This document shows, piece after piece, positions 1-64,000 of a DNA stretch of 64,000 nucleotides. Under the pieces are notes generated by a model. That model saw nothing but the letters and a program-made list of their open reading frames with translations, did no database searches and was not told the origin of the DNA. Within the stretch, counting starts at the first letter, position 1, and the number at the start of each line of letters is the position of its first letter. A program made the translations under genes and the position numbers. Origin of the DNA: an uncultured Bacteroidales bacterium (GTDB lineage: Bacteria > Bacteroidota > Bacteroidia > Bacteroidales > UBA12077); NCBI GenBank assembly GCA_964587535.1, contig CAZPMA010000002.1, forward strand, positions 4,847 to 68,846, given 5' to 3'.

Positions 1-2
1 TT

Positions 3-215
3 ACTCCTGAAGAAATTACAAAAGAAATTCAAAAATATATTCCGGAATTAGAAGTAAGCTTTAACCCAGATTTTCGACAAGCAATTGCAGAATCATGGCC
101 ACGAAGTATAAGTGATGAAGCTGCACAAAACGACTGGGGATGGAAACATGAATTTAGTCTCGAAAAAATGACAAAAGTGATGATTGAAAATATAAGGGAA
201 AAGTTAAATCCTTAA
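3..215 (+). CDS. 3' end of an NAD-dependent epimerase/dehydratase-family (L-threonine 3-dehydrogenase-like) gene, 5' truncated by the window edge
   Basis: Hand translation of frame 3 gives ...TPEEITKEIQKYIPELEVSFNPDFRQAIAESWPRSISDEAAQNDWGWKHEFSLEKMTKVMIENIREKLNP* with TAA at 213-215. The DFRQAIAxSWP...DWGW block is what I recall from the C-termini of short-chain, GalE-like threonine dehydrogenases. Confidence 0.55.
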   Translation, partial: TPEEITKEIQKYIPELEVSFNPDFRQAIAESWPRSISDEAAQNDWGWKHEFSLEKMTKVMIENIREKLNP

Positions 216-220
216 TAAAT

Positions 221-253
221 AAGAAACCCCGAAATTTTCGGGGTTTCTTTTTG
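221..253. terminator. Rho-independent terminator between convergent genes, possibly bidirectional
   Basis: Near-perfect palindrome AGAAACCCCGAAA-T-TTTCGGGGTTTCT (222-248) followed by a T run. It lies 6 nt after the + strand stop and about 60 nt downstream of the nrdJ stop on the other strand. Confidence 0.85.
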
Positions 254-309
254 TCTATAAATTATAGACTAAACATTTAAAATATTAGAAATACTAACGG
301 CAAACTCTT

Positions 310-2901
310 CTATCCGCATTTTGAATATCCACAACTATTACAAGTTAAACATCCTTCTTTATATTCCATGGTATTTTCTTGTCCGCATTCCGGACATACT
401 GTTCCAACTTTTGCTTTCGTACCATCGGTAATATATCTTTTTAAAGCTCTCTCAACTCCATTTTTCCATGTATTGATCGTTTCACTATCTAATCTTAATG
501 ATTGTACTAAATTAACCACATCAGGAATTGGCATGCCATGACGTAATACTCCGGAAATTAATTTTGCATAATTCCAGAATTCTTTTTGGAACATATGTGA
601 CAATCCACCTAATGTGTTCTCATATCCGTACTTATCAATATATTGAAAATCGTAACGACTCTTACCATCTTTGTCTTTTACTTTGATAATCTTTCCATTT
701 CTAATTGATTTTGGGATAGGGAAAATTTCTTCGTCGGCAAGACCAGTAAATATTTCATAAGGTCTGTTGTCTTTAACACCCACAAATGCAATCCATTTCT
801 CATCGTTATTATTAAAACGAATAATTTCTGCATTTAATGATTTTGGCCTTTTATGTGAGCCATCAGCTTCAGCCGTTGCTTGTTTTTTATCTTTTTTATT
901 AGAAACCAAAACTCCCGAACGAGATCCTTCTCTATAAACGGTAACTCCCTTACATCCACTTTCCCAAGCAGTTACATATAACTGTCCCACTAGCTCTTCT
1001 GTTGCATCTTCTGGTAAATTAATTGTAACACTAATTGAATGATCAACCCATTTCTGGATTCGTCCTTGCATTTTAACTTTCCCTTCCCAATCAACATCAT
1101 TAGATGTTGCTTTATAATAAGGTGATTTTTCAATAATAGCATTCACTTCGTCATCAGACATTGTTTTAACATTTTCATCATCGTATCCATTGGCACTCAT
1201 CCAATCAATAAACTTGTGGTGAAATACATTGTATTCTTCCCATGAATCACCTACTTCATCAATAAAAGAAACTGTTGTTTCAGGATCATTAGGATTAACC
1301 TTTCGACGACGTTTGTAAACTGGCATAAATACCGGCTCAATTCCCGAAGTTGTTTGAGTCATTAAACTAGTTGTTCCTGTAGGAGCAATAGTTAATAATG
1401 CAATATTTCTTCTTCCAAACTGAACCATGTCTGTATATAGCTGTTCATCCTGTTCTTTTAATCTTAAAATAAAAGGATTATTTCTTTCCTTTTGAGCATC
1501 GAAAATTTCAAAAGCGCCACGTTCTTTTGCCATTTCAACAGAAGAACGATAAGCAGACAATGCAACTGTTTTATGAACTTCTTCTGAGAAATCAACTGCT
1601 ATTTCACTACCATAGCGTAAACCTAAAGCTGCAAGCATATCACCTTCTGCGGTAATACCAACACCTGTTCTTCTTCCTTCGGCTGCTTTTTTACGAATAT
1701 TATTCCAAAGCTTATCTTCTACCATTTTCACTTCGTAATCTTCCGGATCTGCTCCAATCTTATCAAGAATCGCATCTATTTTTTCCAGTTCTAGATCAAT
1801 GATATCATCCATTATTCTTTGCGCATACCCTACGTGTTCTTTAAACAAGTCAAAATTAAATTTTGCTTCAGAAGTAAATGGATTTTCTACATAACTAAAT
1901 AGGTTGATTGCTAATAATCTACAACTATCATATGGGCACAAAGGTATTTCGCCGCAAGGATTAGTAGATACTGTTTTATATCCTAAATCTGCATAGCAAT
2001 CGGCCACCGACTCATTGATGATTGTGTCCCAGAATAATATTCCTGGTTCGGCTGACTTCCATGCATTATGCACAATTTTTTTCCATATTTTACCGGCATC
2101 AACTGTTTGTTTAAATGTTGGCTCATTAGATTCAATTGGATATTGTTGATTATATGGTTTATTTTCAACTACAGATTTCATAAAATCGTCGTCGATACGC
2201 ACCGAGACGTTTGCTCCTGTAACTTTACCTGCTTCTAATTTAGCGTCAATAAATTTTTCTGCATCAGGGTGCTTACTTGAAATACTTAACATCAAAGCTC
2301 CTCTTCGACCATCTTGTGCAACCTCACGTGTCGAATTAGAATATCGTTCCATAAATGGAACTACACCTGTTGATGTTAACGCGCTATTTAAAACGGGACT
2401 ACCTTGTGGTCGGATATGAGATAAATCGTGACCTACTCCACCGCGGCGTTTCATTAATTGAACCTGCTCCTGATCAATTTTCATGATTCCTCCATAAGAG
2501 TCGGCCGGATTTTTATGTCCTATTACAAAACAGTTTGATAAAGATGCAATCTGGTATTTATTTCCAATACCAGACATAGGACCACCTTGTGGTATTATGT
2601 ACTTAAAATCTTTTAATAATTCGTACACTTTCTCTTCGTTCAGCGGATTTGGGTATCTATTTTCGATACGCGCAATTTCTTTAGCTAATCTTCTATGCAT
2701 TTCATCCGGATTTTTTTCAAATAAATTCCCGTAAGAATCTTTTAATGCATATTTATTTGCCCAAACTCTCGCTGCTAATTCATCTCCTTTAAAATACTCT
2801 TTTGAGCTTTTAAAGGCCTCATCGAAAGTATAGGTCTTTTGTTTTGTTTCTTGCGATACTTCGCCTATTTTTCCATCTGTTGCCATTCCTTTTACATACA
2901 T
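310..2901 (-). CDS. nrdJ: Adenosylcobalamin-dependent (class II) ribonucleotide reductase
   Basis: 863 aa. Has RNR-barrel motifs (NPCGEIPL active-site Cys loop, TIAPTGTTS), the typical class II N-terminus (ARVWANKYALKD) and a C-terminal Cys4 tail, CPECG...CLTCNSCGYSKCG. Confidence 0.9.
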   Translation of the reverse strand: MYVKGMATDGKIGEVSQETKQKTYTFDEAFKSSKEYFKGDELAARVWANKYALKDSYGNLFEKNPDEMHRRLAKEIARIENRYPNPLNEEKVYELLKDFKYIIPQGGPMSGIGNKYQIASLSNCFVIGHKNPADSYGGIMKIDQEQVQLMKRRGGVGHDLSHIRPQGSPVLNSALTSTGVVPFMERYSNSTREVAQDGRRGALMLSISSKHPDAEKFIDAKLEAGKVTGANVSVRIDDDFMKSVVENKPYNQQYPIESNEPTFKQTVDAGKIWKKIVHNAWKSAEPGILFWDTIINESVADCYADLGYKTVSTNPCGEIPLCPYDSCRLLAINLFSYVENPFTSEAKFNFDLFKEHVGYAQRIMDDIIDLELEKIDAILDKIGADPEDYEVKMVEDKLWNNIRKKAAEGRRTGVGITAEGDMLAALGLRYGSEIAVDFSEEVHKTVALSAYRSSVEMAKERGAFEIFDAQKERNNPFILRLKEQDEQLYTDMVQFGRRNIALLTIAPTGTTSLMTQTTSGIEPVFMPVYKRRRKVNPNDPETTVSFIDEVGDSWEEYNVFHHKFIDWMSANGYDDENVKTMSDDEVNAIIEKSPYYKATSNDVDWEGKVKMQGRIQKWVDHSISVTINLPEDATEELVGQLYVTAWESGCKGVTVYREGSRSGVLVSNKKDKKQATAEADGSHKRPKSLNAEIIRFNNNDEKWIAFVGVKDNRPYEIFTGLADEEIFPIPKSIRNGKIIKVKDKDGKSRYDFQYIDKYGYENTLGGLSHMFQKEFWNYAKLISGVLRHGMPIPDVVNLVQSLRLDSETINTWKNGVERALKRYITDGTKAKVGTVCPECGQENTMEYKEGCLTCNSCGYSKCG

Positions 2902-3061
2902 ATTTTAAGCAGGTTTTTTATAGTATTAAATAATGTTCTCCGATTATGTTCTAAAGCATTTTTTAGAAAAGGTAATGCTAAATTAGTCATAGTTATTTCT
3001 TCAGACAAGAGGTAACAATTTGTATTTTTCAACATTTCTTTAGAGTTATTAACGAAGGGCT

Positions 3062-3099
3062 ATAAAAGGCTGAAATCCTTGATATTAAAGATTTTCAGC
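3062..3099 (-). terminator. Candidate intrinsic terminator of the TBDR-lipoprotein-NPP operon
   Basis: On the minus strand, GCTGAAAATCTT...AAGGATTTCAGC forms a 7+2 bp stem with a bulge, followed by CTTTTAT. It sits about 200 nt downstream of the NPP stop, which is far, and the T run is short. Confidence 0.35.
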
Positions 3100-3296
3100 T
3101 CCATAATTAAAAAAAATTACATATAAAAATATTGTTCTATATTAATTTTCACATGGATTGTTAATAACCTAAAAACAGACTGATTTCTCTATGGTCTTAT
3201 GAGAATAGAAAACTTATTAACATAGATATTAACCATAGAATTACAGGTGTTAATTCCTTGATTCATTACACCTTATAAGGTTACGAGTCAAAAACA

Positions 3297-4520
3297 CTAT
3301 TTTAAGTCAATAAGCATTGGTTTGACGTTTTCCAATTGTCCATCAACAGGTCTTGGATCAATTTTTAGCAATTCACAAATTAAAGGATATAAATCAATAT
3401 TATTAATTGAGTGATGCTTATAAGCATTTTTAAAAGCCGGACCATATGCATAAAAAATTGCATGCATATCAGTATTTGAATTATCAAAACCATGAGCTCC
3501 ACCTGAATAGGATCTTCGATCAGAATATTTCCAGAGACTCCAGGAACTATCAGCCAGAACGACATAATCTTTGATTCTTTGACTTGATCCAAAATTTAAT
3601 CTTTCCAGAATCTCCTCCTTTTTCCACACAGTAATATGCTCTACACTGGATAATATATTATAAATTGTATCATAATATTCTTCTTTAGCGTCAATAGAAT
3701 AAACAGGATTTCCTCCATCAACACCTACACACCAGTCTTTTTGAATTAAATCGTATAAATAAAGTGATTTTTCTTCGTATATGTTACCCATTCCATGATC
3801 TGAAGTATATATTACATTGATTTGATCAGCGAAAGGCAATTCTGCAATCTTCTGATTAAACACCCCCACCAAACTATCCAAATACTCAACTGTGTTCACA
3901 ATTTCTATATGATCAGGTCCATAATCGTGTCCTTTACTATCCGGTTCTTCCACATACCACATTATTAAGCGTGGTCTTTCTTCTTCCGGCAATTTTAACC
4001 AGTCTAAAACTCCTTCCATTCTTTTTTCAAAACTAACAGATCCGTTATATGGATTATAGTATGAAGGTAATATACCATCGTGAGGAGCCTCTGAACCTAC
4101 CCAGTAATATGCAGCACTTTTTATTCCTTGTTTTTCTGCCGTAACCCAAATGGGTTCTCCAAGATAAAAATCGGGATCTACCACAGCAAAAGAATCAGAC
4201 AGCGAATAAAATTTATCTACATCGGGAGCATAAAATTTATTAAAAACTATTCCGTGATGATCAGGATACAATCCGGTAGCCATAGAATAATGATTCGGGA
4301 ATGTTTTGGTTGGGAAACAAGGAATACTGGATTCTGCTCTAACACCAATTTGCTCTACATAATCAAGATTAGGTGTATTTGCTTTTTCAGGATAATCCCA
4401 ACGAAATCCATCCATTGATAATACTATTACATATTGGTCGTTTCTGTTCTCTTTTTTTTTATCTATACAAGACGAAAATGCTATTAAGAAAAGAAAAATT
4501 AGATAGATGCTCCTTTTCAT
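3297..4520 (-). CDS. Ectonucleotide pyrophosphatase/phosphodiesterase (NPP, alkaline-phosphatase superfamily) lipoprotein
   Basis: 407 aa. Lipoprotein signal (LIAFSSC). NPP hallmarks: VLSMDGFRWDY, PTKTFPNHYSMATGLYP (nucleophile Thr), EEPDSKGHDYGP, YTSDHGM. Confidence 0.85.
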   Translation of the reverse strand: MKRSIYLIFLFLIAFSSCIDKKKENRNDQYVIVLSMDGFRWDYPEKANTPNLDYVEQIGVRAESSIPCFPTKTFPNHYSMATGLYPDHHGIVFNKFYAPDVDKFYSLSDSFAVVDPDFYLGEPIWVTAEKQGIKSAAYYWVGSEAPHDGILPSYYNPYNGSVSFEKRMEGVLDWLKLPEEERPRLIMWYVEEPDSKGHDYGPDHIEIVNTVEYLDSLVGVFNQKIAELPFADQINVIYTSDHGMGNIYEEKSLYLYDLIQKDWCVGVDGGNPVYSIDAKEEYYDTIYNILSSVEHITVWKKEEILERLNFGSSQRIKDYVVLADSSWSLWKYSDRRSYSGGAHGFDNSNTDMHAIFYAYGPAFKNAYKHHSINNIDLYPLICELLKIDPRPVDGQLENVKPMLIDLK

Positions 4521-4617
4521 ACAATCTGTTTTTATTTGACACTAACAAATTTACAGGAATAATGTTAAATAAAAAAAGGAAGCTTTTGCTTCCTTTTTCT
4601 AATTTTTTAAAACAATA

Positions 4618-6504
4618 CTAGTTTTCAACTACTTCTTGCAATTCAAATAGCGGAGGTGTACCTGCAGATGTACATCTATAGTGAGCAGTATAATTACTTC
4701 TAGAGTAATCGTTATTATATGTATCATACGTAATAAAGTAATCAACAGTAATACCAGACACTTCAGGAACAGCATCTGGAAACTTACTTTGTAACATAAA
4801 TACAATACCTTCCTGAACACTTTCATCTATTAGTTCCATAGCTTCTGCTTCAGTTAATGAGCCATAAGCCTCTGGATAATTATCTACACGTACAGAAACT
4901 CTTAAATCAAAGTTACCATAATAAGCACTTGCTCCGGTATAATAATCAGCAGTACCATATGAATCTATAAGACCACCATCAATATTATCTCTTACATAAT
5001 CAACAATAAGTTGATAATCTGAACCTGACATTTCTAAAGTCACTGTAGGATCAAATACCCACTTTAGTCCATTGTGTACATACTGACTTGTATTTTCACC
5101 AATATAGTCGTAAGCAGATTCCCAACCATTTGATGTATACTCATACATGGTTGCTAAAGTTATTGTACCTTCCAGTTCAGAATTATAATCATAGACTACT
5201 ATTTTCTCAACCCCCTGACCTGCAGTAGGATATTTGGCTGTTAAGAAATTTGGTAAATAGTCCTGAGGTAAAATATCAGCTGAGAAATAATTATCATCAC
5301 CTGGATCTCCCATAGCAGCATAATCATCTTCATTTAAGCAATAAACATCTTCAAGTTTCTCCCATTCTGTTCCTGTATACTGATAATAATCACTCATAAC
5401 ATAAGGTGTTTTACCATGTAAGATAGGGTAATATTCTTTAATAGGATTTACTTCAACATCTAAAATATGCCATGTAGCTGCATTTTCTGCACTTGAATTA
5501 TAGATAAATGCAATATAAATTGTACTATTCGCATAACTTGAAATATCTAAATCACCAGAATTATAAGGATCATAACCACTACCTAGACTTGCAGTATCAG
5601 CAACATCACCCCAATCAATAGTATCCCATGTAGCAGTTTCAATATTTACTCCATCAAAATCATTTGATATAGCCACTGCCAGTTGATCCCATCTGTGGTT
5701 TAAATACTTAATCTCGTGTGTGAAGTTAAAAGCAATACTAACATCATCATCCAGTTCAATAGGGTCAGAAATTAACCAATCTTCAACATCTCCACCTCCA
5801 AAACCAGACATACTTGCATAATATGAAGAACCAAAAGAGCTTGGTCGCCAATTTTTTTCAGGATTAGCAATGTCAAAACCCTTAAACTGACCAAGACCAT
5901 CATCAAAACTTTCTGTAAAATTTGTTGCTAAATCTTCACTAATTACTGGATTCTCGTTTGCATATTCATAATAGATTCTATAAATATCATCTGCCGATGC
6001 ACCAGATACTGAATTATCTAAAATTTCAGGAAGATAAAAATCTGCAGGATAATCAGGATGAAAATAATTTGCAACTCCAACTTCAAAACTTACTGTTTCG
6101 TAATCATCAGAAGTAACTTCATATTCATCAGCACTTGTATATAATGCAAGGTCTTCAGGTAAATCTACAACATAATTATAAGTAACATATGCTCTAGAAT
6201 CTTTTCTATATTCAGGGAAGCGTTCTGCTAAAATAGAACCTACATAATTTTCTGCAGTAAAATAACTGTTGAAAGCTAACATACTTTCAAGTAATTCTGC
6301 ATAAGTAGTATCAGTTTCATTTAAAGCATCTATTAAAGCTGCTTCAACAGCAATCCCATAATCGTCGTCAATTAATGTATAATTCTCAATAATACCATTA
6401 AAATCTCCTTTAAGATCATCCAATTCATCATACAAATCTTCATTTGGATTACATGCAGCAAATGCTACGACGAGTATAATTAATATATTTAATAACTTTC
6501 TCAT
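4618..6504 (-). CDS. Acidic surface lipoprotein with a central choice-of-anchor-J/MAM-like domain, function unknown
   Basis: 628 aa. Lipobox (VVAFAAC). Very rich in D, E and Y. Central block NWRPSSFGSSYYASMSGFG...DWLISDPIEL...IAFNF resembles choice-of-anchor J domains. Three recurrences of a (F/Y)LPxxL...P...G..(I/V).VxYxY module. Sits immediately downstream of a TBDR. Confidence 0.6.
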   Translation of the reverse strand: MRKLLNILIILVVAFAACNPNEDLYDELDDLKGDFNGIIENYTLIDDDYGIAVEAALIDALNETDTTYAELLESMLAFNSYFTAENYVGSILAERFPEYRKDSRAYVTYNYVVDLPEDLALYTSADEYEVTSDDYETVSFEVGVANYFHPDYPADFYLPEILDNSVSGASADDIYRIYYEYANENPVISEDLATNFTESFDDGLGQFKGFDIANPEKNWRPSSFGSSYYASMSGFGGGDVEDWLISDPIELDDDVSIAFNFTHEIKYLNHRWDQLAVAISNDFDGVNIETATWDTIDWGDVADTASLGSGYDPYNSGDLDISSYANSTIYIAFIYNSSAENAATWHILDVEVNPIKEYYPILHGKTPYVMSDYYQYTGTEWEKLEDVYCLNEDDYAAMGDPGDDNYFSADILPQDYLPNFLTAKYPTAGQGVEKIVVYDYNSELEGTITLATMYEYTSNGWESAYDYIGENTSQYVHNGLKWVFDPTVTLEMSGSDYQLIVDYVRDNIDGGLIDSYGTADYYTGASAYYGNFDLRVSVRVDNYPEAYGSLTEAEAMELIDESVQEGIVFMLQSKFPDAVPEVSGITVDYFITYDTYNNDYSRSNYTAHYRCTSAGTPPLFELQEVVEN

Positions 6505-6525
6505 AATTGTTCAATTTTTAAATTT

Positions 6526-9075
6526 TTAGAAATTAACTTTTAAACTAAGTGATGCAGTACGTCCAAATCCATAATATACTAAAACATCCTTAGCCAGATG
6601 TGAGTCGGCATCTCTCGCGTCAGCAATATATTCAGTATCAAAAACATTGTGAACATTACCAATCAAAATTGCATCTACAGTTCCTAATTTAAACTTGTAA
6701 TTTGCATTCACATCAAATAATCCATAAGAAGGCATTTGCCATGAGTCTGCATTATCACCACTTGTTCTTGATGTAATATCAAAGTCAGCATATAAATTAT
6801 CGTAATAGTTATAATCAGCACCTATTTTCAATTTTGGTAATACTTCGTAGTTAACACCAATAGCTGCAGTAGTTTGTGCCGAGTTTCCTGTATGAATATC
6901 TTTTAATGTAAGACTAATTTCATCCGTTGAACCATCCTCCAGGATTACAACTCCTTTAGCATCTGCATTCCACTTCCAGTCGCCTATTGAACCCATTACT
7001 CTAATATTTAATTTTTCAACAGGTCTAATTGTACCAACAACTTCTACACCCATATGAGTTGCGTTAAGTCCGGTTAAGTTAGCAGTAACATTATTGCCTA
7101 AAGATCTGGTTAGTGCTTTATCTAACCATACAGTTCTATATAAAGTTACATCAACATTTGCAATAGAAGTTCTGTATCCGTATCCTAATTCAACAGAGCT
7201 TACTCTTTCATGTTCTGCATCTTCGTTGTATTCGTTTGAACGACTTAGAAATACAACTTCAAAATAAGGAGCTCTTGTAAAATAACCACCATTTACAAAA
7301 ACATTATGTTCTTTATTAATATTATAATTTGCGCCACCTTTTACAGACCAATCCATATAACTTAACCATTTTGTTTGTTGATCAGCAGGAAGTTCAAATA
7401 AATCCGTTCTTCTATAAAACTGATTAGACAATGAACCCGATAAAAATCCTGAATATTGATCTGTTTTATATTCACCTTGTAAGAAAAGTCCTGCCCATGC
7501 AAGATCACTATAATAATGATAGTTTATATAATCACCTTTAGATAAAGGAATATTCATTTCTCTGTTTAAATCATCATTATTCAAATAATACTCACCACCT
7601 AACAAATCATCAATTTGATAAGCATGATATCCTCTGTACCATCTTCCGTCAATACCGGCAGTAAGTTCAACGCCTGCATATTCAGTATTTAATGTAGAAA
7701 GAATTCCATACCAATCGTGTTCATTTATTCCGTTAGCAATAATAACTTCAGATCCATTTAGGCCTGCAGCATTTATTTCCTCAGCAGCATCCCAATCAAT
7801 TAGGCCACCCGGAGTTAATAATGTGTTATCATATGCTTCACCTGTAGTGTAACTATAAGTAACTAAACTAGAATTTCCAGCCGTTCTTCTACCACCTCCT
7901 TTTGCAATCGATGCATACACTGCAGTTGAAAGGTTTGTGGTTTCATTGATTGTCCAGTAGTGGTTTAAAGAGATTTGTGGTTTATGATAATAATTATAAT
8001 TATATGCTGTTGCATATATCTCACCATTTCTAATACCATAATCCCCATTGTATTTTATTCCATCCTGTTCATTTCGATAAGTTTCGATTGTATGCATTGT
8101 ACCTCTTTGATTATGCCATTGAGGAGCACCAAATGCAGTAAAAGAAAGACTTTGTTTGTCACTAATTCTTTTCGAAATATTTACAAAATAAGACCATCCT
8201 TCAAAGCTAGTCCCTTTAACATATCCATCACCAAATGTATGTGCTCCTGATAAAGTAACAGCCCAGCCATTATCGGTTAAACCAGTAGATACAGTAAATG
8301 ATTTCTTTTGATAACCATCGTTCCCTATTCCGTAATAAACATTTCCTCCTTTTTGAACATCCGTTGTTTTTGTTAAAATATTTATAGTACCACCAACAGA
8401 AGAAATTGCCAGTTTAGATGCACCTAAACCACGCTGCACCTGCATAACTTGTGTAACATCAGATAAACCGGCCCAGTTAGACCAGTACACTTTACCATTT
8501 TCCTGTCCATTTACTGGCACTCCGTTAATTAAGACTCCAATATTATTTGAATCGAAACCACGTAAATAAATTCTTCCATCACCATAACCACCACCTGTTT
8601 TTGTAGCATATACAGAAGGTGTAGATTTTAAAATTTCAGGATACTCTTGAGTACCTAATTTTTCCTGGATAATTTCTGGTTTAATGGTAGAAATTGCAAC
8701 AGGAGTTTCTCTGTCTTTTGCAAACGAAGAAATCACACGTACTTCTTCAAGACCAATGGCGCTAGGTTGCAACTCTATCTTTCCAAGATCATATTCCTGA
8801 CCTTGTGGTAAATTAAATTGATTGATTATTTCAACATAACCAACATAAGTAAAAATTAATGTTTGATTTCCAGATGGAGTACTTAAAGTGAAACTTCCAT
8901 CTAATCCTGTTGCGGTTCCAATTGTTGTTCCTTCAACAACAATTGATGCTCCAATTAAGGCCTCGCCATTTTGTGCATCAACGAGAACCCCTTTTACAGT
9001 TGTTTGACCAAATGATACAAAAGAAACTAGTACCATTGCCAAAACTAAAATGTTACTTTTAAAGATTTTCATCAT
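6526..9075 (-). CDS. TonB-dependent outer-membrane receptor with N-terminal CarboxypepD_reg domain
   Basis: 849 aa. Signal peptide, then VKGVLVDAQNGEALIGASIVVEGT...GSFTL (carboxypeptidase-regulatory-like fold), a plug region (RIYLRGFDSNNIGVLINGVPVN) and a terminal ...SLSLKVNF aromatic residue typical of OM barrels. Confidence 0.85.
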   Translation of the reverse strand: MMKIFKSNILVLAMVLVSFVSFGQTTVKGVLVDAQNGEALIGASIVVEGTTIGTATGLDGSFTLSTPSGNQTLIFTYVGYVEIINQFNLPQGQEYDLGKIELQPSAIGLEEVRVISSFAKDRETPVAISTIKPEIIQEKLGTQEYPEILKSTPSVYATKTGGGYGDGRIYLRGFDSNNIGVLINGVPVNGQENGKVYWSNWAGLSDVTQVMQVQRGLGASKLAISSVGGTINILTKTTDVQKGGNVYYGIGNDGYQKKSFTVSTGLTDNGWAVTLSGAHTFGDGYVKGTSFEGWSYFVNISKRISDKQSLSFTAFGAPQWHNQRGTMHTIETYRNEQDGIKYNGDYGIRNGEIYATAYNYNYYHKPQISLNHYWTINETTNLSTAVYASIAKGGGRRTAGNSSLVTYSYTTGEAYDNTLLTPGGLIDWDAAEEINAAGLNGSEVIIANGINEHDWYGILSTLNTEYAGVELTAGIDGRWYRGYHAYQIDDLLGGEYYLNNDDLNREMNIPLSKGDYINYHYYSDLAWAGLFLQGEYKTDQYSGFLSGSLSNQFYRRTDLFELPADQQTKWLSYMDWSVKGGANYNINKEHNVFVNGGYFTRAPYFEVVFLSRSNEYNEDAEHERVSSVELGYGYRTSIANVDVTLYRTVWLDKALTRSLGNNVTANLTGLNATHMGVEVVGTIRPVEKLNIRVMGSIGDWKWNADAKGVVILEDGSTDEISLTLKDIHTGNSAQTTAAIGVNYEVLPKLKIGADYNYYDNLYADFDITSRTSGDNADSWQMPSYGLFDVNANYKFKLGTVDAILIGNVHNVFDTEYIADARDADSHLAKDVLVYYGFGRTASLSLKVNF

Positions 9076-9202
9076 AGATTTTTTTAAGGTTTGGGTTTAT
9101 TTTAATTTAATTTTAAAGAATACAAAAATAATGATTCTTAGAACTTCAAATATATTTAAAATATTAAGTTTTTGTTAAGATTGTAGCTTAACATTATTAA
9201 CA

Positions 9203-9227
9203 TCAAATTTGAATATTTCAAATTTGA
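9203..9227. promoter_or_regulatory. Candidate operator: two copies of the self-complementary decamer TCAAATTTGA spaced by 5 nt
   Basis: TCAAATTTGA at 9203-9212 and again at 9218-9227, about 130-150 nt upstream of the TBDR start codon (9075, minus strand). A 14-bp perfect palindrome TTAACAATTGTTAA lies nearby at 9272-9285. Confidence 0.25.
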
Positions 9228-9337
9228 GATTGCTTATTTATGGGTGTTGCCACGCACCTTTTTAACAACTTTTAACAATTGTTAATAACTTATCCATCAT
9301 TAAATAACCCAAATAAGAGTTAAAGAGTCTTAAGTTT

Positions 9338-11707
9338 TTATTTATAATCATAGCTATAACCATATCCATATCCATAGTTATAACTATAACTTTTATTTTT
9401 TGTATTTATATCATTAATAATCACATTAATATTCTTAATTTTTTTCTTCTCTAAACTTGTAAACAAATGAGAAATCATCTTTTTCCTTGAGTAATTGTGT
9501 CGGACTATAAATACATTCCTATCAGCAAATTTTTCTAATAATAATGCATCAGAAACAATGCCTACAGGTGGTGTATCAATTATTATATAATCGAATCGTT
9601 CTTTTAGTTCTGCAAACAAACCCTTTGTTTTTGATGAAGCAATAAGCTCAGATGGATTTGGTGGTATAGGTCCGGTTGGTATTAAGTTTAAATTTGGAAT
9701 TTCTGTTTCAAATATTATTTCATCTAAGGTACAGTTTCCACTTAAGTATGTGCTAATTCCGTAATCATTATAAAGCTTCATTAGTTTTGAAACCGAGGGT
9801 CTTCTTAAATCAAAACTTAGTAAAACTACTTTTTTCTCATACAATGCAAAACTTGATGCCAGGTTAAGGGAAACAAAGCTTTTACCTTCTTCCATCATTG
9901 TTGAAGTTATCATGATTACGGGACTCTTTATTTCGCCCAAAACATATTGAAAGTTTGTTCTTAATGATCTAAATGACTCTGCTATAATTGAATTAGGTAA
10001 GTTATGTACAACCAATTGATCTTTTTCTTTATTGTGAATAATATTCCCCAAAATCGGTTTATCAATGATCTTTTCAATATCAGAAATGTCTACTATTTTA
10101 TCGTTAAAATAATCGTAAAGCAAAATGAAAGAAACAGGTAAGCCCAAACCTAAAATCATTCCAAGTAATAGTATTATTTTTTTATTGGGAGAAATTGGTC
10201 CTGGATTAACAAGTTTTGGATAATCAATAACTTCATTCTCAGGAAAATTAGAAGCTTTTGCAATTTGCAACTCAGATTTTTTCTTTAATAGAAATGTATA
10301 TATGGCATCTTGCAATTGAAATTCTCTCTCATAAGTAAACAATTGACGTTGTGTTTCAGGTAAATTCTGAACTTCTATTGTTAATTTCTCTATTCGTTCA
10401 TTTATGTCGTTCAAAGATATATTGGCTCTATCAATTGAATTTAAAATATTTTCGAGCAAAGTATTTTTCTGGTTTTCAATCTTCATTTTAACACTCTCTA
10501 AATAAGGATTGTCCTTTTTAGAGTTTACCATGATATCCACCTTTTCTGAATAAAGCCTGGTAAGTTCAATAATTAGATTATTTAGTAACTGATCATCAAC
10601 CCCCATTGAAGAAGGGGCTATTATATCTTGAAAATCCTTATTATTTGTTAGATATTCTTGTAAATATGTGTAATATTTTTGCTTTAATATTAATTCTGCT
10701 TTCTGGTTTTGTAATTTTTCCAGATTCTGATATGCCTGCTGAGACTGAAAATCAATATTCATAACTTGTTGCGATGATCTATATGACTCCAGGTTAGCCT
10801 CTGCTTTTCTTAAAGAATCTGCTATGGTTTTAATCTGACTATCAATAAATTCAATTGTATTTACTGCAATTGTATTTTTTTTCTCTACACCACGATTTAA
10901 GTACACATCAATTAATTTATTTAGATAATCCACAGACTTACTTACATTGGCTCCATCATAATTGATTTTTATTACTGAAGAGTATTTAATATCTTCTATT
11001 TGTATTTGCCTGAACTCTTGCACTAGAGATTCTAATGTTCTAAATCGAAAAATGTAGTTTTTATCTGTTTGTATATTTTGTTTCTCAACAATCTTAAATT
11101 TAAAATAACTATTTGTATAATAATTGCCAGCATCAATAGTATCCTCTAATTCGTAATTATATAGTATCTGTTTTATTTCATTAGTAAAAAACAAATAGGT
11201 AGCACATTCTTCTGATGATGCCCATATATGGTATTTTCCATTTTGTATTTTTTGAACATTAATCTCAATTTCCGGAATTTGAACATGTGCCGAATCAAAC
11301 AGAATAACAAAAGGTGAATTTTTATATATCTCTGTTGTATTATAATTATTCTTTTCATAATAAGAAATCGTAAAATCCAATTCCCTAATAGTTCTCTCGG
11401 CAAGTGCATATGAATGTAAAATCTCTATCTCATTTCTCAACTTATACTCAGCCATTGAGCTAAAAGGAGATACTGCATTTTGAATTATTGCATCGGCATC
11501 CATTAAAGATTTTTCATCTTTTATTAAAAGAGAAGCTCCTACTCTGTATATCGGAATAGATGTTTTAATATAAAAGAATGCAATTAATATCCCTATAATA
11601 AGAGTTATTGGATATATATACCAAAATCTTAAAAGCCTAAAAATATAGGCTTTTAAGTCGATTGATTCTTCTTCGAAGTTTTGAAAATGTGTTGTTGTAT
11701 CTGACAT
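9338..11707 (-). CDS. wzc: Polysaccharide co-polymerase / tyrosine autokinase (Wzc/GumC-like)
   Basis: 789 aa. Two TM segments flank a long coiled-coil periplasmic region. The C-terminal P-loop kinase domain has ITSTMMEEGKS (Walker A) and IIIDTPP (Walker B-like), and there is a tyrosine cluster tail YSYNYGYGYGYSYDYK. Confidence 0.85.
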   Translation of the reverse strand: MSDTTTHFQNFEEESIDLKAYIFRLLRFWYIYPITLIIGILIAFFYIKTSIPIYRVGASLLIKDEKSLMDADAIIQNAVSPFSSMAEYKLRNEIEILHSYALAERTIRELDFTISYYEKNNYNTTEIYKNSPFVILFDSAHVQIPEIEINVQKIQNGKYHIWASSEECATYLFFTNEIKQILYNYELEDTIDAGNYYTNSYFKFKIVEKQNIQTDKNYIFRFRTLESLVQEFRQIQIEDIKYSSVIKINYDGANVSKSVDYLNKLIDVYLNRGVEKKNTIAVNTIEFIDSQIKTIADSLRKAEANLESYRSSQQVMNIDFQSQQAYQNLEKLQNQKAELILKQKYYTYLQEYLTNNKDFQDIIAPSSMGVDDQLLNNLIIELTRLYSEKVDIMVNSKKDNPYLESVKMKIENQKNTLLENILNSIDRANISLNDINERIEKLTIEVQNLPETQRQLFTYEREFQLQDAIYTFLLKKKSELQIAKASNFPENEVIDYPKLVNPGPISPNKKIILLLGMILGLGLPVSFILLYDYFNDKIVDISDIEKIIDKPILGNIIHNKEKDQLVVHNLPNSIIAESFRSLRTNFQYVLGEIKSPVIMITSTMMEEGKSFVSLNLASSFALYEKKVVLLSFDLRRPSVSKLMKLYNDYGISTYLSGNCTLDEIIFETEIPNLNLIPTGPIPPNPSELIASSKTKGLFAELKERFDYIIIDTPPVGIVSDALLLEKFADRNVFIVRHNYSRKKMISHLFTSLEKKKIKNINVIINDINTKNKSYSYNYGYGYGYSYDYK

Positions 11708-11738
11708 ATTTATAAAACAATTTTACCCTAAATATTTT

Positions 11739-12515
11739 TTACTTAAATAAAACATATACGATGGCAGCTGTTGATATTGTCGACAAGAATAATGAATATG
11801 GAAAATTCTGGAAGGTAAACGATTTACTATTTAATGGTTCGATATAAACAACATCGTTTGGTAACAAATAATATTGATCCGACTGTAAAACTCCATTATC
11901 TGTTAAATCGATGTAATAAAGTTCTGAACCAGTTAATGTTTGCCTTACCAATTTTACTTTTTGCAGGTTCCCAAAATTTGTTGTTCCTCCAGCCTGAGCA
12001 ACTGCCTGCAAAATATTTATCTGTTTATTTTCTATAATAAAGGTTCCCGGATTGTCAACTTCGCCAAGTACAGAAATTCTATAATTAACTAATTTAACTA
12101 CTACCGTCGCTTCCTTAAAGTACTCGTTTACTTTATTCTGAAGTAAGTCATTAACTTCTTTCACAGTCATTCCCTTTACATAAACTTTATCAATAAATGA
12201 AAAATTAATATATCCATCTTCCTCAACACGATAGCTATTTAAATTCTGATATGTTGCTGTCATTGGATTTGGAAAATCTGTTTGAAATAGTCTGCTTGTC
12301 TTTTGGTCTACACTATGTACTTTAATATAAAGTTGATCTCCAGGTTGTAAGAAATATGCTGTATTTCTGTTGTTTACAAATCCGGAAGAAACATCTTCAA
12401 CTGATTTTTCTTGTAACAATTGTACTTTTTTTTGAGAGACACAAGATGAAAATAACACTGCTACGATAAGCATTCTAGCCACAATTTTTAGGGTATAAAT
12501 CGTCTTTGTTTTCAT
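11739..12515 (-). CDS. wza: Polysaccharide export outer-membrane lipoprotein (Wza-like, Poly_export + SLBB)
   Basis: 258 aa. Lipobox (LFSSC). YFLQPGDQLYIKV... and ISVLGEVDNPGTFII motifs are typical of Wza/KpsD-type exporters. Lies directly upstream of wzc. Confidence 0.8.
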   Translation of the reverse strand: MKTKTIYTLKIVARMLIVAVLFSSCVSQKKVQLLQEKSVEDVSSGFVNNRNTAYFLQPGDQLYIKVHSVDQKTSRLFQTDFPNPMTATYQNLNSYRVEEDGYINFSFIDKVYVKGMTVKEVNDLLQNKVNEYFKEATVVVKLVNYRISVLGEVDNPGTFIIENKQINILQAVAQAGGTTNFGNLQKVKLVRQTLTGSELYYIDLTDNGVLQSDQYYLLPNDVVYIEPLNSKSFTFQNFPYSLFLSTISTAAIVYVLFK

Positions 12516-12535
12516 GATATGATTGTTTTTATGTT

Positions 12536-14602
12536 TTATTTTACATTTACTTTTTTACCATTTTCATATGCCACTATAAAAGCATCACTTACTCCAGATA
12601 TATTTTTTAATTCAACGGCTTGTCTAAAACTATCATAATTACCTATTGAGTATTTAAACCAACTATCTTCCTGAATTAGAAAAATTGTTTCTTCAATACA
12701 ACATATCCTTTTCAGTTGTTTTTCAGATAGCTCTTTTGAACTAGCGGCTATTTGTACTTTATATTTTTTTGTAGTATTTGATTTTATCCAATCAGAATTA
12801 ATTACCGGGTCGTAACAAAGTGTTGATCTTTTCGCATTTAAGACATTCACCTTTTCGTCACCTTTAAAAGCAATTATAAATGCTCCCTTAACACCACAAG
12901 TACTCATAAACTTTTTAGCTTCTTCAAAGCTGTCAAATTCTCCTATTGAATATTTATACCAACCGCTTTCCTTAAATTTGTTAATTTTCTTGTATCCCGA
13001 ATAAATCTCATGCAACTTATCTGTCGATAATGGTTCCATATCTGCAGCAATTTGTATTTTAAATACAATTTTATTTTCTGTTCCCAACTTCCCTTTTAAT
13101 ACTCCAGGTATAGAAACTTTCTTACCATCTTTATAAGCCACAACGAATGCTCCTTCAACATTTACAGAGTTTTTAAGGTCCACTGCCTGTTTATAATTTG
13201 AATATTGTCCTATAGAGTATTTATACCAATTATCTTCTTCGATTAAATCAACCTTTTCATTACCATTGTAGATGTCAGCTAAGGTTTCATTTGAAAGTTT
13301 TTTCCTTGCTGCTGAAATTTGCACCTTAAATATTACATCTTTGGTAGAAATCGAAACTGTTTCTGAAGGTTTTGGAGAAACTTTTTTTGTTCTGCTTTTT
13401 CTTAGTAACGCAATTAAATCAACTTTAACGCCATTTTTATAGGCAACAACAAATGCATCTGTTTCTCCTAAGCTAATTCTAAACTGATCTGCTAACTTGA
13501 AAGTTTCAAAATCACCAATTGAATATTTAAACCAACCTTCCTCATTTAGCATTGAAACTTTTTTGTTACCATTATAAATTTTCTGCAGCATGTGTTGGCT
13601 TAATTTCTTTTTGTCTGCTGCAATCTGAACCTTAAATATTATATCAGCATAAACCGATTTATCTGCATATTGATCTTGTTCATTGATAATTTTTTGATCA
13701 ATATTCCTACCAGCATCAACATTTCCATCCTTTTTTTCTTGTGTTATTGTTTCTTCAATTATATTTTCGGCAAGATTATCCGATCCATCAAGAGTCTGTT
13801 CTTTTGCACTTTTAGAAGCAATTTCTTCTTGTCTTTCTGCTATTTCTGTATATAAATAATTATCCCATGTATTCCTTATGGCTTCAGAAGAAGCATTTCC
13901 TGAATATATTTGTTTACGAAAAATATCGACAGGAATAATTGTATCGTTACTTTTTATATAATTGAGATATGATTTAAGAAGTTCTTCATTTACTACAAAA
14001 TTCGGATCATCATTTTTAATTTCGACTTGTGGTTTTGTTTCAAATTCCTGTTCGCCTCTATAAATATCAATTAATTCCTTTTGCTTTGATAATCCTGAAC
14101 TTTCATAATCCTGTGCAGATAACAATTTTTCAAGTTTCACTTCTGAGTCATCATCAATTTGAATGGCTTCATTTCTCAACTTTTCGGCTTTATAAAATAA
14201 TTCTTTAACTTCTTCTTCTATCAAGTTTAATTCAATAGGAACTTCTTTATTTGCTGAATATTGTGTTTTATATTCAGGCAGAATATTTAATAAAATTTTG
14301 TGTTCTAAGAAATTAGCTTCTTTTTGTAAGCCGAGAGCCTCTATTTGTAATGAAATTGCCTTTTCTTTTAGCTTGGCTATTTTTTCTACATCTTCTCCAC
14401 CAGCTTCTTGTTCAGCTATTTCTGAATATATAGCATTAGCCTTATCAATTATTTTTTGCGCATCTTGATTTAGCTTTCTGGCTTTCTCAATCTTCTTCAT
14501 ATCTTCTTTATCAAGTTGCAAATCATCATACGAAAATCCCAACAAAATAATACTTGATATTATAATTAAAAAAGCTACATATGATTTAACTTTCAGAAAC
14601 AT
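12536..14602 (-). CDS. Membrane-anchored coiled-coil protein with four tandem SPOR-like (peptidoglycan-binding) repeats
   Basis: 688 aa. N-terminal TM helix, then about 300 aa of K/E-rich coiled coil. Four repeats follow the pattern (I/V)FK(V/I)QI(A/S)A...LS....L..IY.G......(E/Q)E..W(Y/F)KYSIG.(F/Y)..(F/Y)..A........G...AF(V/I)(V/I)A(Y/F).(N/D)G.KV, starting near residues 318, 418, 506 and 608. Confidence 0.65.
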   Translation of the reverse strand: MFLKVKSYVAFLIIISSIILLGFSYDDLQLDKEDMKKIEKARKLNQDAQKIIDKANAIYSEIAEQEAGGEDVEKIAKLKEKAISLQIEALGLQKEANFLEHKILLNILPEYKTQYSANKEVPIELNLIEEEVKELFYKAEKLRNEAIQIDDDSEVKLEKLLSAQDYESSGLSKQKELIDIYRGEQEFETKPQVEIKNDDPNFVVNEELLKSYLNYIKSNDTIIPVDIFRKQIYSGNASSEAIRNTWDNYLYTEIAERQEEIASKSAKEQTLDGSDNLAENIIEETITQEKKDGNVDAGRNIDQKIINEQDQYADKSVYADIIFKVQIAADKKKLSQHMLQKIYNGNKKVSMLNEEGWFKYSIGDFETFKLADQFRISLGETDAFVVAYKNGVKVDLIALLRKSRTKKVSPKPSETVSISTKDVIFKVQISAARKKLSNETLADIYNGNEKVDLIEEDNWYKYSIGQYSNYKQAVDLKNSVNVEGAFVVAYKDGKKVSIPGVLKGKLGTENKIVFKIQIAADMEPLSTDKLHEIYSGYKKINKFKESGWYKYSIGEFDSFEEAKKFMSTCGVKGAFIIAFKGDEKVNVLNAKRSTLCYDPVINSDWIKSNTTKKYKVQIAASSKELSEKQLKRICCIEETIFLIQEDSWFKYSIGNYDSFRQAVELKNISGVSDAFIVAYENGKKVNVK

Positions 14603-14757
14603 ATAACAAACTTAATTACTGAACGTTGGCACCATAAACCGGCAAATGTTAGCTATGCAGGTATAATTTTAAATGAAGCATTACAACATTCATAAATAAT
14701 AATAAGAATTACAATTTATGAATATTGTTATTTATTAACAAACAATAATGATTTATA

Positions 14758-15999
14758 TCACCTTTTATGAGTTTGTATTACACTCAAGATTTTATCAGTT
14801 GCACCACACTTATCCTTAACATACTCAGATGCCTTTTTGCCTATTTCATTTAATTTCGAGTTTGCTAACAAATTATTTAGCTTCTCATATAAACTATTGT
14901 ATGAATTAATAGAGAAAGCAGCTTTTATTTCGATTAAATCTATTGCTTCCTGAAATTTTAAATAATTTGGCCCAAACAAAATTGGCAAACCAAATGTGGC
15001 AGCTTCAAGTGTATTATGTATTCCCTTTCCAAATCCACCTCCAATAAATGCCAAATCACCATATTTATATAGAGATGACAATAAACCTATACTGTCGATG
15101 ATTAATATATTGGCTTGCTCAATATTATTTTCATTTGCTGCAGAATATCTTAGTACATTGAACTCATCTTTAAATGAATTCTCAATCCTTCTCATATTCT
15201 CGCTGTGTATTTCGTGAGGAGCAATAATAAATTTAACTTTAAAAGAAGTCTCATTAAGGTATTTTATCAGAATTTCTTCATCGGGTTTCCATGTACTTCC
15301 TGCGATTAAAGTAAGAGCTCCTGATCTAAATTTTTCAATTAATTCTAATGATTTTGTTTGCTTAGATATCTCATTAACCCTGTCAAATCTTGTATCCCCA
15401 CTTATTGTTACATTGTTAAATCCTATTGAGTTCATTAATTCTTTTGAAAGATTATTCTGAACAAAAAAGTGTGTAAAAAACCGGAGCATCTTTTTAGGTC
15501 TTCTAGTATATGATTTAAAGAAATACTGATCTTTTCTAAATATCCCAGACACAAGGTATAATGGTATTTGATTTTTATTTATTTCTTTAAGAAAATAATA
15601 CCAAAACTCGTATTTAATAAAAAAAACAATCTTTGGGTTCACCGTTTTTACAAATACTTTTGCATTTCTGGGTGTATCGATAGGTAAGTAATATATATAA
15701 TCTGCCTTTTCATAGTTTTTTCTAATCTCAAAGCCAGATGGGGAATAAAAGGTTAACAATATTTTATATTCCGGATATTTTTCTTTGAATTTCTCAATTA
15801 CGGGTCTTCCTTGTTCAAATTCACCTAATGATGCACAATGAAACCAGGCAATGTTTTCATTTTTATTGATTTTCTTATCTATTTTCTTTAATAAACCTTT
15901 TCTTCCTTTTATCCAGAACCTAGCTTTTGAATTAAAAATAGAAGCAACTGCAATTAAAACATATAAAATATGCATTCCAAGTATATAAAATATAGGCAT
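14758..15999 (-). CDS. waaA: 3-deoxy-D-manno-octulosonic acid (Kdo) transferase
   Basis: 413 aa. N-terminal TM helix plus WFHCASLGEFEQGRPVIE and SPSG motifs characteristic of KdtA/WaaA. C-terminal GT-B half has GGGFGKGIHNTLEAATFGLPILFGPN. Confidence 0.85.
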   Translation of the reverse strand: MPIFYILGMHILYVLIAVASIFNSKARFWIKGRKGLLKKIDKKINKNENIAWFHCASLGEFEQGRPVIEKFKEKYPEYKILLTFYSPSGFEIRKNYEKADYIYYLPIDTPRNAKVFVKTVNPKIVFFIKYEFWYYFLKEINKNQIPLYLVSGIFRKDQYFFKSYTRRPKKMLRFFTHFFVQNNLSKELMNSIGFNNVTISGDTRFDRVNEISKQTKSLELIEKFRSGALTLIAGSTWKPDEEILIKYLNETSFKVKFIIAPHEIHSENMRRIENSFKDEFNVLRYSAANENNIEQANILIIDSIGLLSSLYKYGDLAFIGGGFGKGIHNTLEAATFGLPILFGPNYLKFQEAIDLIEIKAAFSINSYNSLYEKLNNLLANSKLNEIGKKASEYVKDKCGATDKILSVIQTHKR

Positions 16000-16269
16000 A
16001 ACAGTGGTTTTTGATTCTTTTTTTCAAAATTAAGAGACTTATTTCGTTTTTTATACTATTTCTAAATATAATTTAACAAAATTCTTTATCTCATTGATTT
16101 ATTGCATGTTTCATGGATAACATTGTTTAAAATAAGCTATTATATGATATTTTTTATCCTATCAATTCTAATATTTTTTAACAATAATCTTGTTTATTAA
16201 AGATTTTTTTTAATTTTAGGCATCAATAAATAAGAATTTCTTGATACCCTAACCCTAAAATTTAAACCC

Positions 16270-16305
16270 AAAGGTCTTCATCTCAAGAAGACCTTTCTTT
16301 TTTTT
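16270..16305 (+). terminator. Orphan rho-independent terminator-like hairpin with no annotated upstream + strand gene
   Basis: AAAGGTCTTC-atctcaa-GAAGACCTTT (10-bp perfect stem, 16270-16296) followed by CTTTTTTTT. It lies in the divergent region between waaA (minus) and the 1149-aa OMP gene (plus). Confidence 0.55.
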
Positions 16306-16388
16306 ACTACTCATATTAATTATTTCCAACATTTAAAATAAATTTCCGTTCTTTAATTGTTTATATTTAATCAACAAAAGAGTCTGTT

Positions 16389-19300
16389 TTGCATAAGACA
16401 TTAATATATATATTGTTATTAGCTATTCCTTTTTGCGGTTCTTCTCAGAATTTAAGCAATGTAAGAACTAAGTATATAAACATCTATAATGATACTATAA
16501 AGATTGATTCTTTAAGTTTAATACCCAATTCGGAAATTATCATCAATGACAATAGTGTAGTTTCAAAAAATCATTATTCTATTAACTATCCCGATGCGCT
16601 TCTAATCTTATCAGATTCAATTTACTTTTTAACAAAACAATTAAAAATTACTTACAGGGTTTTTCCTGTTAATTTTCAAGAAGAATCTTATTATCGAAAA
16701 AAAGAAAAAACAATTATTACCGGTCCGGTGTTGGCTGTGCCCAAATCTGTTTCAACTAATCTTAACCCAAATTTTTTTACCGACAATCATTTAAACAAGC
16801 AAGGAAGTATATCAAGAGGAATTACCATAGGAAACAATCAGGATGCTGTAATAAATTCTAATTTAAATATTCAGTTAACAGGTAAGTTAAATGATAAAGT
16901 AAACATTCTAGCTGCAATCTCCGACGAAAATATTCCTATTCAGCCAGATGGAAATTCTCAGCAAATACAAGAGTTTGATAAAATTTTTATACAATTATAC
17001 AATGAAAAGACAAAGCTTATTGCAGGAGATTTTATGATATCCAAGCCTGAAGGTTATTTCTTAAATCTTAATAAGAAAGCTCAAGGGGGGCTTTTTAGCA
17101 CAAATATATCAAGCAAAAAAAGCAAAGACATAAAAATAACAAGTACAGTAAGCGGAGCTTTTTCTAAAGGTAAATATTGCAGAAAATCATTTCAAGGACA
17201 AGAAGGAAATCAAGGTCCATATAAACTTACAGGATGCGAAAACGAACAATTTATTATTGTTCTTGCCGGCTCTGAAAGAGTATATATTAATGGTAAGCTT
17301 AAAAGTCGCGGACAAGAATATGATTACACAATAAATTATAATACCGGTGAAATAATATTTACTTCAAATCAACCTATAAACAAAGATTCAAGAATTGCAG
17401 TTGAATTTGAGTATTCTGAACAGAGCTACTCACGATACATGCTTTATACAGCTAATACAATAAAAACTAAAAAAGGGAAGATCTGGATTAATGCTTTTTC
17501 GGAACAAGACAGCAAAACGCAACCATTAAATCAGGATTTAACAAATGAACAAAAGGAAATATTAAATAAATCTGGAGATAATATTGAAAATGCATTTGCT
17601 GAAAACATTGACAGCGTTGGCTTTAACAGTGATTTTGTTTTATATGAAAAAACTGACACCTTGGTCTCAACAGTAAATTACACTATTTACAAATACTCTA
17701 CCAACCCACAAAAAGCCTTTTATCAAATTGGATTTAGCTATGTGGGAGAAAATAAAGGAAATTATATTCAAACACAAACTTCTGCCAATGGAAAAGTTTT
17801 TAAATGGATTGCTCCGATTGATAATGTTCCGCAAGGGAATTATGAACCAATAAGACTTTTAGTATCTCCAAAAAAGATACAGTTATTTAATTTTGGTGGA
17901 AATTTAAAAATTAATGAAAAAACAAGAACATTTTTTGAAGTTGCCTTTAGCAACTACGATATCAATACTTTTTCAGACAAAGATGCTTCAGACAATGTGG
18001 GTTATGGTTTGAAAGTGAATGCTGAACAAAAACTATTTGCAAAAGATACAAGCAGAAATGCATTATACACAAACATTTCGTATCAGTTGTTAGATGAAAA
18101 CTTTACCACCCCGGAAAAGTTCAGAAGTGTTGAATTTGACAGAGACTGGAATTTACATTCAGATTTACAAGGGAACGAACATTTAGCAGAAATTGATCTA
18201 AACTACAGACACAAAAATAATGTGTATACAAATTATGGTTTTAGTTATTTAGAAAGAACTTCAATGTACGAAGGATATAAAAATCGATTAAATTTCAGTT
18301 TATATAAATCAGGATATAATTTCGGGTTTAATTCCAGCATTTTAAATACCAGTTCAAACCAATACAATACTCAATTTATTAGATACTTAGCTAATTTATC
18401 AAAATCATTTCAAAAAATATCGTTAGGATTAGAAAATGAGTATGAAAATAATCAGTGGACTCAACAATCTGATAGTCTGTATTTAACTAGCTTTCGTTTT
18501 TCGTCATATAAAATGTATGTTCAAAATTCTGATTCTACCATAAATAAATACTTTGCAAGTTATACGTTAAGAGATGATTATCTGCCATATAATAATAATC
18601 TTTCACATAGTTCAAAAGCAGAAGACTTCAGTATTGGTTTTGGATTGCTAAAAAATCCAAATAGTATTCTAAGAGCAAAAGTTAATTATCGATTACTAAA
18701 TATAATTGACACATCCATTATTAACCAAGCTGATGAGAAGACTTTAACCGGAAGAATTGATTATTCCTTCAAACTATTTAAAGGCACAATTTCTTCGTTT
18801 ACTTTTTACGAAGCAGGTTCAGGTCTGGAGCCCAAAAGAGAATATTCCTATGTAAAAGTTGCAAATGGTCAGGGAATATATTCATGGACAGACTACAACA
18901 GCAATAATGTTGCTGAATTAGATGAATTTGAAATTGCAAAATTTCAAGATGAAGCAAATTATATAAGAATATATACTCCTAGTAATGAATATATTAAATC
19001 ATACTCAAACGAATTTAGTCAAATTTTCAACATACGACCTTCTTCTATTTGGAGATCGAAAAATGATTTAAGAAAAATTCTGTCATTATTCTCCAACAAT
19101 TTTGCATACTCCATAAAACAAAAATCGACAAATGATGATCTAAAAAAAAGTTTAAATCCATTTTATGTTGATAATAACAGTAAATCTGTTATTAATCTCA
19201 ATCAGAATTTTAGAAACACTTTTTCATTTAACAGCTTAAAATCTAAATTGGGTATTGATTATATATATCAAAACAACCATAATAATATTTTACTTTCAAA

Positions 19301-19838
19301 TGGCTTAGACGAAAGGAGAAAAGAGCTTAATTCTTTAAGAATCAGATGGAATATTTTTTCTGGTTTTACTATATTAAATAGTACAGAAAAAGGAACAAAA
19401 ACATATATTTCTCAATACTTTAGTAGCAAAAACTATTTCATTAGCAATACTCTGAATGAAGTAAAATTTCAATACCAACCGGGCTTTGTAGCCAAAGCAG
19501 AACTAAATTATAGTTATAATTGTAAAGATAATCAAGAAGCAACAGAAAAGGCAATTATTCATAAAGTTGGAACTGAAATAAACTATTCCTTTAAATCGAA
19601 AGCTAATTTATTGCTACAGGGAAACTATTTTAACATTGCGTATAATTCTGAAATTAATACTTCGGTAGCATATGAAATGCTTGAAGGTCTAAAACCTGGG
19701 AATAATGGAACATGGAGTGTAATATTCCAACAAAAAATTGCTAAAAATATCGAGTTCAATTTAAATTATACGGGTCGTATATCAGAAAATATTAAAGCAA
19801 TACATACAGGAAGCATGCAAGTGCGTGCCTTTTTCTAA
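16389..19838 (+). CDS. Large conserved-looking outer-membrane protein (putative beta-barrel) of unknown function
   Basis: 1149 aa. TTG start followed by a signal-peptide-like KTLIYILLLAIPFCGSSQ. Rich in N, Y and S with alternating patterns throughout, ending in ...MQVRAFF (C-terminal aromatic). I recognise no catalytic motif. Confidence 0.5.
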   Translation: MHKTLIYILLLAIPFCGSSQNLSNVRTKYINIYNDTIKIDSLSLIPNSEIIINDNSVVSKNHYSINYPDALLILSDSIYFLTKQLKITYRVFPVNFQEESYYRKKEKTIITGPVLAVPKSVSTNLNPNFFTDNHLNKQGSISRGITIGNNQDAVINSNLNIQLTGKLNDKVNILAAISDENIPIQPDGNSQQIQEFDKIFIQLYNEKTKLIAGDFMISKPEGYFLNLNKKAQGGLFSTNISSKKSKDIKITSTVSGAFSKGKYCRKSFQGQEGNQGPYKLTGCENEQFIIVLAGSERVYINGKLKSRGQEYDYTINYNTGEIIFTSNQPINKDSRIAVEFEYSEQSYSRYMLYTANTIKTKKGKIWINAFSEQDSKTQPLNQDLTNEQKEILNKSGDNIENAFAENIDSVGFNSDFVLYEKTDTLVSTVNYTIYKYSTNPQKAFYQIGFSYVGENKGNYIQTQTSANGKVFKWIAPIDNVPQGNYEPIRLLVSPKKIQLFNFGGNLKINEKTRTFFEVAFSNYDINTFSDKDASDNVGYGLKVNAEQKLFAKDTSRNALYTNISYQLLDENFTTPEKFRSVEFDRDWNLHSDLQGNEHLAEIDLNYRHKNNVYTNYGFSYLERTSMYEGYKNRLNFSLYKSGYNFGFNSSILNTSSNQYNTQFIRYLANLSKSFQKISLGLENEYENNQWTQQSDSLYLTSFRFSSYKMYVQNSDSTINKYFASYTLRDDYLPYNNNLSHSSKAEDFSIGFGLLKNPNSILRAKVNYRLLNIIDTSIINQADEKTLTGRIDYSFKLFKGTISSFTFYEAGSGLEPKREYSYVKVANGQGIYSWTDYNSNNVAELDEFEIAKFQDEANYIRIYTPSNEYIKSYSNEFSQIFNIRPSSIWRSKNDLRKILSLFSNNFAYSIKQKSTNDDLKKSLNPFYVDNNSKSVINLNQNFRNTFSFNSLKSKLGIDYIYQNNHNNILLSNGLDERRKELNSLRIRWNIFSGFTILNSTEKGTKTYISQYFSSKNYFISNTLNEVKFQYQPGFVAKAELNYSYNCKDNQEATEKAIIHKVGTEINYSFKSKANLLLQGNYFNIAYNSEINTSVAYEMLEGLKPGNNGTWSVIFQQKIAKNIEFNLNYTGRISENIKAIHTGSMQVRAFF

Positions 19839-21055
19839 AAAGCTGCCATAAGTAAATCAATATCTTTCGATGGTATTCCAAAATAGTTGCCAACTCTGCT
19901 ATTGGTAAGAATCCCATTGTAAATATAAACACCATGTCTTAAGCCTACATCTTCTTTTAACAATTTCTGAACTCCTCCAGAATCGGCTATATTTAGCATC
20001 AATGGATTAAACACATTACTTAAAGCAATTGATGCTGTTCTTGCAACACGAGATGTAATATTTGGCACACAGTAATGAATTACTCCATATTTAACATACA
20101 CTGGATTCGAAATCGTTTTACATTCTGAAGTTTCAATACATCCACCTTGGTCAATGCTTAAGTCCATAATTACCGAACCTTTCTTCATCTCTTTCACCAT
20201 TTCTTCAGTAATAAGATATTGTGGGCCACGATCTCCTAGATGCACAGCCCCAATAATAACATCAGCAGATTTTAAATGTTTCTTTATTACTCTGGGGTGA
20301 AAAACAGAAGTAAATAATCTTTCTGACAAATTTGTTTGTAATCTTCTTAATTTTGATACTGAATAATCAAATACCTTAACAAAAGCACCAAATCCTAATG
20401 CAGCTCTAACAGCAGACTCGGCAGCTGTTCCAGCTCCCAGAATAATAACTTCAGTGGGAGTAATCCCGCTAACGCCACCCAGTAATACTCCTTTCCCACC
20501 ATGTACATCACTTAAGTGCTCTGCCGCTATATGAACAGAAGCAATACCTGCAATTTCGCTCATTGATCTCACAATAGGATAACAGTTGTCTTTATCCTTC
20601 ATCCCTTCGAATGAGATCGCAGTTATTTTTTTCTGCATTAATTTACGAATATATGCTTCGTTTTGTGATGGGAAATTTAATGAAGAAAATAATATCTGGT
20701 TATTATTAAATAATTCTATTTCTTCTATTGATGGTGGAGCAATTTTCAGAATAATATCCGATTGATAAACTTCTTCTTTGCTATCAATTATCAACCCACC
20801 GCATTCACTATAATCAGTATCGGAATAGTTAGCTCCGGCACCTGCTCCTTTCTCAACAACAATCTCATGACCATTATTCACGAGAATCTCAACAGCTTCG
20901 GGAGTAAGAGCTATTCTATTTTCATATTTTCTATTTTCTTTAGGTAAACCTATTACCAGCTTCTTCTTTTTTTTGCCAATTTCAAGCATTTCTTCCTGAG
21001 GTAAGAAGCCTGTATTACCAAAAGTATATTCTGATTTTTCTTTGTTATCTGCCAT
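19835..21055 (-). CDS. AlaDH/PNT-family NAD(P)-dependent dehydrogenase (alanine dehydrogenase-like)
   Basis: 406 aa. VIILGAGTAAESA Rossmann motif and ENRIALTPE N-terminal domain motif, as in alanine dehydrogenase / PntA-alpha. The roughly 30-aa N-terminal extension is atypical. Confidence 0.7.
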   Translation of the reverse strand: MADNKEKSEYTFGNTGFLPQEEMLEIGKKKKKLVIGLPKENRKYENRIALTPEAVEILVNNGHEIVVEKGAGAGANYSDTDYSECGGLIIDSKEEVYQSDIILKIAPPSIEEIELFNNNQILFSSLNFPSQNEAYIRKLMQKKITAISFEGMKDKDNCYPIVRSMSEIAGIASVHIAAEHLSDVHGGKGVLLGGVSGITPTEVIILGAGTAAESAVRAALGFGAFVKVFDYSVSKLRRLQTNLSERLFTSVFHPRVIKKHLKSADVIIGAVHLGDRGPQYLITEEMVKEMKKGSVIMDLSIDQGGCIETSECKTISNPVYVKYGVIHYCVPNITSRVARTASIALSNVFNPLMLNIADSGGVQKLLKEDVGLRHGVYIYNGILTNSRVGNYFGIPSKDIDLLMAAF

Positions 21056-21151
21056 TTTTTATCAATTTAAAGAAAGCATACTAACTTATGAAGAAAGGCA
21101 AAATAGTATAAATACTTGGGATTTTCAAGAAAAAGACTGAACATATTAATT

Positions 21152-21568
21152 TTATCTTGAATTAATTGTTCTGGAGCCATCCTGGTTTTCAACCATTTGC
21201 ACAAAAACCACATTTTCAGGTAGGATTTCTGCAATCTTATCGGGCCATTCAATAAAACAATAATTGCCTGAAAAGAAATAATCTTCGTAACCGAAATCAA
21301 AAACTTCTTCTAACTTTTCTATCCGATAAAAGTCAAAATGATATATTAACTCCCCTGTGCCTGTTTGATACTCATTTACAAGCGCAAAAGTTGGACTTGT
21401 TACAATCTCAACAACTCCTAATTCATTGCACAAAGCTTTTATAAATGTTGTTTTTCCAACACCCATTGGGCCGAAAAATGCAAATACTTTTTTCCCTTGC
21501 ATTAATTTTAGAAACTTTTCGGCAACAACATTTAAATCAGACAACGTTTTTAATTTCAACGAATCCAT
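21152..21568 (-). CDS. tsaE: tRNA t6A37 biosynthesis ATPase TsaE
   Basis: 138 aa. P-loop FGPMGVGKTTF, then SPTFALVNEY and HFDFYR motifs typical of TsaE/YjeE. Confidence 0.85.
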   Translation of the reverse strand: MDSLKLKTLSDLNVVAEKFLKLMQGKKVFAFFGPMGVGKTTFIKALCNELGVVEIVTSPTFALVNEYQTGTGELIYHFDFYRIEKLEEVFDFGYEDYFFSGNYCFIEWPDKIAEILPENVVFVQMVENQDGSRTINSR

Positions 21569-21590
21569 ATATGCAATTTACTGATTTTTT

Positions 21591-23144
21591 TTAAATATTT
21601 GGCTTTAATTTAATAAATGGAATGATCATTTCTTCAAGCGATATTCCCCCGTGCTGAAATGTATCTTTATAATACGAGACATAGTAATTAAAGTTATTTG
21701 GGTATGCTAAAAAATCATTGTTCGTAGCAAAAATATAACTAGTACTAATATTAGATTTTGGTAAATGAACTTTATGTGGTTCTTTTATTTCGTAAACAGA
21801 CTTTGGATTATAATTTAAGTTTCTACCATTTTTATACCGTAAATTTGTAGATGTATTTTTATCGCCAATCACTTTCAATGGATTTTGAACTCGAACCGTT
21901 CCGTGATCTGTTGTTATTATAATTTTTACTTTCTGACCATGCAACTCTTTTATTAAAGAAAAGAGTGGAGAATGTTTAAACCATGATAATGTTAATGATC
22001 TATACGCCGACTCATCACTTGCTAATTCACGAATCATTTCCATTTCAGTTCGTGCATGCGACAGCATATCAATATAATTATAAACTAATACATTAATCTG
22101 ATTATTTAATAAGTCATTTATATTGTCAACTAATTTTTCTCCTGTTTTTAAATGACTAATTTTTTCGTAAAAGAACTTATATTCTTTGCCAAATCGTTTC
22201 ATTTGTGTTTCGAACAACTCAGCTTCTTTCATGTTTTTACCACCTTCTTCGTCATCGTTTAACCAATATTGTGGATACAGTTTATTTATTTCGAGTGGCA
22301 TTAAACCGGCAAAAATTGAATTTCTGGCATACTGAGTTGCCGTTGGTAAGATACTGCAATATAATTCCTCTGATTCAACACTAAAATAATCGGCAATTAA
22401 AGGCTGAACTACCTTCCACTGATCATATCTAAAATTATCAATAACAATAAAAAACACCTTTTCTCCTTTATCTAAGATCGGGAATATTCTATCCTTAAAA
22501 AGATTGGGCGATAACATTGGTTTTTCAGATTTACCTGTAAACCATGATTCATAGTTTTTCTTAATAAATTTTGCAAAACCAATATTTGCATCCATTTTTT
22601 GCATTTTCAGAATTTCTTGCATCCCTTGGTTCTGATCCTGCTCTAGTTCAATTTCCCAGTAAACTAATTTTTTATATAGTTCTGTCCAGGCATCAAATGT
22701 ATTTGCTTCGGCAATTTTTAATCCTAATTGACTAAACTCAGACTGATATCCGGAAAGTGTTTTTTCAGAAACTAACCTTTTTGTATCCAGGTTTTTCTTA
22801 ATACTTAATAATATCTGATTTGGATTCACAGGTTTAATTAGATAATCGGCAATTTTAAAACCTATAGCCTCTTCCATAATATCTTCTTCTTCGCTTTTGG
22901 TAATCATAACTACCGGAATTTCAGGCTTTTTCTCTTTTATTATGGAAAGTACTTGTAAACCGCTTAATCCTGGCATATTTTCATCCAGAAATATTAAATC
23001 AAAATCATTTTTATCAACTAATTCGATCGCGTCGTCGCCATTACTTGCTGTAGTTACTTCAAATCCCTTTTCTTTTAAAAATAAAATATGTGGTTTTAAT
23101 AAATCAATTTCATCATCTGTCCATAAGATTCTAGCACTTTTCAT
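21591..23144 (-). CDS. porX: T9SS response regulator PorX (receiver + PglZ/alkaline-phosphatase-like domain)
   Basis: I place the start at the ATG at 23144 (MKSARILWTDDE...), 517 aa. The receiver domain has the DLIFLDENMPGLSG acceptor Asp. The PglZ domain has DNFRYDQW, TATQYARNSIFAG, DMLSH and TTDHG. The 28 extra N-terminal codons in the ORF track overlap sprE and are rejected. Confidence 0.8.
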   Translation of the reverse strand: MKSARILWTDDEIDLLKPHILFLKEKGFEVTTASNGDDAIELVDKNDFDLIFLDENMPGLSGLQVLSIIKEKKPEIPVVMITKSEEEDIMEEAIGFKIADYLIKPVNPNQILLSIKKNLDTKRLVSEKTLSGYQSEFSQLGLKIAEANTFDAWTELYKKLVYWEIELEQDQNQGMQEILKMQKMDANIGFAKFIKKNYESWFTGKSEKPMLSPNLFKDRIFPILDKGEKVFFIVIDNFRYDQWKVVQPLIADYFSVESEELYCSILPTATQYARNSIFAGLMPLEINKLYPQYWLNDDEEGGKNMKEAELFETQMKRFGKEYKFFYEKISHLKTGEKLVDNINDLLNNQINVLVYNYIDMLSHARTEMEMIRELASDESAYRSLTLSWFKHSPLFSLIKELHGQKVKIIITTDHGTVRVQNPLKVIGDKNTSTNLRYKNGRNLNYNPKSVYEIKEPHKVHLPKSNISTSYIFATNNDFLAYPNNFNYYVSYYKDTFQHGGISLEEMIIPFIKLKPNI

Positions 23145-23187
23145 GTAAGCAATATTTTTGATTAATAGTATGACCTTTTGTAAAAAA

Positions 23188-25902
23188 TTATTCCTTATAA
23201 TGTTTCTTATAGAACAGCATGTAGTCACTAATCATTTTCTGATTCATTAAGGAATTTAAATTTGCATTTGATATAATAAACATTCGAAAATCTTTACTTT
23301 TCACATCGGAAAACAATTTATCTTTTTCCGAATAAAATTTATTATAATAATCCTGACTCTTTTCCTTGTTCTCAAACTCCCTTACTGTTACAAGTATTGT
23401 ATACTCATTGAAGTCTTTATTTTCTATATCATAAGTTTGTTGAATGTCATAATCAAGATTAAAGTTTATTATATTAAATTTCAATTGATTAATGTCCGCA
23501 TTATTAGAAATAACTATTACAAAATTGTGTTTTTCTTCAGGATTGTATTTATAGATTTTTTCAATCTCTTCGATGGTTTTCTCTGCTATAATTTGTTCTT
23601 CTTTTCCTTGTTCATTAATAGTATCCGAATATGTTTCTGCAGAAGTAAAATTACTTAGATTCTTAAGCTCATTTTCTTTTATTGACACTAATAATCTTTC
23701 AGAAGCATGCCCAACTGGATCATTATTAAATTCATCCATTATTTTCTCAAGTTCTGGTTTCATTGCCAAAGCTCCATACGCTTCTCCAATCGATATCGCT
23801 TTAAGGTATCTGTATTTTGGATAATAATCTGAATCTTTATTTTTAATTAACGCCTCATCGCACCTTCTAATAACCTGCGAGAAATTTTTGTTTTTATATA
23901 AATCTAATGTTGCCTGATAATACTCCTTTTTCTCTATTTCTTCTTTTTCGAACTGTTTAAAGTAATTAGGATCCATTAAAACTTTTGCATACTTTGAATC
24001 GGGATAATTCCTAATAATCATGTTTTTATAAACACCTGCTTTAGAAATATCATTTTGTGCCGAATGTAATTTATAAATTGCATAATAGGATGGAACTTTA
24101 TATTCACCATCAGGATATCTATCAATTAGTTCTTTATAAGCATCTAATGCTAAAGGATAGTCTTTTAAATCATTTCTGTATACTTCTCCTACATTATAAA
24201 GAGATCGTTGAATTATTAAATGTGATTCTTTCATTGCAGAATCTGTCAATGGTAGCTCTACCCTATAAAATTCAGGCGATTTATCATCTAAACCTGCCTT
24301 AACATCAATAATGTCATCAGATAATTGTTCTTCTGCAATTTGTTCAAACCCTTCTATTCTTTTATTTTTTCTTCGCCAATTGTCTTCAAGTTTTCTATTG
24401 CCCCACCTTCTTCTAAATTCTGGTTCTCCAAAACTTTTTGCTGATGGATTATAAAAATACCATTTCCCACCGTCGGAAACATTGTTTACAGGCCTAACTG
24501 AGCTAACATTATTATCAAAACCCGCCAGTGCTTCTTCACGCTCTCTTCTTTGTTCTTCGACTTCCTGAGCTTTTAAATCACTAATTATTTTTTGGATAAA
24601 AATATCTCTTTGTTCATCAGTCATTTTTGCAACCATCTGCAAACTATCCTGATGTTTAACCTCAGTAAGATTTTTAACTAATTTTGATAAATATTGATTT
24701 TTTACCGAAAGGTCTGTATATCCAGGATAATCAACATCAAGAGATACTACTGCACTATCAAAATATGCCTGTGATTCTACATATTTTGCCTGATCAAAGA
24801 AAATATTTGCCAGAGTTAAATATGTTAATCCTTTCTGATTTCTGTTAACGCCTGTATGACTAGCAGATAATTTATAATATTCGATTGCCTTTGTTAAATT
24901 ATCATTTCTTCTTTCTATTTCTCCTAATGCAAAATATATCTGATCTTTATAATCGCTATTTTTGTCATCATCAAGCATTTTAAGTAGTTCGTCTTTAATG
25001 GTGCCATAAGATTTTCCACCACCCGAATACAGAGAAGCTCTTTTTAGTTTAGCATTAAAAGCCATTTCATACGGTGGATTCATTTTAACAACAGCAGCAT
25101 ATAATTCAGATGCCTTTTCTAAATTATTCATTTCTTCGTTCAACTGGGCCTGAATAAATGTTAATCTTAATTTTGCTTTTTTACGTTTGGCTAAACCAAG
25201 AGCTTGCTCAACATAATTAATTGCTTCAATATATTTCTGTTGTTTTAAATAATAATCTGCATAAGTTAAATTAAGATCATATCTCAATTTTTCAGGATAC
25301 TCAATTTCTTCATCTAAAAACTCCAATTGTTTGCCTGCTTCTCTAAAATCATTGATTTGAACATACGATCTTATCATCCAGTTATATGCCAAATATTTTG
25401 TTTTAATATCATCATATTGTTGTGTAATAAACTTCAATAACCTAATGGCACTTTCATAATCAGCCTGATAAAAAAATGCTTTTGCCATTATCAGGTATGC
25501 ATCATCAATAAAGATATTATATTCATTTTTTTCGTAGAATGCTTTTCCCTTTTTTGAAAACAACCTTGAATCCTTATTCGGTTTTTTAGTAATAGAATGA
25601 AGCTTTATTGATTTTATAGATTTTTCAATTGTTCTGTCCATAGAACCTTTAGATGCAGATGCTAATTCATCATCGCCATAAATAAAGATAGGCAGAATTT
25701 GGGAATAATCGTCAACATATGATTCTTCATAATTTTTTAAGCCTTCCTTATAACTTTCAGTGCCATTAAAGAGTATGTTATATTTTGTAGTTAATCCATG
25801 ATAAAATCTAGTTATTCCGGTATTTTTTTTTGTTGAACAACTATAACTCAAAATAATTAAAAAAAATAAAATATATCTTTTTATCTGGCTCACCTTAATC
25901 AA
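23188..25902 (-). CDS. sprE: TPR-repeat lipoprotein SprE/PorW (T9SS/gliding component)
   Basis: 904 aa. Lipobox (ILSYSCS), multiple TPR-like A/Y-rich helices, and a size and architecture like F. johnsoniae SprE. Adjacent to porX and sprA. Has no in-frame ATG near the lipobox, so the start must be TTG (25902) or GTG (25893). Confidence 0.7.
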   Translation of the reverse strand: MIKVSQIKRYILFFLIILSYSCSTKKNTGITRFYHGLTTKYNILFNGTESYKEGLKNYEESYVDDYSQILPIFIYGDDELASASKGSMDRTIEKSIKSIKLHSITKKPNKDSRLFSKKGKAFYEKNEYNIFIDDAYLIMAKAFFYQADYESAIRLLKFITQQYDDIKTKYLAYNWMIRSYVQINDFREAGKQLEFLDEEIEYPEKLRYDLNLTYADYYLKQQKYIEAINYVEQALGLAKRKKAKLRLTFIQAQLNEEMNNLEKASELYAAVVKMNPPYEMAFNAKLKRASLYSGGGKSYGTIKDELLKMLDDDKNSDYKDQIYFALGEIERRNDNLTKAIEYYKLSASHTGVNRNQKGLTYLTLANIFFDQAKYVESQAYFDSAVVSLDVDYPGYTDLSVKNQYLSKLVKNLTEVKHQDSLQMVAKMTDEQRDIFIQKIISDLKAQEVEEQRREREEALAGFDNNVSSVRPVNNVSDGGKWYFYNPSAKSFGEPEFRRRWGNRKLEDNWRRKNKRIEGFEQIAEEQLSDDIIDVKAGLDDKSPEFYRVELPLTDSAMKESHLIIQRSLYNVGEVYRNDLKDYPLALDAYKELIDRYPDGEYKVPSYYAIYKLHSAQNDISKAGVYKNMIIRNYPDSKYAKVLMDPNYFKQFEKEEIEKKEYYQATLDLYKNKNFSQVIRRCDEALIKNKDSDYYPKYRYLKAISIGEAYGALAMKPELEKIMDEFNNDPVGHASERLLVSIKENELKNLSNFTSAETYSDTINEQGKEEQIIAEKTIEEIEKIYKYNPEEKHNFVIVISNNADINQLKFNIINFNLDYDIQQTYDIENKDFNEYTILVTVREFENKEKSQDYYNKFYSEKDKLFSDVKSKDFRMFIISNANLNSLMNQKMISDYMLFYKKHYKE

Positions 25903-26011
25903 ATATAAATCATCTGTTAAAAAAACAGCTTTTTAAATAATTTATTATAAAAAACTGAAATTAATTTCTATAAAAGAAAAGTATAAAACTAGGAAATAAA
26001 TTGAATATAAC

Positions 26012-26049
26012 ATAAAAGAAAATGGATGTTAAAATAATAACATCCATTC
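26012..26049 (-). terminator. Rho-independent terminator after gcvH
   Basis: Minus strand: AATGGATGTTA-ttattt-TAACATCCATT (11-bp perfect stem, 26021-26048) followed by TTCTTTTATG. It lies 25 nt downstream of the gcvH stop. Confidence 0.8.
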
Positions 26050-26072
26050 TATATTAATATTATTATAAATTC

Positions 26073-26453
26073 CTATGCTTCTAATAAGTTTTTATAAGCA
26101 GCAGGATCTAATAATTCATCTAATTCTGAAGTGTCAGCTATTTTAATTTTAATTAGCCATCCGTCTCCATAAGGATCTTTATTAACAACTTCAGGTGTTT
26201 CTTCTAAAGCAGGATTTACTTCAACCACTTCTCCACCCACTGGCATAAACATATCTGATACAGTTTTAACAGCTTCAATAGTGCCAAATACTTCTTCTTT
26301 TGCTAATTCTTCACCTTCAGTTTCTATTTCCAAGAATACGATATCTCCTAATTCTCCTTGCGCATAATCTGTAATACCAACATAAGCTTCTTCACCTTCA
26401 ACACGAATCCATTCGTGATCTTTAGTGTACTTTAAGTTTTCTGGAATGTTCAT
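26073..26453 (-). CDS. gcvH: Glycine cleavage system H protein (lipoyl carrier)
   Basis: 126 aa. Canonical [12 protein letters not shown]...GITDYAQ and lipoyl-lysine context EAVKTVSD. Full-length GcvH. Confidence 0.9.
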
Positions 26454-26530
26454 AATATTTTATTTTTGTATTATTAATTTGATTTTAATTTTAATCCAAG
26501 CCAAAATTAATCAAAATTTGTTAAAATAAA

Positions 26531-29500
26531 CTATTCTGTTAGCGTAAATCTTAGACTAAACCCAACATCAGTATTTGATGTTCGGTATGGACTCATCCCA
26601 ACCAGTGGGTTTGTGATATTTTGATCATAAAATAATCTTAGTGTTAACCTATTACTTAACATATAATCGCCTGAAATACCAATAACTATTGCTTTTTGAT
26701 CTGCAGATGGAGTATTTGTTTCGTCTGATATTTTGCGTAAGATTGTTTTTGTATCTCTTATTTTTAGATTTGCTCTCATGTTTAAACTGCTCTTAAAATC
26801 AGTTTGCCCATCCCCAAAATTAAATATCAAATCAAAGTTATCTATTCGATATCCTAAACTAAATCCCATTTCATCCGAATGAACTTCGGTTATCTGATTA
26901 TTAGTAAAGCTTAGTGTAACTGTTCTGCTTTTCTTTAGTTCAAATCGAGCTGTAAAATTATTTACAAATGTCATATCAACATTAATGAGCGGACTAAATT
27001 GCTCATTAATAGAAACTCCATTAGCTGTATACAATGGAATATAATTCCCTGTGCTATCTTTGTAAAAATCTTTGGAAACAGGATCTATTCCATAGTCCGT
27101 ATTATTAATATATGAACCCACATTATAGAAAGATCTGTAAGTATGACTAATATTAAAAGACTTAAAATACTTTTTCATAAAAGGAATGTCTTTAAGTCGG
27201 GTGAGTTTAATACTCCAGTTTGGTAAAGGTATTTTTTGGAATAAGTCTAAAGCCACGGAGTTTTTGTCTGAAATACCATATGCTGCTAAAAATGATGGCA
27301 CCATTACCTGTTGAGATTCGGGTCCATATCCTGGTTGAAAATCTTCAGTGCCTACTTTTCCAGAAAGCCTGTTTGACATAATCACCCTATTTTCTTTAAA
27401 CTCTTTAAATGCATCAGATTGATACCCATTTTCATTTGATGCTCCTTCGAACGCTGATCCAATAGTAATGTATGTCATAGAGAAATTACCAGTAATCTGC
27501 TCATTATAAGGAGTTGTAGATGTACTATAATAATATCTGCTATTGTTTTCTCCGTGTGTTCTGTTAGCAGTAAGGTCTATCTTAAGTCCTCTAATTGGTT
27601 CTATGGTTACCCTAAAATTTATATTTTTATTTGATGTCATTATAAATGGAATATTTAATGAATCATCAAAGAACCACTTGTTCATGATCGCTTTTGCTGC
27701 AAAATTTTCATCTTGCCAGCCTAAAACAAATGGCCAACCCGGGGCATCAAACTGGCTGTCCATACCCAATAATTTTGTTGACTCAGTGTATCCTTCATTC
27801 AAGCTTGAACCTTCAGTTTGAGTATATGAAGCAGAAATATTTTTTACAGACATCAGCAATAAAGCAGTATTTTCAGCAATAAATACAAGCGGATTATCTC
27901 TTTTTTCCAATTTACCAACAACCATAACTTGTGCTCCTCTCATTGTAGTATCAGTTTTTATACTAATCCTTTTCTTTGACACAACGTCCCAATCGCCTTT
28001 AATTTCCTTACCAGTATTATCAGTTATTTTAACACTGGTTATATCTTCTGTATTTAAATTATGTGTTATACTTTTTGTTCTATTTGTTCTAAAGTTAATG
28101 TCTTTTTCCTGATAAGTGACAGTTTCAAATTCCTTTTTTCTGGCTGAACGACTTTTAGAATATTTCTGATTTATTCTCTTTAAGAAACCTACTTTATTGT
28201 ATAAATTCAACATATTTGCCTGTGAATTTATCTGGAAAGTCATCGAATTTCTGATGTCATTCCCCACTAAAGGTTCGTTATTCTCATCAAGTGAAGCAGC
28301 TTCCCAATTGTAAGTAGCATTGTATCTTGTGGTCAAACTTGTCCAATCTAAAAACGGGACTTTATTAATTGGAACTCTATACGTTACATTAATATTATGG
28401 TTATATTGTGTATTTCTACCAAAATCCCTGATGTTTTGCCACACAGAATCTTTCCATTCAGAAGTTCCTTGCTTACCATAAGGCTCATCAATCTTGGCTA
28501 TATTGGTAGCAGAAAAATCTATTTTTAATGATCTGGAAAGATCCCACTTAACATCATAATATCTATTCCAGTTAAAATCTTTGTTAAAGAAAGGTTCTAT
28601 TATATTATCAGGGTTATTAATATTCCTGGTTTTATTTGTTTGGTAACGCCTGTTCATTTCTGTTCTAAACGCAATACTACTAGGCAAATAATAAAAATTG
28701 AAGTCTTTAATTAATAAAAATGCTTTTTTATTTAATGCTCCTTTTGATTTCCTAAAGGGGGCAACATTTTTAGGTCTTAAATTATAAATATAAGAAACAG
28801 ATCCTTTATAATTTTTTAACACATCATATTCTGTGTTAACATCGTGAGCTAATGCATCATTATATGCATAACTAAAAGAAAAGTTTCCCGGGTCGTAAAA
28901 TCTAGGTTTTTCACTTATCTTATTTACTTTTACATTGGTAAAATTAATGCTTCTTCTACGAGTATATTCCTGGGCCAGATTCTTGATAGAGTCCCTTTCT
29001 TCTTTATTTTTTGCTTTATCGAGTGATTCTTTTAATTCTATATCAGGATCTAAAGGATTGTATTGGGGATTAACAAATGACTCAGCATATCCTGCATACA
29101 TTGGGATAATCACTTTAGACTCTTCCGGGAAGAATTTTCCCAGATCTAAATTTGCTGAAACATCGTATTCAATGACTTCTTCTTTGCTTCTTTCATTGAC
29201 CTTTTTCTCAATACTACCAAACCCGGGAGTACTAATGCTACCAGATAAATTAATTGTTCCAAAATCAGCTAATTGAGTTGCCACTCTACCTCTTGCTGCC
29301 CATCCACCATCTTCTTTAAAATCTGTCAATCGTAATTCATTAACCCACACTTCGGCTGATTTAGGCATTCCATCATCGTTTGTATTATTTTGTACGTTTT
29401 GTTTACTAGGGTTTCTAACTCCAATCATAATAGTAACAACATTACTCAGATTTGGGTTTCCTTTTACTGATAGTTTTGCTTTATCATCATCGTAAACAGA

Positions 29501-32500
29501 ATATATTGAACTATATGAGTAAGTAGTATTTGGTTTTTTGAGTTCTTCATTTCTAGCCTGCTTTACATCAACAAGTTTTGATAAAACAATCTCAACATTA
29601 TTTTCGTCTGGCCACATTCCACTAGCACTTGTAACCCCATTCGGTGTAACTTTTAATGGTATTTCATATTCGTAGTAGTTATTTTTAGAATCCGTACCTA
29701 AACGAATAAAAAGTCTTAAATCATCATCATTCAGAATCTCATTATTAAGTTGTTGCAAATGCGAAAACATTTTTAATTTCTTATATTGTCGCATGTCAAG
29801 ATTTATGGTCTTATAAGCAGCACGAGCATCTCCGTCTTCAAGATCAGACACTTTTAATACCATTGATTGCTCGTTTAATTGTCTCAATTGTGGATTTGTA
29901 GGATCTATTACCCTATCTACTCCCGGTGGTAAAACATAATCACTGTTTTCCTCTATATTAACAGATGATATATCTAAAATTCCATTAGAAAATTCGGGAG
30001 TAGATAAATTTTCATGTCCTTCAATAAGCGAACGTTCATATTTTCTCCATTCTCCTCGAACTAATTCCAATTTAGCAAAACGCAGCACAACTTCTTCCTC
30101 AAAATCTGTTAAGAACATACGAATAAATCGTATTGATTTAAAATCCTGAATTGATCCAATTACAGCGTCAGGTTCACGAATTGGTATTCTGAACTGATAC
30201 CAGTTTATATCAACATTTTCATCTCCATTTGCTAAATCAACATTATACCCTTTTACTTTATCAACAATATAATTCTGGCCAACTCTCATTTTATCAGGTC
30301 TAAGTTGCACCTTATACTGAAAATAACTTTCGGTTTCATCTAATGTTCTATCTCCATTAAGGTCTTCTTTATCAGGTCTAACCATATAAGATTGCCCATT
30401 CCCACCAGATGAGTTTCCCTCATAATTATTATATTTTTTATATCTTTCAAGAATACTTAAATTATTATTATCATAATCACCTCCTTGAAAATAATGGAAA
30501 TTATCATTTGAAGGGTCTTGTGATATTTTATCCAAGGCATCTTGACTGACTTCAGTTTGTAAATTGGTTAAATAACTGGTAAAATAGCTTTGTTCTCCAT
30601 TATCACTTAATCCATCCATCCCAAGGTCTTGTTTATCAACCTCGGTAAAGCTATATGTTTTAATCTCATTATCAGACATTCTTCCCCAAGGTGTATAAGT
30701 AACATTTGGGTCCAGGTTTTCAGTTGGCAAGCCATCCTCAAATGAGCTCCTTGAATCTTTTAATACATCTTCAGACACTTCACCAAGGTTAAAATATAAA
30801 TCACCACCCTCGTTATTTATTGAATCATAAACAAAAGGGTCCATCAACCAGAACTCGATGTAATTTACGTTCGCAGCTTCAAAATCAGGATTAGGAGTTT
30901 CGCGCATTATACCTGCCCATCTTGATTTTGGATCTTTCAGCGTTCCGTCTTCTTCTAAACCTTTGGCATATATTGTATCTTTGGTAACATAATTATATGG
31001 TCCTCTTTCATTTGGATAATATGCCAGGTTTAGCACCTGTATAGCATTAGGAACACTGTTTTCAGATTCTTTGTTTGGGAATATCTCTTTTTCGTAAATC
31101 TCTCTAACAAAATGATTTGATTGCTGTTCCGGATCATTCTTAATGTGTGATGGAGTTTCTGATGTATTTCTTAAGAACAAAGGATCTATTCTATACCATG
31201 CTAATTTTGCTCTATTGTATCCGTAGGCTAATTCATTAATCGATTGAGTTTCGGGGAATATATCAAATTGGTCTGCAGGAGTACTTGCTAATACCCATGA
31301 GAAATTACTCTTTAAATCCATGGATGTTTCGCTGCCTTCAAAATCATCAATATAGGCATTTCCTTCTTTTTCAATGGCTTTTGAGTGTCCAGGTATTAAC
31401 TGGGCAAACTCTGCGTCAACTGTAATGGATGATGTTTCTTTTGTCTCTATAAAAGGAAGTTTATCGACTAAGGTTGTTAAAAACTGTGATTCTGTTCTGA
31501 ATGATGTATTTAATCCCCAAATTGTATTAGAAATTGGTTCTTCACCAATCGCTACTTTCTGCGTTAATGGTCGCTCTGTAAGGTTCATTACTGTGGCACC
31601 AACATTAAAGTTATCAGATATCTGATAATTTAAGTGTGTTCCTAATAATGTTTTGGTTTGAATACTGTACAGTGTGTTACTTTCAAGAGATATCTGAATT
31701 GGGGCTCCTGATTCCAGAAGGCCAGCATTAATAATTTTCACGCGCCCCAGGTTATAATCAACTGTATAATCCAGGTTTTCCTGCAAAATATTACCTCCCG
31801 ACATAACTTTTACAGACCCTTGAGGTATATTAATTGCATTTAAAGGTATTTCTGAGCTTAATTCCGACTTATATTCTCCTTTTAACCTAAACTTATTTTT
31901 CTCTGCTACTAATCTGGCATATGTAACTGTTGTATCGTATAGCTCCTGAAAAACATATTTATCTGCTATTGCAGGATTATCAAATTGTTTTCTTAAGTAA
32001 CTTCCAAAAGGTTCTCTCACGGGAAAAATAATACGTCCGTTTGATTCGTTAATTGTGTACCCTTCAACAAAGTCGAATCTTCCGTCTGCACCAGCATCAT
32101 TCTGAGAGTTAAGTCTATCCAGGTTAAGAACTTTAAGTAAGACTTGTTTTTTTATTTTACCCTCTGGAATATAATTAATTGCATTACCTGTTTTATCATC
32201 CTGATACAAAACATCCATGATAAAGTCTTGTTTATTAATTTGGTATGCTCCAGTGGAATATATATTTTTCATCATTAAGTCCCATGTAGGTATTGCAGGA
32301 CTTTGATTAACCCCTTTTAATAATTTTGCTATCAAAAATCCTTCAGGTCTTTCATCGGAAAATTCACCAACTTTATATTTTTCGCCACTAACATCAAATT
32401 CATAAACAACAGCTAACTTTTGTCCTGGTTGTAATGCAAAATTTAATGAGATATAACCCAATCTTTCGTTTAGAGTAAATTCATTTTCATTTAATTTTTT

Positions 32501-33787
32501 TGCACTACCAATTTTTTCATAATCTTTTCCGGAAGTATATCCAAAAGCTCCCCATGCTTCTTTAATATTATTTCCTATTTCTTCGAAATTTCTATCAAAA
32601 TTTAAGTTATTAACTAAATTGTATAATTCATTTGATGCATTATCAGGATAATCCTTTAAATATATTTCAGGGATTACAGAAGGAGGGGCAAAAACATTGC
32701 TATCTCTTTCGGCTATATCTAACAGGGCTAAAATATTTCTTGTATCTTGTAAAACATTCCTATCGTTTGTTATCCACACTTCTATTCTTGTAATATTTAC
32801 TGATGATCTAACAAGAGGTAATTGCTCCAGAGCTTCGTCATAATGATCTTTAAAATAGTGCCCCAGGAAGAAGTGTCTGTTAGCGTCATATTCATCAGCA
32901 CTTAATTCAAACTTTTGAGTTTGAGCTCCGCCTTTTAATTCAATAACTTTTGTTTCTCCTTTTTGTTGAGAAAAAACACTTGTAACAGTTAATTTTCCAA
33001 ATTGGAATTCTGTTTTTAAACCAAATAAACTTTGGCTACCAGTAATTAAAGATCCTGGTAAAGGTAAAGTCACATTACCGGCTTCTATTCTTTTTATGAT
33101 CTCATCTTCATCACCTACATATTCCAATTTGGTTTCATTTTCAAAATCGAATGTAGCTTCTGTATCATACCTAACACTTAACTTAATTTTATCACCAATG
33201 GTACCGGTAACATTCATTTTAATTTTTTCTTCAAAATCAAATGTTGTTGTTTTCCTTAGACTTTCTGCATAAGTTGGGTTATCAGTATTATTAATATTTA
33301 CTTTAAATATAAGCTCTGCAGATCCCATAGGGATTATATTAATTGCATTACTTCCAAAGATTTTATTGAATGCTTCTCCACCAAATCTTAAATTTGGGAA
33401 CAATCCTATTTGAGGTCCTCCCGAACCTCCTTGTGCCCTTTGTCTCCAATAATCTCTAATAGCCTGTTCAAACTGATAATCCTGATACTCCGAAATAGTC
33501 ATCCGTTGAGTTGGTCTATAATCAAAAGTTCCAATCTTTTTGCTAATGATATATTCATTTGTTTTTGGATCATAAGTGGTTGTATCCTTAATATTTGACG
33601 GATTATCAAGATATAAGGGTGACTCTGCCACTCCCTGTGTAGAATAATATTCATCATCATTAAACGGAAATTTTAATGTATCTCCGGGCTCCTGATACAC
33701 CAAGCCTTTTGACTGGGCACTATTTACCCAATAAAAGAATAATAAACAAATGAGTATAATATATTTAGCAAATTTTTTCAAAAGCAA
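26531..33787 (-). CDS. sprA: T9SS translocon / gliding motility protein SprA (Sov)
   Basis: 2418 aa, signal peptide, giant beta-rich OM protein. Size, N-terminal region and position just downstream of ruvA fit SprA. The signal peptide is only encoded if translation starts at TTG 33787 (or 33781); the first in-frame ATG is about 95 codons in. Confidence 0.85.
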   Translation of the reverse strand: MLLKKFAKYIILICLLFFYWVNSAQSKGLVYQEPGDTLKFPFNDDEYYSTQGVAESPLYLDNPSNIKDTTTYDPKTNEYIISKKIGTFDYRPTQRMTISEYQDYQFEQAIRDYWRQRAQGGSGGPQIGLFPNLRFGGEAFNKIFGSNAINIIPMGSAELIFKVNINNTDNPTYAESLRKTTTFDFEEKIKMNVTGTIGDKIKLSVRYDTEATFDFENETKLEYVGDEDEIIKRIEAGNVTLPLPGSLITGSQSLFGLKTEFQFGKLTVTSVFSQQKGETKVIELKGGAQTQKFELSADEYDANRHFFLGHYFKDHYDEALEQLPLVRSSVNITRIEVWITNDRNVLQDTRNILALLDIAERDSNVFAPPSVIPEIYLKDYPDNASNELYNLVNNLNFDRNFEEIGNNIKEAWGAFGYTSGKDYEKIGSAKKLNENEFTLNERLGYISLNFALQPGQKLAVVYEFDVSGEKYKVGEFSDERPEGFLIAKLLKGVNQSPAIPTWDLMMKNIYSTGAYQINKQDFIMDVLYQDDKTGNAINYIPEGKIKKQVLLKVLNLDRLNSQNDAGADGRFDFVEGYTINESNGRIIFPVREPFGSYLRKQFDNPAIADKYVFQELYDTTVTYARLVAEKNKFRLKGEYKSELSSEIPLNAINIPQGSVKVMSGGNILQENLDYTVDYNLGRVKIINAGLLESGAPIQISLESNTLYSIQTKTLLGTHLNYQISDNFNVGATVMNLTERPLTQKVAIGEEPISNTIWGLNTSFRTESQFLTTLVDKLPFIETKETSSITVDAEFAQLIPGHSKAIEKEGNAYIDDFEGSETSMDLKSNFSWVLASTPADQFDIFPETQSINELAYGYNRAKLAWYRIDPLFLRNTSETPSHIKNDPEQQSNHFVREIYEKEIFPNKESENSVPNAIQVLNLAYYPNERGPYNYVTKDTIYAKGLEEDGTLKDPKSRWAGIMRETPNPDFEAANVNYIEFWLMDPFVYDSINNEGGDLYFNLGEVSEDVLKDSRSSFEDGLPTENLDPNVTYTPWGRMSDNEIKTYSFTEVDKQDLGMDGLSDNGEQSYFTSYLTNLQTEVSQDALDKISQDPSNDNFHYFQGGDYDNNNLSILERYKKYNNYEGNSSGGNGQSYMVRPDKEDLNGDRTLDETESYFQYKVQLRPDKMRVGQNYIVDKVKGYNVDLANGDENVDINWYQFRIPIREPDAVIGSIQDFKSIRFIRMFLTDFEEEVVLRFAKLELVRGEWRKYERSLIEGHENLSTPEFSNGILDISSVNIEENSDYVLPPGVDRVIDPTNPQLRQLNEQSMVLKVSDLEDGDARAAYKTINLDMRQYKKLKMFSHLQQLNNEILNDDDLRLFIRLGTDSKNNYYEYEIPLKVTPNGVTSASGMWPDENNVEIVLSKLVDVKQARNEELKKPNTTYSYSSIYSVYDDDKAKLSVKGNPNLSNVVTIMIGVRNPSKQNVQNNTNDDGMPKSAEVWVNELRLTDFKEDGGWAARGRVATQLADFGTINLSGSISTPGFGSIEKKVNERSKEEVIEYDVSANLDLGKFFPEESKVIIPMYAGYAESFVNPQYNPLDPDIELKESLDKAKNKEERDSIKNLAQEYTRRRSINFTNVKVNKISEKPRFYDPGNFSFSYAYNDALAHDVNTEYDVLKNYKGSVSYIYNLRPKNVAPFRKSKGALNKKAFLLIKDFNFYYLPSSIAFRTEMNRRYQTNKTRNINNPDNIIEPFFNKDFNWNRYYDVKWDLSRSLKIDFSATNIAKIDEPYGKQGTSEWKDSVWQNIRDFGRNTQYNHNINVTYRVPINKVPFLDWTSLTTRYNATYNWEAASLDENNEPLVGNDIRNSMTFQINSQANMLNLYNKVGFLKRINQKYSKSRSARKKEFETVTYQEKDINFRTNRTKSITHNLNTEDITSVKITDNTGKEIKGDWDVVSKKRISIKTDTTMRGAQVMVVGKLEKRDNPLVFIAENTALLLMSVKNISASYTQTEGSSLNEGYTESTKLLGMDSQFDAPGWPFVLGWQDENFAAKAIMNKWFFDDSLNIPFIMTSNKNINFRVTIEPIRGLKIDLTANRTHGENNSRYYYSTSTTPYNEQITGNFSMTYITIGSAFEGASNENGYQSDAFKEFKENRVIMSNRLSGKVGTEDFQPGYGPESQQVMVPSFLAAYGISDKNSVALDLFQKIPLPNWSIKLTRLKDIPFMKKYFKSFNISHTYRSFYNVGSYINNTDYGIDPVSKDFYKDSTGNYIPLYTANGVSINEQFSPLINVDMTFVNNFTARFELKKSRTVTLSFTNNQITEVHSDEMGFSLGYRIDNFDLIFNFGDGQTDFKSSLNMRANLKIRDTKTILRKISDETNTPSADQKAIVIGISGDYMLSNRLTLRLFYDQNITNPLVGMSPYRTSNTDVGFSLRFTLTE

Positions 33788-33799
33788 GGTTAATTATAA

Positions 33800-34381
33800 T
33801 TAAATTCTTTTAAGAGATTCCTTAATTAGTTCCTCAACACGTAAGCTACTATTCTCTTTAAGAATTGTATTTATTGTTTTTTCAACTTTAGCCCTGGGAA
33901 AACCTAATAATACTAATGCTGATAACGCTTCTTCTTTAATTGTATTGTCTACAAAGTCTATATTTTTATCAGCTTCTGATAATTTTCCAACTTTATCTCT
34001 TAAATCCACTATTAACCTTTCTGCTGTTTTTAGGCCAATTCCTTTTATAGATTTAATTAAGGCGACATTATTTTGTAAAATTGCGTTTTTAATTTCCCCA
34101 GATGTTAATGAAGAAAGCATTACTCTTGCTGTATTAGCTCCAATGCCCGAAACAGAAATCAAATACATAAACATCTGTCGCTCTTCTTTTTCAGCAAATC
34201 CATACAATTGGTACGAATCTTCCCTAATAGCTTCATATACATACAATAAGCAATTTGAGACTTCTGACATTTTTGTATAAGTGTTTAATGAGATATTCAC
34301 AAAATACCCTATACCGTTATTTTCTAAAACAACAAAAGTTGGAGAAATTTCTCTTATTTCACCTTTTATAAAATCTATCAT
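33800..34381 (-). CDS. ruvA: Holliday junction DNA helicase subunit RuvA
   Basis: Start placed at ATG 34381 (MIDFIKGEI...), 193 aa. OB-fold N-terminus, two HhH motifs (SGIGANTA, GIGLKTAERL) and a C-terminal RuvB-binding domain. Confidence 0.9.
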   Translation of the reverse strand: MIDFIKGEIREISPTFVVLENNGIGYFVNISLNTYTKMSEVSNCLLYVYEAIREDSYQLYGFAEKEERQMFMYLISVSGIGANTARVMLSSLTSGEIKNAILQNNVALIKSIKGIGLKTAERLIVDLRDKVGKLSEADKNIDFVDNTIKEEALSALVLLGFPRAKVEKTINTILKENSSLRVEELIKESLKRI

Positions 34382-34519
34382 GCTTAATTGTTTAAAATGA
34401 CGATAAAAATACACAAAAATAAGATATTGAGAAATTTGAAAAGAAGTTTTAATGGGATAATTTAATCTCGGAATTTTATTTTATATTGTATATTTGTTAA
34501 TGTTCACTAATTAAGTAAA

Positions 34520-37324
34520 ATGAAATATTTGACAAAAGCATTAACTGTGTTGTTTTTAGGATTTTTCCCCTTAATGTTATCTGCTCAAATAGAAGAAAAA
34601 TCATCTCCAAAATTCTATTCTGGAAAATCAAACACTATTCCAATTATTACATTACCTGATGTTGACAAAAATCTGTTATTGCAAGAAGATGATGATTATA
34701 AAAACCTGGGATATAAAAAAATAAGATATGCGAAAATTATTGATGTAAACATAAATCCACTTAAAGATGGAATCTGGCAAACATTACCCAATGGAGACAG
34801 AATCTGGCATATTCAGATAAAAGCTTCTGGTGCCTATTCATTAGGTGTCAATTTTAATCTTTTTCATATTCCAAAAAATTCAAAATTGTTTATCTATAGT
34901 TTGGACAAAAAAGATATACGTGGCGCATTTACTTACATAAATAATAAGCCTGGTAAATTTCTAGCTACATCACCTGTAAAAGGAGATGAGATAATCATTG
35001 AATATTTTGAACCACAAAAAGTTAGTTTTAATGGAGAATTAAATATAAGTTCTATTGCTTACGATTATAAAAATATTTTTTCATATTTAGAAAAATCAGG
35101 TAAAGGATTTGGAGATGCAGGTGATTGTAACGTAAATATTAATTGTGAAGAAGGTAATGAATGGCAAGACATTAAACATTCTGTATGCAAAATTATTTAT
35201 TTTGGGTGGTTATGTTCAGGAGCTTTAATCAATAATACAAATCAGGATGGACATCCTTATTTTTTAACCGCGAATCATTGTATAGATAATAATCATGATG
35301 CAGAAAATACTATTTTTTATTTTAACTATGAGAGCGAAGAGTGTATAAACACTAAACCTTCAGAGCTTTTTACTGTCTCGGGTTCAAATTTAGTTGCCAC
35401 TCCTGCTGATCATTCTTTAGACTTTTCATTGTTAGAATTAAGTGTAAATCCACCACCATATTATAAACCCTATTATGCAGGTTGGAACAGGGACATTGTT
35501 GATCCTGATACTGTAACAACTATACATCATCCAAAAGGTGATCTTAAAAAGATATCGATAGCTTATACAGGAGCCACTACATCAAATTATGAATATGAAT
35601 ATTTAGATTTTTCTCACTGGTGGATAAACTCGTGGGATATTGGAACAACAGAAGATGGCTCTTCCGGCTCTCCACTATTCAACGAAAAAAAACAAATAAT
35701 TGGCGATTTAACTGGCGGTGATGCTAATTGCAATTACAACTATAATGATTACTATTCTCAATTTTATAGAGGTTGGGATGAATACTCTAAAAATAATGAA
35801 CAACTGAAATACTGGCTTGATCCAACGAATTCAGGAGTTTTATCAATAAATGGATATAAACCACATGATACTATACCCACTAATTTAAGAATAGCGCTTA
35901 AAGATACTATTGCAACTGTTTACTGGCAAAGTATAGCAGACACATCTAATTTAGAACAATACATCATATATCGAAATGGTATAAAATTAGACTCTTGTAA
36001 GATTAACTCTTTTAATGATACTCTAAATAATGATTCGGTATATTATTATGAAATAAGTGCTTTACTTAAATCCCCATTAGAATACGAAACCCACAAAACA
36101 GAAAAAAGATATGTTCGACCAATGGTTAGTCTAACATTACCTTTTATGGAAAACTTTAACGACCAAGCTTCTATTCCTGATTTATGGTACGAAGAAAGAT
36201 CAAATGATACTGTTTATTGGGAATTTTTACCGGGAAGATCAGATGGTATATTGGATACAGCATATGAAGGAAGCTACAACGCTTTTTTCAACAACTTGGA
36301 GGGTAAATCATCAAAGTTGGTTTTACCAAAAGTAGATTTATCTGCTTATTCAAATGCTATTTTATCTTTTTATTTACATAATGATAATCAAAGCGAAAAC
36401 CTAAATACATTAAATGTTTTCTATAAGCAAAAAGATTCGCTTGATTGGAATATTATTCGTTCATATAATACCGAATTTGATAATTGGACAAAAATCAATA
36501 TTCCGCTCCCAAAATTATCCGGCCAATATCAAATTGCATTCGAAGGAATTGGATACAATGGATTCGGAACTTGCATTGATAGTGTTTCGATTGTAGAAGA
36601 CTTAGATTATATTAATCCTGCTATTATTATTAATCAAGATTCTATTTGTTTAAATGACACTATTGAGTTTACAACAAGTGTAAGTGATATAAATATTTTG
36701 AAATGGGATTTTGGTAAGGATGCCATCCCACAAACAGGCACTGGAGTAGGACCATTTAAAGTAACTTACTCAAATCCTGGAATAAAATCTGTAGGTTTAC
36801 TTGTTAACGATACTTATAAAAATAGTATATCTGATATTGCTTTTGTTTATGATAATCCAACTCCAATATTTACTCAAAATGTAAATACATTAACATCAAA
36901 TTCACAATTTGGAAATCAGTGGTATCTTGATAATGTAATTATACCTGATGCAACTGATCAAACATATATAATTGAAGAAAACGGAAATTATTCTTTAGAA
37001 GTTACAAATTCATTTGGTTGCGTATCAATATCTGAGAATAAATATCTAGTTGTTGATGATATTACTGATCTTGAAGAATATGACTTATTCAAAGTATATC
37101 CTAACCCGAACAATGGTACTTTTTCAATTAGTATTAATCATACAATACTAAATAATAATATTCAATACTCAATATTCAATATTACTGGGGAAAACATTCA
37201 AAATGGTTTTATTGACACCTATAAAGAAGAAATCATATTAAATAAAGCAAAAGATGGTATTTACCTAATAAAACTATTTGATGGTAACCATTTTTATGTT
37301 TCAAAAATCATAATAAAAAAATAG
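34520..37324 (+). CDS. Secreted multidomain S1 (lysyl-endopeptidase-like) serine protease with T9SS C-terminal sorting domain
   Basis: 934 aa. Signal peptide. Catalytic triad contexts LTANHC (His), DFSLLEL (Asp), EDGSSGSPLF (Ser). Then an Fn3-like segment, a MAM/choice-of-anchor-J-like domain, a PKD-like domain (WDFGKDA) and a C-terminal FKVYPNPNNGTFSI...GIYLIKL...VSKIIIKK T9SS type A CTD. Confidence 0.8.
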   Translation: MKYLTKALTVLFLGFFPLMLSAQIEEKSSPKFYSGKSNTIPIITLPDVDKNLLLQEDDDYKNLGYKKIRYAKIIDVNINPLKDGIWQTLPNGDRIWHIQIKASGAYSLGVNFNLFHIPKNSKLFIYSLDKKDIRGAFTYINNKPGKFLATSPVKGDEIIIEYFEPQKVSFNGELNISSIAYDYKNIFSYLEKSGKGFGDAGDCNVNINCEEGNEWQDIKHSVCKIIYFGWLCSGALINNTNQDGHPYFLTANHCIDNNHDAENTIFYFNYESEECINTKPSELFTVSGSNLVATPADHSLDFSLLELSVNPPPYYKPYYAGWNRDIVDPDTVTTIHHPKGDLKKISIAYTGATTSNYEYEYLDFSHWWINSWDIGTTEDGSSGSPLFNEKKQIIGDLTGGDANCNYNYNDYYSQFYRGWDEYSKNNEQLKYWLDPTNSGVLSINGYKPHDTIPTNLRIALKDTIATVYWQSIADTSNLEQYIIYRNGIKLDSCKINSFNDTLNNDSVYYYEISALLKSPLEYETHKTEKRYVRPMVSLTLPFMENFNDQASIPDLWYEERSNDTVYWEFLPGRSDGILDTAYEGSYNAFFNNLEGKSSKLVLPKVDLSAYSNAILSFYLHNDNQSENLNTLNVFYKQKDSLDWNIIRSYNTEFDNWTKINIPLPKLSGQYQIAFEGIGYNGFGTCIDSVSIVEDLDYINPAIIINQDSICLNDTIEFTTSVSDINILKWDFGKDAIPQTGTGVGPFKVTYSNPGIKSVGLLVNDTYKNSISDIAFVYDNPTPIFTQNVNTLTSNSQFGNQWYLDNVIIPDATDQTYIIEENGNYSLEVTNSFGCVSISENKYLVVDDITDLEEYDLFKVYPNPNNGTFSISINHTILNNNIQYSIFNITGENIQNGFIDTYKEEIILNKAKDGIYLIKLFDGNHFYVSKIIIKK

Positions 37325-37344
37325 AGCTTTTAAGCTCTATTTTC
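37321..37344. terminator. Bidirectional intrinsic terminator between the protease gene and the malic enzyme gene
   Basis: ATAGAGC-ttttaa-GCTCTAT flanked by an A run upstream and TTTT downstream. It overlaps the protease TAG stop. Confidence 0.6.
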
Positions 37345-37367
37345 CTTATATCAATTAATAAAGATTC

Positions 37368-38822
37368 TTATTTAACAGAATCAATAGCTGTATTTAATGC
37401 TTTCTCCAATAACTCAACATCTGGTTTAGCAATGAAATTATGATCCATCATTAAATCAATTGTTGATCGAGTATGTTTAATATCTTCTAGCGTTTTATTA
37501 TAAGCTTCTTCCCATGTCATTTTAACACGAGCTACTCCATTTTTAATAGCTTCCATAGCTACATCTGCAGCTTCTACTGCAAACATTTCTGTCTCGTCCA
37601 TTTTTGGCATAATATAATCAGGGTTTATACCTTTCTTTTCTGCATAATCAGCCATCGAATAAGCAGCTCTAACTGCCATTTCATCAGTAATTTTTCGCGC
37701 ACGAACCAATAAAGCTCCTTTTAAAATTCCTGGGAATCCAAGTGAGTTATTTACCTGATTTGGGAAATCACCACGGCCTGTTGCCACGATATATGCTCCT
37801 GCTTCTTTTGCTGCATATGGATAAATCTCAGGAACAGGATTAGCACATGCAAAAACAATTGGCTTGTCGCCCATATTCTTAATCCATTCTGGTTTTACAA
37901 CATCAGGACCTGGTTTGCTAACAGCAATTAACACATCAGCACCTTTACATGCTTCTGCTACATCATTAATTTTATTTGGGTTTGTTTTTTCACACAACTC
38001 CCATTTACGGTAAAAACGTTTATCAGCTTTTATATCTTCTCTATCTTTATGCAATCCTGCCTTAGAATCAAATATGATCATTTTGGTAGGATCACCACCT
38101 GCTTGTAAGATCAATCGAGAAATTGTTGCGTTTGCAGCACCAGCTCCGTACATCACAATCTTAACATCCTTAATATTCTTTTTTACAATTCTCAGGGCAT
38201 TAATTAATCCTGCTACAGTTACAGAACCTGTACCTTGCGCATCATCGTGCCAAACAGGTATATCACACTCATCACGCAAAGTATCCAGGACCTTATAACA
38301 ATTAGGTTGAGAAATATCTTCTAAATTAACCGCTCCAAAGCTTGGTTGAAGCATTTTTACAAAATTAATAATCTTATCAGGATCGTGCTCACCTTTTTCA
38401 TTATAGCTATCAACACATAAAGCTACAGCATCAATTCCTGCTAAGTATTTCATTAAATAAGCTTTGCCTTCCATAACTCCAAGACCTCCGGGTGGGGTAC
38501 AATCTCCATCACCAAGTACACGAGTTGAATCAGAAACAACTGCTACCATATTACCACGATTCGACAACTCGAAAGAGAAATCGTTATTATCTCTTATGGA
38601 AGTAGATACTTTTGATACGCCTGGAGTATAATATACATTAAACCAGTTAAATCCATAAATACCTGCTTTGGGAAGAGTTTGCATCTTACCACCGTAGAAT
38701 TTATGGCTATGAAATGCCAGCTCTTTTAAGAAAACAGTTTTTGCTTTTGCAATTTGTTCTTGAGAAAAGTCACTGGGAAAAAGTTCATCAAGATTTTGAA
38801 GTGACAAGTCTACTTTTGACAT
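37368..38822 (-). CDS. NAD(P)-dependent malic enzyme (short bacterial type)
   Basis: 484 aa. Motifs YTPGV, VVSDSTRVLGDGD, GVMEGKAYLMKYLAGIDA, NLEDISQPNC, IPVWHDDAQGTG, and Rossmann MYGAGAAN. Confidence 0.85.
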   Translation of the reverse strand: MSKVDLSLQNLDELFPSDFSQEQIAKAKTVFLKELAFHSHKFYGGKMQTLPKAGIYGFNWFNVYYTPGVSKVSTSIRDNNDFSFELSNRGNMVAVVSDSTRVLGDGDCTPPGGLGVMEGKAYLMKYLAGIDAVALCVDSYNEKGEHDPDKIINFVKMLQPSFGAVNLEDISQPNCYKVLDTLRDECDIPVWHDDAQGTGSVTVAGLINALRIVKKNIKDVKIVMYGAGAANATISRLILQAGGDPTKMIIFDSKAGLHKDREDIKADKRFYRKWELCEKTNPNKINDVAEACKGADVLIAVSKPGPDVVKPEWIKNMGDKPIVFACANPVPEIYPYAAKEAGAYIVATGRGDFPNQVNNSLGFPGILKGALLVRARKITDEMAVRAAYSMADYAEKKGINPDYIMPKMDETEMFAVEAADVAMEAIKNGVARVKMTWEEAYNKTLEDIKHTRSTIDLMMDHNFIAKPDVELLEKALNTAIDSVK

Positions 38823-38827
38823 TAGAA

Positions 38828-38834
38828 CCTCCTT
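38828..38834 (-). promoter_or_regulatory. Strong Shine-Dalgarno (AAGGAGG) 5 nt upstream of the malic enzyme ATG
   Basis: The minus strand reads AAGGAGGttctaATG. Almost all other genes in the window have A/T-only upstream regions without an SD. Confidence 0.6.
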
Positions 38835-38962
38835 ATTTGTTTTAGTTTGTAATTAAGGTTTGTAATTGAAACGATAGTAAACAAATTTACAAAATTATTT
38901 GCCCAATAAATAGCCTAAAAAGTTGATAGAGTGCAGCTTTTAATATGTTATATAACAGAAAT

Positions 38963-38992
38963 AAAAAAGGTCAACTTTATAAGTTGACCTTC
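38963..38992 (-). terminator. Rho-independent terminator after pdxA
   Basis: Minus strand: AAGGTCAACTT-ata-AAGTTGACCTT (about 11-bp stem) followed by TTTTTTAT. It starts 20 nt downstream of the pdxA stop. Confidence 0.85.
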
Positions 38993-39010
38993 TAAATTCG
39001 ACTACAATTT

Positions 39011-40075
39011 TTATTGATCTTGTTCTTTATCTGATATTTCGTAATGTTGCAATGGATCTTTGCTAATTTCATCATATTCTTTTCTATTTCGAAAAACATC
39101 ACAGGCTAAATAGATAGCATTTCTAAATGCAACTTCTGAAGCTTTTCCTAAACCAGCAATTTCAAAAGCTGTTCCATGGCCTGGAGATGTTCTAATAAAA
39201 TCCAATCCAGCAGTATAATTAACTCCTGCATCAAAAGCCAAAGCTTTAAATGGAACCAAACCCTGATCGTGATACATAGCAAGAACAGCATCAAATTTCT
39301 TAAAATTGTCACTTCCAAAAAACCCATCAGCTGGATAAGGTCCAAGAGCTAATATACCTTCATCATTAGCTTTATTTAATGCCGGTATAATCACATCTAT
39401 CTCTTCCTTTCCCAATAATCCATTATCTCCGGCATGAGGATTTAATCCTAAGACAGCAATTTTAGGTTTACGAACTCTGAAATCTTGTATTAAACTTTTA
39501 TTCATGATTCGAAGTTTTTGCATGATTGCATCTTCTGTAATTGCTTCAGAAACTTTATTTATAGGTAAATGTGTTGTAACTACTCCAACCTTTAAGTTTT
39601 CGCTAACCATTAACATCAATGAATCTTTCGAGCTTGATTCTTTGGTTAAGTATTCAGTATGGCCAGGGAAGTTAAACTTATCTGATTGTATGTTGTCCTT
39701 ATTAATAGGTGCTGTTACTAAAACATCTAATTTTCCTTCTTTTAAATCTTTCACTGCGTTTTCCAAAGAAATTAAAGAAGATTCGCCAGCAATGACCGTA
39801 GACTTACCTAGCTCAACTCTTACATTGTCGTCTAGGCAATTAATAATATTTGCTCTTTTAACATTCGCTTCTTCTGCTGATTTAATATTATTAAAACTAA
39901 AATTTGCAATATTTAATGCTTTACGATGATATGCCGCTACCTTTGCCGAACCATATACAACAGGAATACAAAAATCGAAAATTCTGGAATCCATTAATGA
40001 TTTAATAATAACTTCATAACTGATTCCATTAATATCTCCGTGTGAAATTCCTACTACTATTTTATCATGAATCAT
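39011..40075 (-). CDS. pdxA: 4-hydroxythreonine-4-phosphate dehydrogenase
   Basis: 354 aa. GDINGISYEV, FPGHTEYL, LNPHAGDNG, MYHDQGL, RTSPGHGTAFEIAG: the full PdxA motif set. Confidence 0.9.
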   Translation of the reverse strand: MIHDKIVVGISHGDINGISYEVIIKSLMDSRIFDFCIPVVYGSAKVAAYHRKALNIANFSFNNIKSAEEANVKRANIINCLDDNVRVELGKSTVIAGESSLISLENAVKDLKEGKLDVLVTAPINKDNIQSDKFNFPGHTEYLTKESSSKDSLMLMVSENLKVGVVTTHLPINKVSEAITEDAIMQKLRIMNKSLIQDFRVRKPKIAVLGLNPHAGDNGLLGKEEIDVIIPALNKANDEGILALGPYPADGFFGSDNFKKFDAVLAMYHDQGLVPFKALAFDAGVNYTAGLDFIRTSPGHGTAFEIAGLGKASEVAFRNAIYLACDVFRNRKEYDEISKDPLQHYEISDKEQDQ

Positions 40076-40156
40076 ATATTGTGATTTAATTTTAACAAAC
40101 TATTAATTATAAAACAAAATTAAGGATAATATTTCTAATAAAATATTTATTGCTTT

Positions 40157-41590
40157 TTACAATTGACTACTAAAAAAATCAAATAATAAACGAACAGGAA
40201 TACCTGTTGCCCCATTTCCTCTATAATTATCTGATTTTGTTAAGAATGCACATCCTGCAATATCTAAATGAATCCATGGAAAATCAACAAAATGTTCCAG
40301 AAATTTTGCTGCAGTTATTGCTCCGGCTTCTCTCCCCCCCAGATTTTTAATATCTGCTATTTCTGATTTCAACATTTCAGCATATTCATCCCAAATAGGA
40401 AACTCTACGATTCGCTCATAAACATTGTTGCCAGAAACCTTTAACTCTTCAAACTTATCATCTTTTACATTGGTCATTGCCACAATACCCTGATCAGCTA
40501 TTGCCATTTGAGCAGAACCTGTTAATGTTGCAATATCAATTACTAATTCCGGATCGTATTTTTTAGAAAAACTTAAGGCATCGGCTAAAATTAACCTGCC
40601 TTCAGCATCTGTATTTTTTATTTCTACGGTACTGCCACTATGCATTGTTATCACATCATCTGGAACATGTGCATTTCCATTTAACCTGTTGTCTGTAATG
40701 GGAATTAATCCAATTACATAAATTGGTAATTTTGCTTTTGACACAGCATCTAAAACACCAACAACAGATGCGCCACCTGCCATATCAGATTTCATTGTAT
40801 CCAGATAATTTCCTGTTTTGATATTCATCCCGCCAGTATCATATACAACTCCTTTACCAACCAAAACATAAGGTTTTTCATTTATTGCATTTTCTGGTTT
40901 CCAGGTTAGAATTGAAAAAACAGGAGGATCAATACTTCCTTTATTTACTGCAAGCAAACCACCCATCTTTAAAGATTCGATTTGCATTTTATTAAGATTT
41001 TCAACATCAAAACCTGCTTTTTCACCAGTTGAAGCAATCATCTTTGCAAATTTTTCAGTATTTAGATACGATACAGGCTCATTTACTAAATCTCTTGTAA
41101 GATAAACTGATTCCATTAAAATATTAAGTTCTGAAATTTGTTCATCTTCTAACTTATCTGATTTTACCAAGATATTTTTCAGGTAATTCTCTTTTTCATC
41201 TTTTTTTGAATAATATTTCAAAAACTGATAATGACTCAATCCTAAACCTGATGTAAAAGCAAGCGAAAGTTCTGCATCTTCTAATAAATCAATGATATAT
41301 ATTTCTTTATGCTTATTCCCTTTTAAAACAGGATATAAATCCCCGGCCGCTCTTCTTAATTTCTCTTTTATAATATGTTGTTCCTTATCCTCATCAATAA
41401 TTTGAATATAAGACCATTTAAAATATGAATTTACATGAATATTCTTCTTTTTATTTTCTGATTCCATTTTAACAAAAGAGTACTCAGCAGAAGAGAAAGA
41501 AAATTCTGTTAGTTGATCAACATTTTTAATAAGATAAATAATTGATGAATCAACCGGAATTTCTTTAGTTTTAAAAATATTTATATTCAT
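40157..41590 (-). CDS. pepA: Leucyl aminopeptidase (M17 family)
   Basis: 477 aa. VGKGVVYDTGG, MKSDMAGGA, NTDAEGRL, ATLTGS: the canonical M17 metal-binding and catalytic motifs. Confidence 0.9.
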   Translation of the reverse strand: MNINIFKTKEIPVDSSIIYLIKNVDQLTEFSFSSAEYSFVKMESENKKKNIHVNSYFKWSYIQIIDEDKEQHIIKEKLRRAAGDLYPVLKGNKHKEIYIIDLLEDAELSLAFTSGLGLSHYQFLKYYSKKDEKENYLKNILVKSDKLEDEQISELNILMESVYLTRDLVNEPVSYLNTEKFAKMIASTGEKAGFDVENLNKMQIESLKMGGLLAVNKGSIDPPVFSILTWKPENAINEKPYVLVGKGVVYDTGGMNIKTGNYLDTMKSDMAGGASVVGVLDAVSKAKLPIYVIGLIPITDNRLNGNAHVPDDVITMHSGSTVEIKNTDAEGRLILADALSFSKKYDPELVIDIATLTGSAQMAIADQGIVAMTNVKDDKFEELKVSGNNVYERIVEFPIWDEYAEMLKSEIADIKNLGGREAGAITAAKFLEHFVDFPWIHLDIAGCAFLTKSDNYRGNGATGIPVRLLFDFFSSQL

Positions 41591-41676
41591 GATAAACTTT
41601 TTTTATTGTGATTTGTAAAGTTAATAAAATTGATTCATGTTGTTATTTATTTATTTTTGTCATTAACATATAAAAA

Positions 41677-42780
41677 ATGATATTACACAAATTATATAAA
41701 AAAGCTTTAAACCTTGAATTCTTAACAACTGATGAAGGATTATTTTTATACGAAAATGCTCCCTTAGAAGAATTAGTATTTATAGGTAACGAATTACGAA
41801 AAAAGCAAAAGAAAGAAGATATTGTTACCTGGCAAATAGACAGAAATGTTAACATTACTAACGCTTGTATTTCACAATGCAAGTTTTGTAATTTCTATAA
41901 AAAACCAAGTGATGCCGGAGTTTATATTACATCAATCGAAGAATATAAAGAGAAAATTGAAGAGCTTATTCGCCTGGGTGGAAATCAATTATTATTACAA
42001 GGTGGTCTTCATCCGAAGCTAAAACTTGATTTTTATACAAATCTTTTTAGTAAGTTAAAATCAATCTATCCAAACATTAAACTACATGCCTTGGGACCAC
42101 CTGAAATTCATCATATTGCGCGATTGGATAAAAAATCATATAAAGAAGTCCTAGAAGCATTAACCAAATCAGGGTTAGATAGTTTACCAGGTGCAGGAGC
42201 AGAAATTCTATGCGACAGAGTAAGAAAAAGCATATCACCTGGAAAAGCAAACAAACAACAGTGGCTAGATGTAATGCGAGAAGCACATAAATTAGGTCTG
42301 GTTACTTCGGCAACGATGATGTTTGGGCATGTTGAAACAAAAAAGGAACGAATAGAACATTTAGCTGCTATTCGTGAAGTACAATCTGAAAAACCAGAAG
42401 GCGCACCTGGATTTTTAGCATTTATTCCATGGCCATTTATGGATGAAAATACGGCTCTTCAAAATGATTTTGGAATTTCGAACGAAACCAGATCCGAAGA
42501 ATATATAAGGACAATTGCCATTTCGAGAATCATGTTGCCAAATATAAAGAACATACAAGCTTCGTGGCTAACTGTTGGGAAAGATGTGGCTCAAATTTGC
42601 TTACATGCCGGAGCAAATGATTTTGGCTCAATAATGATTGAAGAGAATGTGGTTTCATCTGCCGGAGCAAACTATAAATTCGATGCAGAAGGTATACAAA
42701 ACGCAATTAGAGAAGCAGGATTTATTCCAAAACTTAGAAATCAGAAATATGAATTTATTGATTATCGACCGCTTGAATAA
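41677..42780 (+). CDS. Radical SAM enzyme of the CofH/MqnC/MqnE family (futalosine-pathway menaquinone biosynthesis)
   Basis: 367 aa. NITNACISQCKFCNFY (CxxxCxxC cluster), LLLQGGLHP, PGAGAEIL. I cannot distinguish MqnC from MqnE by eye. Confidence 0.7.
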   Translation: MILHKLYKKALNLEFLTTDEGLFLYENAPLEELVFIGNELRKKQKKEDIVTWQIDRNVNITNACISQCKFCNFYKKPSDAGVYITSIEEYKEKIEELIRLGGNQLLLQGGLHPKLKLDFYTNLFSKLKSIYPNIKLHALGPPEIHHIARLDKKSYKEVLEALTKSGLDSLPGAGAEILCDRVRKSISPGKANKQQWLDVMREAHKLGLVTSATMMFGHVETKKERIEHLAAIREVQSEKPEGAPGFLAFIPWPFMDENTALQNDFGISNETRSEEYIRTIAISRIMLPNIKNIQASWLTVGKDVAQICLHAGANDFGSIMIEENVVSSAGANYKFDAEGIQNAIREAGFIPKLRNQKYEFIDYRPLE

Positions 42781-43885
42781 CACGATATATAAATTCAGCC
42801 GTATCCCAACCTTCTTCACCCTCTTTCATATCCTCACCTAACCTCACTAAAATAAGATTATAAGAAGGTATGATAATTATATATTTCTGGAATAAGCCGG
42901 TGGCCATATACGTGTCTAAAGGCACTTGTGTTTCGATGTGTTCTTCATATCGATATGCTCTCCAGAATAAATAGCCATATTGCAAGGCATCTGGCAAAGC
43001 AGGTTTTCTGGTATCATCAACCCAGTATTCGGGAAGAACCTGATTTTGCTCCCAAAGTCCATTTTTCCAGTACAAATAACCAAGTTTAGCATAATCGCGC
43101 GTTTTAAGTTTTAATCCCCATGCAGCTATTGTATGTCCTTCAAAATCGTCATCCCACTCTACATCATTAATTCCTAAATAAGAAAACAATGTTTGTTTTG
43201 CATAGTTAGAAGTTAACATGCCGGTTGCATTTTCAATTATTCCACCTAATACTAATGGACAACCACTGCTATAATTCCATACCGTACCAGGAGTGTCAAC
43301 CATTGGCTTATTTAAGACATATTGCACATAATTCGTTGAAAACCTGATATTATACAAATCATTTGTGCCGGAAGACAACTCATTTTCTTCCCATTCAGAT
43401 CCGGCTGTCATTGTCAGTAAATGCTTTATTTCAATTTCTTTTTTAAGTGGATCAACTTCTTCTCCTTGCAATTCAGAAAAATAATCAACCATTTTATCTT
43501 CTACACCATTTAAATACCCTTGCTGAATAGCAATTCCGGTTAATGCAGCAGTAAAGCTTTTTGCCAACGAGTAACTATTTAACAAAGAATTTTTATCCTT
43601 GTTTCTAAAATAATCTTCAGCAACAACATATCCATCTTTTATGATCATAAAACTATATGTAACTCTTTCATCATCTGCACAATAATCGTATACTGCCTTT
43701 AATTTATTTGAATTCATCCCAACCTCTTCAGGACTGCACTCCCTCCATTTTTCGGTAGGAAAGTATTCACCTTCGTATTTTCCATCTTTTAAATAACCAG
43801 GTTTTACCGTTTCATCATCGGAGCACGAAAAAAGAAATAATAACCCAATGATTATTAATGTGATATGATGTAAGTTTTTTAACAT
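42755..43885 (-). CDS. Serine hydrolase of the beta-lactamase/PBP4* (class C-like) family, lipoprotein
   Basis: 376 aa. Lipobox (LFLFSC). SxxK motif in YSLAKSFTA, and YSSG later (YxN-like position). The 3' end overlaps the convergent Mqn gene by 26 nt. Confidence 0.7.
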   Translation of the reverse strand: MLKNLHHITLIIIGLLFLFSCSDDETVKPGYLKDGKYEGEYFPTEKWRECSPEEVGMNSNKLKAVYDYCADDERVTYSFMIIKDGYVVAEDYFRNKDKNSLLNSYSLAKSFTAALTGIAIQQGYLNGVEDKMVDYFSELQGEEVDPLKKEIEIKHLLTMTAGSEWEENELSSGTNDLYNIRFSTNYVQYVLNKPMVDTPGTVWNYSSGCPLVLGGIIENATGMLTSNYAKQTLFSYLGINDVEWDDDFEGHTIAAWGLKLKTRDYAKLGYLYWKNGLWEQNQVLPEYWVDDTRKPALPDALQYGYLFWRAYRYEEHIETQVPLDTYMATGLFQKYIIIIPSYNLILVRLGEDMKEGEEGWDTAEFIYRVIQAVDNQ

Positions 43886-44580
43886 AACTCAAATGGCAAC
43901 TCTTTTGTTATCTCAATCTTCTCAGGGCTTACTTTAACTTGAACCGGAATAATTTCCACACCCTGTTCGTAAGCCGATTTCAAAGTTTTTGAATATTCAG
44001 GGTCAATTTCTAAGGCAGAAGCAAAAATACTTACATCTGTTCTTTGAACAATGTACAGCATTACTGCACGCATTCCTTGTTGTTTCGCTTTTACAAGAGT
44101 TTCCAAATGCTTTTTACCACGGCTTGTAACTGCATCAGGAAATAATGCATATTCTCCTTCTTTATAAGTTACGTTTTTAACTTCAATGAAGCAGGTTTCT
44201 TTTTCATTTTTAGCCATTACATCAAAGCGGCTATCACCGAATTTTACTTCACGCTTAATTTCTGTATATCCTTTTAGTTTTTCGATATCTCCATTTTGAA
44301 CAGCTTCAAAAGCTAATTTATTTGGATTACCCGTATTGATTCCAACCCAATCATTATTAATTTTGATCATCTCCCAGGTAAATTTAGTTTTACGATTTGG
44401 GTCGTTTACTGGAGAAAGGTAAACTTCAGCATTATCTTCCAGGCAGCTTTTCATTGAACCAGAATTTGTACAATGAGCCGTAACAACATCACCATTATCT
44501 AGTTTTATATCTGCTAAAAAACGTTTATATCTTTTTATTAATCTTCCGTGAGTTAGTTGTTGATTAAATTTCATTTTCAA
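43879..44580 (-). CDS. sfsA: Sugar fermentation stimulation protein SfsA (nuclease-fold DNA-binding protein)
   Basis: 233 aa. GRLIKRYKRFLADI..., HCTNSGSM, RFD..., FIEVKNVT, FPDAVTSRGKKHL: the classic SfsA pattern. Confidence 0.85.
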   Translation of the reverse strand: MKMKFNQQLTHGRLIKRYKRFLADIKLDNGDVVTAHCTNSGSMKSCLEDNAEVYLSPVNDPNRKTKFTWEMIKINNDWVGINTGNPNKLAFEAVQNGDIEKLKGYTEIKREVKFGDSRFDVMAKNEKETCFIEVKNVTYKEGEYALFPDAVTSRGKKHLETLVKAKQQGMRAVMLYIVQRTDVSIFASALEIDPEYSKTLKSAYEQGVEIIPVQVKVSPEKIEITKELPFELC

Positions 44581-44660
44581 TAAATTATACCGACCAAATT
44601 ACAAAATTCATTTTATTAAAAACAGCATTTTTTGTATAATTGCACTCTCAAAAAAAAGAT

Positions 44661-44912
44661 ATGGATTGCAGAACTGCGTGTGGAGCTTGTTGTATTTACC
44701 CTTCTATTTCATCGCCCATACCGGGAATGCCAAATGGCAAGCCGGCAGGTGTCAGGTGTATTCAGCTAGCCAATGACTTAAGCTGTAAAATATTTAATTC
44801 CCCTGAAAGACCAAAAGTTTGTGCCGGTTTTAAACCGGAGAAAATTATTTGTGGTAGTTCTGCGCAAGAAGCATATAAAATAATAGCTGAGCTGGAGGGA
44901 ATTTCTATTTAA
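44661..44912 (+). CDS. YkgJ/UPF0153-family cysteine-cluster protein
   Basis: I prefer the ATG at 44661 (MDCRTACGACCIYPSISSPIPGMPNGKPAGVRCIQL...PERPKVCAGF) over the TTG at 44640. The CxxxCGACC signature matches the family. Confidence 0.7.
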   Translation: MDCRTACGACCIYPSISSPIPGMPNGKPAGVRCIQLANDLSCKIFNSPERPKVCAGFKPEKIICGSSAQEAYKIIAELEGISI

Positions 44913-44965
44913 AATCAAAAACTTTCTTACTCCAAATTTGTTAAAGATCATAAATAAATTTATTT

Positions 44966-45226
44966 ATGAATATTGACAAAAATACATTTGAAGGAATGAC
45001 TCTTGCCGATCAGGGAATGGTTCTTTTAACTGAAGGCAAGCATATAACTCAATTTATAAAAAAAGATCAACTTTTAAATTTATATTCTTTAAGTAATTTC
45101 TTTGTTGAAGTTCATTATTCTTTAAAAAGAAATCTGATCGATAAAATAGAAGTAGTTACAGATTTATCCAGAATTGATGTTTATATTGAGGAAAGTTTAA
45201 AAGAAGAAAGAGCAAATATGAATTAA
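44966..45226 (+). CDS. Hypothetical small protein
   Basis: 86-aa ORF in an otherwise empty gap, same strand as ykgJ. No recognisable motif. Confidence 0.4.
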   Translation: MNIDKNTFEGMTLADQGMVLLTEGKHITQFIKKDQLLNLYSLSNFFVEVHYSLKRNLIDKIEVVTDLSRIDVYIEESLKEERANMN

Positions 45227-45253
45227 CAATACCTTTTGTAAAATAAAAAAATA

Positions 45254-45374
45254 CTGTCCAAAAAGTAGTCATTTAGAGCAAAGCAAAGGAATCTAAAAGT
45301 TTTACTGTGTGATTATCAGATGAATTAGATTGCTTCATTTTATTACAATGACTATTTTAATTCTTTTTGAACAG
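45254..45374. repeat. Long imperfect inverted repeat (about 20 bp of pairing enclosing 73 nt) in a convergent intergenic region; probably a long-stem bidirectional terminator
   Basis: CTGTCCAAAAAG+TAGTCATT (45254-45273) pairs with AATGACTA (45347-45354) and CTTTTTGAACAG (45363-45374), with one mismatch and an 8-nt bulge. An A run lies before it (45241-45251) and CCCCTTTTT after it. There is an inner secondary stem GCA..ATCTAA / TTAGATTGC. Confidence 0.45.
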
Positions 45375-45400
45375 CCCCTTTTTCAATAATTATTATATCT

Positions 45401-46588
45401 CTACACTAGTTCTTTAACCAAATCTGCAGCTTCTTGAAGAGTAATAGCTGAATAAACTTTTAATCCGGAATCATCGATCAGTTTTTTTCCTTCTTCGGCA
45501 TTTGTTCCTTGCAAACGAACAATAACAGGAATATTAATTGAGCCTATGGCTTTGTATGCTTCAACCACACCTTGTGCAACTCTATCGCATCGCACAATCC
45601 CTCCAAATATATTAATAAGAATTGCTTTCACATTTTCATCTTGTAAAATAATTCTAAATCCGGCTTCAACAGTTTCTGCATTTGCAGTACCACCAACATC
45701 AAGGAAGTTTGCGGGATCGCCACCAGCTAACTTAATTATATCCATTGTTGCCATTGCTAAACCCGCTCCATTTACCATACATCCCACATTGCCATCTAAT
45801 TTTATAAAATTAAGATTGTATTTACCGGCTTCAATTTCCGTAGGATCTTCTTCTGATAAATCACGCATTTTTTCATAATTCTTATGGCGGAATAATGCAT
45901 TATCATCCAGATTTACCTTTGCATCAGCTGCAAAAATTCTATCATCAGAAGTTTTAAATACCGGGTTTATTTCAAATAAGGATGCATCACTTTTTTCATA
46001 AGCAGTATATAAAGCAATAACAAATTTAACCATTTCTTTAAATGCCTTACCTTCTAAGCCCAGGTTAAAAGCAAGCTTTCGAGCTTGATATGCTTGTATT
46101 CCAACTTTAGGATCAACTTCTTCTTTAAAAATCAAATGTGGAGTTTTCTCAGCAACCGTTTCAATATCCATTCCTCCTTCGGTTGAATACATAATAATAT
46201 TTCTTCCTGTTGCTCTGTTTAATAAAACACTCATATAAAACTCCTGAATCTCACTTTCGCCAGGATAATAAATACCCTGTTCAATTAATACTTTATGAAC
46301 AATCTTTCCTTCAGGGCCTGTTTGGTGAGTAACCAGATTCATTCCAAGAATATCATTGGCAAATTTTTCAACTTCTTCAAGTGATTTTGCTATTTTAACA
46401 CCGCCACCTTTTCCTCTACCACCGGCATGAATTTGAGCTTTTACAGCCCATGTATCCATATTTGTTTTTTCTTGTATATTTTTAGCAGCTTCAGTTGCAT
46501 TTTTTACATCGTCAATAACAATCCCTTCAGGAACAGCAACTCCAAATTCCTTAAGGATGCTCTTTGCTTGATATTCGTGGATATTCAT
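45401..46588 (-). CDS. sucC: Succinate--CoA ligase (ADP-forming) beta subunit
   Basis: 395 aa. MNIHEYQAK..., QIHAGGRGKGGGVK, CMVNGAGLAMATMD, NIFGGIVRCD. Canonical SucC. No sucD is adjacent. Confidence 0.92.
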   Translation of the reverse strand: MNIHEYQAKSILKEFGVAVPEGIVIDDVKNATEAAKNIQEKTNMDTWAVKAQIHAGGRGKGGGVKIAKSLEEVEKFANDILGMNLVTHQTGPEGKIVHKVLIEQGIYYPGESEIQEFYMSVLLNRATGRNIIMYSTEGGMDIETVAEKTPHLIFKEEVDPKVGIQAYQARKLAFNLGLEGKAFKEMVKFVIALYTAYEKSDASLFEINPVFKTSDDRIFAADAKVNLDDNALFRHKNYEKMRDLSEEDPTEIEAGKYNLNFIKLDGNVGCMVNGAGLAMATMDIIKLAGGDPANFLDVGGTANAETVEAGFRIILQDENVKAILINIFGGIVRCDRVAQGVVEAYKAIGSINIPVIVRLQGTNAEEGKKLIDDSGLKVYSAITLQEAADLVKELV

Positions 46589-46683
46589 AAAGTAATGTTT
46601 AATTTTAAGATTTTTGCACCTACGAAATTATTGATTTTTTATACATTTAACCAATTTTTAGAAAATAAATTAATTCGATTGGT

Positions 46684-47217
46684 ATGCGAAAATTAGCAAA
46701 CAGTGAGTTAAACAGATTAAATGTAAATGAATTTAAAAACTCTATTAAAACACCTCTTATTGTTATTTTAGATAATATAAGAAGTTTAAACAATATTGGA
46801 AGTGTTTTCAGGACGTCAGATGCTTTTTTAATCGAAAAAATATATTTATGCGGAATAACTGCCACACCTCCGAATAAAGATATTCATAAAACAGCACTTG
46901 GAGCTACAGAATCGGTTGATTGGGAATACTTCAAAGAAACTAAAGATGTTGTAGATTTGTTAAAGAAAGATAATTATAAGATAATTTCGATTGAGCAAGT
47001 CGAAGAAGCCATTATGTTGCAAGATTTTACACCAGATAAAGACTCTAAATATGCTGTAATATTTGGGAATGAAGTCAAAGGTGTTAAACAAGAAATTGTT
47101 GATCTAAGTGATCTGTGTATTGAAATTCCACAATATGGAACAAAACATTCTTTAAACATTTCGGTAAGTGCCGGTGTAATAATCTGGGATTTTTTTAATA
47201 AAACTCGATTCAAATAA
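46684..47217 (+). CDS. SpoU/TrmH-family RNA 2'-O-methyltransferase
   Basis: 177 aa. NIGSVFRTSDAF, VIFGNEVKGV, IPQYGTKHSLNISVSAGVIIW: SPOUT motifs 1-3. Confidence 0.8.
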   Translation: MRKLANSELNRLNVNEFKNSIKTPLIVILDNIRSLNNIGSVFRTSDAFLIEKIYLCGITATPPNKDIHKTALGATESVDWEYFKETKDVVDLLKKDNYKIISIEQVEEAIMLQDFTPDKDSKYAVIFGNEVKGVKQEIVDLSDLCIEIPQYGTKHSLNISVSAGVIIWDFFNKTRFK

Positions 47218-47245
47218 AAAAGTGGATACCTGGTATCCACTTTTC
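47216..47245. terminator. Bidirectional rho-independent terminator (trmH-like gene / nifU-like gene)
   Basis: Palindrome AAAGTGGATACC-T-GGTATCCACTTT (47219-47243), flanked by an A run and a T run. It begins at the stop codon of the + strand gene. Confidence 0.85.
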
Positions 47246-47271
47246 ATTATCACATTTCTTTTGCTTCTGCA

Positions 47272-47517
47272 TTAAGCAGAAACAACTTCTTTAATTTCAG
47301 GGATTTGTTTTCTAACAGCCTGTTCAACACCATTCTTTAAAGTTTGGATACTGTAAGGACATGAACCACATGCTCCTAAAAGCTGAACTTTTACTACCAT
47401 ATCATCAGTTAATTCAACAAACTCAATGTCGCCTCCATCGGCAACAAGATATGGTCGAATCATAGCTATTGTTTCATTAACTCTCTTTTCAAGATCTTGT
47501 CTTTTTGACTCTTCCAT
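47272..47517 (-). CDS. NifU C-terminal-domain (Nfu-type) Fe-S cluster scaffold/carrier
   Basis: 81 aa. IRPYLVADGGDIEFVEL... and GACGSCPYS (CxxC) are typical of Nfu/NifU-C proteins. Confidence 0.85.
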   Translation of the reverse strand: MEESKRQDLEKRVNETIAMIRPYLVADGGDIEFVELTDDMVVKVQLLGACGSCPYSIQTLKNGVEQAVRKQIPEIKEVVSA

Positions 47518-47536
47518 CTTTTAATTTATTTAATTA

Positions 47537-48655
47537 TTACTTTGTTTTAATTTCAACTCTCTTAGTTGGTTCTAAATTTTTATTTCTGTCTTCTACAGCT
47601 TTCATTACTGAACCAGCAAGTTCTTTAAATGCTTTTCCAACCATTGAGTCTTCAACTAAAGCAGCAGGATTTCCATAATCACCACCTTCGCGAATGCTTT
47701 GTACAATTGGAATTTGACCAAGTAATGAAATATTTTCTTTTTCTGCAAGGTTTTTACAACCATCTTTCCCAAAGATATAATATTTATTATCCGGAAGTTC
47801 TTCAGGTGTAAACCATGACATGTTTTCAATTAATCCTAAAACAGGAACATTAATGTGCTTTCCGGTAAACATTCTAATGCCTTTAAGAGCATCAGCTAAG
47901 GCTACATCTTGTGGTGTGCTTACTATCAAAGCCCCTGTTACAGAAGTTTCCTGTACTAATGTTAAATGGATATCACTTGTGCCAGGAGGCAAATCAACTA
48001 CCAAATAATCTATCTCACCCCACTCTGCCTGATGAATTAATTGTTTTAACGCACTTGTTGCCATTGCTCCTCTCCAAACCAATGCATCTTCCGGATTTAT
48101 AAAGAAACCGATAGATAAAACTTTTACTCCATAATTTTCAACCGGAGTAATCATATCTACACCATCTATCTTTTGAACAAATGGTCTTTGTCCTTCAACA
48201 TTAAACATTTTAGGAATAGATGGACCGTAAATATCAGCATCAACTAAACCAACTTTCGCACCTTGTTTTGCTAAAGCAATTGCTAAATTTGTTGCTACAG
48301 TAGACTTACCAACTCCACCTTTACCAGAAGCAACAGCTATTATATTCTTAACATCTTTAAGAGATTGTGTGTCTTGCTGAGATCCTTTTTCTGCTTTTTT
48401 CTCCGGAGTCTTAATCTTAATATTATTATTGAAATCAAGCTCTTTACCAAATTGATTTTCCAGCATTTGCATGCAAACTTTTGGCATTGAATTTATAAAA
48501 GGATCTGTTGGTTTTTTAAAACTTAATGTAAATCCGGCTTTACTTCCTTCAATCCAAACATCATCAACCATCCCCATAGAAACTATATCTTGAGCAGTTT
48601 CAGGATGTTTTACACTTCTTAATACATCAAGAATTTGCTTTTTAGAATATGACAT
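47537..48655 (-). CDS. apbC: Mrp/ApbC/NBP35-family Fe-S cluster carrier ATPase with N-terminal DUF59/MIP18 domain
   Basis: 372 aa. Deviant Walker A ASGKGGVGKST, DLPPGTSD and a CxxC-like region. Lies immediately upstream of the nifU-like gene. Confidence 0.85.
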   Translation of the reverse strand: MSYSKKQILDVLRSVKHPETAQDIVSMGMVDDVWIEGSKAGFTLSFKKPTDPFINSMPKVCMQMLENQFGKELDFNNNIKIKTPEKKAEKGSQQDTQSLKDVKNIIAVASGKGGVGKSTVATNLAIALAKQGAKVGLVDADIYGPSIPKMFNVEGQRPFVQKIDGVDMITPVENYGVKVLSIGFFINPEDALVWRGAMATSALKQLIHQAEWGEIDYLVVDLPPGTSDIHLTLVQETSVTGALIVSTPQDVALADALKGIRMFTGKHINVPVLGLIENMSWFTPEELPDNKYYIFGKDGCKNLAEKENISLLGQIPIVQSIREGGDYGNPAALVEDSMVGKAFKELAGSVMKAVEDRNKNLEPTKRVEIKTK

Positions 48656-48754
48656 GTTTATTTTTATTTAATTTAAATTAATGCAGCAAAGATATAAAAA
48701 TACTTCTAAATTTTTAGCTAAAAATTAATGTTTTACATACTATTAATATGATTA

Positions 48755-49096
48755 TTATAACTCTTTTATTGGATCCCAGAAATGCTTTTCAAAATCAATA
48801 ATTTCATCATTACTAATTTTTATCCCCTCATTCTCCAAAAGTTGTTTCATAGTATTTGAATTTCCAAAATGATGTTTTCCTGTTAAAACACCTTTTCTGT
48901 TAACTACCCTATGGGCCGGCACATATTCTGTTTGAGAATGCGAATCGTTCATAGCCCATCCAACTATTCTTGCTGATTGTGCAGAACCAAGATATTTAGC
49001 AATAGCTCCATATGATGTTACCCTACCATGTGGTATTTTTCGGGCTACATCATAAACCTGATGAAAAAAACTTTCTTTATTCTTCGGGTTCTTCAA
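48755..49096 (-). CDS. MGMT-family DNA-binding protein lacking the acceptor cysteine (alkyltransferase-like, ATL)
   Basis: 113 aa. IPHGRVTSYGAIA helix-turn-helix region. The active-site motif reads VPAHRVVN instead of PCHRV, so the Cys is replaced by Ala. Confidence 0.7.
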   Translation of the reverse strand: MKNPKNKESFFHQVYDVARKIPHGRVTSYGAIAKYLGSAQSARIVGWAMNDSHSQTEYVPAHRVVNRKGVLTGKHHFGNSNTMKQLLENEGIKISNDEIIDFEKHFWDPIKEL

Positions 49097-49769
49097 GTTC
49101 GACTGTCGTATTTAATCTAAATTTAAGATAAGTAATTGGTTTCCCCTGCTCTAAAAATTGCTGCTCGTAAAATGTCTTTATTGATAAGATATTATCATCT
49201 ATACCAGAATTATATAAATCATTTGTGTCGATTAATTTCTCCAGCTTATTTAAATCAACTAAATTTCTTGTATAAGTAAATAATTCCTGGCTATCGGTTT
49301 TTAAGTTAACTATACCATTTTCTTTTAATAATTTCTGGTAGTATCCCAAAAACCTTGTTGAAGTTAGTCTTTTATAATACTTTTTTGGTTGTGGATCAGG
49401 AAAAGTAACCCACACTTCAGAAATTTCGCCTTGTGCAAAAAAAGAATTTATTAAATCGATTCTGGTTCTTATAAATCCTACATTTTTTATTCCTTCATCC
49501 AAAGCTGTTCTTGCTCCACGCCACATTCTAGCTCCTTTAATATCAATCCCAATATAATTAATAGCTGGGTTTTGCTTTGCCAGACCAACTGTATATTCGC
49601 CCTTCCCACATCCTAATTCTAAAACTACAGGATTTTCATTTTTAAAAAACTCTTTTGCCCAAAACCCTTTTAGCTTATAATCTTTTTTAAATACTTCGTC
49701 AAAAGAAGCCTGAATGACATGGTCGAAGGTTTCCATTTCGGCAAACCTGAATAATTTTTTTTTCCCCAC
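49077..49769 (-). CDS. trmB: tRNA (guanine46-N7)-methyltransferase
   Basis: 230 aa. LELGCGKGEYT SAM motif, VWVTFPDPQPKK, and RLTS..F typical of TrmB. Confidence 0.85.
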   Translation of the reverse strand: MGKKKLFRFAEMETFDHVIQASFDEVFKKDYKLKGFWAKEFFKNENPVVLELGCGKGEYTVGLAKQNPAINYIGIDIKGARMWRGARTALDEGIKNVGFIRTRIDLINSFFAQGEISEVWVTFPDPQPKKYYKRLTSTRFLGYYQKLLKENGIVNLKTDSQELFTYTRNLVDLNKLEKLIDTNDLYNSGIDDNILSIKTFYEQQFLEQGKPITYLKFRLNTTVELEEPEE

Positions 49770-49786
49770 GATTCTATGATTTTTAT

Positions 49787-50269
49787 CTACCGAAAATCTA
49801 CTTTTTCAATTCTTAATCCGATATCTGAAATATATTCCAGATTTTCAATTCTCATTCCTTGAATTAACTCAAATGTATAACTTCCTGAAACAGGAAATCG
49901 AATATTATTTTTATAAATAAACTGGTTTTCATAAATATCTCCCCATCCTTTTCCTGTCCATCTGCCACGTTTATCAGCTAAATAACATTCAAAAGTATCT
50001 TTTAGCTGGATTCCTGTTGGAGCAGTAGTTTTAATAAACAAGAAAAAGTTTTGCATTTCATATTGGGAAGTATTTCTAACATTCACATAAATATTATGAG
50101 CACTTATAGTGTCTTCAATATCAACCTTAAAGACCATAATTGAGTCTTTATTCCAGGTATAATTATGCAACTCAATATTATTCTCATAAACCTGGTTGGT
50201 ATCGCATGATAAAAAAACAACACTAAAAACAAAAAGAACAATAAGCTTTTTAATCAGATGTTTTTTCAT
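49787..50269 (-). CDS. gldH: Gliding motility lipoprotein GldH
   Basis: Start placed at ATG 50269 (MKKHLIKKLIVLFVFSVVFLSCD...), 160 aa. W.KD..V.F...I.D, N.FLFI, GRWTGKGWGD and DIGLRIE match my recollection of GldH. The holB-PSP1-gldH order is a common Bacteroidota synteny. Confidence 0.75.
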   Translation of the reverse strand: MKKHLIKKLIVLFVFSVVFLSCDTNQVYENNIELHNYTWNKDSIMVFKVDIEDTISAHNIYVNVRNTSQYEMQNFFLFIKTTAPTGIQLKDTFECYLADKRGRWTGKGWGDIYENQFIYKNNIRFPVSGSYTFELIQGMRIENLEYISDIGLRIEKVDFR

Positions 50270-51404
50270 TTCTTCCTGTATTTTTCCTGTTTTTATTCGG
50301 GCGTTTTTTTCGTTTTTTATTTTTCTTGTCATCAAAACGAGTTAAACTTTCCTGACCAACAACATTGTGATAATCTAATTTTCCATCAACCACATCCACT
50401 GACTTGTCTATTAATTCATCCACTTTAATACCTTTTTTATTAAGAGCCATGATTTCTTTTACTCTTTCTACAGGAACAGGTATAAAATTTACCATATTTT
50501 GTGGATCGAAAGTATACCACATAATATTTCTAAAGATATCTGTTTTTGTATGATGAGCCTGGCCTGTTTTGGTTTCTAAAATAACTTCTTTCGCAGGAAA
50601 ATCTTTTTGTGCATCAATATATGAATCTAACTCATAATTTAAGCAACATTTTAGTTTACCGCATTGTCCGGCAAGTTTCTGTGGATTTAATGAGATCTCC
50701 TGATAACGAGCTGAATTTGTTGTTACAGAAATAAAATTTGTAATCCATGTAGAACAGCAAAGTTCTCTTCCACATGATCCTATTCCGCCTATACGTCCCG
50801 CTTCTTGTCTCGCACCTATTTGGCGCATCTCAATACGAATCTTAAATTTTTCTGCTAAAATTTTTATTAATTCACGAAAATCTACTCTTTCATCTGCTAT
50901 ATAGTAAAATATTGCTTTTGTCTTATCTCCCTGATATTCTACATCGCCTATTTTCATATCAAGTTTAAGGTCCGATGCAATCTTTCTGGTTTCAAGCATA
51001 GTATTATTTTCTAAAGATGTTGCTTCATACCATTTCTCAAGATCAGCAGGTTTAGCTTTTCGATATATCTTTTTAAACTCCGTTTCTTCAATATTAATCT
51101 CATGCTTATGCATCTGTAGCTTAACAATTTCGCCTGTTAAAGATATTATTCCTATATCATGACCAGGAGAAGCTTCAACGGCAACCATATCTCCTTTTTT
51201 TAATCGTAATCCATTAACATTCAAGAAAAATTCTTTTCTTGTATTCTTAAACCTTACTTCTACAATATCTACCTTTTGCAGAGATTCAGGAATGTTATTT
51301 AACCAATCGAAAGTTTGAAGCTTTCCATGGCTTTCATTATTATAACAATTACTACATAATGATATATTGTTATCAGGCTGATGTCCTGTATTTTCTTTGT
51401 CCAT
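50250..51404 (-). CDS. PSP1-domain protein (RicT/YaaT-like)
   Basis: 384 aa. PSP1 C-terminal block with a Cys-rich stretch GSCGRELCCSTW...AGQCGKLKCCLNYE. Basic K/R-rich tail. Confidence 0.8.
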   Translation of the reverse strand: MDKENTGHQPDNNISLCSNCYNNESHGKLQTFDWLNNIPESLQKVDIVEVRFKNTRKEFFLNVNGLRLKKGDMVAVEASPGHDIGIISLTGEIVKLQMHKHEINIEETEFKKIYRKAKPADLEKWYEATSLENNTMLETRKIASDLKLDMKIGDVEYQGDKTKAIFYYIADERVDFRELIKILAEKFKIRIEMRQIGARQEAGRIGGIGSCGRELCCSTWITNFISVTTNSARYQEISLNPQKLAGQCGKLKCCLNYELDSYIDAQKDFPAKEVILETKTGQAHHTKTDIFRNIMWYTFDPQNMVNFIPVPVERVKEIMALNKKGIKVDELIDKSVDVVDGKLDYHNVVGQESLTRFDDKKNKKRKKRPNKNRKNTGRNEKTSD

Positions 51405-51494
51405 ATTTCTATGTTTTAATATATTGTCACCCTTTTACCTACAGCTTCACATCACATTCATAAAAAGGCTTATAAAATGCAAAAGTAATATAAA

Positions 51495-52622
51495 TTACTT
51501 TTTAATCAATTTAATAATCTTTAAAGCAAGGTCTAAAAACACAATTTTATTATACGCATTCATTTCAATATCTATATGCGCTCTATTTACAACTTCGTAT
51601 AACTGATAAACATTCTCTTTGTTTATAAATTGTGAGAATTTCTCAGAAAAATCCAGTTCCTTGTTTGTTAAATGTACTAATTCCCTGCTTTTTATATTTA
51701 GCATAAAGTTTTCTCTTATTAACCTTAAGGCATATGCTAAAAAACTTTTTTGTTTTTCACGTCCTAATTTTGAAATTTCATCTGCCCATTCAATTAGCTC
51801 AATTACTTTTCGTTGATAAGAAAGTCGCATTAAGGTCATAAAATTTTCGAGATTATAATTCTCCTGATCAGAAGTTTGAATCAGATGTTGAGCATCATAA
51901 TAATTACCATCAGACAGATGAGCAATATCCCGGGCCATTTGTGGTTCAAGGCCAAAATTATCACTTAAAGCCTGCATCATGCTGTCATTATCAATTTTAT
52001 GTATTTTGATTAATTGTGTTCGTGACAATATTGTAGGAATTATTTGTTCTGAATTTTCAGCCACTAATAAAAATAAAGTCTTTTCTGGTGGTTCTTCAAT
52101 AAGTTTTAACAGTTTATTTGCTGCGTAGGCATTCATTTTCTCTGGAAGCCAAATGATCATAATCTTATATTCAGATTCAAACGTTTTAAGGTTTAGCTTC
52201 CTAAGAATTTCATAACTTTCATTTTTATTTATTATTCCCTGTTTATTTTCCACATCAATTATCTCATACCATTTATTTTCTATCAAATACGGATTTTCTA
52301 ATATTGTTTCTCTCCACTGCTCGATATAATCATCACTAACAGGATCCTTTTTAATTGTTTTAGAAGTTGCAACAGGATAAACAAAATGCAAGTCGGGATG
52401 TACAAGTTTTTTAACTTTTTGGCACGATGGACATACTCCGCATGAATCATTCTCCTGTTTATTTTCGCACGATAAATATTGTGCATATGCAATAGCTAAT
52501 GGTAAATTACCAGAACCTTTTGGTCCCAGAAATAATTGCGCATGGCTTACCCGATTTTCTTTAACCGTTTGAATTAACTTAACCTTTATTTCTTTGTGTC
52601 CTATTACTTCTTTAAATTGCAT
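51495..52622 (-). CDS. holB: DNA polymerase III delta-prime subunit
   Basis: 375 aa. HAQLFLGPKGSGNLPLAIAYAQYL, Zn-module cysteines (CGVCPSCQK), LLKLIEEPP, SRTQ sensor motif. Confidence 0.85.
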   Translation of the reverse strand: MQFKEVIGHKEIKVKLIQTVKENRVSHAQLFLGPKGSGNLPLAIAYAQYLSCENKQENDSCGVCPSCQKVKKLVHPDLHFVYPVATSKTIKKDPVSDDYIEQWRETILENPYLIENKWYEIIDVENKQGIINKNESYEILRKLNLKTFESEYKIMIIWLPEKMNAYAANKLLKLIEEPPEKTLFLLVAENSEQIIPTILSRTQLIKIHKIDNDSMMQALSDNFGLEPQMARDIAHLSDGNYYDAQHLIQTSDQENYNLENFMTLMRLSYQRKVIELIEWADEISKLGREKQKSFLAYALRLIRENFMLNIKSRELVHLTNKELDFSEKFSQFINKENVYQLYEVVNRAHIDIEMNAYNKIVFLDLALKIIKLIKK

Positions 52623-52747
52623 ATGTATTGTTAGTTATATTCTAATTTTCTTGCTATTAATAATTTGTTAATTTCTGTTATATCAGTACTCAAAGGTAAA
52701 TAAAAATATATGTTTATCTTTAACACTTCAATATAAAAGTAACCGAC

Positions 52748-55129
52748 ATGTATTCAATTGACAATTATAATTTCGAAGGTAAAAAAGTATTAATTCGTGT
52801 AGATTTTAACGTACCGTTAAATGACAAACTAGAAATTTCAGATGATACAAGAATTGTAACAGCAGTACCAACGATTCAGAAAATTTTAGCCGAAGGAGGC
52901 TCTATCATTTTATTAACCCACCTGGGAAGACCAAAAGGACAGTATAACGAAAAAATGTCTGTTAAAATAATACTTCCACGTGTAAGTAAATTATTAGGTC
53001 GGGAAGTAAAATTTGCGTCTGACTGTGTCGGTCCGGATGCCAAGAAAAAAGCTGAAGAACTTAAACCTGGTGAAGTCCTTTTATTAGAAAACTTGCGATT
53101 TCATAAAGAAGAAACAAATGCAGATGAAGAGTTTGCCAGAAAACTGGCAAGCTTAGGGGATGCATATGTAAACGATGCATTTGGAACTGCACACAGAAAA
53201 CATGCATCAACGTTTACTATTGCAAAATACTTCCCAAAAAACAGCATGTTTGGGTATCTTGTTGAAAACGAAATTAATAACATTGATAAAATATTACATC
53301 AACCAATTCATCCATTCACTGCAATTTTAGGGGGATCAAAAGTCTCTACTAAAATTCACATTATTGAATCTTTAATTGAAAAAGTTGATAATTTAATTAT
53401 TGCCGGGGGTATTGGTTTTACTTTTGCAAAAGCAATGGGTGGTAAAATAGGGAATTCATTGGTTGAGGATGACTTTTTAAATTTTGCTAAACATATTATC
53501 AGTAAAGCAGAAAAAAATAAAGTTAAATTATACTTACCTACAGATTGCATAGTTGCTAATGAATTTAAAAATGATGCTAAGATTGACCACTGCAATATTA
53601 TGGAAATACCAGATGGATGGATGGGATTAGATATTGGTATTAAATCTGCAAATCGTTTTGCTGAAGTTATAGAAAATTCGAAAAAAATACTCTGGAATGG
53701 TCCAATTGGGGTTTTTGAAATGCCGAGCTTCGCCATGGGTACTTTGAAAGTTGCAATGTCTGTTGCCAGAGCTACAGATAAAGGAGCATTTTCATTAATT
53801 GGTGGGGGCGATTCAATTGCTGCAGTTAATAAATATAGCCTGGCACATAAGATTAGTTATATCTCAACAGCAGGTGGTGCTTTGCTTGAATATCTGGAAG
53901 GAAAAGAATTGCCAAGTATTAAAGCAATTAAGCAGAATCTAACAATTGATAAGTATAATTTTGAAGGTAAAAAAGTGTTAATGCGTGTTGATTTTAATGT
54001 GCCATTAGATGAAAATTTTGAGATAATGGATACAACCAGAATCGTAACAGCATTACCAACTGTTCGTAAAATTTTAGCTGAAGGAGGATCCGTAATTTTC
54101 CTAACTCATATAGGTCGCCCAAAAGGTAAAGTAGATGAAAAATACTCCGTGAAACATATTTTACCATATTTAAATAAAGTACTTGATGGTAAAGTAAAAT
54201 TCGTTGATGACTGTGTAGGAGAAAAGGCAATTATTGCATCTACAGTTTTAAATCCTGGCGAATGCCTGTTACTTGAAAATCTGAGATTTCATAAAGAAGA
54301 AACAGAAGCTGACGAAAATTTTGCAAAAAAATTATCTGAACTTGGCGACGCATATGTTTTTAATGCTTTTGGGACTGCACACAGGGCTCATGCGTCGACA
54401 TATACTATTGCTAAATTCTTCCCGAATGATAAAATGTTTGGATATCTGGTAGAAAATGAAATTAGTAATATTGACAAAGTTGTTAAAAAAGGGAAAAGAC
54501 CATTTACTGCTATTTTAGGTGGGTCAAAAGTTTCTACCAAAATTCATATCATAGAAGCTTTAATTGAAAAAGTTGATAACCTGATTATAGGTGGTGGAAT
54601 TGCCTATACATTCTCTAAAGCAATGGGTGGTAAAATTGGTGATTCTTTAGTAGAAAATGATTATATTGATGTAGCTAAAAATATAATCATTAAAGCAAAA
54701 GAAAAAAACATAAACCTATACTTACCTACCGATTGTATCATTGCGGATGATTTTAAAAACGATGCAAATATTGAACATTGCGAAATTAATCAGATTAAAG
54801 ATGGATGGATGGGATTAGATGCAGGTATAAAATCTACCAACAAGTTTACTGAAGTTATTGAAAGTTCTGCTACAATATTATGGAATGGTCCTGTGGGAGT
54901 TTTTGAAATGTCGAATTTCTCGATGGGCACATTAAAAATAGCAATGGCAGTTGCTCGCGCAACAGATAAAGGAGCATTCTCATTAATTGGAGGTGGAGAT
55001 TCTATCTCCGCAGTTAATAAATTTAGTCTTGCTCATAAAATAAGTTATATTTCAACTGCTGGTGGTGCTTTATTAGAATATATTGAAGGAAAACAGTTGC
55101 CTGCATTAAAGGCAATTGTTGAAGATATT
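52748..55129 (+). repeat. Internal tandem duplication, about 1.19 kb per unit, diverged (PGK unit 1 / PGK unit 2)
   Basis: Junction at 53941/53942: ...AAG CAG AAT CTA | ACA ATT GAT AAG TAT AAT TTT GAA GGT. Unit 2 aligns to unit 1 from codon 3. The units look roughly 70% identical in amino acids by eye, with many synonymous differences even in blocks with identical residues. Confidence 0.85.
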
Positions 55130-55132
55130 TAA
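52748..55132 (+). CDS. pgk: Tandem double phosphoglycerate kinase: two complete PGK units fused in one polypeptide
   Basis: 794 aa. Unit 1 is residues 1-398 (nt 52748-53941) and unit 2 is residues 399-794 (nt 53942-55129). Each has RVDFNVP, D(D/T)TRI, TH(L/I)GRPKG, LENLRFHKEE, AFGTAHR(K/A)HAST, AILGGSKVSTKIHII, WNGP(I/V)GVFEM, IGGGDSI, STAGGALLEY. Confidence 0.85.
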   Translation: MYSIDNYNFEGKKVLIRVDFNVPLNDKLEISDDTRIVTAVPTIQKILAEGGSIILLTHLGRPKGQYNEKMSVKIILPRVSKLLGREVKFASDCVGPDAKKKAEELKPGEVLLLENLRFHKEETNADEEFARKLASLGDAYVNDAFGTAHRKHASTFTIAKYFPKNSMFGYLVENEINNIDKILHQPIHPFTAILGGSKVSTKIHIIESLIEKVDNLIIAGGIGFTFAKAMGGKIGNSLVEDDFLNFAKHIISKAEKNKVKLYLPTDCIVANEFKNDAKIDHCNIMEIPDGWMGLDIGIKSANRFAEVIENSKKILWNGPIGVFEMPSFAMGTLKVAMSVARATDKGAFSLIGGGDSIAAVNKYSLAHKISYISTAGGALLEYLEGKELPSIKAIKQNLTIDKYNFEGKKVLMRVDFNVPLDENFEIMDTTRIVTALPTVRKILAEGGSVIFLTHIGRPKGKVDEKYSVKHILPYLNKVLDGKVKFVDDCVGEKAIIASTVLNPGECLLLENLRFHKEETEADENFAKKLSELGDAYVFNAFGTAHRAHASTYTIAKFFPNDKMFGYLVENEISNIDKVVKKGKRPFTAILGGSKVSTKIHIIEALIEKVDNLIIGGGIAYTFSKAMGGKIGDSLVENDYIDVAKNIIIKAKEKNINLYLPTDCIIADDFKNDANIEHCEINQIKDGWMGLDAGIKSTNKFTEVIESSATILWNGPVGVFEMSNFSMGTLKIAMAVARATDKGAFSLIGGGDSISAVNKFSLAHKISYISTAGGALLEYIEGKQLPALKAIVEDI

Positions 55133-55346
55133 ATTCCATCATTTTAAAATGCTCCAAGCTAAATTGATCGTTCTATTTAGACAGCAATAAAAAATTCATA
55201 TTTGGATAAACTACATCAAAAATATTAAAAATCATTGATTGGATATTTTCTATTCAACCAGATAAGCGAGTAATAAAATCTTTTACATTTACAGTAGTAA
55301 AAGAGGACAAATTAACAGAATAATTAGAATAATTTTACAAAGAAAG

Positions 55347-55375
55347 AGATTACGTTTATATGTAATCTTTTTTTA
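55347..55375 (+). terminator. Rho-independent terminator downstream of the double-PGK gene
   Basis: AGATTAC-gtttatat-GTAATCT followed by TTTTTTT. It lies about 215 nt after the stop codon. Confidence 0.6.
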
Positions 55376-55437
55376 TTGCTAAAAAAACAAATTTGGAGTA
55401 AATTGCGTTTCCTTACATTAAACCTAACTCAATAAAC

Positions 55438-55443
55438 AGGAGG
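55438..55443 (+). promoter_or_regulatory. Perfect Shine-Dalgarno AGGAGG 5 nt upstream of the PGK-paralog ATG
   Basis: Sequence cAGGAGGtaaatATG. Same spacing as the SD of the malic enzyme gene. SDs are otherwise absent upstream of genes in this window. Confidence 0.6.
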
Positions 55444-55448
55444 TAAAT

Positions 55449-56735
55449 ATGCTCGATAAATATAATATTCCATCTATACAAGATGCAGACCTAAATGGCA
55501 AAGTTGTTTTAGTTCGAGTAGATCATAATGTTGTGAAAAAAGGCATAATACATGATCCATATCGAATTGATGCCACTATTGGAACTTTATACCACATTAA
55601 TGCCAGAGGAGGTAAGATAATTCTGATGTCGCATGTTGGCAGACCAAAAGATAAAAAAACAGGAGATATAATAATAAGTAAAGATACATCTGTTGAACCT
55701 ATTGTTGAGTACCTTAGAAACAAGCTCCACATCAACATGAAAATTCCTGATTTTTATCCACACGAAAACAAGGGATACATAGGAATTGAAACATCCATAA
55801 ATCATTTAATTCGAGAGCTTAAAGACGGTAAAATCGACGGAATTTATTTGCCAAATACCAGATGGTTCCAAGGAGAAGAAGCAAAAGGTGAAGATCAGGA
55901 TAGATTTGCCAATCAATTAGCCGGATTAGCAGATATCTTTGTAAATGATGCATTTGGATCATGGCAAGCACATGCTTCTACAGTAGGTGTTAATAAATAT
56001 TTGCCATCCTATGCCGGGTTTTTAATGCAAAAAGAAATTGAAAATCTGGAAAGAATTTATAGCCCACAATCGCCATTTATTGCTGTTGTTGCCGGCTCAA
56101 AGTTCGACACAAAAATTGATTCATTATATGCATTAATTAAAAAAGCAGATTACCTGGTCCTTGGTGGAGTAATCTATAATGCGTATTTGTGTGCGAAATA
56201 TGGAATCGAAATCAAAGGAATATCTAAGGACGATTTAGAACATGCAAAAGAATTCGTTAAATTTAGTGAACAATATCCGGGTAAACTGATAGAGCTTCCT
56301 TTTATTATTGAGTCTGATACCTTAGATGGTAAATTTGAAGGAAAAAATAGAGTGCACAACATTCATGAATTAAAATCAGGAACAAAGTTAAATTATATAT
56401 TAGATGTTGCTAAGCAATCCTTCTATGAAGAAAATATACATAAGATATTTTCTTCGGCAAGGACAATTTTTGTGAATGCGGTAATGGGATTTACACCACA
56501 TTTTAACGAAGGTACAATTGCTTTGGACGAATTAATTGATGAAAATGTGGAAGCAGTTAAGTTATATGGTGGTGGAGATACCATGCAAGAGTTAAAAAGA
56601 TTACTGCCCGGATTGTACATTGTTGCATTAGATAGTCCTAAATATTACATTTTTACTGGTGGCGGAGCAGTTTTAAAAGCAATACAAGAGGGAACAACTT
56701 TGGGAATTGAACCGGTAAAGGTTTTAACAAAATAA
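55449..56735 (+). CDS. Divergent phosphoglycerate-kinase-family paralog, substrate uncertain
   Basis: 428 aa. The PGK scaffold is recognisable (MSHVGRPKD, VNDAFGS..AHAST, AGSKFDTKI, YGGGDT, FTGGGAVL). Several substrate motifs are altered: RVDHNVV for RVDFNVP, LPNTRW for LENLRF, AFGSWQAHAS for AFGTAHRAHAS, NAVMGFTPHF for NGPxGVFE. Confidence 0.7.
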   Translation: MLDKYNIPSIQDADLNGKVVLVRVDHNVVKKGIIHDPYRIDATIGTLYHINARGGKIILMSHVGRPKDKKTGDIIISKDTSVEPIVEYLRNKLHINMKIPDFYPHENKGYIGIETSINHLIRELKDGKIDGIYLPNTRWFQGEEAKGEDQDRFANQLAGLADIFVNDAFGSWQAHASTVGVNKYLPSYAGFLMQKEIENLERIYSPQSPFIAVVAGSKFDTKIDSLYALIKKADYLVLGGVIYNAYLCAKYGIEIKGISKDDLEHAKEFVKFSEQYPGKLIELPFIIESDTLDGKFEGKNRVHNIHELKSGTKLNYILDVAKQSFYEENIHKIFSSARTIFVNAVMGFTPHFNEGTIALDELIDENVEAVKLYGGGDTMQELKRLLPGLYIVALDSPKYYIFTGGGAVLKAIQEGTTLGIEPVKVLTK

Positions 56736-56767
56736 ATATTTTTTGCATTTTTGCATTATAAAAATTA

Positions 56768-56800
56768 GAAGTCAGTTTGAATACTGGCTTCTTTTCTTCT
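56768..56800 (+). terminator. Rho-independent terminator after the PGK paralog
   Basis: GAAGTCAGT-ttgaat-ACTGGCTTC (9 bp including one G-U pair) followed by TTTTCTTCT. It lies inside the N-terminal extension of the PMM ORF given by the ORF track, which supports the later ATG for that gene. Confidence 0.7.
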
Positions 56801-56830
56801 AAATATTTCTTTTTAAATAATTTAATATAT

Positions 56831-58168
56831 ATGAAAGCGTTTAAGGCATACGATATTCGTGGTATTTACAATGATGATTTTAATAAGCAAGATGCTTACA
56901 AGATTGGGTTTTTTCTTCCGGAATTATTACAAGCCGACAATATTCTAGTGGGGCGTGATGTTAGAGTTTCATCTGATGAAATCTTTGAACATCTGGCACA
57001 AGGTATTATTGATAGTGGAGCTAATGTTTATAACATTGGAATTTCAACAACTCCAATGGTGTATTATATAACTGCTAAACACAAATTTGCCGCATCTGTT
57101 CAAATCACTGCATCGCATAATGCAAGAGAATACAATGGGATGAAAATATCTAAAAGCAATGCTTTACCTGTAGGTTTCGATACCGGGTTAAATAAACTTT
57201 TAGAAATGATACAAACCCGAGAGATAGAAATAGCCGATAAAAAAGGTAAGATTGTGGATTACAATGTAAAAGATGAATATGTTCAGTTTTTAAAATCATA
57301 TGTTCAGGATTATTCAAATCTTAATATTGCTGTAGACTGTTCAAATGGCATGGCTGCTTTCTTAATCAAAAAGTTTTTGGGTAAAAACCCTATTTATTTA
57401 TACGACAAATTGGATGGCACATTCCCAAATCATGAACCTAATCCATTAATTGAAGAAAACGTTGAAGATCTTAAAAAAGCTGTATTAGATAATGCCTGTG
57501 ATCTTGGAATAATTTTCGACGGTGATGCCGACAGGGTTATGTTTGTTGATGAAAAAGGACAATTCATTTCGCCAGACTTAATAATCGGTTTAATGGGTCA
57601 TTATTTTCTGGAAAAAGAAAAAGGCGCGGTACTGGAAGATATCAGAACATCAAAAGCAGTAAAAAAATATATTGAAGATTTAGGTGGTGAAATGCATACA
57701 TGGAGAGTAGGAAGGGCTTATGCAGCTCCTAAACTTCGTGAAATTAATGGCATATATGGTGGCGAATTAGCAGGACATTATTACTTCCGCGATTTCTTCT
57801 ATTCTGATTCGGGAATAATGGCAGCATTAATTGTTTTAAATCTATTATCCCGATTTAAAAATGAAGGTAAAACAATGTCTGATTTAATTTCTCGTATTAG
57901 TAAATATGCGAACTCCGGCGAGATTAACTTTAAAATAGAACAAAAACAAGAAGCTATAGAAGCAATTAAAAACTACTTTGTAACTGAAGAAGAACCTATG
58001 GAAATTCTTGATTTCGATGGTTGCCGGCTAGAATTTAAGGACTGGTGGTTTAACGTACGACCATCGAATACAGAACCTTATTTAAGACTTTTAGCAGAAG
58101 CTGATAATGAAGAACTCTTGAATAAAAAGCTGGAAGAAATAAAAACCATCATTAAGAAATTTAAATAA
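56831..58168 (+). CDS. Phosphomannomutase/phosphoglucomutase (alpha-D-phosphohexomutase family)
   Basis: Start placed at ATG 56831 (MKAFKAYDIRGIY...), 445 aa. Catalytic Ser loop TASHNAREYNGMK, Mg loop FDGDADR, sugar loop GGELAGH, phosphate loop RPSNTEP. Confidence 0.88.
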   Translation: MKAFKAYDIRGIYNDDFNKQDAYKIGFFLPELLQADNILVGRDVRVSSDEIFEHLAQGIIDSGANVYNIGISTTPMVYYITAKHKFAASVQITASHNAREYNGMKISKSNALPVGFDTGLNKLLEMIQTREIEIADKKGKIVDYNVKDEYVQFLKSYVQDYSNLNIAVDCSNGMAAFLIKKFLGKNPIYLYDKLDGTFPNHEPNPLIEENVEDLKKAVLDNACDLGIIFDGDADRVMFVDEKGQFISPDLIIGLMGHYFLEKEKGAVLEDIRTSKAVKKYIEDLGGEMHTWRVGRAYAAPKLREINGIYGGELAGHYYFRDFFYSDSGIMAALIVLNLLSRFKNEGKTMSDLISRISKYANSGEINFKIEQKQEAIEAIKNYFVTEEEPMEILDFDGCRLEFKDWWFNVRPSNTEPYLRLLAEADNEELLNKKLEEIKTIIKKFK

Positions 58169-58174
58169 TATACT

Positions 58175-58200
58175 AAACCGAAGTCACCTTCGGTTTTTTT
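58175..58200. terminator. Rho-independent terminator between PMM/PGM and the convergent flippase gene
   Basis: AAACCGAAG-tcac-CTTCGGTTT followed by TTTT. It starts 7 nt after the PMM stop and abuts the flippase stop codon on the opposite strand. Confidence 0.85.
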
Positions 58201-59692
58201 ATTCGTTTCCATTAAAAAGCAAATTGATAATCATTTTTAGATGTAACAATCGCAAAACAAAGGCAAGAGTTAATGTAATTAGTAATATCCCTATCAATTT
58301 AAAAATCCAGTAATAATCGAGTGAAATGGATAAACTTGATACAAAATAAACACCGACAACAAACAATATAAGTTTTATAAGAATATTTGCTTTAAATCTG
58401 AAGTTAAAAACCTTTTTAGCAACTATAAACTGAGCAATTGCCGAAATTGATTGTGTTATCAAACTAGCTACAGCTGATCCAATAGCAAAATACCTGGGAA
58501 TTAGTATAATATTTAATATGATATTTAATGTAACACTACTGGCAGCAATAATATTTAATTCTTTCAAATTTCCATTCGCAGTTAATAATGTACCAAAAAT
58601 ATACGATACCGAAATGCCAATAAAACAAAGAAGTAAAATTCCTAATATGGTTGAAGATGATGTTACATGATGTTTATACAATACATCCATAATCTCAACT
58701 TTATAAAAGAAAGCTGCTAAAGAAATTCCAATTGTCGGAACAATTAATAATAAAAATGAAAACAACGTGAGCTTATTTATTGATTCTTTTTGTTTAATCA
58801 TTTTTGAAAACATTGGCAGAAGCAATCCTGCATATAAAAATGCAAACATGGTTAAAGCATCTAAAATTCTATATCCTTGTGCATAAATCCCTGCTTGCTC
58901 TTTCCCATTAGGCAACATTCTTTCAAGCATAACAGAATCAATCCTATAATAAAACATCATAAGTAAAGCCAATACAGCAAAGGGATAACTCTTTTTTAAT
59001 ATTGCTATAAAATACTTTCGTTCAAGATTAAGCTTTGAAAATTCTGTTTTACCATATACAATGATTGTAGTAACAAACAAAGTAAGTGAATATGATACTG
59101 TTTGTGCATATACAAACCACTCAATCCTGAATTCAGTTTTTATCCATTTGCTCCATAAAAGAAAGCCACATAAGATAATCATCAATGTCCTATCTAAAAC
59201 AGAAATAAAACTATCCGTTTTAAATAAATGCAAGCCGCTTAAATTTGATCTTAAGTATAATATAAAAGAAGAAATAAACTGATTTAAGATTAAAAACAAT
59301 AAAATATAAAACTGTCGTGATGAATAGCCAATAAACACTGCTATTAACAATGTTAGCAGAGCGTAAATAAATGCCAGCAAAAACTTCAACCCTACAATAT
59401 TTGATAATGATTTGCTTAACAGATGATTATGCTGTGCGATATTTCTATTATTGTAATTTGTTATGCCAAGGTCTAGCAAAATATTTAACAACAACGAAAA
59501 GTTAAATAAAGAAAAATACAATCCATATTCTTCTGCTCCAACACTATTTTGCACAACCCTATCAATACCAAAAATCCAGAAGGGTTTTACTAATAGGTTT
59601 AGAAAAATAAGTAATGTAAGATTTGTAAAAAATTTTCTTCTCAAAATAAAAGTTTTTGAAATGTAAATGTAATAAAGTTTTACATTTCTCAT
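58199..59692 (-). CDS. wzx: Wzx-like oligosaccharide flippase (polysaccharide biosynthesis protein, MOP superfamily)
   Basis: About 12 predicted hydrophobic helices and a typical ...KFFTNLTLLIFLNLLVKPFWIFGIDR N-terminal region. The start is ambiguous: TTG 59704, ATG 59692 or TTG 59644. A 10-bp hairpin (59659-59689) sits just after the ATG. Confidence 0.7.
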   Translation of the reverse strand: MRNVKLYYIYISKTFILRRKFFTNLTLLIFLNLLVKPFWIFGIDRVVQNSVGAEEYGLYFSLFNFSLLLNILLDLGITNYNNRNIAQHNHLLSKSLSNIVGLKFLLAFIYALLTLLIAVFIGYSSRQFYILLFLILNQFISSFILYLRSNLSGLHLFKTDSFISVLDRTLMIILCGFLLWSKWIKTEFRIEWFVYAQTVSYSLTLFVTTIIVYGKTEFSKLNLERKYFIAILKKSYPFAVLALLMMFYYRIDSVMLERMLPNGKEQAGIYAQGYRILDALTMFAFLYAGLLLPMFSKMIKQKESINKLTLFSFLLLIVPTIGISLAAFFYKVEIMDVLYKHHVTSSSTILGILLLCFIGISVSYIFGTLLTANGNLKELNIIAASSVTLNIILNIILIPRYFAIGSAVASLITQSISAIAQFIVAKKVFNFRFKANILIKLILFVVGVYFVSSLSISLDYYWIFKLIGILLITLTLAFVLRLLHLKMIINLLFNGNE

Positions 59693-59767
59693 TAATGAAA
59701 TCAATAAGTAATTATTCGTTATTTTTTATCATATTTGTTCTAATTTACTACTTTAAATCTAATCGTA

Positions 59768-60895
59768 TTGAGAATTGCTGTAAATACAAGATTATTACTA
59801 AAAGATAAATTAGAAGGAATTGGATGGTTCACATTTGAAACCCTTAAAAGAATCGTGAAGAATCATCCGGAACATACCTTCTATTTTATTTTTGACCGAC
59901 CATATGACAAACAATTTCTTTTTTCAGAAAATGTAATTCCGGTTAAAACGGGAATACCAACTCGTCATCCTTTTTTATATATTTTATGGTTCGAATTTTT
60001 TATCCCCAGAATATTAAAAAAGATTAATGCTGATCTTTTTATTTCACCAGATGGATATTTGTCATTAACATCAAAAGTTAAATCAGTTGCGGTAATTCAT
60101 GATATAAACTTTATGCATTATCCCAAAGACTTTCCTTTCTTTATAAAAAATTATTATCGCTATTTTTTCCCGAGATTTGCTAAAAAAGCCCGACGAATTA
60201 TTACCGTTTCTGAATATTCAAAACAAGATATCTCAAAAACCTTTAACATAAATCCCAAATTAATTGATCTTGCTTATAATGGGGCTAATACTATTTATAA
60301 TCCAATTAATCTTGATAAGCAAAAGGAAACAAGAGATAAATATAGCCATGGAAAACAATTTTTCTTATTTGTTGGCGCATTAAGTCCAAGGAAAAACATA
60401 TCAAACCTTTTGTTAGCATTTGACAAGTTTAAGTCACGATCAAAAAGCGATACTAAACTGATCATTGTGGGCAAAAAAATGTTTAAAACAAATAATCTTG
60501 AAAACACATATAAAAAATTAAAGCATAAAAAAGACGTGCTATTTGCTGGACGAATGAGTCCTGACAATCTAAAAAACCTTTATGGTGCAGCACTTGCTCT
60601 TACTTTTGTTCCTTATTTTGAAGGTTTCGGAATCCCTATTATTGAAGCAATGAATTGTGAAACGCCGGTAATTACTTCAAATGTAACATCGATGCCAGAA
60701 ATAGCAGGTGATGCAGCCTTGTTGATTGATCCTTTTTCTGTAAATGATATCTCTGATGCAATGATTCAATTATTTGAAAATAATGACTTACGATCAGAGT
60801 TAATTTTAAAAGCTAAGCAAAGAGCAAAAAATTTTAGTTGGGATAAAACAGCTGAACGTTTCTGGGAAAGTATAGAAAAAGTTATTTATGAATAA
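59768..60895 (+). CDS. GT4-family (GT-B fold) glycosyltransferase
   Basis: 375 aa. MRIAVNTR... N-terminus, encoded with a TTG start. C-terminal E(x7)E-type region [43 protein letters not shown]. Confidence 0.8.
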
Positions 60896-61502
60896 AGAGT
60901 CCGGACTGTTAAGTTATTATAAAGTTGGTGTTGTTGAAGCAGGTTGCGATGAAGCAGGCCGCGGTTGTTTAGCAGGTCCGGTAGTTGCTGCTGCAGTCAT
61001 TTTACCAAAGAATTATTTCCATCCCATTTTAAATGACTCAAAACAAATTGGCGAAAAACGAAGATACCAGCTGCGAAAAGAAATTGAAGATGCTGCTTTA
61101 GCTTTTGCTGTTGGTGTTTTAGACAATAATAAAATTGATGAAATCAACATATTAAAAGCATCCATAATGTCTATGCATCAAGCTTTAGATAAGCTTAAAA
61201 TTAAACCAGAACATATTATTATTGACGGAAATAAGTTTATTAACTATAAAAATATTCCACATAAAACAATCGTTAAGGGCGATTCAAAATATTTTTCTAT
61301 TGCGGCAGCATCTATTTTAGCTAAAACTTACCGTGATGATATTATGAAAAAATTACATGAACTACATCCGGATTATAACTGGATTAAGAATAAAGGATAT
61401 CCAACAAAAGAACATCGTGCTGCCATAAAAAAACATGGAACTACTCAATATCACAGATTATCATTTAGGTTACTGGATGAACAATTGTGTTTAAATTTCT
61501 AA
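60888..61502 (+). CDS. rnhB: Ribonuclease HII
   Basis: 204 aa. [43 protein letters not shown]: RNase HII catalytic DEDD contexts. Overlaps the GT4 stop by 8 nt. Confidence 0.9.
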
Positions 61503-61513
61503 GAAAATTAGTT

Positions 61514-62548
61514 TCATTTTTTACCTGCCAATTGACCACAGGCTGCATCAATATCCATTCCTCTGCTTCGACGAACATTTACAACCAGGTTTCTACTTTT
61601 TAAGAATTTAACAAATTCGTCAAAGGTTTCATTCGATGATCTTCTGAATCTTTTATCATTTGTAGAATTATACTCAATAATATTTATCTTAACAGGAAAG
61701 CTTTTACAATATTCTGCAAACTCTTTTGCATCATTTAATGAATCGTTAATTCCTTCCATTAATAAATATTCGAAAGTAATTCTTTGATTTGTCTTTTGAT
61801 TAAAATAAACAATCGCTTCACTTAAATCTACCAATGAATTTCTTCGATTAACAGGCATAAACTCACTTCGCTTTTTATTATTTGCAGAATGCAACGAAAC
61901 AGCCAAATTAAATTTAACCTGATCATCGGCCAATTTTTTAATCATTCGTGGCAATCCTACAGTTGATAAAGTTACTCTTTGTGGCGACATTCCTAAACCA
62001 TCGTCCGAAGATACCATTTCCATGGATTTTAAAACATTGTCGTAGTTTAGCAAAGGCTCACCCATCCCCATCAAAACAATATTTGTTAATGAAAGTTTAT
62101 ACCTTTCTTTAGCCAAATTCATTATCTCAACAACTTGAAAATAAATTTCGCCAACACTTAAGTTTCTTCTTAATCCTAATTTGCCTGTAGCACAAAATTC
62201 GCATCCCAAATTACAACCTACCTGTGAAGAAATACAAGCAGTTGCTCTATCATCTGTAGGAATTAACACACCTTCAACAATAGAGTTATCGAAAAGTTTA
62301 AACGCAACTTTTAAGGTTTTATCTTTACTAATTTGCAAATTATCAACCAGAACAGCCTGAATTAAAAAATTCTCTTTTAAAAGAATTCTAAGATCTTTTG
62401 AAAGATTTGTCATATCATCAAAATTACTAACCGGTCTTTTCCATAACCATTCGTAAATCTGTTTAGCGCGAAATGCTTTCTCCCCATTTTTTGTCAAAAA
62501 GTCTTTAATTTCATTTAAAGACAATGACAATATATCTCTCTTTTCCAT
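61514..62548 (-). CDS. rlmN: 23S rRNA/tRNA adenine-C2 methyltransferase RlmN (radical SAM)
   Basis: 344 aa. FRAKQIYEWLW, CISSQVGCNLGCEFCATG, MGMGEPLLN and C-terminal DIDAACGQL: canonical RlmN. Confidence 0.9.
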   Translation of the reverse strand: MEKRDILSLSLNEIKDFLTKNGEKAFRAKQIYEWLWKRPVSNFDDMTNLSKDLRILLKENFLIQAVLVDNLQISKDKTLKVAFKLFDNSIVEGVLIPTDDRATACISSQVGCNLGCEFCATGKLGLRRNLSVGEIYFQVVEIMNLAKERYKLSLTNIVLMGMGEPLLNYDNVLKSMEMVSSDDGLGMSPQRVTLSTVGLPRMIKKLADDQVKFNLAVSLHSANNKKRSEFMPVNRRNSLVDLSEAIVYFNQKTNQRITFEYLLMEGINDSLNDAKEFAEYCKSFPVKINIIEYNSTNDKRFRRSSNETFDEFVKFLKSRNLVVNVRRSRGMDIDAACGQLAGKK

Positions 62549-62684
62549 CTTAAGCTGTTTTTTAGTAATTTTATGGGCAAAGTTAATCTAATTTTCAATA
62601 TTACTTGTATCTAATTAAACTTGTAAGAGATAATTATGTCTTAGTATTTTAAAAGGGGAATATTATAAATTAAACTCAATAATC

Positions 62685-64000
62685 ATGAAAAAGATAATTT
62701 TAATTGTAATTAGTGCGATGTTCCTATTTGGTTCGTCGGTAAAAGCAGATGAAGGAATGTGGTTATTACCACTTATTCAGAAATTAAACATTGAAAAAAT
62801 GCAACAAATGGGTTGCGAATTATCTGCTGAAGAAATCTATAATGTAAATAAAACCAGCTTAAAAGATGCCATTGTCATTTTTGGTGGAGGTTGTACCGGT
62901 GAAATAATTTCAGAAAAAGGATTAGTTCTTACAAATCACCATTGCGGATATGGGGCTATTCAGCAACATAGCTCTCCTGAAAATGATTATCTTAAAGATG
63001 GTTTCTGGGCTGCTGCCATAGAAGATGAAATACCTACTCCGGGTTTGTCTGTTACTTTTCTTGTAAAAATGGAAGATGTAAGCGATCAGATTATTTCAGA
63101 ACTATCAGATGATATGGACGAATTAGCAAGAATAGATTCGGCATATGCTATTGGTAATAGAATAGCTGAAAAAGCTAAGGAAGGAACTCATTATGATGCT
63201 CGAGTTCAGAATTTCTTTGGTGGCAACAAATATTATTTATTGGTTTATGAAAAATTTACTGATGTTCGTATGGTAGGTGCTCCGCCTTCTTCAATTGGTA
63301 AATTTGGTGCTGACACTGACAATTGGATGTGGCCAAGACATACAGGAGACTTTTCTCTTTTCAGAATATATGCCGATAAGGATAATAACCCGGCAGATTA
63401 TTCGCCAGATAATGTTCCTTACAAACCAAAACATCATTTGCCAATTTCAATTAAAGGCATTGAAAAGGATGATTTTGCAATGATCTTAGGTTATCCCGGA
63501 GGAACAGACAGATATATGACATCGATGGAAGTTGAAGAAAGAATAAACATCACAAATAGCAACAGAATATACATTCGTGGTGTACGCCAGGAATTATTGT
63601 TAGAAGACATGCTTGAAGATGATGCCATTAGAATAAAATACGCATCAAAATACTCAGGTTCCACAAACTATTGGAAAAATTCTATCGGAATGAATAAGGC
63701 TTTAAAAAGACTTAAAATTGTTGATAAAAAGAAAAAAGAAGAAGCTGAGTTTATGAATTGGGTTAATGAAAATGAAGAAAGAAAAGCAAAATATTCTGAC
63801 GCTTTACCTTTAATTCAAAAATATATTGATGCAAGTGGAGAGTTAGTTCACTCAAGACAATATATCTCTGAGACTTTACTGCGTGGAACAGAATTGATGA
63901 ATTTAGCAGTACGAATGTCATGGTTTGAAAAAAATCTATTTGAAGGCAATGATGAACAGGTAAAAGAAACCATTAGTGAAATAAAAGAAAGCGCACGTAA
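62685..64000 (+). CDS. S46-family dipeptidyl-peptidase (DPP7/DPP11-like), 3' truncated by the window edge
   Basis: Not in the ORF track because no stop falls within the window. Hand translation from ATG 62685 gives MKKIILIVISAMFLFGSSVKADEGMWLLPLIQ...VIFGGGCTGEIISEKGLVLTNHHCGYGA...DNWMWPRHTGDFSLFRIY. The DEGMW start of the mature protein and the TNHHC His motif are S46 hallmarks. Confidence 0.8.
   Translation, partial: MKKIILIVISAMFLFGSSVKADEGMWLLPLIQKLNIEKMQQMGCELSAEEIYNVNKTSLKDAIVIFGGGCTGEIISEKGLVLTNHHCGYGAIQQHSSPENDYLKDGFWAAAIEDEIPTPGLSVTFLVKMEDVSDQIISELSDDMDELARIDSAYAIGNRIAEKAKEGTHYDARVQNFFGGNKYYLLVYEKFTDVRMVGAPPSSIGKFGADTDNWMWPRHTGDFSLFRIYADKDNNPADYSPDNVPYKPKHHLPISIKGIEKDDFAMILGYPGGTDRYMTSMEVEERINITNSNRIYIRGVRQELLLEDMLEDDAIRIKYASKYSGSTNYWKNSIGMNKALKRLKIVDKKKKEEAEFMNWVNENEERKAKYSDALPLIQKYIDASGELVHSRQYISETLLRGTELMNLAVRMSWFEKNLFEGNDEQVKETISEIKESAR

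What the first reader, a model, noticed from the sequence alone, without database searches (positions are those of the whole stretch)
52748..55132. Head-to-tail fusion of two complete phosphoglycerate kinases in one 794-aa polypeptide
PGK is normally a roughly 400-aa two-domain hinge-bending monomer. Here one uninterrupted ORF holds two full PGK units. Unit 1 ends ...LPSIKAIKQNL and runs straight into unit 2, TIDKYNFEGKKVLMRVDFNVP..., with no linker. Unit 2 has lost only its first two codons, and ACA now occupies the position where unit 2's own C-terminus (...KAIVEDI*) predicts unit 1's stop. Both units keep every 3-PG-binding and nucleotide/catalytic motif I know: RVDFNVP, DxTRI, HxGRP, LENLRF, AFGTAHRxHAS, GGSKVSTKI, NGPxGVFE, GGGDS, STAGGA. 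In the most conserved protein blocks (for example GTLK(V/I)AM(S/A)VARATDKGAFSLIGGGDSI) the DNA differs at many synonymous sites. That pattern argues for an old duplication with purifying selection on both halves, not an assembly artefact or recent gene conversion. The only PGK fusion I can recall is PGK-TIM in Thermotoga; I know of no described PGK-PGK. A covalent pseudo-dimer could mean cooperativity, channeling or division of labour between the units.
Basis: partly seen in the sequence, partly recalled or inferred. Interest (0 to 1): 0.8.

Follow-up and report, generated by a model that had tools for sequence, protein, structure and literature searches.

The report
Conserved tandem double phosphoglycerate kinase
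One gene in an uncultured group of Bacteroidales bacteria encodes two complete copies of the glycolytic enzyme phosphoglycerate kinase joined head to tail with no linker, and this form, conserved across the group, does not appear in the literature I searched.

Summary
ORF 52748..55132 (+) encodes 794 aa with two full-length PGK domains: unit 1 is aa 1-398, unit 2 is aa 399-794. The units align without gaps and are 72% identical.

It is not an artefact. All 26 complete loci from other species-level genomes have the same uninterrupted 794-795-codon ORF with an identical junction register, and more than 110 protein clusters share it.

The gene sits at the ancestral pgk locus, divergent from holB. 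That is where related Bacteroidales with a single PGK keep their one pgk.

Both units keep every known substrate-binding and catalytic residue. Both are under equally strong purifying selection (dN/dS about 0.05), and synonymous sites between them are saturated. Only 4 fixed differences separate the units, none at ligand residues. So I see two equivalent active sites, not division of labour.

An in-frame tandem duplication of codons 3-398 explains the 398 + 396 aa lengths in a single step.

- Across subclades the two units evolved in concert.
- Side lineages have lost catalytic residues in one unit.
- An independent PGK-PGK exists in Holophaga-like bacteria.

A third, very different and extremely conserved PGK paralogue lies just downstream. 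I found no paper or solved structure describing PGK-PGK. I class it as a new variant of a known kind, of moderate interest.

The parts
52748..55132 (+). Complete PGK-PGK gene (794 codons plus stop)
   Evidence: ORF listing and translation. Two full PF00162 matches. 100%-identical proteins on two other ENA contigs; one of them was read and carries the same locus.
52748..53941 (+). PGK unit 1 (aa 1-398), with all 3-PG, nucleotide and catalytic residues intact
   Evidence: Motif conservation in 110 homologues. dN/dS 0.044. The best Foldseek matches each cover only half of the model (one unit's worth), TM 0.95-0.96 to solved bacterial PGKs.
53942..55129 (+). PGK unit 2 (aa 399-794). It lacks only the first two codons of a stand-alone PGK. 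All catalytic residues are intact in this genome.
   Evidence: (dN/dS 0.046).
53930..53950 (+). Zero-linker junction, K-Q-N-L | T-I-D (codons 395-401)
   Evidence: The register is identical in 110 proteins. Amino acids are conserved while the Leu and Thr codons vary synonymously, and there is no conserved out-of-frame stop or slippery site. This is the lowest-confidence internal stretch of the AlphaFold model, block pLDDT 67.
51495..52622 (-). holB (DNA polymerase III delta'), the divergent neighbour and synteny anchor showing that this is the ancestral pgk locus
   Evidence: psp1-holB | pgk synteny occurs in loci with the double PGK and in Marinifilum and other single-PGK loci L034, L038, L039. 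Pfam DNA_pol3_delta2 on the identical gene in L241.
52623..52747 (.). 125-bp divergent intergenic region, presumed to hold the promoter of the PGK-PGK gene
   Evidence: Inferred from position only. The sigma-70 scan found no more sites than shuffled sequence, and there is no TAnnTTTG motif here.
55449..56735 (+). pgk3: a third, divergent PGK-family gene (428 aa, about 30% identical to either unit), conserved immediately downstream
   Evidence: PF00162 E = 5e-84. Syntenic in about 20 loci at 87-96% identity. The family is 75-81% identical across several phyla. Changed residues: H169W, R170Q and loss of E343, in human PGK1 numbering assigned from memory.
56777..58168 (+). Phosphoglucomutase/phosphomannomutase gene, the last gene of the conserved cluster. 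The true start is probably the ATG at 56831.
   Evidence: Four PGM_PMM Pfam domains. Conserved after pgk3. Most homologue matches begin between ORF residues 11 and 19.

Best explanation
This is the organism's housekeeping phosphoglycerate kinase, converted into a covalent tandem enzyme. An in-frame tandem duplication of codons 3-398 of the ancestral pgk gene produced M-Y-[unit]-[unit]. It happened in place, next to holB. That accounts exactly for the 398 + 396 aa lengths and the absence of a linker.

Shown: both units are complete two-domain PGKs, keep all known 3-PG, nucleotide and phosphotransfer residues, and are held under equal strong purifying selection.

Inferred: each unit catalyses 1,3-bisphosphoglycerate + ADP <-> 3-phosphoglycerate + ATP, giving two equivalent active sites per polypeptide.

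Inferred from general PGK structure knowledge: both termini of a PGK lie on the N-terminal (3-PG-binding) domain. A zero-length junction should therefore place the two N-domains side by side, with the nucleotide-binding C-domains at the periphery, as in C1-N1-N2-C2. The invariant junction length and the lineage-specific co-variation of the two N-domains fit a fixed N1:N2 contact.

Not established: what selective benefit the fusion brings (enzyme dosage, stability, or coupled domain closure).
For: The gene is real and conserved:
- More than 110 clusters at 90% identity have about 794 aa, down to 63% identity to the window protein.
- 27 GTDB species genomes carry it, including a complete 4.6-Mb chromosome.
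- 26 of 26 complete loci are uninterrupted, and an independent ENA assembly has the identical locus.

Ancestral locus: psp1-holB | pgk synteny is shared with single-PGK Marinifilum and other loci.

Single origin:
- Units 1 and 2 together are monophyletic against 53 single PGKs, with 100/100 bootstrap support.
- Substitutions relative to the single PGKs are shared by both units in nearly all sequences.
- The junction register is identical in 110 proteins.

Both units look functional:
- All catalytic and binding motifs are invariant or nearly so in both units.
- dN/dS is 0.044 for unit 1 and 0.046 for unit 2.
- Only 4 fixed differences separate the units in the 66-member core clade, none at ligand residues.
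- The best Foldseek matches each cover half the model (TMq 0.48), i.e. one unit, at TM 0.95-0.96 to solved PGKs.

The junction is under protein-level selection: amino acids are conserved while codons vary synonymously.

The architecture recurs: an independent zero-linker PGK-PGK with intact motifs exists in a Holophaga-like lineage.
Against: - No activity, expression or proteomic data exist.
- AlphaFold gives high local confidence (pLDDT 89) but pTM of only 0.56. A fixed inter-unit geometry is therefore not predicted with confidence, and the coordinates could not be inspected.
- Some side lineages have lost catalytic residues in one unit: the K594Q subclade, P0121/P0122 and P0124. Two active sites are therefore not always needed.
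- I could not check whether these genomes carry a further single pgk elsewhere.
- The concerted-evolution signal could instead come from repeated duplication.
Confidence: 0.78

Rival explanations
1. Division of labour. The two units have specialised, for example one for glycolysis and one for gluconeogenesis, or for different nucleotides, or one has become a regulatory or pseudo-enzyme half as in mammalian hexokinase I.
For: Side lineages show one unit losing catalytic residues. Unit 2 has K594Q with A540S in 8 clusters, five of which also carry G748S. Unit 1 has N317D or R61H in P0121/P0122, and D355N plus loss of the GG hinge motif in P0124. Unit 2 evolves slightly faster overall, with mean pairwise identity 0.708 against 0.723 for unit 1.
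Against: In the window protein and the 66-member core clade all catalytic residues are intact in both units. Only 4 positions differ consistently between the units (S3/T399, Q44/R440, L55/F451, K313/T709), and none is a known ligand contact. dN/dS is equal in the two units.
Confidence: 0.1
2. Artefact: two ordinary adjacent pgk genes merged by a sequencing or assembly error, or a collapsed or expanded repeat.
For: None was found. It is an a priori concern for metagenome assemblies containing tandem repeats.
Against: The same uninterrupted ORF occurs in 26 independently assembled species genomes from many studies, including a complete chromosome, and in independent contigs of the same population. 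The units are only 72.6% identical in DNA, too diverged for repeat mis-assembly. Junction codons vary synonymously while the peptide is conserved.
Confidence: 0.01
3. A polyprotein or two-product gene. The ORF is translated as one chain but yields two free PGK monomers of about 43 kDa, either by proteolysis or by internal initiation of unit 2.
For: In one divergent sublineage a Met lies four residues before unit 2, and NCBI annotates only that 400-aa product (P0273). The junction is the least confident internal segment of the model.
Against: No Met or alternative start is conserved near the junction in the window or the core clade. The junction peptide and its exact length are conserved, which a free linker or a start site would not need. 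The junction is not predicted to be disordered (pLDDT 67-83).
Confidence: 0.06
4. Nearly neutral dosage duplicate. The fusion is a frozen accident that simply doubles PGK active sites per transcript, with no interaction between the units.
For: It can arise in one step (398 + 396 aa). The two units are equivalent. AlphaFold predicts no confident inter-unit packing, pTM 0.56. It has arisen independently elsewhere.
Against: The junction length never varies in 110 sequences and the junction residues are conserved. The units co-vary by lineage, most strongly in the N-domain, at the protein level only. Both observations are hard to explain without physical or functional coupling, or repeated conversion.
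Confidence: 0.3

Closest known systems
Canonical monomeric bacterial PGK (PF00162; e.g. PDB 1PHP, 3Q3V, 1VPE)
   Same: Each unit is a complete PGK, 46-49% identical to solved bacterial PGKs with TM 0.95-0.96 and rmsd 1.2-1.7 A. All catalytic residues are present.
   Different: Two units sit in one chain with no linker. No solved chain covers more than half of the model (TMq at most 0.48). PGK is described as generally monomeric (PMC7729029).
Thermotoga maritima PGK-TIM fusion (NCBIfam NF010569)
   Same: A PGK covalently extended at its C-terminus by another glycolytic enzyme.
   Different: There is no TIM domain. The HMM match covers only profile positions 5-393 of 645, and the cut-off is passed (1011 against 883 bits) only because two PGK copies add up. 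No frameshift is involved.
Non-covalent oligomeric PGKs: homodimers in Pyrococcus, Methanothermus and Corynebacterium glutamicum, and a tetramer in Sulfolobus
   Same: More than one PGK active site per particle. Oligomerisation has been suggested to aid stability (PMC7729029).
   Different: Those are separate 45-kDa chains. Here the link is covalent, in a lineage with 31% G+C DNA, and nothing analysed here indicates thermophily.
Duplication-fusion glycolytic kinases: 100-kDa mammalian hexokinases and eukaryotic phosphofructokinase (from my own knowledge, not tested here)
   Same: Tandem duplication and fusion of a complete sugar-pathway kinase. The outcomes range from both halves active (hexokinase II; the window protein) to one half turned non-catalytic (hexokinase I; compare the K594Q subclade and P0124).
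   Different: The fold and family are unrelated. Nothing here points to an allosteric role for either half.
Engineered circular permutants of yeast PGK (PDB 1FW8)
   Same: The permutant sequence aligns with residues 70-461 of the window protein, straight across the natural junction. This shows that the termini of adjacent units are compatible with direct joining. A tandem fusion is the intermediate proposed in the 'permutation by duplication' model.
   Different: The natural protein keeps both complete units. No truncated permuted PGK derived from it was seen.

Membership tests
Phosphoglycerate kinase (PF00162 / EC 2.7.2.3) | Full-length match to the family profile | tested here: met
   Two stretches, each covering essentially the whole 379-position profile, E = 1.8e-302. 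PDB PGKs match at E down to 2e-121.
Phosphoglycerate kinase (PF00162 / EC 2.7.2.3) | Two-domain hinge-bending PGK fold | tested here: met
   AlphaFold model pLDDT 89.4. The top Foldseek matches cover half the model (one unit) at TM 0.95-0.96 and rmsd 1.2-1.7 A; the secondary-structure pattern repeats in both halves.
Phosphoglycerate kinase (PF00162 / EC 2.7.2.3) | 3-PG basic patch (human R38, H62, R65, R122, R170) plus D23 and N25 | tested here: met
   Present in both units of the window protein and invariant or nearly invariant in 110 homologues. The human numbering was assigned from memory.
Phosphoglycerate kinase (PF00162 / EC 2.7.2.3) | Nucleotide-binding and phosphotransfer residues (human K215, K219, N336, E343, D374) | tested here: met
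   Present in both units of the window protein. The K215 equivalent of unit 2 is Q in 8 of 110 homologues.
Phosphoglycerate kinase (PF00162 / EC 2.7.2.3) | Catalysis of 3-PG + ATP <-> 1,3-BPG + ADP by each unit | not testable with these tools
   Needs an enzyme assay of the full-length protein and of single-site mutants.
Bifunctional PGK/TIM (NCBIfam NF010569) | A triosephosphate isomerase domain C-terminal to PGK | tested here: not met
   Only profile positions 5-393 of 645 are matched, and Pfam finds no TIM domain. The score passes the cut-off spuriously.
Single-origin PGK-PGK clade of uncultured Bacteroidales | About 794 aa, a zero-linker junction in the same register, and location between holB and pgk3 | tested here: met
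   Units 1 and 2 together are monophyletic against single PGKs, 100/100.
Oligomeric (dimeric) PGKs | A defined unit-unit interface | tested here: inconclusive
   pTM 0.56 despite pLDDT 89. Model coordinates and PAE were not available.

The most novel reading that the evidence does not exclude
The fusion is an obligate pseudo-dimer. The two 3-PG-binding N-domains form a co-evolving interface, so that domain closure in one unit is coupled to the other, giving cooperativity or alternating sites. Alternatively, the paired 1,3-BPG sites dock onto GAPDH for channeling. It may work together with the neighbouring, extremely conserved pgk3 paralogue as a three-PGK system that separates glycolytic from gluconeogenic flux, or uses different phosphoryl donors.
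Probability: 0.15. Interest if true: 0.75.

Novelty: new variant of a known kind. Interest (0 to 1): 0.55.

Why it matters
PGK is the textbook monomeric hinge-bending enzyme. A natural tandem PGK with no linker, conserved over long evolutionary time, offers three things:
- A ready-made system to test whether two hinge-bending catalytic cycles can be mechanically coupled.
- A living example of the duplication-fusion route taken by hexokinase and phosphofructokinase. All stages are visible in one family: both halves active, one catalytic lysine lost, one half degenerate.
- A natural intermediate of the 'permutation by duplication' model.

On the practical side, automatic annotation mishandles it. 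NCBIfam's PGK/TIM model passes its cut-off, and in one MAG (metagenome-assembled genome) only unit 2 is annotated. Metabolic reconstructions of these sediment and groundwater Bacteroidales may therefore be wrong at this step.

Tried and rejected
- Assembly artefact: rejected.
- Programmed frameshift or hidden stop at the junction: the out-of-frame TAA in the window (CTA ACA) is not conserved, because other genomes use CTG/CTT/TTG and ACC/ACT/ACG.
- Internal promoter: one TAnnTTTG motif lies at 53956 inside unit 2's N-terminal codons, but it would start transcription after unit 2 begins. It follows from the K-Y-N-F-E codons and I treat it as chance.
- Sigma-70 promoter scan: no more sites than in shuffled sequence, and the consensus does not suit Bacteroidota.
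- Recent gene conversion: rejected, because synonymous differences between the units are at saturation in every region.
- Independent duplication in each subclade as the cause of the 'lineage' topology: judged unlikely. The junction register is identical in all sequences, and no single-unit PGK closer than about 63% identity was found.
- Simple reciprocal monophyly of unit 1 and unit 2: tested and not found.
- Inspection of inter-unit contacts: not possible, because the model coordinates are not exposed.
- Whole-genome check for another pgk in OY762280.1: not possible with these tools.
- Literature: four searches and one review found no PGK-PGK.
Full report
**1. Observation**

The window holds one uninterrupted ORF at 52748..55132 (+) of 794 codons. 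Pfam finds two full-length PGK domains (PF00162, E = 1.8e-302).

I split the protein at Leu398/Thr399. The halves are 398 and 396 aa and align without any internal gap. They are 72.0% identical in amino acids and 72.6% in DNA, and 123 of the 285 identical residues use different codons. Window G+C is 31%. The neighbouring genes (SprA, GldH, a T9SS sorting domain) are typical of Bacteroidota.

**2. Real gene or artefact**

- A search of 5.8 billion protein clusters returned more than 110 distinct clusters at 90% identity with 789-800 aa and two PGK domains, down to 63% identity to the window protein. Two ENA contigs encode 100%-identical proteins; I read one of them and it carries the same locus.
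- A scan of one genome per GTDB species found the double gene in 27 species. All are uncultured Bacteroidales or Bacteroidota MAGs (metagenome-assembled genomes) from many studies, and one is a complete 4.6-Mb chromosome, OY762280.1.
- In all 26 loci that contain the whole gene, the ORF is uninterrupted at 794-795 codons.
- The junction has the same register in 110 proteins.
- At the DNA level the junction peptide K-Q-N-L-T-I-D is kept while the Leu and Thr codons vary synonymously. There is no conserved out-of-frame stop or slippery site.

An artefact is excluded.

**3. Where the gene sits**

The order psp1 <- holB <- | -> PGK-PGK -> pgk3 -> pgm is conserved in about 20 loci. Marinifilum and other Bacteroidales with a single PGK have psp1 <- holB <- | -> pgk at the same place (L034, L038, L039). 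The double gene therefore occupies the ancestral pgk locus. Three MAGs (L111, L117, L149) have a single pgk followed by pgk3, in L111 and L117 directly after holB. The pgk-pgk3 adjacency is therefore older than the duplication.

**4. Origin**

- Units 1 and 2 together form a clade against 53 single PGKs, with 100/100 neighbour-joining bootstraps and a stem length of 0.126.
- Both units share substitutions at positions that are at least 95% conserved in single PGKs. Examples are GGAK to GGSK, and the A-to-T and S-to-T changes at alignment columns 40 and 59.
- The 398 + 396 aa lengths are exactly what a single in-frame tandem duplication of codons 3-398 would give. This is my inference.
- No single-unit PGK closer than about 63% identity was found, either in the genome scan or among 1.84 billion cluster representatives.

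**5. Are both halves functional?**

- Among 24 core-clade genomes the median dN/dS is 0.044 for unit 1 and 0.046 for unit 2. The closest genome pairs give 0.05-0.09 for both.
- dS between the units is 1.37 or more in every genome. The proportion of synonymous differences, about 0.7, equals the baseline obtained by comparing units from unrelated genomes.
- In the 66-member core clade only four positions differ consistently between the units: S3/T399, Q44/R440, L55/F451 and K313/T709. None is a known ligand contact.

The sequence therefore argues for two equivalent catalytic units. It argues against a relic half and against division of labour in this genome.

**6. Structure**

- AlphaFold2 with an 84-sequence alignment gives mean pLDDT 89.4 and the same secondary-structure pattern twice. 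pTM is only 0.56, and the junction block has pLDDT 67. The units are confidently PGK-like, but their mutual arrangement is not confidently predicted.
- Foldseek against the PDB matches half of the model (TMq 0.48), i.e. one unit, to bacterial PGKs at TM 0.95-0.96 and rmsd 1.2-1.7 A. No solved chain covers both units. No PDB sequence contains two PGKs.
- From general PGK structure knowledge, both termini lie on the N-domain. A zero-length junction should therefore place the two 3-PG-binding domains next to each other. This is an inference.
- The engineered circular permutant of yeast PGK (1FW8) aligns with residues 70-461, straight across the junction.

**7. An unexpected evolutionary pattern**

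- Unit 1 and unit 2 are reciprocally monophyletic only within the core clade.
- Between 11 subclades, four-point tests favour the topology ((A-u1, A-u2), (B-u1, B-u2)), often in 196-200 of 200 column bootstraps.
- Identity between the two units of one protein (median 71%) is equal to or higher than identity between matching units of distant subclades, 65-70%.
- The signal is mosaic. It is strongest in the variable part of the N-domain (alignment columns about 25-150) and absent around columns 150-225.
- It shows only at non-synonymous sites: pN is 0.21 within a genome against 0.29 between genomes, while pS is equal.

Two explanations remain: old intragenic gene conversion whose synonymous trace has since been erased, or protein-level co-evolution of the two N-domains. 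I could not separate them. Repeated independent duplications are unlikely, because the junction register is identical everywhere.

**8. Fates in side lineages and other occurrences**

- Eight clusters carry K594Q, which replaces the catalytic Lys of unit 2 (the equivalent of human K215), together with A540S; five of them also carry G748S.
- P0121 and P0122 have N317D in unit 1, and P0122 also has R61H. In the MAG encoding P0121, NCBI annotates only unit 2, as a 400-aa PGK.
- P0124 has a degenerate unit 1 (GGGDS to EGDNT, STAGGA to ENGNT) joined to an intact unit 2.
- An independent bacterial PGK-PGK exists: P0123 and P0271, 797 aa. Its closest single PGKs come from Holophaga MAGs. Its units are 72% identical, all motifs are intact, and the junction again has no linker.
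- Gastropod genomes predict proteins with two to four PGK-like units.

**9. What is known**

Four full-text searches and a comprehensive PGK review (PMC7729029) mention the following forms:
- monomers;
- homodimers in archaea and in Corynebacterium;
- a tetramer in Sulfolobus;
- PGK-TIM in Thermotoga;
- multidomain kinetoplastid PGKs.

None mentions PGK-PGK. The sequences are in public databases under the plain name 'phosphoglycerate kinase' or as hypothetical proteins. NCBIfam's 'bifunctional PGK/TIM' equivalog passes its cut-off (1011 against 883 bits) only because two PGK copies add up. No TIM domain is present.

**10. The neighbour pgk3 (55449..56735)**

- It is a PGK-family protein of 428 aa, about 30% identical to either unit.
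- It keeps the equivalents of R38, H62, R65, R122, K215, K219 and D374.
- It reads DAFGSWQ-H-ST where canonical PGKs have DAFGTAHRxHAS, so H169 becomes W and R170 becomes Q. It reads NAVMGFTP where they have NGPxGVFE, so E343 is lost.
- The family is remarkably conserved. It is 75-81% identical in MAGs labelled Bacteroidales, Desulfobacterales, Desulfobulbaceae, Holophagaceae, Spirochaetota and Altiarchaeales, and 148 of 428 positions are invariant across 118 clusters.
- Its function is unknown. It may deserve a study of its own.

**11. Verdict**

The object is a real, old PGK-PGK fusion selected on both halves, and I found no paper or solved structure describing it.

Three refinements apply. 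It is a clade-wide architecture that has arisen more than once. The two units look equivalent rather than specialised. They have evolved in concert.

I class it as a new variant of a known enzyme family, with moderate interest (0.55). The physiological advantage and any coupling between the units remain to be shown experimentally.

Noticed in passing
window 55449-56735 (+); loci L081-L160: pgk3 is a divergent PGK paralogue of 428 aa with changed 3-PG and nucleotide-contact residues: H169W, R170Q and loss of E343 (human numbering). It is nevertheless 75-81% identical across MAGs assigned to several phyla, and 148 of 428 positions are invariant. It occurs after PGK-PGK, after a single pgk, or alone; in two of the six stand-alone loci examined (L134, L119) it follows a roughly 447-aa ORF that I judged by eye to look like pgi. 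Function unknown.
   Followed up: partly
window 52748-55132; NCBIfam NF010569: The equivalog model 'bifunctional phosphoglycerate kinase/triosephosphate isomerase' passes its curated cut-off (1011 against 883 bits) because two PGK copies sum. No TIM domain is present, so there is a risk of automatic mis-annotation.
   Followed up: yes
P0121 / P0273 (cluster): In one MAG, NCBI annotates only unit 2 as a 400-aa PGK starting at an internal Met. JGI and ENA call the full 795-aa protein on the same contig. The architecture is therefore partly hidden in RefSeq-style annotation.
   Followed up: partly
P0123, P0271; nearest genomes L161-L166: An independent zero-linker PGK-PGK of 797 aa, with units 72% identical and all motifs intact, in a high-GC Holophaga-like bacterium. 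The position of unit 2's start codon is now Leu (ALTV|LPFRT).
   Followed up: partly
P0126, P0131, P0133 (Bulinus truncatus, Elysia marginata, Aplysia californica): Gastropod genomes predict proteins with two to four PGK-like units, up to 1918 aa. Several units have degenerate catalytic motifs.
   Followed up: no
P0063, P0066, P0068, P0069, P0071-P0074; P0121, P0122; P0124: Sublineages of the double PGK in which one unit has lost catalytic residues. Unit 2 carries K594Q in eight clusters. Unit 1 carries N317D or R61H in P0121/P0122, and D355N plus loss of the GG motif in P0124. These may be natural steps toward a pseudo-enzyme half.
   Followed up: partly
window residues 70-461 of the ORF (about 52955-54130): The engineered circularly permuted yeast PGK (PDB 1FW8) aligns continuously across the natural unit 1/unit 2 junction. 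The tandem fusion thus contains a 'pre-formed' permuted PGK.
   Followed up: no
L021/L095 (labelled Thiohalospira sp.), L123/L126 (Spirochaetota), L140/L147 (Hyphomicrobiales): Contigs in MAGs labelled as other phyla carry pgk3 at 78-91% identity to the window. L021/L095 has the whole Bacteroidales-type locus (psp1, holB, PGK-PGK, pgk3, pgm), which most likely reflects binning contamination; for the other four only pgk3 was seen, so mis-binning and real transfer remain open.
   Followed up: no
window 56777-56831 and 56767-56792: The pgm ORF as listed starts at a TTG, but most homologue matches begin between ORF residues 11 and 19 and the first in-frame ATG is at 56831. A terminator-like hairpin (56767-56792) lies between pgk3 and pgm and overlaps the listed TTG start.
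   Followed up: partly
window 58175-58196: A 9-bp-stem hairpin with T-runs on both strands lies between the convergent pgm and the polysaccharide-biosynthesis gene (58199-59704, minus strand). It is probably a bidirectional terminator.
   Followed up: no

What the first reader, a model, noticed from the sequence alone, without database searches (positions are those of the whole stretch)
55449..56735. Third, strongly diverged PGK-family paralog with a remodelled 3-PG pocket
A 428-aa protein, in its own transcription unit 316 nt downstream of the double PGK, is clearly PGK-fold. It retains SHVGRP, the catalytic-Lys context AGSKFDTKI, the Mg-binding GGGDT and the hinge TGGGA. The residues that define substrate binding are changed. 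RVDFNVP becomes RVDHNVV. LENxRF becomes LPNTRW. AFGTAHRAHAS becomes AFGSWQAHAS, one residue shorter, with the His-Arg pair of the basic patch lost. The nucleotide loop NGPxGVFE becomes NAVMGFTPHF, and GGGMAxTF becomes GGVIYNAY. It also has an insertion of about 30 aa (HINMKIPDFYPHENKGYIGIETSINHL...). Keeping the phosphoryl-transfer core while altering the acceptor pocket is the classic signature of neofunctionalisation, here possibly to a different carboxylate or phospho-acid substrate. I cannot assign the substrate.
Basis: partly seen in the sequence, partly recalled or inferred. Interest (0 to 1): 0.7.

Follow-up and report, generated by a model that had tools for sequence, protein, structure and literature searches.

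The report
Remodelled, highly conserved phosphoglycerate-kinase paralog
This gene encodes a real, strongly conserved relative of the glycolytic enzyme phosphoglycerate kinase that keeps the catalytic core but has changed the residues gripping both substrates, and it belongs to an undescribed subfamily found beside the normal enzyme in hundreds of anaerobic bacteria.

Summary
ORF 55449-56735 (+) encodes a 428-aa full-length PGK-family protein. Pfam PF00162 scores 283 bits; the AlphaFold model has pLDDT 94 and TM 0.84-0.87 to solved PGKs.

It is not a decaying copy. It is more conserved than the canonical double PGK next to it (96-77% against 87-71% in the same genome pairs; dN/dS about 0.02). 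It defines a monophyletic clade (VDHNVV, LPNTRW, GSWQxHAS, NAVMG) that is 74-96% identical across Bacteroidales, Desulfobacterales, Spirochaetota and Holophagaceae. A pattern scan found relatives in 410 GTDB species genomes.

All residues that contact the transferred phosphoryl group are invariant. Arg170 and His169 of the 3-phosphate site, and Glu343, Pro338 and the Leu256 loop of the adenosine site, are replaced. So both substrate sites changed, not only the acceptor pocket.

The recurring neighbours are canonical pgk (34 of 80 loci), PMM/PGM (31), gap and pgi. No new pathway operon appears.

Best reading: an active, non-redundant kinase at or near the 1,3-BPG/3-PG step, with altered specificity or phosphoryl partner. 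Substrate unassigned. New variant of a known kind.

The parts
55449..56735 (+). CDS of the 428-aa divergent PGK-family protein ('WQ-type PGK', called PGK3 here)
   Evidence: ORF list. Pfam PF00162 at 283 bits, full length. AF2 pLDDT 94.4 and Foldseek TM 0.84-0.87 to PGK structures. dN/dS 0.014-0.038.
55347..55374 (+). AT-rich hairpin (AGATTAC-N8-GTAATCT) followed by a T-run; the likely terminator of the upstream double-PGK gene
   Evidence: Sequence. It forms the strongest local helix in the RNA fold of the spacer. The consensus terminator scan missed it because it has fewer than 3 G-C pairs. Function is inferred.
55373..55412 (+). Conserved non-coding block (TTATTGC-AAAAAACAAATTTG-GAGTAAATTGCGTTTCC); a promoter-like region for PGK3
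   Evidence: Aligned upstream regions of 20 related genomes keep this block while the flanking spacer varies. Promoter function is inferred. It resembles the Bacteroidetes TAnnTTTG type, which I recall from general knowledge and did not test.
55438..55444 (+). Shine-Dalgarno sequence AGGAGGT, 4 nt before the ATG
   Evidence: Sequence. Conserved in all 28 loci with PGK3 at 85% identity or more where upstream sequence was available. Present in only 3 of 36 long ORFs of the window.
56767..56802 (+). Hairpin (10 bp, 4 G-C) plus T-rich tail directly after the PGK3 stop codon; a terminator-like site
   Evidence: Terminator scan.
52748..55132 (+). Upstream neighbour: a 794-aa tandem fusion of two complete canonical PGK units (context, not part of the protein)
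   Evidence: Pfam PGK at 1002 bits in 2 stretches. The halves are 72% identical to each other and 31-34% identical to PGK3. The arrangement is conserved in about 30 genomes.
56831..58168 (+). Downstream neighbour: a four-domain phosphomannomutase/phosphoglucomutase (context). The ATG at 56831 is a more likely start than the TTG at 56777.
   Evidence: Pfam PGM_PMM_I-IV. NCBIfam hits are below cut-off. Orthologues are 445 aa. The hairpin at 56767-56792 overlaps the TTG-start extension.

Best explanation
The gene encodes a catalytically competent phosphotransferase of the PGK fold. It belongs to a distinct, previously undescribed and unusually slowly evolving subfamily, with signature VDHNVV / LPNTRWF-GEE / GSWQxHAS / AGSKxDTKI / NAVMG / GGGDT.

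Shown: all residues that touch the transferred phosphoryl group, the alpha/beta phosphates and Mg2+, and the two hinges, are invariant. So are the ligands of the 2-hydroxy-carboxylate end of the substrate (Asp23, Asn25, Arg38) and three of the four positive ligands of its distal anion (His62, Arg65, Arg122).

Inferred: it still catalyses acyl-phosphate / phospho-anhydride transfer on a 3-PG-like 2-hydroxy acid carrying a distal anionic group. The most likely substrate pair is 1,3-bisphosphoglycerate / 3-phosphoglycerate, within glycolysis or gluconeogenesis.

Two recognition 'handles' have been rebuilt. One is the fourth ligand of the 3-phosphate (His169-Arg170 to Trp-Gln, one residue shorter, next to a conserved Lys-Lys-Thr-Gly insertion after GRPK). 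The other is the adenosine pocket (Glu343 deleted, Pro338 to Val, Gly337 to Ala, Trp335 to Val, Leu256 loop shortened). The protein is therefore expected to differ from the co-resident canonical PGK in substrate affinity, anion regulation and/or nucleotide (phosphoryl-partner) preference. That would explain why both are kept.

In this window it is transcribed on its own, from a conserved promoter-like block with an unusually strong Shine-Dalgarno site.
For: Fold and family.

Catalytic residues (human numbering) in the 46-sequence clade set:
- 100% conserved: D23, N25, H62, R65, N120, R122, E192, G213, K215, K219, N336, G340, G372-373, T393, G394 and G396.
- 98% conserved: R38, G371 and G395.
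GGGDT is present in the window protein and in nearly all aligned clade members.

Clade-wide replacements.

Selection: PGK3 is more conserved than the double PGK, PMM, holB and PSP1 in 27 genome pairs. dN/dS is 0.014-0.038. All 85 loci carry an intact full-length or contig-truncated ORF.

Co-residence with canonical PGK: 34 of 80 GTDB loci have one within 4 genes upstream. 30 of these are immediately adjacent on the same strand. Four are single 387-416-aa PGKs at gaps of 2-77 nt.

Glycolytic context:
- gap immediately downstream in L073 and L076.
- pgi upstream in L045, L057 and L060.
- Enolase about 8.6 kb and PMM about 7 kb upstream in L077.
- PMM/PGM downstream in 31 of 80 loci.

Literature: R65, R122 and R170 bind the 3-phosphate (PMC7729029). 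R38, K219, N336 and E343 are needed for domain closure (PMC3900376).
Against: No biochemical data exist.

Arg170 and Glu343 are reported as conserved in all PGKs of the three domains (PMC3723536), and Glu343 as essential for domain closure. A protein lacking both may therefore not handle 3-PG/ADP at all.

I could not show any genome in which PGK3 is the only PGK, which would prove PGK activity.

Outside one Bacteroidales lineage the gene stands alone among unrelated genes, so the glycolytic context rests on a minority of lineages. The PGK-PGK3 adjacency could simply reflect shared ancestry of one Bacteroidales group.

I had no access to model coordinates. Statements about pocket geometry are inferred from alignment only.
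Confidence: 0.45

Rival explanations
1. New acceptor substrate. The enzyme phosphorylates, or takes a phosphoryl group from the acyl phosphate of, a different 2-hydroxy acid with a distal anionic group that is less charged or longer than the 3-phosphate of 3-PG. Examples are a sulfonate such as 3-sulfolactate, a phosphonate, or a 4-phospho-C4 acid such as 4-phosphoerythronate.
For: H169W and R170Q, plus a one-residue deletion at the 3-phosphate site, are invariant in the clade. E119P and F123W flank Arg122. A conserved KKTG insertion follows the GRPK phosphate loop. It coexists with canonical PGK, so identical activity would be redundant. A non-glycolytic role of a PGK-like paralog has a precedent in green algae (PMC7826186).
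Against: Among 80 GTDB and about 15 further loci, no locus contains transporters, dehydrogenases or hydrolases of a sulfonate, phosphonate or sugar-acid pathway next to the gene. The recurring neighbours are pgk, gap, pgi and PMM. Most 3-PG ligands (D23, N25, R38, H62, R65, R122) are retained. The nucleotide site changed as much as the acceptor site, which this hypothesis does not explain.
Confidence: 0.22
2. New phosphoryl partner. The enzyme still uses 1,3-BPG / 3-PG but exchanges the phosphoryl group with something other than ADP/ATP. Candidates are another nucleotide or an inorganic acceptor: Pi giving PPi, or polyphosphate, the orphan activity EC 2.7.4.17.
For: Every ligand of the alpha/beta phosphates and Mg2+ is kept (K219, N336, GGGDT). 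The adenosine-specific elements are lost or rebuilt: Glu343 (ribose OH) is deleted, P338V, G337A, W335V, V341F, G238V, A240Y, and the G253-x-S255-L256 adenine cap is shortened by two residues with Leu256 to Gly (roles from PMC7729029). EC 2.7.4.17 has never been purified or assigned a gene (PMC5932413). The PPi source of PPi-dependent glycolysis is unknown (PMC8863071). The hosts are anaerobes of sediments and bioreactors (record titles).
Against: This is purely inferential. A rebuilt pocket can still bind adenosine, for example by Phe348 stacking. No PPi- or polyP-related genes recur next to the gene. No such PGK has ever been reported (one search found no paper). I did not test whether the host genomes use PPi-dependent PFK or PPDK.
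Confidence: 0.15
3. Ordinary, functionally redundant PGK isoenzyme whose substitutions are neutral or compensated. Nothing is special beyond sequence divergence.
For: Databases name it phosphoglycerate kinase. It has the full PGK fold. It sits in a gap-adjacent position typical of pgk in two lineages.
Against: Neutral drift does not produce a clade-invariant signature under stronger constraint than the canonical enzyme in the same genomes. The positions changed are among those reported invariant in 620 PGKs from three domains. A redundant copy would not be retained next to an already duplicated PGK in 30 or more species.
Confidence: 0.12
4. Non-catalytic PGK-like protein: a regulatory, scaffolding or moonlighting pseudo-enzyme. 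Known examples are the 'dead' PGK-like proteins of kinetoplastids and the PGK in the Mycoplasma mobile gliding machinery.
For: Two residues reported as essential (R170, E343) are missing. It is very highly conserved, as expected for a protein with many interaction constraints. Precedents are listed in PMC7729029 and bioRxiv 10.1101/2024.06.11.597861.
Against: Pseudo-enzymes usually lose catalytic residues. Here K215, K219, R38, N336, the GGGDT Mg site and both Gly-rich hinges are 98-100% conserved. There are no extra domains and no partner gene.
Confidence: 0.05

Closest known systems
Canonical phosphoglycerate kinase (EC 2.7.2.3; Pfam PF00162), e.g. Geobacillus stearothermophilus 1PHP, Thermotoga maritima 1VPE, human PGK1
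   Same: Two-domain fold (TM 0.84-0.87). Same length class. The same phosphoryl-transfer residues, Mg site and hinge glycines, and the same ligands for the 2-OH and carboxylate end of 3-PG. Sits next to gap or pgk in several genomes.
   Different: Only 24-31% structural-alignment identity, and 155 bits to the best PDB sequence. His169-Arg170 become Trp-Gln (one residue shorter), with E119P and F123W. Pro27 and Glu343 are deleted. W335V, G337A, P338V and S392F. The adenine-capping loop is 2 residues shorter. About 30 extra residues lie in 7 or more small insertions. It forms its own clade and evolves more slowly than the canonical enzyme in the same genomes.
Non-canonical PGK-like proteins of green algae (PGK3, PGK4A/B) linked to ArsJ and ars-GAPDH (PMC7826186)
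   Same: PGK-family paralogs that sit outside the canonical clade, coexist with canonical PGK and are sometimes adjacent to a GAPDH gene. Their enzymatic role is unknown.
   Different: The algal genes neighbour an ArsJ-type MFS transporter, and a mutant is arsenate-sensitive. No ArsJ-like gene is near any of the loci examined here. GAPDH adjacency occurs in only 2 of 80 loci.
Catalytically dead or multidomain PGK-like proteins of kinetoplastids and diplonemids (PGKL, PAS-PGK; PMC7729029)
   Same: Diverged PGK domains retained alongside functional PGKs.
   Different: Those proteins carry substitutions or deletions of catalytic residues and/or extra domains (PAS, cNMP-binding). The protein here is single-domain-architecture, with the catalytic set intact.
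PPi-dependent acetate kinase of Entamoeba histolytica (EC 2.7.2.12). An analogy recalled from general knowledge, not a homolog.
   Same: It would be the same evolutionary logic: an acyl-phosphate kinase that keeps its phosphoryl-transfer machinery but rebuilds the adenosine pocket and so changes phosphoryl partner.
   Different: Unrelated fold (ASKHA). For the PGK paralog a change of partner is only a hypothesis.

Membership tests
Phosphoglycerate kinase family (Pfam PF00162 / PGK fold) | Full-length match to the family profile above the curated threshold | tested here: met
   282.9 bits against a cut-off of 27, covering profile positions 1-377 of 379. All hits are PGKs, in PDB by sequence and by structure.
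Phosphoglycerate kinase family (Pfam PF00162 / PGK fold) | Two Rossmann-like domains joined by a hinge | tested here: met
   AF2 model with pLDDT 94.4 and pTM 0.90. Foldseek TMt is 0.86 to 1PHP, 0.87 to 3UWD and 0.84 to 1VPE.
Functional PGK, EC 2.7.2.3 | Phosphoryl-transfer and Mg/phosphate ligands: Arg38, Lys215, Lys219, Asn336, Gly371-373, Asp374-Thr375, Thr393, Gly394-396 | tested here: met
   All present in the window protein and 98-100% conserved in the clade.
Functional PGK, EC 2.7.2.3 | Complete 3-PG basic patch: His62, Arg65, Arg122, Arg170 (with His169), plus Asp23/Asn25 | tested here: not met
   His62, Arg65, Arg122, Asp23 and Asn25 are present. His169 is Trp and Arg170 is Gln, with a one-residue deletion, in 98-100% of clade members. 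Canonical PGKs have H at 99% and R at 98%.
Functional PGK, EC 2.7.2.3 | Adenosine-binding elements: the N336-G-P-x-G-x-F-E343 loop and the G253-x-S-L256 cap | tested here: not met
   N336 and G340 are kept. G337A, P338V and V341F. E343 is deleted. The cap is shortened by 2 residues with L256 to G.
Functional PGK, EC 2.7.2.3 | Catalyses 3-PG + ATP = 1,3-BPG + ADP | not testable with these tools
   Needs an enzyme assay or complementation of a pgk mutant.
Arsenate-resistance PGK-like genes (algal PGK3/PGK4 type) | Gene neighbourhood with an ArsJ-type transporter and ars-GAPDH | tested here: not met
   No MFS/ArsJ-like neighbour in any examined locus. GAPDH is adjacent in only L073 and L076.
Arsenate-resistance PGK-like genes (algal PGK3/PGK4 type) | Phylogenetic membership in the algal PGK3/PGK4 clades | not tested
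Pseudogene / decaying duplicate | Relaxed selection, frameshifts or truncated orthologues | tested here: not met
   dN/dS is 0.014-0.038. Intact ORFs in all 85 loci with a called gene. More conserved than the neighbouring housekeeping genes.

The most novel reading that the evidence does not exclude
The protein is a PGK-fold enzyme that passes the acyl-phosphate of 1,3-bisphosphoglycerate to a non-adenylate acceptor: orthophosphate (making PPi) or polyphosphate. This would be the gene for the orphan activity EC 2.7.4.17. It would give anaerobes that run PPi-dependent glycolysis a direct glycolytic source of PPi or polyP. The evidence does not exclude it. The alpha/beta-phosphate and Mg ligands are intact while the adenosine-specific ligands are gone.
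Probability: 0.07. Interest if true: 0.9.

Novelty: new variant of a known kind. Interest (0 to 1): 0.6.

Why it matters
PGK is treated as one of the most uniform enzymes of central metabolism. A survey of 620 sequences from all three domains found its active-site residues invariant except at positions 219 and 336 (PMC3723536).

Here is a coherent, cross-phylum subfamily, with relatives detected in 410 GTDB species genomes and all annotated simply as 'phosphoglycerate kinase'. It breaks that rule at Arg170, His169 and Glu343. It is under tighter constraint than the canonical enzyme, and it is kept alongside it.

At the least, automatic annotation of these genes as EC 2.7.2.3 is unverified, and metabolic reconstructions of many anaerobic Bacteroidales and Desulfobacterales MAGs count an enzyme of unknown specificity as PGK.

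If it proves to have a different acid substrate or phosphoryl partner, it would be the first neofunctionalised bacterial PGK. It could also bear on open questions such as the PPi source in PPi-dependent glycolysis.

It is easy to test. The protein is small, soluble and single-gene, and standard coupled assays exist.

Tried and rejected
1. Single-sequence AlphaFold gave pLDDT 36 and was discarded. The model built from an 81-sequence alignment was used instead.
2. Riboswitch or leader RNA in the 316-nt spacer: no Rfam match at E up to 1. The fold z-score of -2.1 is explained by the terminator hairpin.
3. Operon clues from distant clade members (P0130, P0121) and from Desulfobacterales, 'Altiarchaeales' and other lineages: neighbours are unrelated and not conserved.
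4. Spread by phage: no relative in 2.9 million viral contigs.
5. Literature. Nothing in the searched library, nor in the passages read from the PGK review PMC7729029, describes this bacterial PGK subfamily, a PPi-dependent PGK, or natural PGKs lacking Arg170.
6. Arsenate-resistance link (algal PGK-like): rejected for lack of ArsJ neighbours.
7. Pseudogene or relaxed selection: rejected.
8. Misalignment of the basic patch: rejected. Three alignment methods agree.
9. I could not test whether any genome has PGK3 as its sole PGK.
10. I could not inspect model coordinates, so no docking or pocket-volume analysis was possible.
Full report
OBSERVATION

The ORF at 55449-56735 (+) starts with ATG and encodes 428 aa. 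It lies 316 nt after the stop of a 794-aa gene (52748-55132) that is a tandem fusion of two complete PGK units. It is followed by a four-domain phosphomannomutase/phosphoglucomutase gene. The protein matches Pfam PGK (PF00162) end to end at 283 bits. Each half of the neighbouring fusion scores about 500 bits. No NCBIfam model names it specifically.

They align to the canonical motifs as stated in three independent alignments:
- HMMER pairwise alignments to PDB PGKs.
- MAFFT with the two halves of the adjacent PGK, giving 34% and 31% identity.
- A 139-sequence MAFFT alignment.

The one inaccuracy concerns the insertion. The extra 30 or so residues are not one insertion but at least seven small ones.

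STRUCTURE

Without an alignment AlphaFold failed, with pLDDT 36. With 81 aligned sequences it gave pLDDT 94.4 and pTM 0.90. Foldseek against the PDB returned only PGKs. The best were 1PHP, 3UWD and 1VPE, with TM 0.84-0.87 normalised to the target at 24-31% identity. The fold assignment is secure.

A DISTINCT CLADE

A search of 5.8 billion proteins found more than 120 clusters (at 90% identity) of 427-437 aa that are 76-100% identical to the query. Where named, all are called 'phosphoglycerate kinase', from Bacteroidales, Desulfobacterales/Desulfobulbaceae and a bin labelled Altiarchaeales.

An exhaustive HMMER search of 1.84 billion representatives showed a score gap:
- A few rare metagenomic outliers score 516-272 bits (56-39% identity).
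- Canonical PGKs score 200 bits or less.

In a neighbour-joining tree, the core group plus these outliers is monophyletic on a long stem with short internal branches. The Desulfobacterales sequences nest inside the Bacteroidales ones, which indicates lateral transfer. A pattern scan of one genome per GTDB species found relatives in 410 genomes. The best 80 are mostly Bacteroidales MAGs, with some Spirochaetota, Holophagaceae, Lentisphaerae and Leptospiraceae bins. No viral contig carries it.

WHAT IS KEPT AND WHAT IS CHANGED

Human numbering is used here.

Kept at 98-100% in the clade:
- D23, N25 (2-OH ligands)
- R38
- H62, R65, N120, R122
- E192 (hinge)
- G213, K215, K219
- N336, G340
- G371-373; the adjacent Asp-Thr of GGGDT is present in the window protein and in nearly all aligned clade members
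- T393, G394-396

Changed, at positions that are 90-100% conserved in canonical PGKs:
- Pro27 deleted
- E119P, F123W
- H169W, R170Q (with a one-residue deletion)
- G212A, G316A
- W335V, G337A, P338V
- Glu343 deleted
- S392F
- The G253-x-S255-L256 loop is shortened by two residues, with Leu256 replaced by an invariant Gly

According to the literature, R65, R122 and R170 bind the 3-phosphate of 3-PG. The adenine ring is sandwiched by hydrophobic residues, and the ribose hydroxyls are held by the acidic residue of the NGPxGxFE loop (PMC7729029). R38, K219, N336 and E343 are required for domain closure (PMC3900376). Active-site residues are conserved in 620 PGKs of all three domains except at 219 and 336 (PMC3723536).

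So the chemistry-performing core is intact, and the recognition elements of both substrates have been rebuilt.

A conserved Lys-Lys-Thr-Gly insertion directly after the GRPK phosphate loop might replace the lost positive charge. This is an inference, because I could not inspect coordinates.

SELECTION

In 27 genome pairs that share synteny with the window, PGK3 identity (96-77%) always exceeds that of the double PGK (87-71%), PMM (88-61%), holB and PSP1. Nei-Gojobori dN/dS against 13 relatives is 0.014-0.038, or not computable because dS is saturated. Pseudogenisation and relaxed selection are excluded.

GENOMIC CONTEXT

I called ORFs in the fetched loci (L001-L086), clustered them, and tallied neighbours over the 80 GTDB loci.

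- A canonical PGK lies within four genes upstream in 34 of 80 loci. In 30 it is immediately adjacent on the same strand. It is usually the 794-795-aa fusion. In L037, L043, L068 and L075 it is a single 387-416-aa PGK, only 2-77 nt away.
- PMM/PGM is immediately downstream in 31 of 80.
- In other lineages the neighbour is GAPDH (L073 at +51 nt, L076 at +258 nt) or glucose-6-phosphate isomerase (L045, L057, L060).
- Enolase lies about 8.6 kb, and PMM about 7 kb, upstream in L077.
- Other recurrent neighbours look incidental: a class IV aminotransferase in 7-8 loci, a class I/II aminotransferase in 4-5, and gcvPA.
- In Desulfobacterales, the 'Altiarchaeales' contig and several others the gene stands alone.
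- Additional metagenomic loci repeat the double-PGK/PGK3 pair.

The only recurring functional theme is glycolysis, gluconeogenesis and sugar-phosphate metabolism. No transporter or dehydrogenase set suggesting a new acid pathway appears, and no ArsJ-type gene.

TRANSCRIPTION UNIT

- The spacer contains an AT-rich hairpin plus T-run at 55347-55374.
- A 40-nt block at 55373-55412 is conserved in 20 related genomes while the surrounding spacer varies.
- A perfect Shine-Dalgarno AGGAGGT at 55438-55444 is conserved in all close relatives.
- Only 3 of 36 long ORFs of the window have such a site.
- A hairpin plus T-run follows the stop at 56767-56792.
- No Rfam family matches the region.

Independent, probably strong, expression is the likely reading.

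INTERPRETATION

Shown:
- A PGK-fold protein with an intact phosphoryl-transfer apparatus.
- Clade-invariant remodelling of the distal-anion site and the adenosine site.
- Very strong purifying selection.
- Coexistence with canonical PGK.
- Glycolytic neighbours where any pattern exists.

Inferred:
- It is an active kinase at or near the 1,3-BPG/3-PG node.
- It differs from the canonical enzyme in affinity, regulation, acid specificity or phosphoryl partner.

I rank the readings as follows:
1. A non-redundant PGK-type enzyme still using a 3-PG-like substrate (0.45).
2. A new acid substrate (0.22).
3. A new phosphoryl partner, including Pi/PPi or polyP (0.15).
4. A plain redundant isoenzyme (0.12).
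5. A pseudo-enzyme (0.05).

The closest published parallel is the set of non-canonical PGK-like genes of green algae next to ArsJ and GAPDH, whose enzymatic role is also unknown (PMC7826186). That neighbourhood is absent here.

Two open questions make the partner-change idea worth a direct assay. The orphan activity 1,3-diphosphoglycerate:polyphosphate phosphotransferase has never been purified (PMC5932413). The PPi source of PPi-dependent glycolysis is unresolved (PMC8863071). Nothing here supports the idea beyond the pattern of retained and lost ligands.

NOVELTY AND SCORE

No paper in the searched library describes this subfamily, and databases label it plain PGK. It is a new variant of a known kind: a coherent PGK subfamily that violates the supposed invariance of the PGK substrate sites.

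Interest is 0.6. The finding is real, widespread, surprising for a specialist and easy to test. Its function is unassigned, and the context points to familiar metabolism.

Noticed in passing
window 52748-55132 (+); also L006/L007, L010-L028, L094, L095: The upstream gene is a 794-aa head-to-tail fusion of two complete canonical PGK units. The halves are 72% identical and both carry all canonical motifs. The fusion is conserved at 794-795 aa in about 30 Bacteroidales MAGs, and two more double PGKs appear among the representatives (P0141, P0142). Why a monomeric hinge-bending enzyme is duplicated in tandem is unexplained.
   Followed up: partly
window 55438-55444 and the orthologous sites in L006-L030, L033, L039: A perfect Shine-Dalgarno AGGAGGT is conserved before PGK3 in all close relatives. 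Only 3 of 36 long ORFs in the window have one. The other two are a malic enzyme (37368-38822, minus strand) and a 934-aa ORF with no Pfam hit (17034-19838). Relatives at 80% identity or below mostly lack it. This suggests special translational treatment in a phylum generally said to make little use of SD sites, a point I recall from general knowledge.
   Followed up: partly
window 55373-55412: A 40-nt non-coding block (TTATTGC..AAAAAACAAATTTG..GTAAATTGCGTTTCC) is conserved upstream of PGK3 in 20 genomes, even where the spacer to the double PGK shrinks to about 72 nt. It is probably the promoter.
   Followed up: partly
L010 and L019, leader between the conserved block and the SD of PGK3: Two genomes carry an extra GC-rich palindrome (CCTGCCTGTCGGCAGACAGGC) inserted in the PGK3 leader and absent from all the others. 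It may be a small mobile repeat or a regulatory hairpin.
   Followed up: no
window 56777-58168: The PMM/PGM ORF as listed starts at TTG 56777, overlapping the terminator-like hairpin at 56767-56792. The ATG at 56831 (MKAFKAYDIRG...) gives the 445-aa length seen in orthologues and is the more likely start. Its best NCBIfam matches (PMM/PGM, archaeal GlmM) are all below the curated cut-offs, so its specificity is also open.
   Followed up: partly
P0038 (Desulfobacterales CP070789.1), P0084 ('Altiarchaeales' MCBE01000241.1), L021 ('Thiohalospira'), L066/L073 ('Hyphomicrobiales'): PGK3 sequences from different phyla are 75-91% identical to the Bacteroidales protein, and Desulfobacterales sequences nest within Bacteroidales in the tree. 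This means either lateral transfer or mis-binned contigs. For example, the P0074 contig carries a Por_Secre_tail gene typical of Bacteroidota.
   Followed up: partly
window 17034-19838 (+): A 934-aa ORF with a strong SD and no Pfam match at E up to 1e-5.
   Followed up: no
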